Below are positions 1 to 24,000 of a DNA stretch of 24,000 nt, piece after piece; the first letter of the stretch is position 1; each line of letters begins with the position of its first letter. Position numbers and translations under genes: made by a program. Source of the stretch: an uncultured Chloroflexia bacterium. Its GTDB lineage: Bacteria > Chloroflexota > Ktedonobacteria > Ktedonobacterales > JADMIN01. The notes below the pieces were generated by a model. That model did not search any database and was not told the origin of the DNA. It worked only from the letters and a program-made list of their open reading frames with translations. Location of the stretch: positions 11,176 to 35,175 of the forward strand of contig CAWENW010000027.1 in NCBI GenBank assembly GCA_963810535.1, written 5' to 3'.

Positions 1-147
1 TCTCTCCCAGGTGTCAACGGCTACAGCTGGATACACTATTGATACAATGTCTGTTACATCGTAACATGCTGGTCAGCGGGTAGACAAGCGGGAGAGTTGG
101 AGAGTCGAGTCTTAACGTCACATCGTGACCGCCGGCCGCTCTCAGTG

Positions 148-747
148 TCAGCTTCCGCTCATGTCCTTCGTCCATACCAGCTCGCTAGCCCACTCATCTC
201 GGAATATCCAGCGGGGGAATCGCTCCGCCAACAGAGGGACAACGGCGGTCCATGCTTCGGCAGGGACCGACAAGAGCGGCAATGACTCCACGTGATCGCT
301 CTGGGTGCTGTAGCCCCAAGTGAAGCCACAAACTGGCTGGACCACCCGAGTCATGACCACGTCCGGACTAACAACTAGAAAAGCCTCGGCCCTCCAGTGC
401 AATCCCTTCCGGTTCGTGTAGGGGTTATCAAAAAACGCCGGCGACGGTCCCCAATACGAATACGGCATGCCTGTCTCCACCAGCTGAGGCGGCTGGTCGA
501 CGAGCACGCCGCTCTCAGTTCCCAAGACCCGCACGACTTGGATCCATCCCATGATTGATAGGTAGCCTTCGCCGTCATAGGAGACCTGTGCCCGACAAAT
601 CGGGAAATTCCTCCAGATCTTGCCAGGTTCGCTTGGCATAAGTAGCCCATTTCCCCACCGCTCAGGTGCCTCATTCATACCGTACTCGATGGACACGACT
701 CCACTATGCCCGCGTGTACGGAACGGAATGCGTAGCTTGAGTTCCAT
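148..747 (-). CDS. hypothetical protein, no family recognised; apparent third gene of the regulator-kinase operon
   Basis: 199-aa ORF. ATG at 747 is preceded by GAAGG about 8 nt upstream. It begins 68 nt downstream of the kinase stop on the same strand. No motif I can name. Confidence 0.55.
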   Translation of the reverse strand: MELKLRIPFRTRGHSGVVSIEYGMNEAPERWGNGLLMPSEPGKIWRNFPICRAQVSYDGEGYLSIMGWIQVVRVLGTESGVLVDQPPQLVETGMPYSYWGPSPAFFDNPYTNRKGLHWRAEAFLVVSPDVVMTRVVQPVCGFTWGYSTQSDHVESLPLLSVPAEAWTAVVPLLAERFPRWIFRDEWASELVWTKDMSGS

Positions 748-814
748 ATTCGCGCCTTCTTTTCTGCGCCCAGCAGGTCGAAGCCCCTATCGTGCTGGCC
801 GAGCGAGCGTCACG

Positions 815-2266
815 CTACTGATCGCTTACCACTGGAAGAGTAAACTTGAGTGCGGCTCCAGGAAGCGTAGCGACACCGTTCCACTGATCCCCACAGTCTC
901 TGAGAAGGGCTCTGGTCTCCTCCGAGAGCGGCGATTCCGCCCAGATGCGATGTCCGTGCGCTTCGATGATGCCATGGGTGATCGCAAGACCGAGTCCGGC
1001 GCCGGTGCTCGCCATCGCCACATCACCTGCCGGCAGACGTCGGCGTGAGGCTTCGCCGCGGTACGTTCGCTCAAAAATGTGCGGCAGGTCACTGGCCGAG
1101 ATGCCTTCACCAGTGTCGATCACCTGAACCAGAACGGCGCCGGAACTCTCGCTGGACGATGGCGGGCGATATGAAGCGTGAATCAATATGGCGCCCGTTG
1201 GGGGCGTATAGCGTATGGCGTTCTGCAAGAGATTGGCAAGCGCTCGATAGATCTGGCGAGCATCGATATGTACTGCCGGAAGGGAGCCGGAGACCCGGCC
1301 GGTAAGAACGACCTGCGCTCGCTCGGCCTGCTCATGGGACGATTCAAGGACGTCGGAAACGACATCCTCGATACTCATGCGCTCGCGGCTAAGCGCCATC
1401 GCACCGGATTCAATTCGGGACAGCTCGAAGAGGTCGTCGAGGAGCGCGGTTAAGTGACGCAGCTCGGTTCGGATGGTCTGATGGTAACGCGCGACAGTCG
1501 CTGGATCCCGCACCACGCCGTCATCAATCGCTTCGATCATGGCGCGAACAGAAGATAGCGGAGTTCGCAGGTCATGCGAGACGGCGCTGATGACTTCACG
1601 CCGCTCGTGTTCGGCTGCCTGCATGCGCAGAAACGCATTTTGCACACCATCGGCCATCTGGTTGAACCAGCGCGCCAGTTGAGCAAGCTCATCCTCCCCA
1701 TTGGTTGAGGAATCGTCCAGGCGACAGCTGTAGTCTCCAGCGGCGATACGCATAGCGCCGGTGCCGATGCGGTGAATGGTCATAGTCATGCGGGCGGCAA
1801 TAGAGTAGGAGAGCAGTATGGCGACCACGATGCCAAAGACCAAGAAAGCCAGCAGTAGCTGGCCGTCTTCGTTGGAAATGAACATGAGTTTGGCGATGAG
1901 CAAGACATTTAGGGCGATGACTACAGCGGTCAACAATGGAGGTATGGCTAGCTTGAGCCAGATGCTTCCAAAATTGGGGGTGTCGCTCAGCCAGAGAGCG
2001 GCTTCGCCCAAGAGTATCGAGACGAGACTCCCCAGAGCCAAATAGACGATGAGACGAACTGCATCCGCATGGGACGGATGTAGAATGGCTATCAGGACCG
2101 CCAGCGTAACACCGAACGCCAGCGTGATGGCGCCGGCCCAGCGCAAGCCCTCGCGCAGTAGCATGCGCAGCAGCCCCGACTCGCGGCCCTCTCGCCATCT
2201 CATTACCGCCATTGCCGAGGTTGTGCGCGCGCTATCTCTGGTGTGGGCCGGCTGCGTGGTATGCAT
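815..2266 (-). CDS. sensor histidine kinase (multi-TM N-terminus, HAMP, HisKA, HATPase_c)
   Basis: 483-aa ORF. Several hydrophobic helices are followed by a HAMP-like linker, an H-box (SAVSHDLRTPLSS), an N-box (LANLLQNAIRYTP) and G-boxes (DTGEGI, GAGLGLAI). The exact start among N-terminal Met codons is uncertain. Confidence 0.9.
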   Translation of the reverse strand: MHTTQPAHTRDSARTTSAMAVMRWREGRESGLLRMLLREGLRWAGAITLAFGVTLAVLIAILHPSHADAVRLIVYLALGSLVSILLGEAALWLSDTPNFGSIWLKLAIPPLLTAVVIALNVLLIAKLMFISNEDGQLLLAFLVFGIVVAILLSYSIAARMTMTIHRIGTGAMRIAAGDYSCRLDDSSTNGEDELAQLARWFNQMADGVQNAFLRMQAAEHERREVISAVSHDLRTPLSSVRAMIEAIDDGVVRDPATVARYHQTIRTELRHLTALLDDLFELSRIESGAMALSRERMSIEDVVSDVLESSHEQAERAQVVLTGRVSGSLPAVHIDARQIYRALANLLQNAIRYTPPTGAILIHASYRPPSSSESSGAVLVQVIDTGEGISASDLPHIFERTYRGEASRRRLPAGDVAMASTGAGLGLAITHGIIEAHGHRIWAESPLSEETRALLRDCGDQWNGVATLPGAALKFTLPVVSDQ

Positions 2267-2299
2267 GCGAGACTCCCTTTATGGCTTCATGTTATGGCT

Positions 2300-3034
2300 T
2301 CATGGATCGAACTTGTAGCCGATACCCCAGACAGTCTTGATATGGCGAGGCACAGATGGATCTACCTCTACCTTCTCACGCAAGCGCCGGATATGTACAG
2401 TGACGGTGCTGATATCTCCAAAGTATCCAATATCCCAGACATGGTCAAGAAGCTGCTGGCGGCTGAAAACCTGTCGCGGGTGCGAGGTCATAAAGACCAG
2501 TAGGTCAAACTCTTTGGCTGTAAGTTCGAGTAGAGCGCCGTCTCGCTCGGCGGTACGCAGCTGCGGTCGAATCACCAGATTGCCGATATGCACTATGTCG
2601 CCCTGGACCATTGCCGGTACGCTGGTAGCCTGCAAGCGGCGCATAATCGCATGCACACGCATAACTACTTCGCGGGGACTGAACGGCTTGATCACGTAGT
2701 CATCAGCTCCGGCGTGAAAGCCGATTACTTTATCCGGCTCTTCTCCGCGGGCAGTCAGCATGAGGATGGGAACGGCACTCGCCTGGCGAATGCGGCGACA
2801 GACTTCAAGACCATCCAATCCAGGCAGCATGAGATCGAGAATGATCAAATCCGGCGGCTCAGCTGCAACCAGGTGCAGAGCCTCATTGCCATCACCCGCC
2901 TGTGTGGTGAGAAAGCCGGCGGCGGCCAGATATTCGCAGAGGACTTCACGAATGTTGGCTTCGTCGTCCACCACTAACACCCGCCTCGCCGGAGGCGGTT
3001 CCACACTCTCCTGACCGACATACCATCTGCTCAT
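2300..3034 (-). CDS. OmpR/PhoB-family response regulator (receiver + winged-helix DNA-binding domain)
   Basis: 244-aa ORF. Receiver motifs are VLVVDDE, DLIILDLMLPGLDG and the conserved K in DDYVIKPF. The C-terminal trans_reg_C-like end is TVTVHIRRLREK...IKTVWGIGYKF. It lies 33 nt upstream of the kinase on the same strand. Confidence 0.92.
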   Translation of the reverse strand: MSRWYVGQESVEPPPARRVLVVDDEANIREVLCEYLAAAGFLTTQAGDGNEALHLVAAEPPDLIILDLMLPGLDGLEVCRRIRQASAVPILMLTARGEEPDKVIGFHAGADDYVIKPFSPREVVMRVHAIMRRLQATSVPAMVQGDIVHIGNLVIRPQLRTAERDGALLELTAKEFDLLVFMTSHPRQVFSRQQLLDHVWDIGYFGDISTVTVHIRRLREKVEVDPSVPRHIKTVWGIGYKFDP

Positions 3035-3278
3035 GATCTCGTATACCGTTGAACTTGGCCTCTCCTGTGGACACTATCGGCAACCTCTCGGCGACCAGGA
3101 GCAGTGTCGCCTGAGTGCGCACTCCCCTGCCTGTATGGATAATACGCATGATGTCTTACAAATTGCTTACGTCGAGTAGTCGCGGCGAAGGTGCTAATTT
3201 CACCTGATCGAGTCGATGTCTTGATCGGGATTTGCCAAATCGATGTGCCCAGCCCGTTAAGATTTTCGCAAGGTCTCT

Positions 3279-4106
3279 ATGGGAAAATTGCTCTCGAACG
3301 CGAGTAGCGTGAAAGCAGGTAACTGCAGTGAGGAGCACCCATTGTCAAACGCCCATCCAGCAGGTACACATGGAACCAACCGGCGCATTTGCGTCGTTAT
3401 GCCCGCACGTAACGAGGAGGCTACCGTGGGCCGGCAAGTCCGCGCTGTTCTGGCAGACGCGGCCTGGGGGGCATTGCCTCTCAGCCGGATAATCGTCGTC
3501 GACAACGGCAGCGTCGATGCCACAGCCGCGGTCGCTCGAGCCGCCGGAGCGGTAGTAGTCCATCAGCCAAGACCCGGATATGGAGCCGCGTGTCTCGCCG
3601 GTGTTATGGCCGCAGATACCGACATGGTTCTGCTCATGGATGCCGATGGAAGTGATGACATCGCCGGCGCCGCGAGGGTGGCCGCGCTGGCCATGCAAGG
3701 TTGCGCAGATCTGGTCATGGGTTCTCGAACCCGTGGAGCTGTTGAGAAAGGCGCTCTCACTGTACCGCAACGGGTGGGGAATAGGATAGCGACGATGCTG
3801 CTTCGACTGCTGCTGGGGCAGCGCGTTAGCGATCTCGGACCAGTTCGCGCTATACGCCGCTCCGACCTGTTGGCGCTGGGCATGAGCGAGATGACCTACG
3901 GATGGTCGACGGAGATGATCGTGAAGGCAGCTCGCGCTCGCTATCGCATCCTGGAAGTGCCGGTCAACTACCATTGCCGCCGGGGCGGTCAATCGAAGGT
4001 ATCGGGCACGATACGCGGCAGCCTGCGTGCGGGGTGGTGCATTATGTCCACCATAGTGCGTTACGCTCGCTGGCGGAGAGCGGATCCGGCGCTTGGCCGG
4101 GTTTAG
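3279..4106 (+). CDS. family 2 glycosyltransferase (dolichol-P-sugar synthase-like)
   Basis: The ORF contains VVMPARNEE, IIVVDNGSVDAT and the DAD motif (LLMDADGSD), all typical of GT-A/GT2. The start must lie upstream of the VVMPARNEE strand. ATG 3279 is the only in-frame ATG, and its RBS is weak. Confidence 0.85.
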   Translation: MGKLLSNASSVKAGNCSEEHPLSNAHPAGTHGTNRRICVVMPARNEEATVGRQVRAVLADAAWGALPLSRIIVVDNGSVDATAAVARAAGAVVVHQPRPGYGAACLAGVMAADTDMVLLMDADGSDDIAGAARVAALAMQGCADLVMGSRTRGAVEKGALTVPQRVGNRIATMLLRLLLGQRVSDLGPVRAIRRSDLLALGMSEMTYGWSTEMIVKAARARYRILEVPVNYHCRRGGQSKVSGTIRGSLRAGWCIMSTIVRYARWRRADPALGRV

Positions 4107-4883
4107 ATGGAGACAGATATGCAGCCCGAGGTTGTACCAGCAACAACCGGCGAGATCACCGATGCCCTAGTCATCGTGGCTAAGTATCCTGAGCCCGGCC
4201 AGGTCAAGACGCGGCTCGGTGCACGTATTGGAAATGCATCCGCCGCGGCGCTGTATCGGGCGTTTCTTTGCGACCTGGCAGCCCGCTTCAGCGTAGGGGC
4301 CAAGCAGGATGGGTACCTGCTCCACTGGGCCTCGGCGCCCGGGTCCGGCCGATTGACACAGATAGTAGGCGCTCATGCCCATGTCTTCGCGCAGCGCGGC
4401 GTGGATTTCGCCGAGCGGCTCTACAACGTGGCAGTGGATATGCGGTCCGCCGGATACCGGCGCCTGGTTATCATAGGCTCCGACTCGCCACATCTACCGA
4501 GCGTGTTAATTACTCGCGCATTTCGAGAGATTGGTCCGGATCATCTCGCGCTCGGCCCAGCGGAGGACGGCGGCTATTACCTCATCGGCTTCGAGCTCAA
4601 CGCCGGCGTGCCAGACTTCTTTCGCGGCATCCAGATGAGCACGTCTCAAGTGCTGCACGAGACGCTCGCTAGAGCGACCGCGCTCCATTACTCCGCCACG
4701 CTGTTGCCTCACACATTCGACATCGACGAAGTTGCCGATCTCACGAGGCTGGAACTTGAGTTGTGGAGCGCCGAGGCGCCATCCTGTCCGCATACCCGGG
4801 CGGCACTGGCGCAGCTTGGGTTCTTTGGATTATCACCGCGCGAGTCCAGCGAGAAGCGGCGGGATGAGGCGCTCTATGGATAG
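4107..4883 (+). CDS. DUF2064 / TIGR04282-like transferase (rSAM-associated transferase 1 type)
   Basis: LVIVAKYPEPGQVKTRL, VIIGSDSPHL, LGPAEDGGYYLIGF and FDIDEVADL match my memory of the DUF2064 consensus. The ATG directly abuts the GT2 stop (TAG 4104-4106, ATG 4107). Confidence 0.85.
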   Translation: METDMQPEVVPATTGEITDALVIVAKYPEPGQVKTRLGARIGNASAAALYRAFLCDLAARFSVGAKQDGYLLHWASAPGSGRLTQIVGAHAHVFAQRGVDFAERLYNVAVDMRSAGYRRLVIIGSDSPHLPSVLITRAFREIGPDHLALGPAEDGGYYLIGFELNAGVPDFFRGIQMSTSQVLHETLARATALHYSATLLPHTFDIDEVADLTRLELELWSAEAPSCPHTRAALAQLGFFGLSPRESSEKRRDEALYG

Positions 4884-6426
4884 CTCACGCCGGTGGATAG
4901 ACCAGGTGGATGCATATGTCTGGAGATGGCTGGCGCTCGTTCTGCTGGGAGCGTTCGGGATCGTCTGTTACCAACGCATTCGCGAGGCCGGGTCCGCAGT
5001 CTCGGTACACGGATCACCCTATCTTTGGCCCGGGCTCGGCGTGGCACTGGTCGCGATCCTGGGATCTTGGCTGGTGCTCGGAACCAGAGGAGCCAGTCGA
5101 GGTAAAGCAGCCAGATATCAGTGGATAGAGCTTGGCCTGATCATAGGAATCGGGCTGCTTTTCCGCGCCCAGTTCTTCTTCGTGCCTCCGGCGATTTCCC
5201 ACGATGCCTACCGCTACGTCTGGGATGCCCATCTGGTTTCGCATGGCGTGAGTCCCTACCTCTACCCTGCCTCCGCTCCTTCGCTCAGGCCTCTGCGAGA
5301 TGGGGCTATCTGGCCCAATCTCAATTGGCCGAACTCGCCTACTGTCTATCCTCCAGGCGCCGAGCTCATCTTCCTTCTGGTCAATATCGCTGCACCGCTA
5401 AATATTACGGCGATGCAGCTGGCGATGATAGCCTGCGATATCGCCGTCGGCCTGGTGACGCTCCTGCTCCTCCGTCATTTTCGCCTGGATCTGCGCCGGA
5501 TCATAGTCTACTGGTGGAATCCGATCCCGGTGCTGGAATTCGTATACAGCGCCCACATAGACGCTGCCGCCGCCCTCTTCGTAGCCGTGGCACTGCTCCT
5601 GGCGCTGCAGCGCTGGCGTGGAGCCAGGTTGCTAGCCGGAGCGGCCCTGGGCATGGCGGTGCTCATCAAGCTCTATCCGCTGCTATTTGTGGTGGCGCTA
5701 CTCCGGCGGAAAGACTGGGGATTTCTCCTTGGATTCGCAAGCACCATGGTAGGCGTAACATTCCCCTTCCTTCACCTTGGCCTGGGGACAGGGGGGTTCC
5801 TTGGCACGTATTTCTCACAGCGCTTCGTAGATGAAGGGTTAATTTTCCGGTTCATTACAACGCTCGTCACCAACGAACGCTGGCAGCTGCTCCTACAGGG
5901 CACGGTGCTGCTCCTGCTCTCAGGCGCGATCTTGATTGGTCGGCTCAGGTGGGGACTGCCCGCCGTCGCCGCCATTCTGGCGTTGTCTGCGACCTGGATT
6001 CTTGTCTCACCGCACCTCTATCCCTGGTACGTGGGTGGCATATTGCCTCTGCTTGCGATCGTAGTTCAACTGCCAGTCGGCTTCCGCCGCTCCTCCCAGG
6101 AAGGGTCTGGTATCTCCCGCCACTGGTGGGCCTCCTCCATGCCCTATCTCGCCTTCTGGCTCTTTCTGCTGGAAATTCCCTTTACTTATGTCATCTTTGC
6201 GCCGGGTTTCAACGCCAATCTCATCCTCCTCTTTTTCGCGGTGCCGCTAGCACTGGCAAGCATGCCGCTATGGGTTGGCGTCATTCCCGCCCGCGCCCGA
6301 GCTTCCCGAGCTGGTCGTCTGGACCTCGGAGTCACGCCGTCGACAGTCAGCGGAGCAACTGCGGGAGGAGCTGCCAAAACTGGCGAAGTCTTGCTCAAAG
6401 CCACCGAGAAGGAATCACTCACGTGA
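4876..6426 (+). CDS. polytopic membrane glycosyltransferase-like protein (DUF2029 / GT87-like)
   Basis: About 516 aa with more than 10 hydrophobic helices and an HDAYRYVWDAHLVSHGVSPY loop, as in DUF2029/GT-C-like mannosyltransferases. ATG 4876 (alternative ATG 4864) overlaps the upstream stop at 4881-4883. The ORF-track start at 4732 is an over-extension into the preceding gene. Confidence 0.75.
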   Translation: MDSSRRWIDQVDAYVWRWLALVLLGAFGIVCYQRIREAGSAVSVHGSPYLWPGLGVALVAILGSWLVLGTRGASRGKAARYQWIELGLIIGIGLLFRAQFFFVPPAISHDAYRYVWDAHLVSHGVSPYLYPASAPSLRPLRDGAIWPNLNWPNSPTVYPPGAELIFLLVNIAAPLNITAMQLAMIACDIAVGLVTLLLLRHFRLDLRRIIVYWWNPIPVLEFVYSAHIDAAAALFVAVALLLALQRWRGARLLAGAALGMAVLIKLYPLLFVVALLRRKDWGFLLGFASTMVGVTFPFLHLGLGTGGFLGTYFSQRFVDEGLIFRFITTLVTNERWQLLLQGTVLLLLSGAILIGRLRWGLPAVAAILALSATWILVSPHLYPWYVGGILPLLAIVVQLPVGFRRSSQEGSGISRHWWASSMPYLAFWLFLLEIPFTYVIFAPGFNANLILLFFAVPLALASMPLWVGVIPARARASRAGRLDLGVTPSTVSGATAGGAAKTGEVLLKATEKESLT

Positions 6427-8090
6427 TAGACACCAATTCGATCTTGACAAAAATTCGACCCGTGCCAGGAGCGGTCCTCCGTGAGCTGCGGCGGCAGAGC
6501 ATCGCGTTATTGGCCGGCCTGCTGGGTTCGATAGTCGCGGTTATCGTGATGGGAGTGCTGCGACTCTGGTGGGGAGCTCCTACCGCTCCCGAGCTGGTCG
6601 GCGAGCGGTTGTTGCCGCTCATGAGCGCGGACCAGTTTGTGTCGTTACTGTTGCGATTTCAACCCCACCCCAAAACTGGACCATTAGGTCTGGCGCTGCT
6701 TGGCCAATGCGTCATCGGTACTCTGCTCGGACCCGCCTATGCGCTGGTACAATCACGGCTCGGCAAACGGCAGGAGCCGGATGCAGTATCACGGCTCAAC
6801 TGGTGGCCGCCCCGCTCAGCCTGGATGACTGCTGCTGCGTTTGCTCTAGGCATGGAGCTGGTGGCGGTGGCAGTCTTCTGGCCAGTGCTTCCCGAAGGGC
6901 TCTTCGGCGATCCTATTGACACCGCCCGACTGCTAACTATGACCAGCCTCCTGTTGACTTTTGCCTCCTATGCGGCGGTTCTGGCACTGGCCTTTCAGGC
7001 ATTCCGCCGAGTATGGGGAGCGTGGGCCTTCGGCACCGAGACGCGGCCGACGCCCGCGGCTGCTGAAGGCATTCTAGTCACCCGGCGCGAGGCGCTTATA
7101 ACCGCGGGGGCGACTGTCGCGGTCATCGCCGTAGGCGGCATCGCCACGAACGCGCTCATTTCCGAGTACCTAGCTCGTTCGAATATTCCCTACGAAGGAC
7201 GCGGCACCCCCGGCCTTCTTACCTCGCCCATTACTCCCAACGCTGACTTTTATGTCGTGAGCAAAAACGTGCTCGACCCCACCGTAGTGGCCGATCGCTG
7301 GCGTCTGGAGCTGAACGGGTTGGTGCGGAAGCCGCGGAGCTGGACCTATCCAGAGGTACTCGCTTTGCCGAGCGAGGTCCGAGCGGTGACGCTGGAATGC
7401 ATCTCCAACGAGGTGGGGAGTAACCTCTTGAGCACCGCCCGCTGGCGTGGCGTGACGCTGGAGAAATTGCTAGATCTGGGCGGCGGGGTCACCGGCGTAT
7501 CCGCGAGTCACGTGGTCTTCTATGGGGTCGACGGGTTCGCGGCCAGCCTGCCGCTGGCCGCGCTCTTGCAGGCGCGCGCGCTCCTCGCCTGGGAAATGAA
7601 TGGCGTCGCGCTGCCCGACCGGCACGGGTTCCCCTTGCGCGCGATAGTTCCAGGTAGGTATGGCGAACAGAGCGCCAAGTGGGTGACCCGGGTAGAGATT
7701 GTCGACTACAACTTCAAGGGATTCTACCAGAGCCAGGGCTGGAGCGCAGCACAGCTGGAGACGATGAGCCGCATCGACCAGCCGCGCGGCCAGGTGCGAC
7801 CGGGCGGGATCACAGTAAGCGGCGTCGCTTTCGCCGGAATTCGGGGCATACGTCAGGTGGAGCTCAGCGTAGACGGCGGGTCAACCTGGAGCGCCGCCAC
7901 TCTGGTACCTCCGCTGTCAGACCAAACCTGGGTGCTCTGGACATGGAAGTGGTATCCCGCTACGAGCGGCCAGTATACCATACTGGCCCGTGCCACCGAC
8001 GGGTCCGGCGCGGTGCAGACTCAGGCGCAGCGCGGGACCGTGCCTGATGGAGCCACCGGCTGGCCGTCGGCAAAAGTTCTGATAAAGTGA
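6423..8090 (+). CDS. molybdopterin-dependent oxidoreductase (sulfite-oxidase/YedY fold) with N-terminal membrane domain
   Basis: GFPLRAIVPGRYGEQSAKWVTRVEIVD and ECISN are Oxidored_molyb-like, and the C-terminus looks like an Ig-like Mo-co dimerisation domain. GTG 6423 overlaps the upstream TGA (GTGA), with AAGGA 11 nt upstream. ORF-track start 5949 lies inside the previous gene. Confidence 0.85.
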   Translation: MIDTNSILTKIRPVPGAVLRELRRQSIALLAGLLGSIVAVIVMGVLRLWWGAPTAPELVGERLLPLMSADQFVSLLLRFQPHPKTGPLGLALLGQCVIGTLLGPAYALVQSRLGKRQEPDAVSRLNWWPPRSAWMTAAAFALGMELVAVAVFWPVLPEGLFGDPIDTARLLTMTSLLLTFASYAAVLALAFQAFRRVWGAWAFGTETRPTPAAAEGILVTRREALITAGATVAVIAVGGIATNALISEYLARSNIPYEGRGTPGLLTSPITPNADFYVVSKNVLDPTVVADRWRLELNGLVRKPRSWTYPEVLALPSEVRAVTLECISNEVGSNLLSTARWRGVTLEKLLDLGGGVTGVSASHVVFYGVDGFAASLPLAALLQARALLAWEMNGVALPDRHGFPLRAIVPGRYGEQSAKWVTRVEIVDYNFKGFYQSQGWSAAQLETMSRIDQPRGQVRPGGITVSGVAFAGIRGIRQVELSVDGGSTWSAATLVPPLSDQTWVLWTWKWYPATSGQYTILARATDGSGAVQTQAQRGTVPDGATGWPSAKVLIK

Positions 8091-8097
8091 GGCAGTT

Positions 8098-10230
8098 GTG
8101 AGTGTAGCCGATTTCACCCGGATCATGACCGCGCTCGACGACTATAGGCGTGATACCGGTCGCCCGACACTGGCGCTGGGTGGCTGGGAATCAGAAGATC
8201 CAGATATCGTTCCACCGCCAAGCCTGGTCGAGGCGCTCCTTCAGATCTCAGCGCGTCTGCACACCTATACCTATATACGCGAGCTGCATAGAGCCAAGAG
8301 CGCGGCGGCACGGGTCCTCTCCTATGGTGTCCGCATCGACGGCAAATTGCCCGAGGCAATGAACGTGGCCATTGTACCCAACAGCACGCAGGCATTGCTA
8401 CTCACGCTGGCGGCGCTCAAATCACGCGGAGTTGCCCACCTAGTGATTGCCGCACCTGGGTACTTCGCCGCTGCCGAAGCTTGCCGCTACCTGGGCATTG
8501 CAAGCACGATCATTCCGGCCGCCGATTTTGTCACCGGCACGTTTGACACAGGCGCGCTGCTAGCGGCCATGCGTAGCCCAGGAGCGGCGCTCCTGCTCAC
8601 CAATCCCGCCTACTCCATCGGCGTGGAGTACAGCTGGGAGAATCTACACTCCCTCATTTCCGCACTTCCAGAGGAAGCGTTCGTGATACTGGACGAGACG
8701 CGCCTCGGCCTGAACTGGAACGATGAAGCGCCGTGGTATGGCGCGGACTATCCCGACCGGATCGCCGTCATCCGGTCCCCGAGCAAGATCTTCTTCATAA
8801 ACGGACAGAAGACCAGTATCATTCTCGGCTCATCTCCCCTCATCCAATCGATCGAGCAAATCAGTGAATCGCTGCTGGGCTCGGTCGCCGGCGTGTCGGA
8901 GCAGGTCGCAGAGGCCTACCTGCAGTGCTGGGAGCAGTGGGTAAATGAGCTGCGCGCGGGGGAGGTTGGTCCGTTTCGGCAATGGCGGCGGCAGATCATC
9001 GCCACGCTCGCCCGCAACCAGCGAATGGTCGCACGGCATCTCCAGCCGAGGGGATTTCTCCTCTCCCCGGTGAACTCGGGTCCCTACCTGCTTGCCGGTA
9101 CCAGACTCACTCACAGCCATTCTTTAGACAGTTATGCGGCTGCGAGAGAAGAGGGGGTCTTACTCATGGACTCATCCTACTTTCTACACCAACACAGCAA
9201 TTGGTACGGGTTCCGAGTAAATCTATCCGGCGAGGAGCGGCACCTTGCACAGGCTATCTCGCGGATTTTCCCAAAGGAGCAGAAATCAAGCATGGCACAC
9301 TCCCTAACACCCCAGCAGCAGGCACCCCGCTCGCGTCCACGTACTCACGCGACCGAGCCGTTGCCCCTGCCGAGTGAGCTGTATATCGAAAGCACTACCC
9401 GGTGCAATGAATTCTGCGATCAATGCCCGCGCACCCATCTGGGGCGTGAGGGCGACCGCGACGTTACTCTGGCCGAGGTGCAACGCATCGTAGAACAGTT
9501 TCCCAAGCTCGATCGAGTAGTGCTGCACGGACTTGGTGAGCCCTTGCTCAACACCGAGCTGCCAAAGATCATCACCTACCTGCGCTCGCGAGGTGTCTAT
9601 ACGCTCTTCAACTCGAATGCATTGCTGCTCAATGAGCGGAGAGGCCGCAGCCTCATAGAGTCAGGGCTGTGCGAGCTACGTGTCTCCTTTGACGGCGCCA
9701 CTCCCGCAACGTACGCGCGGGTGCGTGGCGTCAACCAGAAAGCATTGCCACTCATCGTAGGCAACCTGGCCAAATTCTCCGCCTTGAAAACAGAGCTTGG
9801 AGCGGAGCTTCCAAAGGTCTCGCTCTGGTTCACCGCCATGCGAGAGAATTTCCGTGAATTGCCCGAAGTGGTTGAGATTGCGTCCAGGACAGGTGTGCCT
9901 GAGGTCTACGTTCAACGCTTCATCTACTTCGGCAAGGGTCTGGCAACTGAGGATCAGACGCTCTTCCACTCGATACGCCAGGAAGAGCGGGAGACATTGC
10001 TTGCCGCCGAGACACGCTGTCGGGAGCTAGGTATTGCCTTTACCGCCACCGGCGCCACCGAGCCGGCAGCCTACCTTGCTCGGACCTCTGGGATGGAGCT
10101 TCGCCGTGGAAGGGTTGCCAGCGTCCGTACAAGCTCGCCTATATTACCGCCCATGGGAATGTGTACTCCTGTTGTTTTGCGCCCTTTACCCCGGGCCGTT
10201 AAGCCAGAAGTGGCTGGGGAACGCGTTTGA
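8098..10230 (+). CDS. class I/II PLP aminotransferase-like domain fused in frame to a radical SAM domain; C-terminus disrupted (see 10104-10344)
   Basis: GTG 8098 follows TGAGG at 5-nt spacing. The N-terminal ~395 aa carry an SxSK PLP-lysine motif (RSPSKIFFINGQK). From residue ~430 there is a radical SAM core with CNEFCDQC (CX3CX2C, nt 9403-9426) and GEPLL. The frame-1 tail after ~10085 (RTSGMELRRGRV...) is non-homologous-looking. Confidence 0.8.
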   Translation: MSVADFTRIMTALDDYRRDTGRPTLALGGWESEDPDIVPPPSLVEALLQISARLHTYTYIRELHRAKSAAARVLSYGVRIDGKLPEAMNVAIVPNSTQALLLTLAALKSRGVAHLVIAAPGYFAAAEACRYLGIASTIIPAADFVTGTFDTGALLAAMRSPGAALLLTNPAYSIGVEYSWENLHSLISALPEEAFVILDETRLGLNWNDEAPWYGADYPDRIAVIRSPSKIFFINGQKTSIILGSSPLIQSIEQISESLLGSVAGVSEQVAEAYLQCWEQWVNELRAGEVGPFRQWRRQIIATLARNQRMVARHLQPRGFLLSPVNSGPYLLAGTRLTHSHSLDSYAAAREEGVLLMDSSYFLHQHSNWYGFRVNLSGEERHLAQAISRIFPKEQKSSMAHSLTPQQQAPRSRPRTHATEPLPLPSELYIESTTRCNEFCDQCPRTHLGREGDRDVTLAEVQRIVEQFPKLDRVVLHGLGEPLLNTELPKIITYLRSRGVYTLFNSNALLLNERRGRSLIESGLCELRVSFDGATPATYARVRGVNQKALPLIVGNLAKFSALKTELGAELPKVSLWFTAMRENFRELPEVVEIASRTGVPEVYVQRFIYFGKGLATEDQTLFHSIRQEERETLLAAETRCRELGIAFTATGATEPAAYLARTSGMELRRGRVASVRTSSPILPPMGMCTPVVLRPLPRAVKPEVAGERV

Positions 10231-10344
10231 GACGCCATTCGAGCATATCTGGAACGGCGAGCGCTACCAGCAGTTCCGCGCTGCGTTTGAGAGTGACACT
10301 CCCTGGCCGCAATGCGCGCCTGTGGGACGAAGTGGAGTCTGTAG
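10104..10344 (+). pseudogene. out-of-frame SPASM-domain C-terminus of the radical SAM gene (three 1-nt deletions)
   Basis: Frame 0 reads PWKGCQRPYKLAYITAHGNVYSCCF (10104-10199). Frame 2 reads PLSQKWLGNAFETPFEHIWNGERYQQFRAAFESDTPWPQCA (10196-10318). Frame 1 reads CGTKWSL-stop (10321-10344). Joined, they form a canonical SPASM/twitch ending. Confidence 0.65.
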
Positions 10345-10455
10345 TCTCTCTTGCTTTTCGGCGGCGGCGCCACACCGGCGGCGTCCGGCGGAGTATACTG
10401 CTCCTACGGCAATTGTACCAGTCGGCTTGTCGCCGGCAGAAAGGGAGGGGTGACT

Positions 10456-11037
10456 ATGCCTCCGTCCGATACCTCATACCAGACTCGTGACGTTAGAATT
10501 TTCGAAGAGTGGTCGCGTACCTACGAGGGCTCGTGGATGCAGAAACGGCTCTTCAATCGCGTCCACCAGGCTGTGCTCGACCTGGCGGCACCCCTTCCGC
10601 CACCCGCAGAAGTGCTCGACGTGGGCTGTGGAACTGGACGACTGTTGCGAGCCGCCGGGATGCGTTGGCCGGAGGCGCAGCTGATCGGAGTCGATCCCGC
10701 ACAAGGGATGGTGGATGCGGCGCAGCGGCTGACCCCCGCCGCCACGTTTCGCCGGGGCCTCGCCGAGTCGCTCCCTCTGCCCGACGCCAGTGTGGACCTG
10801 GTTGTGAGCACCCTTTCCTCTCATCACTGGCGTGATCCGGGTAAGGGAGTAGGCGAGATTGCCCGCGTGCTGCGCCCTGGGGGCCACTTTATTCTGGCTG
10901 ATTTCGGCTTGCCATGGTCCTGGCATGGGTCACATTCCATGGCCGGGGCATGCCCGCCGCCGCCAGGCAACGACTTTTCGGCGCGGCAGGCCTGCGAATT
11001 GAGCGGCAGCAGACGGTTGTCTATCCGTTTATCGTGA
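10456..11037 (+). CDS. class I SAM-dependent methyltransferase; 3' end frameshifted, likely native stop at 11058-11060
   Basis: ATG 10456 is preceded by AGGGAGGGG. Motif I is VLDVGCGTGRL, and the post-I and later motifs are LIGVDP and LRPGGHFILADF. After ~10910 the homologous-looking tail (VLAWVTFHGRGMPAAARQRLFGAAGLRIERQQTVVYPFIVITLASRS) is in the -1 frame. Confidence 0.8.
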   Translation: MPPSDTSYQTRDVRIFEEWSRTYEGSWMQKRLFNRVHQAVLDLAAPLPPPAEVLDVGCGTGRLLRAAGMRWPEAQLIGVDPAQGMVDAAQRLTPAATFRRGLAESLPLPDASVDLVVSTLSSHHWRDPGKGVGEIARVLRPGGHFILADFGLPWSWHGSHSMAGACPPPPGNDFSARQACELSGSRRLSIRLS

Positions 11038-11100
11038 TAACGCTGGCGTCTCGTTCCTAAGAAGCCAGCGACATGATTCAGTACGCCGCCACTCTGAAGG

Positions 11101-11131
11101 GATTAGATAATTGATACTATGTATCAATATC
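11101..11131. promoter_or_regulatory. AT-rich promoter-like segment containing a Fur-box-like palindrome GATAATTGATAC-TAT-GTATCAATATC
   Basis: There is a perfect 7-bp inverted repeat, TTGATAC (11111-11117) and GTATCAA (11121-11127). It extends to ~12-bp arms with one bulged base. The left arm resembles the GATAAT-type Fur box. This is the only strongly AT-rich patch in the gap. Confidence 0.4.
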
Positions 11132-11134
11132 TGG

Positions 11135-11545
11135 ACTGGACAAGACAAGCTAGGACCTGTTGGAGATAGGTGCTAGACTGTACTGAAGCGAATGCAATAG
11201 AACGACATAGCGCAAGAATACGAGACGAAGGATGTCAGGTACCCTATCCCCTGGAAGGGGATGGGCTTGTGAGGGAACGATACCCAAGCACGCCTGAACC
11301 TGACCAGACTCAGTCCGAACTCGGCAACGAGTTCTCGGACTACGATACCGGCGAATGTATAGGCACCTGTGGGTGACGTTCCAGCCCACAGCTCTGCGGC
11401 TCGTAGTTAAACTGACAGACAGGGTTCGAGTCCGTGCTGCGAGCACCTGAAACCGCTGGATATCCTTGTCGAGGAAAACATTACCTGGACGCCGCACGGC
11501 AACCAGAGGCCCGAGAAGGGCAGAAACGGTGTGCGCTATGACCTA
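11135..11545 (+). ncRNA. candidate IscB omega-RNA (HEARO-type RNA); boundaries approximate
   Basis: The 477-nt gap directly upstream of iscB has no credible ORF. It holds several stable local hairpins: 11242-11265, 11313-11340 (GCAA tetraloop), 11367-11391 and 11434-11446. IscB omega-RNAs are known to lie immediately 5' of the ORF and to overlap its start. Confidence 0.55.
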
Positions 11546-12866
11546 CATCTTTGTCGTCGATACCCAGAAACGTCCGCTTACCCCCGTTCACCCAGGAGCC
11601 GCCCGGCGATTACTTACGAAGGGCAAAGCGGCGGTGTGGCGACGCTACCCCTTCGCCATCATTCTCAAGCAGGCCAAACCCGACGAGGCTGCTCCGCCCC
11701 TTCGTCTCAAGATTGATCCCGGCTCGAAGACGACGGGACTGGCCATAGTTCACGACCTAACCGGGCAGGTTCCCTTTGCGGCAGAACTGACCCATCGCGG
11801 CCAGCAGGTCTGCGAGAGGTTGACGGCGCGTCGGGCGGCTCGCCAGGCTCGTCGCGCGCGTCATACACGCTATCGGCCGGCACGCTCCAATAACCGGATC
11901 AGAGCCGAAGGGTGGCTGGCCCCCTCGCTGGAGAGTCGCGTGCAGAACGTGCTCACCTGGGTACACCGGCTGGCACGCCTCTGCCCCATCACCGCTCTCT
12001 CCCTGGAACTCGTCAGGTTTGATACCCACGTGATGCAGAATCCGCAGATCAGCGGAGTGGAGTATCAGCAGGGCGAGCTGGCAGGCTATGAAGTGCGAGA
12101 ATACCTGTTGGAGAAGTGGCATCGGACCTGTGCGTACTGTGGAGCGACCAGCGTCCCGCTGCAGGTTGAGCATATTGTGCCCAGAAGCCGCGGCGGGTCT
12201 CATCGCATCAGTAATCTGACGCTCGCCTGTGCACGCTGCAATCTCGCCAAAGGCACACAGACAGCCGCCGAGTTTGGCCATCCTCAGGTCCAGGCACAAG
12301 CCAACCTGCCGTTGAACGATGCTGCGGCGGTCAACACGACTCGGTGGGTGCTGTATCAGCGTCTTCGGAGCCTGGGTCTCCCGCTGGAAACGGCAAGCGG
12401 TGGACGCACCAAGTGGAATCGCATCCAGCGGAACCTCCCCAAAACACATTGGCTGGATGCAACTTGCGTGGGGGCCAGCACCCCTGTCACACTTGGCGTT
12501 GCCTCCGTGCGGGCACTGCTCATCACGGCCAGGGGACGCGAGTCGCGGCAGATGTGCCTGATGGATACATATGGCTTCCCCAGGACATCGGCCAAAGGCC
12601 AACGACGGATCAAGGGGTTTGTGACGGGTGATCTGGTGCACGCCGTGGTAAGGTCTGGGACAAAGGTTGGGACCTATACCGGGAGGGTCGCCGTCCGTGC
12701 CTCCGGTTCGTTCAATATCACCACCCGTGGTGTGACCGTTGCGGGCATCAACCACCGGAATTGTCATGCCATCCAGCAGGCTGATGGCTATTCATATGAG
12801 AAAGGGGAACGCGCTTTCCTCCCGATCCCCCAAAAGGGAAGGGTCTCCAGCGCGAATGTTCTATGA
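11538..12866 (+). CDS. iscB: IscB RNA-guided endonuclease (OMEGA system; RuvC-HNH, Cas9 ancestor)
   Basis: 442 aa from ATG 11538. Domain order: PLMP-like N-terminus (RPLTPVHPGAARRLLTKGKA), RuvC-I (KIDPGSKTTGLAIV), Arg-rich bridge helix, RuvC-II (LSLELVRFD), HNH (CAYCG...VEHIVPRSRGG...NLTLACARCNLAKG), RuvC-III (THWLDATC), and a C-terminal beta domain (GDLV...GRVAVRASGSFNI). ORF-track TTG 11466 is probably an over-extension into the RNA gene. Confidence 0.9.
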   Translation: MTYIFVVDTQKRPLTPVHPGAARRLLTKGKAAVWRRYPFAIILKQAKPDEAAPPLRLKIDPGSKTTGLAIVHDLTGQVPFAAELTHRGQQVCERLTARRAARQARRARHTRYRPARSNNRIRAEGWLAPSLESRVQNVLTWVHRLARLCPITALSLELVRFDTHVMQNPQISGVEYQQGELAGYEVREYLLEKWHRTCAYCGATSVPLQVEHIVPRSRGGSHRISNLTLACARCNLAKGTQTAAEFGHPQVQAQANLPLNDAAAVNTTRWVLYQRLRSLGLPLETASGGRTKWNRIQRNLPKTHWLDATCVGASTPVTLGVASVRALLITARGRESRQMCLMDTYGFPRTSAKGQRRIKGFVTGDLVHAVVRSGTKVGTYTGRVAVRASGSFNITTRGVTVAGINHRNCHAIQQADGYSYEKGERAFLPIPQKGRVSSANVL

Positions 12867-13492
12867 CGTTTACACATGGCGTCAGCGCCCAGGAAATGAT
12901 TACCGCACTGGAGCAAGCCGGCTTACGCTCCACCCGCCCTCGTAACGCCATCATTGAACAGATCGCTGAGTGGGCCGCCGAAGGGAAAGATTTCAGCAGC
13001 GAGGAGCTCTGGCACGCCACCCAGCAGCATGCCCCCTGGATTGGCCGCGCCACCGCGTTCCGTACGGTTGAGCTGCTCAATGCTCTAGGCTTTCTCGATA
13101 GGGTGACCTTTGCCGACGGCAGCGAACGCTACCATTCGGTGCATCCGGGCACGCACCACCACCATCTGACATGCGCCGAGTGCCACCGGGTGGTCGCCAT
13201 CGACGCCTGCCTGCCGAACCAACTCCTTGAGAAGGTCGAGCGCCAGTCGGGATTCGCCATCTCCGGGCACCGGGTGGAGCTCTTCGGACGATGTCCCAGC
13301 TGCCAGGAGCGAGAACTCCCAAGACGGGAATCAAGTTGGTCTTCGCGGGTCGATTCCACACGGTGTCCCAGTACCGCGCCTGCCACCACGTCGATGAAAA
13401 GACCGGCATCTAGACAGCGACAATTGATGCTAACTGCTGTGGCGAGTTATCCGCGTCCGGCGCGGAAATCGTCACAATGCCGGACTTGTTGA
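12863..13492 (+). CDS. Fur-family metalloregulator (Fur/Zur/PerR type) with an unusual ~55-aa C-terminal tail
   Basis: Winged-helix part: LRSTRPRNAIIEQI...ATAFRTVELLNALGFL. Metal sites: HPGTHHHHLTCAECHRVV and GRCPSCQ. ATG 12863 overlaps the iscB stop (ATGA); the alternative start is ATG 12896. The conserved domain ends near 13310. Confidence 0.8.
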   Translation: MTFTHGVSAQEMITALEQAGLRSTRPRNAIIEQIAEWAAEGKDFSSEELWHATQQHAPWIGRATAFRTVELLNALGFLDRVTFADGSERYHSVHPGTHHHHLTCAECHRVVAIDACLPNQLLEKVERQSGFAISGHRVELFGRCPSCQERELPRRESSWSSRVDSTRCPSTAPATTSMKRPASRQRQLMLTAVASYPRPARKSSQCRTC

Positions 13493-14290
13493 TGCCACTG
13501 ACAGTCACTGTCTCATGCGACCCGCCGTCTAAGTCGCCCGCTGCGGGAGAGACCGAATAGCCATTCACATCGATCGCGCTCCAGCAAGAGCGGAGAACCG
13601 CCCATGTTGGCCACCTAAATGGAGAGCTGGCTCCCAGGACAGAGCGAGTAGAAGGGGACGCTTGTAGGTGAGACAGACAGATCGCGGGATTGGCGTTGCA
13701 GTGGGAGCAGGGGTAGGCGCAGGCGCCGCGGTACTGACCGGAGTGGAGCCTCCAGCTGTGGGAGAGCCACTTGGGAGTGGAGGCGCTGTGGGTACCGCTG
13801 TCTGGCCGGGACCAGCCGTCGCCACGATCTGGCCTGGACCGGCACCTGGCGTTCCACCGGTTTGGCCCGAACCAGCACCTGACGTGGACGAAGCACCGTT
13901 GGTGGGAGCCACGCCAGACGAGGAGCTGGAGTGGAAGGAATTGGCGTTGGCATTGGATGAGGCAAACACGGAGAAGCCACCACGCTGGGAGAGCGCCAGG
14001 ATCCCTGCACCCGCCAGCACTAGCGCCACCGCGAGTATGAGGCTAAGCACCCATACAAATGGCCATTGGCTCCGCGTTCGCGCGGCCGCCGGATGTCGCT
14101 GCGCCTGCCACTGAGAGGTGGGAGCCACCTGCGCCAGCCCAGCCCGGGTAGCATTGTTGGAGATCGCACCATCTTCTGGGTCCGGAAGAGACTGTGAAGC
14201 ATCGACCCTCGCACCGCAGATGGGACAGTGGCCGATGTAAAATTGCGCTGCAGTCAGACTAGCACCACATTCACCGCAGTAGCGCGACAT
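13410..14290 (-). pseudogene. zinc-ribbon / single-TM / low-complexity / Ig-like-domain protein, decayed paralog of 14570..15421
   Basis: The ORF 13565..14290 encodes the zinc ribbon (CGECG...CPICG), a TM helix and an S/T/P/G-rich linker. The C-terminal domain continues in other frames down to TAG 13410-13412 and aligns without gaps to the paralog. This requires two 1-nt insertions (~13681-13690 and 13584) and reading through an in-frame TAG at 13615-13617. Confidence 0.7.
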
Positions 14291-14569
14291 ACAATTTCTT
14301 CCTCCGACTGGCTGCTATTGCAGCAGCGGTGTCTCAGACTACTTCACCCATGAATACTAGAGTCACAATCAGTCGAAGGTAGCTCCTCAGTAATCAAGAC
14401 TGGCGCGAAATCGCCCAAGAATTTCTCGCTACGGGACCCGCTTCGGAGCGCTACACTTTACACTTCTAGTTTAACATAGGTGATTAGTTGCTGGAATATC
14501 CAAGTGACTTGACCAGACCGCCGGTATCATTCCCATCCGGCCTACAAAAATGGGCTGGAAGAGTACTCA

Positions 14570-15421
14570 CTATAGCGTGCAGGTGATAGTGACTTGCTGC
14601 GGCGAGTTGCTGGCTTTGTATCCGGATACGGTAACGATACCAGACTGGTCGATATTGCTTACCGTCACTGTTACCTGGAGTCCCGGGTCGATGGTTCCGA
14701 TCTTCGGCGAAATCGCATATTTGGTGACATTGGCCGACGCGTTCCAGATTAGGGCTGCGCCGCCGCTATTAGAAACGGTAAAACTTATCTTGGAACCGTA
14801 GCAGACCGCTATGGGCTTTGGCATGGTAGGCGTAACCACCAGGTAAGGCGGAGCTGGCGTCGCCGTAGGAGAGCTGGCAGGGGACGGAGCTGGCGAACCG
14901 ATAGGTGTGACGTCTGTCGACGTTGCAGAGACTATGGCCGAAGGTGAAGTAGTGGCCTGGCCGGGTAGTGAGATAGGCGTGCTGAGGGGCGCGCCCCCTC
15001 CGAAGGTGGAGGAGATGCTCGGACTCGGCGTCGCACCTGAAGACGCAGCCAACGCGGTGTTCGTTGCGCTGCCCAGCACCGTTCCGTCCTGGCCGCCGGT
15101 TCCTCCAGCAAAGTGCGCTAAGGCCAGGACACTGGCGCAGGCACACAGGAGTGCGACCGCGACCACCAGACTGATGATCCAGAGAGGGCGCCCCCTTTGC
15201 TTGGCGCTGCGGGCCGGAGTTGCCGGTGGCTGATACGGCTGGGTAGGAGTGCCGCTCGCTCCAAATGCGAAGTGGGTAGTCGCATCAAGGTGCAGACCCA
15301 AGTCTGGACTCACTTCCGAAGTTGACGCGTCAACTTCGGCGCCGCAGACTGGGCAGCGTCCGCTTGCTACCGCCTCGACGCTCAGGCTGTTTCCGCAGTG
15401 GCCGCAGTAGCGCACCATCAT
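14570..15421 (-). CDS. zinc-ribbon / single-TM / low-complexity / C-terminal Ig-like-domain membrane protein
   Basis: 283 aa. It has YCGHCG...CPVCG, the TM helix LWIISLVVAVALLCACASVLAL, an S/T/P/A-rich linker, and then a beta-rich domain (ISFTVSNSGGAALIWNA...VTVTVSN...SPQQVTITCTL). GGGGGTGAG lies upstream of the ATG. Confidence 0.8.
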   Translation of the reverse strand: MMVRYCGHCGNSLSVEAVASGRCPVCGAEVDASTSEVSPDLGLHLDATTHFAFGASGTPTQPYQPPATPARSAKQRGRPLWIISLVVAVALLCACASVLALAHFAGGTGGQDGTVLGSATNTALAASSGATPSPSISSTFGGGAPLSTPISLPGQATTSPSAIVSATSTDVTPIGSPAPSPASSPTATPAPPYLVVTPTMPKPIAVCYGSKISFTVSNSGGAALIWNASANVTKYAISPKIGTIDPGLQVTVTVSNIDQSGIVTVSGYKASNSPQQVTITCTL

Positions 15422-15708
15422 AGAGTCTCACCCCCTGGCAATTGGTCCTATACGTCTCACAAGAATTATTACTTTATCCATGGAGTAGATGGGGTGGCAT
15501 AATCAAGCCCACATGTGTCTTCTGGGCAGGTCATTTAAGGTAACCACACCCCATTCTGACGCGTCTCGCAGTGGAGTAGTCGGTAATTGGTTATACTCTA
15601 ATCATGCTGCAATAGAGTACGCGGCTAGGCTCGAGCCACGATCCTTCCAGGATTGCCGGAGCAGGAGGGCACGGGTGCATCTCGGCGCGGGAAGGAAGTT
15701 GCTGTCGT

Positions 15709-16900
15709 ATGTTTTTCCTGCACCTGCTGGTGGCGGTGATCTCAGTCCTCCTGATCGCCGTGATTCTCTGGGACGTGTTCGAGACGGTCGTGTTGCCTCG
15801 TCGGGTAACCCGGAGGTTTCGCCTGACGAACATGTACGCTCGTAGCACATGGAGTGTATACAGGTTTGCGGCCAGACGCTTGAGCGCGATCGGGCGCCGC
15901 GAGTCCGTCCTTGCAGCATATGGTCCGCTGACATTACTCTCACTACTTGGGATGTGGGCGACCTTCTTGATTGTTGCTTATGCGCTGCTTCTATGGGGAG
16001 TAGGCTCACCGCTGGTCTCCGGCGGCGGCCCGGCTGGGCTAGGCACCGATCTCTACTTTAGCGGTACCACCTTCCTCACACTTGGGACTTGGAGATGTGC
16101 TGCCTCATGCGAACAGCTCCCGGCTCATCACCGTTGCCGAGGTGGGCACCGGCTTCGGCGTCCTGGCGCTGGTCATCGGGTACCTACCCATACTGTACCA
16201 GGCATTCTCACGCCGGGAAGTGAATATCTCGTTACTCGACGGTCACGCCGGGTCGCCGCCGTCCGCCGGTGCTTTACTCAGCCGCCAGCCGCCAGATCGG
16301 CGAGCCAGCAGACTGTCTAAAGTGCTGGCCGACTGGGAAGGCTGGTCGGCGGAGCTGCTGGAGACTCACCTCTCCTATCCGCTGCTGGCCTACTACCGAT
16401 CACAGCATGAGGACCAGTCCTGGGTAGCCGGTCTCACCATGATACTGGATACCTGCTCCCTGGTGCTGGCTTTCGCGGAGAGTCTCGACCTGGATGAGGA
16501 GCTCACTGAGCAGGCTGCCTTTACATTCGCCATGGCGCGCCATGCTGCCGCCGACCTCGCACGGGTCTTCGGCTCTGACGAGGAGGGCCGAGCGGCGGCC
16601 AGCCTTCGCCTTCCCGTGGAGGAACGTCACCGTGTTCGCGCGCTACTGCTCGGATGTGGAGTACGGGCTGGTTCCGAGCAAGACAGAGTAGAGGGAAAGC
16701 TGGACGAGCTGCGGGAATTATACGAGCCCTACGTCGCCGACCTGGCAGCGTACCTCTTGATGCCCTTACCACCTTGGGCGCCGCCTTCTACCGCCCTCGA
16801 CGACTGGCAGACCACCGCCGACGGCCGGACCGCCCCATCGATAGCTTCCTTGAGTTCTCAGAAGCGCTCTCCGAAGTACTCCAGCCCTATAGGTCGGTGA
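15709..16900 (+). pseudogene. two-TM potassium-channel-like protein with a C-terminal cytoplasmic domain, split by a +1 frameshift at ~16087
   Basis: ORFs 15709..16320 and 16082..16900 join as ...DLYFSGTTFLTLG|LGDVLPHANSSRLITVAEVGTGFGVLALVIGYLP... This restores a TxGxGD selectivity-filter-like signature (TLGLGD). One extra base sits in CTTGGGACTTGG. GGAAGGAAG precedes ATG 15709. Confidence 0.75.
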
Positions 16901-16912
16901 ATCCAGCGGAGT

Positions 16913-16941
16913 CTCAGCAGTTTCTGGGGAACACTGCTGAG
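16913..16941 (+). terminator. possible terminator hairpin after the channel gene
   Basis: An 8-bp stem, CTCAGCAG/CTGCTGAG, with a 13-nt loop lies 13 nt after the stop. It is followed by a T-containing but not T-rich tail (CTTGACTTTCC). Confidence 0.3.
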
Positions 16942-17169
16942 CTTGACTTTCCAGCCACACTGTGAATAAGTTTCCTTGGTGCGTTTGTCGGCGCAGCCAG
17001 CACATGTAAAAGAATTGCTGCTCGGGACCACCGGATCAATGTGGATCACCATGTATGGATATGGATCAGTGTGTGTGGACACCAATAGATGTTGGCCCAG
17101 ATTGATTCGTTCTTGAAGAAGACGGTGTTCGATTCACGTAGACATGTGAAGAGATCACAGGACAATGTT

Positions 17170-17205
17170 GCCCGCAGGACCATGAGTCTCGCGGGCTTTT
17201 TCTTT
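17170..17205 (+). terminator. intrinsic-terminator-like hairpin plus T-tract inside the leader of the HAD gene
   Basis: The stem GCCCGC...GCGGGC is extended by GGAC/GTCT pairing, with a 5-nt loop. TTTTTCTTT (17197-17205) follows immediately. It lies ~100 nt upstream of ATG 17305. Confidence 0.35.
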
Positions 17206-17304
17206 GCCCGCTGTACCGGCCGTATTTCAGCGCCGGACGGTTCAAAAGCGATCACGAGGGCGGCGGAGATCCCGCCGCGTAACGATACAGACAAGGAGAC
17301 TACA

Positions 17305-18165
17305 ATGGAATACCTCGCTGAGACGAACGACGACATCACACCTGAACGAGTTGAGGCCGATGCCTTCCTGATGGATATGGACGGCGTACTGGTCCGAGGC
17401 GCGAACGTAATACCGGGAGCGGTGGAGTTCATTGCCCGGCTGCGCGCTCTGGGGAAGCCGTTCCTCATTCTCACCAACAACTCCATGTATACACCACGCG
17501 ACCTACAAGCGCGTCTCGCTCATATCGGGCTCGATGTTCCGCCGGAGGCCCTCTACACGTCGGCGCTGGCCACCGCCCAGTTCCTGCATCGGCAGTGTCC
17601 GAGCGGCAGAGCCTACGTCATCGGTGAGGCCGGTCTGACAACCGCGCTCCATGACGTCGATTACGTGTTGACTGAGCAGGACCCCGACTACGTGGTGCTG
17701 GGTGAGACCCACTCCTACAGCTTTCAGAGGCTGGCGCAGGCTATACGCCTGGTGGCCGCGGGTGCGCGTTTTATCGCCACCAATCCCGACGTCGTCGGTC
17801 CGGCGGAAGAGGGTCTGGTGCCGGCTACCGGCGCGTTAGCCGCGCTAATTGCCGAGGCGACTGGCGTACGTCCCTATTTTGTGGGAAAGCCCAATCCCTT
17901 GATGATTCGGTCGGCGCTACGCCAGATCGGAGCACATTCGGAGACCGCCATCATGATCGGCGACCGGATGGATACCGACATCGTCGCTGGAACCGAGGCG
18001 GGCATGCCGACCGTTCTGGTCCTCAGCGGCGTGACTCGGCCGGAACAGGTGGAGCGCTTCCCCTACCGACCTACCCTCATAGTCGATTCAGTGGCGAATA
18101 TCGATCCCGCTGGCCGGACACTGGCGGGCGACATTCGACAGAATCGCATTGCGCTGGCCAGGTGA
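17305..18165 (+). CDS. HAD-IIA family sugar/nucleotide phosphatase (NagD-like)
   Basis: Motif I is FLMDMDGVL, motif II is ILTNNS, and motifs III-IV are VGKPN and [13 protein letters not shown] 17305 follows AAGGAG. ORF-track start 17089 is an over-extension. Confidence 0.85.
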
Positions 18166-18461
18166 GCGAGAGAGCGGGAGCCGCGTACTTCTGGCGAGAG
18201 CACCGTGGGACGACGACGAGCAGCCTATCCGAGCCCGCCCGCCTCGCACGATAGTGTCGAATAGAAATCGGCGATTCGACATGAGAACATTTGCCAAGAC
18301 TTATGTCGCACCATTGTAGGTCACGGTGCCAGGTTATGATATGCTTGGCTCGAGGTGAGGAGTCGGACGGCGGAAAGCGAGAGTCGCGCCATGGGCGTAT
18401 CAGAAGTTGAGCGACAGGACCGGCTAGTAGCAGTAGAGGAACCAATTACCGCCCTGGGTTC

Positions 18462-19256
18462 GTGCCGCCCGCCTGGCTGATGATTTCCTTGGCCGTTGGC
18501 TACCTCGTAGCTCTGGCACTTCTCGCTTTTCTTCCTGGAGCAACGCTGATCGAACGGCTGCGCGCTCTTGACGGCGGTATCTGCGCTCAGCTTCCCACTC
18601 ACTCGTTCTGGCCGGGAGGTCAGCAGCTACCGCTTTGCTCTCGCAACACCGGTATCTACAGCGGTTTCAGCGCTACCTTCCTGGTTCTCGGGTTGACCGG
18701 CCGGTTGCGATCTTCGAGCTTGCCCGGCCGCTGGGTTCTAGTGCTTCTGGGGGCCGCGGTGCTCTTCATGGCCGAAGACGGGTTAAACTCCTTTATTCTC
18801 GATCTTGGCCTGCCGCACCTGTACCAACCGAATAATTTCTTGCGGCTGGCTACCGGTCTTGGCACGGGAGTCGCGATGTGCGCTATCATCGTGCCGGTAG
18901 CCAATGCCCTCATATGGAAATATGATGATCTGCGGCCCACGTTTCGATCGCTCTCGGAGCTCGCGATCATGGTGCCGGCTCTGCTGTTGATATTTGTCTC
19001 GGTCAGCTCCACGATTTACCCTGAGTTCGGCTTTCTGCTCTATCCCATAGCCATCTTCAGCACGTTTGGGCTGGTCATGGCACTCACATTGGTCAATGTT
19101 GTCTTTGTGCTCGGGGTAACCAACCAGGTTGGCCGTTTTTCCTTCTGGCGTCAGCTCTTTCCCTTCTTGACGGTCTCGGTCATCCTCGCGGTTCTCGAAC
19201 TGATGGCCCTGTTCTCTCTGAAGACCGCCGTACTAGCCGCGCTAGCTCGAGCCTAG
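18462..19256 (+). CDS. DUF2085-like polytopic membrane protein
   Basis: GGICAQLPTHSF...LPLCSRNTGIYSGF matches the DUF2085 Cys/His loop, followed by multiple TM helices. The start is ambiguous (GTG 18462 or ATG 18480) and there is no clear RBS. Confidence 0.7.
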   Translation: MPPAWLMISLAVGYLVALALLAFLPGATLIERLRALDGGICAQLPTHSFWPGGQQLPLCSRNTGIYSGFSATFLVLGLTGRLRSSSLPGRWVLVLLGAAVLFMAEDGLNSFILDLGLPHLYQPNNFLRLATGLGTGVAMCAIIVPVANALIWKYDDLRPTFRSLSELAIMVPALLLIFVSVSSTIYPEFGFLLYPIAIFSTFGLVMALTLVNVVFVLGVTNQVGRFSFWRQLFPFLTVSVILAVLELMALFSLKTAVLAALARA

Positions 19257-19348
19257 CCGGCGCCGACTTTTTGCTTCGAAATAGACCGCGCTTGCTACCA
19301 ATTCGCCATGCCTCGCTGGAGCCGTGACCTACCTGGCCGCGCAGCGCC

Positions 19349-19377
19349 TTGCTGATGCCGTGGCCATGGGTTATACT
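19349..19377 (+). promoter_or_regulatory. sigma70-like promoter candidate for the 19447 gene
   Basis: TTGCTG (19349-19354), a 17-nt spacer, then TATACT (19372-19377), ~70 nt upstream of the ATG. Confidence 0.35.
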
Positions 19378-19446
19378 TTGTTTTAGGGGGATGCCAGTCC
19401 GGCACTGTCGTATACCAAGGAAGTATGCTCGGGCAGGAGAATCTTT

Positions 19447-19977
19447 ATGCCAAACAAATATGAGCGCGAGATTGAAGAGATTCTCAGGAACTTGGATCGA
19501 CCGGAACCAAAGCCGGGGCTGGGCAGCCGCATTCGCGCGTTTAACCGGCCGCGCCCCAAGCGTGCGCGACGCGCCTGGGAATTTGGTCTTTCGGCCTCCG
19601 AGATGTTCTTACTGGCCGGCATTCTGGTCATTTTGCTTGCAGCCGGACTCGCCTTTTTTTGGTTTGGCCGCCAGCCCAGTTTTCTCTTCGACACTCCTCT
19701 GGTTGGCTGGATATCCCTTTTGGGGTTCGCGCTGTTTGTGGTCGGATTGGTGGTTGGTTGGCGGTATGGCGGTTCCTCCGGTCGCGCAAGCGGTATAGTC
19801 CGGCGAAGCACTACCTATACCAGCTCCACCACCAGTACTCCGGCTGACGTTAACGTGGTTAGGCTCAATTCCCACAGAGGCCACAATCCATTCAGCGCGG
19901 TTGCCACTCAGTTTCGCATTCTCCGCCTCAAAATGCGATACCAGCGTCTACGTGACCACGAAAACGACGTTGAGTAG
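19447..19977 (+). CDS. hypothetical membrane protein (charged N-terminus, two TM helices)
   Basis: 176-aa ORF. AGGAG lies 7 nt upstream of the ATG. Two clear hydrophobic helices are present (MFLLAGILVILLAAGLAFFWF, ISLLGFALFVVGLVVGW). Confidence 0.65.
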   Translation: MPNKYEREIEEILRNLDRPEPKPGLGSRIRAFNRPRPKRARRAWEFGLSASEMFLLAGILVILLAAGLAFFWFGRQPSFLFDTPLVGWISLLGFALFVVGLVVGWRYGGSSGRASGIVRRSTTYTSSTTSTPADVNVVRLNSHRGHNPFSAVATQFRILRLKMRYQRLRDHENDVE

Positions 19978-20224
19978 CGCCGTCACGCCATCCGCGTGAT
20001 ACACCGGCCCGTGGCACGGCGCCTACCCGGCAACTTCTGCCGCTCACTTTCGTATTCACCTGTAGCAGCGGCATGTCTATGCCTCTCATAAGGAGGTTAC
20101 CGGCTCGCGCTGGGTACCCGACTTGCCTGAGGCGTGGATACGAGAGCGGAAGTGCCCCTCCGCCACACGTCACACGCGTAGAGTGATCACACTACCGAGC
20201 TAAGACGATGAGGAGCCAAAAGCA

Positions 20225-20665
20225 ATGAGTGAGCCGTACGGTATGGAGTATCCAACCGCGCAATGGGGTAATGGTGACGATGAGTTCCGGCCACCCTATA
20301 CGCAAGATCCACCGCAGATGCAGCAGATGCCGCCTCCCTACCCTCCCTATGCCCCACCAACCGTGGCCGGCACTCCCGGAAGTGCGTCGCCCGGAGTTCA
20401 GCCCGTCTATGTTCCCTATCCGGTAGCTGCGCCGGGATCGGCGCCAGGCGACGGTATGGCGCTTACCAGCATGATTCTGGGGATAGTGAGCGCCGCCCTC
20501 GGCTGGATTCCTCTATGTGGGATCGTCGTCCTGGCTCCAGCTATCATCGGAATTGTGCTGGGTGCGCTTGGGCTCAAGTCCCCGCACCGCCGAGGCATGG
20601 CCATCGCGGGCATCATTCTTTCAGTCGTGGGAATCGCCGCCGGAACATTCTTCCTATGGATATGA
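20225..20665 (+). CDS. DUF4190-like small membrane protein with a proline-rich N-terminus
   Basis: A P/Q/Y-rich N-terminal ~70 aa is followed by LTSMILGIVSAALGWIPLCGIV...GIVLGALGLK...GMAIAGIILSVVGI, typical of DUF4190. GAGGAG lies upstream of the ATG. Confidence 0.75.
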   Translation: MSEPYGMEYPTAQWGNGDDEFRPPYTQDPPQMQQMPPPYPPYAPPTVAGTPGSASPGVQPVYVPYPVAAPGSAPGDGMALTSMILGIVSAALGWIPLCGIVVLAPAIIGIVLGALGLKSPHRRGMAIAGIILSVVGIAAGTFFLWI

Positions 20666-20705
20666 CAACGCCGCCCGTGGACGTGGGCTCCTGGTCCGGC
20701 TCAGC

Positions 20706-20735
20706 TTGACATAGGTGGGACAAGCGTTCTATACT
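20706..20735 (+). promoter_or_regulatory. near-consensus sigma70-type promoter upstream of uvrA
   Basis: TTGACA (20706-20711), an 18-nt spacer, then TATACT (20730-20735), ~150 nt upstream of the uvrA ATG. Confidence 0.45.
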
Positions 20736-20885
20736 TAAGTCTATGTTTGTCCCAACTTAGCGCCGGCGATCGCATAGATGCGTCGGCGCTCGTCTTGCCT
20801 TATCAATCAAACCGCAGCGTGGTCTCTTCGTTTTTCTTCGTTTTACCCGGATAGACTGCGCTGGACCTACTCATAGAGATTTCAT

Positions 20886-23800
20886 ATGCCTCAGGACCGT
20901 ATTGTCGTTCGTGGCGCGCGCGAACACAATCTCAAGAATATCGACGTGGTTATTCCACGCGACAAGTTGGTGGTCATCACCGGGCTTTCCGGCTCAGGGA
21001 AGAGCAGCCTGGCATTCGACACCATCTTTGCCGAGGGACAGCGGCGCTATGTTGAGTCGCTCTCCTCCTATGCTCGTCAGTTTCTCGGTCAGATGGATAA
21101 GCCCGATGTAGACCATATCGACGGTCTATCGCCGGCAATCTCCATCGATCAGAAGAGCACCTCACGCAACCCTCGCTCGACCGTGGGTACGGTTACCGAG
21201 ATCTCCGACTACATGCGTCTTCTCTTTGCCCGCGTCGGTCACCCACACTGTCCGAACTGTGGGCGAGAGATAAGCCGGCAATCGGTGGAGCAAATCGTGG
21301 ATGCCATTACCGGCATGCCGGACGGCACGCGATTACTGCTGCTGGCTCCACTGGTACGCGCTCGCAAGGGGGAGTACAAGAACGTCTTCGAGGACATGAG
21401 GCGTGCCGGTTATGTGCGGGTTCGGGTAGATAATGAAGTACGTGACCTCAGCGACACCATCGAGCTCGATCGGTATAAGCAACATACCATCGAGGTTGTC
21501 GTCGATCGACTCGTCATACGTCATGCCGGATCCGACGGTGCGCTTACCGGCCAGCCGGCGTCTCCGCTCAGCCTGGTCGCCGAGCAGCCGGCTACCTATG
21601 ACACAGCCAAGGATGGCGTTCAGGATCCAGAAGCTAACCAGCGCACGCGAGTGGCCGACTCGGTGGAGACCACGCTCAAGCTGGGAAACGGTATCGTGCT
21701 CGTGAGCGTGATAGGCGGCGAGGAGCGACTCTATTCTGAACACTTTGCCTGTGTCTACTGCGGCATCAGTCTTGAGGAGATCGAGCCGCGCAGCTTCAGC
21801 TTCAACAACCCTAAGGGAGCGTGTCCAGAATGTACCGGTCTTGGCACCAAGCTGGAGGTTGACGAAGACTTGGTAGTCACCAACCCAGATCTCAGTATCA
21901 ACGAGGGGGCGCTTGCCCATTGGAGCCGTGTCGCCAGCGCCAGTCAGTGGTACGCGGCGATGCTGGACGCGGTGGCCGAGCATGAGGGATTTAGTCTGGA
22001 TACTCCCTGGAAGGATCTTAGCGACCGAGCCCATGACGTGGTGCTGCATGGAGCACACGACGAGGTCACTTTCTACTATCGCAATCGCCACGGAACTCGC
22101 CGGCAACATGAGATCGAGTTCGAAGGGCTGGTACCGTATCTAGAGCGTCGGTTCAAAGAGGCCTCGGAGGGTGGTCGAGAGGATCTGGCACAGTATATGT
22201 CGGCGCGCCCCTGCCCGCTCTGCCATGGTACCCGGCTGCGTAAGGAGAGCCTGGCAGTGACTGTCGGGGGTAGCAACATCGTAGAAGTCGGCAATCTCTC
22301 GATCGCTGGCACCTTGCACTTTTTCGAGGCTATCGCCTCTCAGCCTGGGGGAGGTAACCCAAGGACGCCTGCTGGCAAAGGTGGCGAGGCGCTGGCGCTG
22401 GTACCACTGACGGAGCGGGAGCAGGTCATCGCCTCGCAAATTCTCAAGGAGATACGCGCTCGGCTCGGATTTCTGGTAGATGTCGGTCTCAACTACCTGT
22501 CAATTAACCGCTCGGCGACGACCCTCTCTGGCGGAGAGGCGCAACGCATTCGACTGGCTACACAGATAGGCTCAAGCCTCATGGGCGTCTTGTATATTCT
22601 CGACGAGCCCAGCATCGGCTTGCATCAGCGCGATAATGCCCGCCTCATTCAGACGTTGCATCATCTGCGGGACCTGGGCAATACGCTGCTGGTCGTCGAG
22701 CACGACGAGGACACGATGCGGGCCTCTGACCATATCATCGACATCGGTCCGGGCGCCGGCGAGCACGGTGGCTACGTGGTCGCGGAAGGCACCCTTGACG
22801 AGATCGTCGCCAACCCTGCGTCACTGACCGGCCAGTATTTATCGGGAAAGCACCAGATACCGGTACCGGAAAGACGCCGTGAGGGAAACGGTCGATCGCT
22901 GACTATTCGAGGGGCGCGCGAGAACAACTTGAAGAATATCGACGTCGAGCTACCGCTGGGCAAATTGATCGTGGTCACCGGCGTCTCCGGCTCGGGCAAG
23001 AGCTCGTTGATCAATGAGATACTCTACAAGGCCCTAGCAAACAAGCTAAACCGTGCCCACGTTCATCCTGGGGATTTCGACGCCATCGAGGGACTTGATG
23101 CGCTTGATAAAGTAATTGACATCGACCAGTCGCCGATCGGCAGGACGCCGCGCTCAAATCCCGCGACCTACACTGGGGCGTTTACGCCGATACGCGAGCT
23201 ATTTGCCCAAGTTCCCGAGGCCCGGCTACGCGGGTACAAGGCCGGGCGCTTTTCCTTCAACGTCAAAGGCGGCCGCTGCGAAGTTTGCAAGGGTGAAGGA
23301 ATGCTCACCATAGAAATGAACTTTCTGCCAGATGTCTACGTCCCGTGCGAAGTCTGCAAGGGAAAGCGATATAACCGCGAGGCGCTGGAAATCCATTACA
23401 AAGGCAAGAGCATTTCCGATGTCCTAGATATGACAGTTGAGGAAGCAAGCGGCATCTTTGACGCTATTCCCTCGCTGTCCAATAAGTTTGGTACCCTTAC
23501 CGCGGTGGGGCTCGGGTACATTCGTCTAGGGCAACCGGCAACAACCCTGTCGGGAGGAGAAGCTCAACGAATCAAACTCGCATCCGAGCTGTCTCGCCGG
23601 GCAACCGGGCGAACCATGTACATACTTGACGAGCCTACCACCGGACTTCATTTTGCCGACGTCTCGCGGCTGCTCGAAGTTCTGCAGCGGCTGGTGGATG
23701 CTGGTAATACGGTTGTGGTCATCGAGCACAATCTGGATGTCGTCAAGTCGGCTGACTGGCTGATCGACCTCGGGCCCGAGGGCGGGGACCGCGGAGGCGA

Positions 23801-23900
23801 GATCATCGCGGTAGGAGCGCCGGAGCAGGTCGCCGCCGAGCCTCGCTCCTATACTGGAGCGTTTCTAGCCCGCGTGCTGCAGGTTCCCGTGGCATTGTAA
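20886..23900 (+). CDS. uvrA: excinuclease ABC subunit A
   Basis: 1004 aa. The start [16 protein letters not shown] is canonical. Two Walker A sites ([18 protein letters not shown]), two ABC signatures (LSGGEAQRI twice) and the zinc-finger CxxC pairs are present. Confidence 0.97.
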
Positions 23901-23918
23901 GCCTGGTGCCGCCGGGTT

Positions 23919-24000
23919 CAGCCGAGAAGCTCAAAGGTGATGATGTCGTCCCCCAACCGAAGCTCATCACCATGTTGCAACGGCATAGGACGCGCAACGC
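23919..24000 (-). CDS. 3' end of a minus-strand gene running off the window; FHA-domain-like C-terminus (partial)
   Basis: The reverse strand reads ...ARPMPLQHGDELRLGDDIITFELLG-stop (stop complement at 23919-23921). This resembles the last strands of FHA domains. Only ~27 codons are visible. Confidence 0.3.

Follow-up and report, generated by a model that had tools for sequence, protein, structure and literature searches.

A predicted IscB omega-RNA of the HEARO family in a mobile element inserted at a fur start codon in a Chloroflexota genome

The window (the whole 24,000-nucleotide stretch of DNA analysed, from an uncultured Chloroflexia bacterium) very probably contains a 1,629-bp non-autonomous IS200/IS605-type element with genes for both an omega-RNA (Rfam HEARO) and an intact IscB. 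The single Rfam match above gathering score in the whole window was to HEARO (RF02033), at 120.8 bits relative to a gathering score of 83 (E = 7.8e-25), and covered model positions 1-211 of 211. This is the outcome of a covariance-model check proposed in an earlier sequence-only reading, in which iscB was preceded immediately by a HEARO-type omega-RNA. When positions 10800-13600 were scanned permissively against Rfam, the only addition to HEARO was a chance-level match to M23 (22 bits; gathering score 41). The match ends at position 11484, and a co-oriented ORF carrying RRXRR/RuvC and HNH domains begins at 11538 (or 11529); in each of the full-length related iscB loci that were fetched, a HEARO match likewise lies just 5' of the ORF. 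Further, positions 11200-11545 are more stable than dinucleotide shuffles of the same sequence (z = -4.26), none of the 100 shuffles being equally stable. Judged from its sequence, the structured stretch is an ordinary member of the HEARO / IscB omega-RNA family, in which all of the defining features that sequence can test are present.

Fold and conservation of the omega-RNA

From an alignment of 12 homologues, running from the first scaffold base to the iscB start codon, we derived a consensus with RNAalifold. Because a first MAFFT alignment misplaced the 5' domain of the window, upstream regions were compared through paralogs and through an alignment anchored at the Rfam match coordinates. 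The consensus recovered the HEARO architecture (Table 1): 95% of cells were paired, and 34 of 49 pairs showed compensatory changes on both sides. None of 500 shuffles reached any of the five measures, and slid controls were 30-39% paired. At alignment columns 157/168 and 191/221 the consensus contains invariant U:G pairs, which would be A-C mismatches on the other strand, indicating that the + strand transcript is the folded molecule.

Table 1. Features of the element, its RNA and its junctions (window positions unless a locus is named)
Feature	Position	Strand	Basis or remarks
Mobile element (omega-RNA + iscB)	11234..12862	+	1,629 bp; limits from paralogs and the uninterrupted fur orthologue L027
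Predicted omega-RNA guide, ATACGAGACGAAGGAT	11218..11233	+	position from scaffold boundary 11234
Omega-RNA scaffold per Rfam HEARO RF02033	11234..11484	+	covariance-model match
5' domain, guide-adaptor-like	11234..11304	+	outer stem 11234-11240/11298-11304 (7 pairs, 97.6% paired, 4 compensatory) around two hairpins
Helix 1, also RE-side subterminal hairpin	11242..11265	+	Rfam consensus; 9 bp, one bulged U
Nexus-like stem	11307-11309/11468-11470	+	consensus on 12 homologues
Helix 2, GCAA-capped hairpin	11312..11341	+	family pairing 11312-11317/11336-11341 (97.1% paired, 4/6 pairs compensatory)
Long-range central stem, closing the RNA core	11344-11353/11454-11464	+	10 pairs, 93.2% paired, 5 compensatory
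Helix 3 hairpin	11363-11374/11384-11397	+	11 pairs, 97-99% paired, 9 compensatory
Family hairpin	11399-11407/11436-11444	+	92.6% paired, 7/9 pairs compensatory
Nexus-type pseudoknot	11379-11382/11473-11476	+	loop UUCC of helix 3 with GGAA; pairing in relatives 97.9%, 3/4 pairs compensatory; slid controls 30-58%
3' terminal hairpin	11485..11506	+	beyond the Rfam model; stem 11485-11487/11504-11506
iscB CDS, 442 aa	11538..12866	+	ATG 11538; public gene call uses GTG 11529
IscB motifs	PLTP 13-16; RuvC D60, E157, H304, D307; HNH H212, N235 (residues)		aligned with solved IscBs, OgeuIscB among them
LE-side subterminal hairpin, CCCGATCCCC-CAAAA-GGGAAGGG	12821..12843	+	direct repeat of 11242-11265
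ATGA, target-adjacent motif / transposon target site	12863..12866	+	at the junction of all copies
Junction ATGA sites, window, L009, L025, L028	window 12863-12866; L009 4326-4329; L025 4326-4329; L028 2790-2793
Junction ATGA sites, L004/L005, L001/L003, L011	L004/L005 4329-4332; L001/L003 4336-4339; L011 3326-3329

Three of the four helices drawn in the sequence-only reading hold up. Helix 1 (11242-11265, 9 bp with a 1-nt bulge) is found both in the sequence and in the HEARO consensus, and helix 2 (drawn at 11313-11340, as 11 bp with a 2-nt bulge, capped by a GCAA loop) and helix 3 (11367-11391, CTGTGGG/CCCACAG) are not only in the consensus but covary among relatives. The helix 2 hairpin is about 12 nt longer in the window than in most relatives. 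The remaining helix (11434-11446, GTGCT/AGCAC) could form locally but is only 75% paired among relatives; as a family pairing it was rejected, being mutually exclusive with the longer covarying family hairpin at 11399-11407/11436-11444. Direct 7-mer repeats in the region, also remarked on earlier, are real but occur at chance level (5 repeated pairs, compared with 6.3 +/- 3.2 in shuffles), and the copy of GCACCTG reported at 11442 in fact starts at 11443.

The pseudoknot between the helix 3 loop and the 3' side of the core has an equivalent in OgeuIscB, where the 4-bp nexus pseudoknot is essential and its disruption abolishes activity (PMC9640706). Downstream structural elements are absent from RF02033 (Meers et al.). 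In the window, the 3' terminal hairpin consists of CUGG/CCAG with an inner GCC-GCAC-GGC hairpin, whose loop is GCAA in paralog L009, and each of the 3 pairs tested covaries. The covarying structure stops at about 11506, approximately 31 nt 5' of the iscB ATG, leaving the earlier expectation that the RNA overlaps the start of the ORF unsupported. In some relatives (L004 about 2930-2985 and L012 about 1120-1160; alignment A6 columns 233-287) the omega-RNA is enlarged by some 25-55 nt inserted after the last hairpin and before the central stem's 3' strand, which appears to be a tolerated site of scaffold expansion.

The RNA has diverged less among paralogs than the gene beside it. Between the window and L009, the Rfam-modelled RNA shows 4 differences in 251 nt, compared with about 5% in the coding part, and across paralogs L009 and L025 the omega-RNA part (11234-11537) has about threefold fewer differences per base than the iscB part (11538-12862). 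One of the changes in L009, G11439A, turns a U:G pair into U:A. The low divergence and the nature of this change are consistent with selection on the RNA.

The mobile element and its IscB

The 90% protein cluster of the window IscB has six members, including those at L008, L009, L025 and L026. L008 is the same locus as the window in a sibling assembly, while the other copies of the element lie upstream of a pyrR-like gene (L009) and of a kaiC-like gene (L025 and L026). From GTCAGG (11234) to ...GTTCT (12862), the window shares 94-95% identity with L009 and L025; outside these limits it is unrelated to them, and in all copies ATGA follows ...GTTCT. The paralogs of a more distant element, L001-L003, are similarly conserved from HEARO position 1 to ...TTTTG|ATGA. 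Comparing the upstream regions of related iscB genes, as the sequence-only reading had advised, thus places the onset of conservation at the scaffold edge, 11234.

Both ends of the element carry subterminal hairpins on the same strand, with no terminal inverted repeats, as in IS200/IS605-type elements. The hairpins (11242-11265 and 12821-12846) form the top direct-repeat family within the element (D1, 26 nt, 73% identical), and their feet lie 8 nt from the element end on the RE side and 19 nt on the LE side. The target is fixed: ATGA was present at all 11 junctions examined, and comparison of the window flanks with L027, an uninterrupted fur locus, revealed no target-site duplication. No match to Y1_Tnp (TnpA) was found among the window ORFs scanned, and we therefore regard the element as non-autonomous; approximately 98.5% of iscB genes lack a nearby tnpA (Meers et al.). 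Because the copies differ by 5-6%, transposition was not very recent.

Several further observations concern the copies and their surroundings. At the kaiC-side insertion, an intact 442-aa IscB in one assembly (L025 3001-4329) contrasts with a shortened 340-aa product in another (L026 3001-4023); aligned with each other, these elements show 10 mismatches and 4 gap columns, indicating that one copy is decaying. At the LE-side junction of L012 (2570-2600), GATTGATGATTGATGATTGATGATTGA repeats the terminal TTGATGA, made up of the element end and ATGA, in short tandem. All 44 contigs of P0010 sample one and the same insertion site. Ordinary neighbours were noted for two of the elements: the one at the kaiC site has a cobalamin riboswitch (78.7 bits; L025 1289-1527, - strand) about 1.2 kb upstream, and the one in L002 has a tRNA gene (L002 2222-2296, - strand) about 450 nt upstream.

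The predicted iscB ORF is intact, full length and with all catalytic motifs. Pfam identified RRXRR (2e-66) and HNH (5e-13) domains in it, and its product matched solved IscB structures (E = 1e-28 to 1e-37) with the catalytic motifs aligned; the roles assigned to the residues in Table 1 are taken from PMC9640706. Outside its own 90% cluster, the nearest relatives are about 72% identical, and several of these, from Ktedonobacterales MAGs, are named 'RNA-guided endonuclease IscB'. Exact-sequence look-ups with the window IscB (ATG and TTG starts), Fur, P0001 and P0125 yielded no match.

We weighed other explanations of the region against an omega-RNA. The conserved structure might be a cis-regulatory leader of iscB or fur, either riboswitch-like or an attenuator 5' untranslated region, as it sits in the 5' untranslated region of iscB, with the fur leader before it and the fur coding sequence after it, and small hairpins lie just 5' of the start codon (11485-11520). 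However, the structure moves with the element to unrelated genes (pyrR-like, kaiC-like and glycosyltransferase), it begins at the very base where the transposon does, and the sequence just 5' of it changes between sites, as is characteristic of a guide. Homologous RNAs have been shown experimentally to be guide scaffolds (Meers et al.; PMC9640706), and the region matches no other Rfam family; we consider a regulatory leader highly improbable. We give an even smaller probability to the view that conservation reflects only DNA-level end signals for TnpA (the RE hairpin and the cleavage site), with no functional RNA. The first ~32 nt do contain an RE-type subterminal hairpin that is repeated directly at the LE, but TnpA ends would explain a few tens of nucleotides, not approximately 270 nt of covarying helices and a pseudoknot; nor do they account for the strand-specificity of the invariant U:G pairs or for an Rfam model matched along its full length.

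A decaying relic, in which RNA and protein are still recognisable and function has been lost, would fit the lack of a TnpA match among the window ORFs scanned, the 5-6% divergence of the paralogs and the truncated 340-aa IscB of the L026 copy. This reading is unlikely in view of the full-length window ORF with all its catalytic motifs, an RNA that scores as well as those of its relatives, the stronger conservation of the RNA than of the coding sequence among paralogs, and the pairing-preserving change at 11439 in L009. There is next to no chance that the region instead encodes small proteins. The two ORFs reported in the gap (11150-11497, - strand, and 11170-11376, + strand) do exist, with lengths of 115 and 68 aa, but, as the sequence-only reading had judged, they are not protein-like: neither has a Pfam match, on which ground a small-protein reading was dismissed, and the substitution pattern of the region is that of RNA helices. 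Since both straddle the boundary between host and element at 11234, they are not conserved units in the paralogs.

The interrupted fur locus and the predicted guide

In the host fur gene, sequence comparison puts the insertion precisely between ribosome-binding site and start codon. Orthologues of fur with 70-87% identity all begin at the Met encoded by the ATG at 12863, and the uninterrupted locus L027 is collinear with the window after 11233 is joined to 12863, with no duplicated bases; the ATGA is therefore host sequence. Within it, ATG is the authentic fur start codon and TGA the iscB stop codon: the iscB frame ends ...AAT GTT CT|A TGA, and its stop codon is thus supplied by the target site. 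This ATGA is the target site of the element and, by the logic of these systems, its putative TAM. The window fur leader and L027 share the motifs TGCTAGACTGTAC and TAGCGCAAGAA, followed by ATGAC. In the window the two motifs lie at 11171-11183 and 11207-11224, as TGCTAGACTGTAC and TAGCGCAAGAA(T/G)AC(G/A)AGA, and are kept in L027, while the remaining intergenic region has diverged.

These comparisons correct the gene map, in that the apparent intergenic gap is part host fur leader (11135-11233) and part mobile element. The feature proposed earlier to start at 11135 instead begins at about 11218, counting the guide, or at 11234, counting the scaffold, and 11135-11217 belongs to the host leader. 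The lower GC content noted for the gap belongs to a tract at 11038-11233 (GC 0.46) that is host leader, whereas the RNA at 11234-11537 has a GC content of 0.58. The earlier placement of the guide within 11135-11180 was wrong by about 50-100 nt, as both paralogs and orthologue put the boundary of scaffold and transposon at 11234.

With the scaffold beginning at 11234, the predicted guide is the adjoining 5' flank (Table 1), the guide length of about 16-17 nt being borrowed from OgeuIscB (PMC9640706). It is host DNA immediately outside the element, contains the Shine-Dalgarno-like GAAGGA of fur and is unique in the window. The sequence directly 5' of the scaffold differs between the copies in the window, L009 and L025, and likewise among L001-L003.

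Other features of the neighbourhood were recorded alongside. Upstream of the fur leader, at 11104-11130, lies a palindrome resembling a Fur-family operator, GATAATTGATAC-TAT-GTATCAATATC; in L008 (about 2577-2601) the same palindrome is a perfect 11-3-11 with one A fewer, and half-sites of the ATATCAAT type occur upstream of the orthologous fur in L027. As fur in L027 adjoins a divergent znuABC-like operon, the regulator may be Zur-like. The fur ORF encodes 209 aa in the window and 165 aa in L008, the two products being 99% identical to residue 151 and divergent thereafter, which suggests an indel or frameshift near the 3' end (window about 13315-13492), either real or an assembly error. Farther downstream is a pair of paralogous ORFs, 13565-14290 and 14570-15421 (both - strand), that start with M(S/MV)RYCG(E/H)CG...CP(I/V)CGA, a zinc-ribbon-like sequence, and continue with a transmembrane-like segment and tails rich in Ser, Thr, Pro and Ala; Pfam returned no match for either. 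Upstream, 8098-10230 (+ strand) is a single 710-aa ORF in which a class I/II aminotransferase domain is fused to a radical SAM domain; the gene call in L008 gives this ORF 749 aa and adds SPASM.

By analogy with characterised systems, we propose that transcription would begin in the upstream host DNA, probably at the fur promoter, and enter the element. The predicted transcript would comprise a 5' segment of about 16 nt from the host flank (11218-11233) and a scaffold of about 273 nt (11234-~11506), whose fold would combine a 5' adaptor domain with two long-range stems (nexus and central), three hairpins, a terminal hairpin and a 4-bp pseudoknot. IscB would bind the scaffold, and the guide would direct RuvC/HNH cleavage of DNA that reads guide-match and then ATGA. 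Such a target may be either (i) the empty donor joint left after excision by TnpA acting in trans, or (ii) an unoccupied sister allele; repair of the break from the occupied copy would keep or spread the element. The sequence analysis itself shows family membership, a covarying RNA structure, the limits of the element, the target motif and intact catalytic motifs; for expression, RNP formation, guide length, cleavage and homing, the scheme draws on what has been published for related systems. Scans near the region for sigma-70-type promoters and intrinsic terminators, which were not tuned to Chloroflexota, found none, and because the consensus scan found no promoter the fur promoter is a speculative source of the transcript. 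A candidate promoter for the guide-bearing transcript is TGCTAGACT (11171-11179), a conserved motif of the leader that is similar to an extended -10 element.

Known systems and the placement of elements at start codons

Compared with the Rfam description of HEARO (RF02033), the window RNA shares a full-length model match, a co-oriented position 5' of iscB, the same covarying helices, and a 5' edge at the transposon end with a variable guide upstream. It differs in having two longer hairpins, one at 11312-11341 and the other the second of the inner hairpins in the 5' domain, so that the scaffold is about 273 nt long; the scaffold of OgeuIscB is 206 nt, and the family averages about 242 bp upstream of the ORF (PMC9640706; Meers et al.). 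Its terminal hairpin also lies outside the Rfam model, as Meers et al. noted for the family. With the OgeuIscB RNP (PDB 7XHT / 7UTN) the window protein shares a PLMP-like motif, the split RuvC D/E/H/D and the HNH histidine, all aligned, and the RNA shares a guide-adaptor domain, nexus and central stems, the 4-bp nexus pseudoknot and terminal hairpin(s). The protein match is nonetheless distant (E = 2e-28, with partial coverage and the C-terminal TAM-interacting part unaligned), OgeuIscB has 496 aa as opposed to 442, and its TAM is NWRRNA / NNRR rather than the putative ATGA of the window.

A TAM that fits the junction ATGA is known from the IscB element of Geobacillus stearothermophilus, where TTCAT, read 5' of the LE, corresponds to ATGAA on the iscB strand (Meers et al.). 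In that work the omega-RNA is bounded by the RE, transcription starts outside the element, and donor-joint cleavage drives retention (Meers et al.). ISGst5 (Meers et al. 2023) and the window element are alike in being non-autonomous and of IS200/IS605 type, in having an omega-RNA bounded by the RE, in a TAM that fits ATGA, in a guide that needs outside transcription and in orientation with the host gene. Conversely, they belong to different phyla, the window element being from Chloroflexota with Ktedonobacterales-like relatives, and in the window the iscB frame runs through the LE and takes its stop codon from the target site. The omega-RNA of TnpB (reRNA; IS200/IS605 and IS607) also combines a transposon-end scaffold with a flank-derived guide that targets the donor joint beside the TnpA target motif, but it lies at or after the 3' end of tnpB, has a 3' guide and a 5' TAM, is transcribed from within the element, and differs in fold and Rfam family. 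The omega-RNA described here is an already known kind, well supported, and is rated as such because its departures from characterised members are at the level of lineage only.

A pattern in where these elements insert is offered as a lead, based on a small sample. At 9 of 11 independent insertion sites in the clade, the junction ATG opens a co-oriented ORF of at least 100 aa, while of all 563 ATGA sites in these flanks only 17% open such an ORF (binomial p = 5e-6). The sample comprises the independent sites at which the LE side could be placed, three of them by motif similarity only. Besides fur, the genes opened encode, among others, a GT4 glycosyltransferase whose N-terminus is canonical, an M20-like hydrolase and a kaiC-like ATPase. 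The iscB stop codon comes from the host ATGA wholly in the window and partly in L004/L005, and a Shine-Dalgarno-like purine run falls within the 16-nt guide region in the window, L009, L025 and L028. The orientation bias of IscB elements and their need for outside transcription have been described (Meers et al.); the start-codon pattern is not described in Meers et al., and a targeted literature search returned nothing relevant. We put forward tentatively, at somewhat less than even chances, that placement between ribosome-binding site and ATG of co-oriented host genes is functional, in that a host promoter would provide the guide transcript, the ribosome-binding site and spacer would serve as guide, the target would donate the stop codon, and ATGA would couple translation.

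For annotation, the locus adds a complete, apparently intact IscB-omega-RNA unit from a lineage of Chloroflexota, in which the scaffold is defined, the guide is predicted and ATGA is the putative TAM, and it could be one more candidate for a compact RNA-guided nuclease. For the host, the fur coding sequence now lies 1.6 kb from its leader and putative operator, with the IscB element between them. Should the proposed placement be functional, the ATGA stop/start overlap would couple the host gene to iscB, so that the insertion is tolerated, and expression of the omega-RNA and IscB would here be under the Fur-family-regulated fur promoter. If general, such placement would explain in concrete terms both why IscB elements show the orientation bias already published and how their insertions remain harmless.

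Follow-up and report, generated by a model that had tools for sequence, protein, structure and literature searches.

Features of the locus

The window, which is the whole 24-kb stretch of DNA that was analysed, holds an omega-RNA and an iscB gene directly upstream of a fur-family regulator gene:

11234-11484, + strand: omega-RNA scaffold, a full-length match to Rfam HEARO (RF02033)
11538-12866, + strand: iscB coding sequence, 442 aa, stop codon at 12864-12866; the frame itself spans 11466-12866
12863-13492, + strand: host fur-family regulator gene (Pfam FUR, 1e-22), with the Fur domain at residues 19-140

Of two possible iscB starts, the ATG at 11538 agrees better with the N-terminal consensus of the family, MSxVFVVD, than does the GTG at 11529, which gives the 445-aa protein of the public record (P0001). 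The protein is laid out as RuvC-I (D60), bridge helix, RuvC-II (E157), HNH (C198/C201/H212/C231/C234/N235), RuvC-III (H304/D307), and, in the AF2 model, a beta-rich C-terminal domain.

The window encodes an IscB with its omega-RNA

The original prediction had proposed a full IscB architecture, and the profile searches agreed with it. Pfam RRXRR matched residues 4-179 over the full model (2e-66), HNH families matched residues 198-247, that is, between RuvC-II and RuvC-III, and the NCBIfam model guided_IscB (NF040563) scored 431 bits against a cut-off of 175. The motifs IDPG, LELxRF, (E/H)H-VVP, and K-H-LDA are in register with OgeuIscB. All the RuvC and HNH residues given above show no variation in 29 homologues and are in register with the solved IscBs, which bears out the catalytic positions that had been proposed. 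The PLMP-type N-terminal region and Arg-rich bridge helix were likewise substantiated, by the RRXRR match, the invariant D60, and an IDPG motif equivalent to that of OgeuIscB. The reading frame is uninterrupted at 11538-12866, as had been claimed.

The suggested comparison with characterised IscBs, by sequence profile and by structure, gave IscB–omega-RNA complexes as the best matches. PDB sequence matches were to TbaIscB, HfmIscB, and OgeuIscB (E-values 1e-28 to 1e-37), the profile alignment to solved IscBs ending at about residue 342. An AF2 model (pLDDT 64, and below 50 at residues 325-354 and 416-442) was used for fold-level matching only; it shows a beta-rich C-terminal domain, a candidate for the TAM-interacting domain of IscBs. 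The top 10 Foldseek matches of this model were all IscB/IsrB complexes, the best being the IscB/IsrB–omega-RNA entry 8csz_D (E = 4e-22, TM 0.55), and identity to solved proteins in the structural alignments was about 20%. The closest loci in species-representative genomes are about 60% identical.

Many homologues are called "5-methylcytosine-specific restriction endonuclease McrA" by JGI, and the match to Pfam HNH families would suit a protein-guided HNH/McrA-type endonuclease as well. This assignment is ruled out by the combination of RRXRR with a split RuvC around the HNH domain, the guided_IscB score, the IscB–omega-RNA complexes as best matches, and a HEARO RNA upstream in every locus scanned. 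Cas9 models scored the 442-aa protein far under their cut-offs. Between copies of the element, iscB shows a dN/dS of 0.22-0.35, which points to purifying selection. Judged by its motifs, the window protein is a complete IscB with all catalytic residues present, and this compact nuclease is apparently functional.

The RNA upstream of the gene, which the original prediction had only proposed to test, proved to be a complete HEARO/omega-RNA. The match scores 120.8 bits against a gathering score of 83 (E = 8e-25), such an RNA lies upstream of iscB in nine of the nine related loci scanned, and copies at different sites share 96.7-98% identity in this region. The omega-RNA probably extends beyond 11484 towards 11537; the Rfam model is known to end about 50 nt short of the ORF, with real omega-RNAs reaching further downstream (Meers et al. 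preprint).

The IscB had been described as solo. Neither a Y1 transposase (PF01797) nor Cas1/Cas2 domains were found in the 24 kb when large ORFs and all stop-to-stop segments of at least 85 codons were scanned in six frames, and repeat scans of the same window returned no CRISPR-like direct or tandem repeats. The label thus holds for TnpA, Cas1/Cas2, and CRISPR arrays, but not for the RNA, since a complete omega-RNA lies directly upstream. The rarity that the label implied did not hold up either: only about 1.5% of iscB genes have a nearby tnpA and some 98.5% do not (Meers et al. preprint), and elements encoding IscB alone have been known since 2016 as ISC2 transposons (PMC4810608). The lack of TnpA makes the element non-autonomous, as the ISC2/IS200-IS605 family definition permits.

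Damage to neighbouring genes had also been noted, and we located it by comparison with the orthologous locus L010. The aminotransferase/radical-SAM/SPASM gene has 1-nt deletions at 10102, 10195, and 10317, with its SPASM domain in another reading frame, and the methyltransferase gene has one at 10914; these are lesions or assembly errors.

The element has sharp ends and occurs at several sites

The original prediction had suggested that copies be aligned to define the left and right ends. Alignment with copies at two other sites delimits a shared unit of 1.63 kb, bounded by the start of the omega-RNA (11234) and the end of the IscB stop codon (12866). These ends are sharp and common to the window and L010, the L008/L011 pair, and L009, while the flanks are unrelated. 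The insertions occupy at least three genomic sites, adjoining Fur, KaiC-like, and PyrR genes, and two copies lie on one contig. Terminal features of the window copy are as follows:

11242-11265, no strand: 5' subterminal hairpin, CCC-T-ATCCCC / GGGGATGGG, from DNA folding
12821-12843, no strand: 3' subterminal hairpin, within the iscB coding sequence, from DNA folding and alignment
12863-12866, + strand: terminal ATGA, the N|ATGA target and predicted TAM, which holds the IscB stop TGA and the native fur start ATG

The left boundary, at the first base of the omega-RNA, corresponds to the transposon RE when the element is read in IS200/IS605 orientation. The element begins with 5'-GTCA, ends with ATGA at its 3' side, and has subterminal imperfect hairpins at both ends and no terminal inverted repeats. 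When the window flanks are joined, they align to uninterrupted fur loci, which are homologous rather than identical loci, without a target-site duplication. Terminal ATGA, ATGG, or GTGA is found in about 40 loci, other subfamilies included. Between a GT|GA and an N|ATGA reading of the target, the latter is favoured because the uninterrupted fur loci read ATGA and not GTGA. The 5'-GTCA terminus and N|ATGA target are those published for ISC elements (PMC4810608). By these hallmarks, the window element is a non-autonomous, ISC2-type element of the IS200/IS605 superfamily with an N|ATGA target. For the TAM of its IscB we predict ATGA, which is supported by the published TAMs of GstIscB (TTCAT, that is, ATGAA in iscB orientation) and DtIsrB (NTGA).

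The arms of the 5' hairpin, presumed to be the TnpA recognition hairpin at that end, recur in the 3' hairpin of copies L008 and L009. Relative to these copies, the 3' hairpin of the window carries three substitutions, and the 62-nt 3' end folds at -11.4 kcal/mol, as compared to -15.6 (L008) and -15.2 (L009). With a hairpin about 4 kcal/mol less stable than in its sisters, the window copy may excise poorly. This raises the question of an inactive relic, unable to move or cut, that persists only because excision has been lost. Such a state would fit the three hairpin substitutions, the absence of a transposase within 24 kb, and the visible decay by frameshifts of the sister copy L011 at another site. 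It fits poorly with the intact ORF and omega-RNA, with the dN/dS between copies, and with the near identity to the copy of a lineage about 6% diverged (two differences over 1633 nt), which implies that the element arrived or was converted very recently. We therefore regard the relic as quite unlikely.

The element abuts the start codon of fur

Several features upstream of the element belong to the control region of fur or to the predicted guide:

11110-11128, no strand: palindrome ATTGATAC-TAT-GTATCAAT, a perfect inverted repeat upstream of fur
11171-11179, + strand: TGcTAGACT block, kept in the window, L010, L092, and L093
11218-11233, + strand: omega-RNA guide position, ATACGAGACGAAGGAT, formed by the 16 nt that close the fur 5'-UTR and not part of the mobile unit

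The uninterrupted loci L092 and L093 are fur homologues about 85% identical in another neighbourhood (znuABC), and they serve as analogues of the empty site, not as the same locus. The joined window flanks are colinear with these loci (...tatt|ATGACC = MTF...), and Fur orthologs begin MTF..., the same N-terminus as that of the window Fur. The C-terminal tail of the window Fur is unlike that of its 165-aa ortholog, with indels after residue ~150 (13314-13431). As the colinearity indicates, the ATGA at the 3' junction is the native fur start codon, and the element sits exactly between the fur ribosome-binding site and the fur ATG, leaving the host Shine-Dalgarno 1.6 kb upstream of that ATG.

The palindrome block is kept in the fur upstream regions of both element-free loci and is a candidate Fur-family operator. 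Conservation likewise makes the TGcTAGACT block a candidate extended -10 of a fur promoter, from which transcription would run on into the guide and omega-RNA. A consensus promoter and terminator scan of 10900-13600 returned nothing, and a full sigma-70 promoter was not detected in this region. The iscB gene had been thought to be in transcriptional continuity with both of its neighbours. This was upheld for fur, as the element is inserted in the fur 5'-UTR right up against the ATG, but not for the biosynthetic genes, since a stem-loop and the conserved fur control region intervene between the methyltransferase gene and the element.

Similarity among independent insertions breaks exactly at 11233/11234, and the 5' flank is different in each copy. 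The guide would thus be read from outside the element, as reported for IscBs, which need read-in transcription (Meers et al. preprint). We assumed a guide length of 16 nt by analogy with characterised IscBs. The sole match of this guide within the window is its own flank.

The best explanation in our view, to which we assign a probability of roughly 0.88, is that 11234-12862 is an ISC2-type omega-RNA and iscB element inserted at the N|ATGA of the fur start codon and working as follows. Transcription would start at the native fur promoter, located 5' of the element, and a single RNA would carry as its guide the final ~16 nt of the fur 5'-UTR, followed by the omega-RNA, iscB, and fur. The IscB–omega-RNA complex would recognise an "empty" fur allele, in which the same 16 nt are followed by the TAM ATGA, while the occupied site would be spared because GTCA follows the guide match. 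The empty allele would be cut after excision by a Y1 transposase acting in trans, or when the cell acquires a homologous allele that is empty. Because the host Shine-Dalgarno has been displaced, fur is probably translated by termination-reinitiation at the ATGA in which the IscB stop and fur start overlap. The scheme rests on an inferred TAM and guide length, and its RNA processing, cleavage, and translational coupling are likewise inferences.

Observations at the locus that run against this explanation are the lack of a TnpA within the 24 kb of genome available, the weakened 3' hairpin, and the lack of a sigma-70 consensus promoter.

The original prediction had called the copy non-autonomous or domesticated. 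The first term stands. As to the second, an immobilised IscB might be retained by the host for regulation or defence, for example, as a TldR-like, RNA-guided binder at the fur control region; iscB indeed sits behind this region and overlaps the fur start, its ORF is intact while the neighbours are frameshifted, its 3' hairpin is weakened, and no TnpA lies in the 24 kb. Yet the same omega-RNA and iscB unit is found with sharp ends at other sites with different flanks, iscB without tnpA is normal, and the nuclease residues are all intact, unlike those of nuclease-dead domesticated relatives. Moreover, the guide corresponds to the local 5' flank, as in any transposon copy, and has no second match in the window. 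Domestication is accordingly very improbable, and we retain the mobile ISC2-type element as the preferred reading.

A low-divergence tract surrounds the element

Comparison with the orthologous locus L010 revealed a sharply bounded tract of near identity:

11110-13230, no strand: low-divergence tract, comprising the element, ~124 nt to its left, and ~120-360 nt to its right

The tract holds six differences in 2121 nt, as compared to 7.3% divergence outside (Fisher p = 1e-53), and the element contains the three longest difference-free runs of the 12-kb alignment. Identity to L010 is 99.88% for the element itself and 94.6% and 90.7% for the flanks. Such near identity amid diverged flanks indicates recent transfer or homing, although ordinary homologous recombination without IscB cleavage could also have produced the tract. 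The L008/L011 pair is uninformative on homing because both copies come from the same strain.

Start codons as possible docking sites in related loci

Among some 50 related loci, insertion right next to a host start codon is the usual arrangement, and the host Shine-Dalgarno falls within the guide region. For comparison, roughly 2-6% of the ATGA sites in a genome are start codons. An ORF statistic counted 25 of 35 loci with a 3'-end model seeded with loci picked by eye; without the hand-picked seeds, the count was 11 of 20 (p = 0.038 against a lenient null). Model-independent checks used Pfam domain starts in the downstream ORFs and the Shine-Dalgarno signal at separately located left ends. Of the 80 metagenome loci, the analysis covered those recognised by the 3'-end model; about 35 belong to other 3'-end subfamilies, many of them ending ...GGTGA.

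These data suggest, tentatively and at somewhat under even odds, that the TnpA target and TAM of the clade, [A/G]TG[A/G], is usually a host start codon and that the guide includes the host Shine-Dalgarno, with co-transcription, coupled translation of the host gene, and a homing tract. Host promoters would then transcribe the guide, omega-RNA, iscB, and host gene as a single unit, and the host gene would be translated through coupling to the iscB stop, which would have shifted into the ATGA itself in several lineages, that of the window included.

The original HEARO paper by Weinberg et al. from 2009 reportedly pointed out insertion at ATGA/GTGA sites and may also have remarked on start codons, so that the pattern could have been described before. 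In the literature examined, we found no earlier report that IscB elements coincide with start codons, and the ISC description is silent on any overlap of the ATGA target with host start codons (PMC4810608).

On its own, the window IscB is one more member of a family of thousands and matters little. Its defined omega-RNA, predicted guide, and predicted ATGA TAM make it a ready candidate for testing, and homing in environmental populations could be tested on the sharply bounded tract, a kind of natural footprint that is rarely available. By sitting between the host ribosome-binding site and ATG, an element with its guide beyond its borders would have solved the problem of expression. If start-codon docking is general, it would explain the published iscB orientation bias at base-pair resolution, IscB activity would be predicted to follow host gene regulation, and many host genes would be translated via coupling to a transposon ORF. 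If the docking reading is true, the 2.1-kb tract would be a natural co-conversion footprint of IscB homing, and, since the element would have captured the promoter of a Fur-family regulator, its activity could be metal-responsive.

Comparison with known systems

The RNA agrees with HEARO (RF02033) in its full-length match directly 5' of an HNH/IscB ORF, with no substantive difference. IscB/omega-RNA elements are the transposon family that gave rise to Cas9. Type II CRISPR-Cas9 has a homologous RuvC-HNH effector, and the HNH and RuvC motifs of the window protein can be aligned to those of Cas9d and Cas9; in contrast to that system, the window has no REC lobe, Cas1/Cas2, or CRISPR array, and its guide is fixed by the insertion site. 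TldRs are nuclease-dead, domesticated TnpB repressors that have lost the catalytic residues and whose guides are aimed at distant promoters. They share with the window IscB the position of an OMEGA-type protein adjoining a host regulatory region, but the window IscB has intact residues and a guide that matches the local flank.

The characterised OMEGA IscBs (OgeuIscB, 7xht/7utn/8csz; GstIscB; TbaIscB; HfmIscB) have the same domain order and catalytic motifs, an omega-RNA encoded upstream, a 5' guide from the flank, and a TAM 3' of the target. They differ from the window protein by their low identity to it, ~20% in structural alignments, and activity, TAM, and guide length of the window system are predictions.

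Closest in kind are the ISC2 non-autonomous transposons described by Kapitonov, Makarova, and Koonin in 2016, with type examples from Ktedonobacter racemifer (PMC4810608). The likeness extends to a length of ~1.3-1.7 kb, IscB as the only product, the 5'-GTCA terminus, subterminal imperfect hairpins, the lack of terminal inverted repeats and of a target duplication, an N|ATGA (or GT|GA / GT|GG) target, several copies per genome, and a Chloroflexota host. The window element is set apart as a different sequence family, whose iscB ORF runs through the 3' hairpin and stops in the TGA of the target site.

An IscB gene and its omega-RNA form a 1.63-kb unit

The original prediction of an intact 442-aa IscB corresponds to a real reading frame on the + strand, open over 11466-12866 with an in-frame ATG at 11538. 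In Pfam, RRXRR is matched over its full length at residues 4-179 (2e-66), ahead of HNH domains at residues 198-247, and the protein scored 431 bits against the NCBIfam "RNA-guided endonuclease IscB" model, the cut-off of which is 175. Its top matches among solved structures were TbaIscB, HfmIscB, and OgeuIscB, all of them IscBs. An alignment with 28 homologues (63-72% identity) showed that D60, E157, C198, C201, H212, C231, C234, N235, H304, and D307 are invariant. These are exactly the catalytic and zinc residues proposed earlier, and profile-to-PDB alignment placed them in the OgeuIscB motifs IDPG, LELxRF, (E/H)H-VVP, and K-H-LDA. An AlphaFold model built from the homologue alignment reached only moderate confidence (pLDDT 64); in a Foldseek search of the PDB with this model, the top ten matches were all IscB/IsrB-omega-RNA-DNA complexes, and 8csz_D was matched with E = 4e-22 and TM 0.55. 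Thus, comparison with characterised IscBs by profile and by structure bears out the identification.

The gene had also been described as solo, which does not hold for its RNA partner, as the Rfam HEARO model matches end to end at 11234-11484 (120.8 bits versus a gathering score of 83). HEARO RNA is now recognised as the omega-RNA of IscB (Meers et al. preprint). The claimed absence of TnpA, Cas1/Cas2, and a CRISPR array was upheld: neither the large ORFs of the window nor any of 97 further stop-to-stop segments of at least 85 codons in six frames contained a domain of a Y1 transposase, Cas1, or Cas2, and CRISPR-like repeats were likewise absent from the window. Because tnpA lies nearby for only about 1.5% of iscB genes (Meers et al. 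preprint), its absence is weak evidence against mobility, and an IscB that is solo in this sense is the rule rather than the exception.

To define the ends of the element, we aligned its genomic copies. The 90%-identity protein cluster of the window IscB comprises six sequences from different large contigs, and DNA was retrieved for four. One is the orthologous locus in another lineage (L010), which has the same glycosyltransferase, Mo-oxidoreductase, radical-SAM, methyltransferase, and Fur neighbours. At the other sites, the element precedes a KaiC-like ATPase gene (L008) or a gene of the phosphoribosyltransferase family (L009); by position the latter is PyrR-like, and pyrB, pyrC, and carAB come after it. 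L009 shares a contig with a further copy (L011), and thus at least two copies reside in one genome. Similarity between the loci is confined exactly to 11234-12866, from the opening base of the omega-RNA (GTCAGG...) to the final base of the iscB stop codon (...CTATGA), and the flanks outside are unrelated. The unit is therefore 1.63 kb long and consists of the omega-RNA and iscB only. The two ends carry hairpins that share the same arms (CCC-N-ATCCCC / GGGGATGGG).

The element is inserted at the fur start codon

All copies share the terminal ATGA, and at every locus the gene caller begins the downstream host gene at its ATG. For the window, we compared the site with two element-free fur loci (L092 and L093), which lie in a different neighbourhood (znuABC) and are thus analogues of an empty site. 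Their Fur homologues, ~85% identical, begin ...tatt|ATGACCTTT, i.e., MTF..., and the window Fur (MTFTHGVSA...) has the same start. When the window flanks were joined in silico, they were colinear with both loci across the junction. Homology to their fur upstream regions covers the 170 nt that precede the element, in which the following features lie:

11110-11128, perfect palindrome ATTGATAC-TAT-GTATCAAT
11171-11179, conserved TGcTAGACT block

Together, these data place the element between the fur 5'-UTR and the fur ATG. The putative guide is thereby the last 16 nt of the fur UTR (11218-11233), a length assumed by analogy, and the ATGA tetranucleotide, which is the transposon target and predicted TAM, also contains the iscB stop and the fur start. 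Such a TAM fits those of GstIscB (TTCAT, which is ATGAA in iscB orientation; Meers et al. preprint) and DtIsrB (published as NTGA). The guide has no second match elsewhere in the window. With the element in place, GTCA instead of ATGA comes after the guide-matching DNA, which would spare the site from self-cleavage.

Further upstream, an 11-bp stem (CGCTGGCGTCT / AGAAGCCAGCG) without a U-tract lies at 11041-11070, directly 3' of the methyltransferase stop; it might form a boundary between the biosynthetic genes and the fur unit.

Placement at start codons across the clade

In three subfamilies identified by a genome scan, the element ends in (T/G)ATGA, and in seven of eight independent insertions an ORF of 165-718 aa starts from the terminal ATG. 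We extended the analysis to 80 further metagenome loci, in which the 3' terminus was placed by an nhmmer model. At least 80 codons were open from the terminus in 25 of 35 evaluable loci; for other [AG]TG[AG] sites in these flanks, counted on that strand only, the figure was 33% (p = 5e-6). Because the seeds of the model were picked by eye, the counts were recomputed without the seed loci: 11 of 20 termini opened at least 80 codons, giving p = 0.038 against a lenient null and p = 7e-9 against the ~6% chance of a true start codon. Two checks that do not depend on these seeds agreed. In 7 of 10 downstream ORFs, Pfam model position 1-2 (6 for MIP) fell within the first 2-10 residues, as would be expected for native N termini; the domains were LacI, Response_reg, MIP, CN_hydrolase, LepA (GTP_EFTU domain), CofD, and RsmH (MraW methylase domain). 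Left ends were placed in 52 loci by a separate model. In the 20 nt that adjoin the element on its 5' side, anti-Shine-Dalgarno pairing averaged -4.13 kcal/mol versus -1.87 in controls (Mann-Whitney p = 7e-8), and this signal was absent 25 nt further upstream. Taken together, the ORF counts, domain starts, and Shine-Dalgarno signal suggest that elements of this IscB clade usually have the host ribosome-binding site within the guide region and the host start codon as the TAM. Two positions of the iscB stop occur: in the 3'-hairpin loop, 31-36 nt ahead of the ATG, or overlapping it as TGATGA/ATGA; in the window family, the overlap is complete.

Several loci show other arrangements. L041, L052, L054, L057, L064, L069, L077, L085, and L091 form a second 3'-end subfamily (...GGGGCATCCTGGCCCG...GGTGA), which ends in GTGA rather than ATGA and was missed by the nhmmer model. 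In L028 (~4352-4390) and L058 (~2272-2290), the frame from the terminal ATG closes after a few codons, and 15-35 nt beyond that ATG lies the start of a co-oriented host gene that has its own Shine-Dalgarno; these insertions are in a 5'-UTR and not on the start codon. L002 is the sole copy of its family (L001-L003) whose terminal ATG opens no long ORF, and it has a tRNA gene (5222-5296, - strand) ~450 nt upstream of the omega-RNA.

Maintenance, decay, and recent transfer

Element copies at three sites share 94-97% DNA identity with a dN/dS of 0.22-0.35, and their omega-RNA regions (96.7-98% identical) are better conserved than synonymous sites (dS 0.13-0.16). Together with the near-identity to the L010 copy described below, this pattern of conservation suggests that the window copy is functional or was so until recently. 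The weakened 3' hairpin of the window and L010 copies, in which three substitutions give a fold ~4 kcal/mol less stable than in L008 and L009, and the lack of a transposase in view count against current mobility. At the KaiC-like site, L011 (8001-9023) has frameshifting indels, and the IscB called there is truncated to 340 aa, while the element in L008, from another sample, is intact; decay and maintenance thus coexist in the population. In L008, ~1.2 kb from the element, a divergent FecCD/ABC transporter operon is preceded by a cobalamin riboswitch (6289-6527, - strand, 78.7 bits).

Window and L010 are 94.2% identical over 12 kb, while 2 of 1633 positions differ within the element. A tract of low divergence spans ~11110-13230, with 6 differences in 2121 nt versus 7.3% outside (Fisher p = 1e-53), and the three longest difference-free runs of the alignment all fall within the element. 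Such a tract is the expected trace of a recent transfer into, or conversion of, the site in one lineage with short co-converted flanks, as predicted if IscB cuts the empty allele and homologous repair follows (mechanism of Meers et al. preprint). Ordinary recombination could also produce it.

The tract directly adjoins an indel hotspot (13314-13700; 8, 7, 12, 10 nt, and others), only 70-80% identical to L010, which takes in the C-terminal tail of Fur together with the 3' end of a convergent 241-aa gene; owing to it, the window Fur has 209 aa versus 165 aa. The aminotransferase/radical-SAM/SPASM fusion gene, a single 749-aa ORF in L010 (4568-6817), has 1-nt deletions in the window (8098-10490) at 10102, 10195, and 10317 that put SPASM in another frame, and the methyltransferase has one at 10914; these represent either real pseudogenisation or assembly errors. 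Two adjacent - strand genes (13565-14290 and 14570-15421) encode products with an N-terminal zinc-ribbon-like CxxC...CxxC motif, followed in the former by a long low-complexity Pro/Ala/Thr/Ser-rich region; Pfam gave weak double-zinc-ribbon matches only, on the latter.

Comparison with known elements

Only the start-codon docking and the low-divergence tract may be of specialist interest. We saw no mention of the docking in the papers examined, which did not include the original HEARO paper; the latter reportedly describes ATGA/GTGA insertion sites and may already have linked them to start codons.

The simplest reading of the placement would be selection acting on a 4-nt target. Insertions would persist when sense-transcribed from a host promoter, as the guide would require, without destroying a gene. 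In short 5'-UTRs, the start codon itself would be the commonest ATGA, and with the Shine-Dalgarno displaced by 1.6 kb, elements whose stop is coupled to the host ATG would be favoured. Meers et al. (preprint) report an orientation bias, with iscB elements tending to point the same way as the upstream gene, and argue that, with the guide outside the element, transcription must enter from outside.

Named homologues of the window IscB and the adjacent Fur belong to Ktedonobacterales and other Chloroflexota MAGs. The ISC2 non-autonomous transposons of the IS200/IS605 superfamily (Kapitonov, Makarova and Koonin, 2016; PMC4810608) were first described from the genome of Ktedonobacter racemifer (Chloroflexi), with targets N|ATGA, GT|GA, or GT|GG. 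They share with the window element the 5'-GTCA terminus, the subterminal hairpins, the lack of target duplication, and the 3' junction ending in ATGA. Thus, the window IscB is another example of an already known element type.
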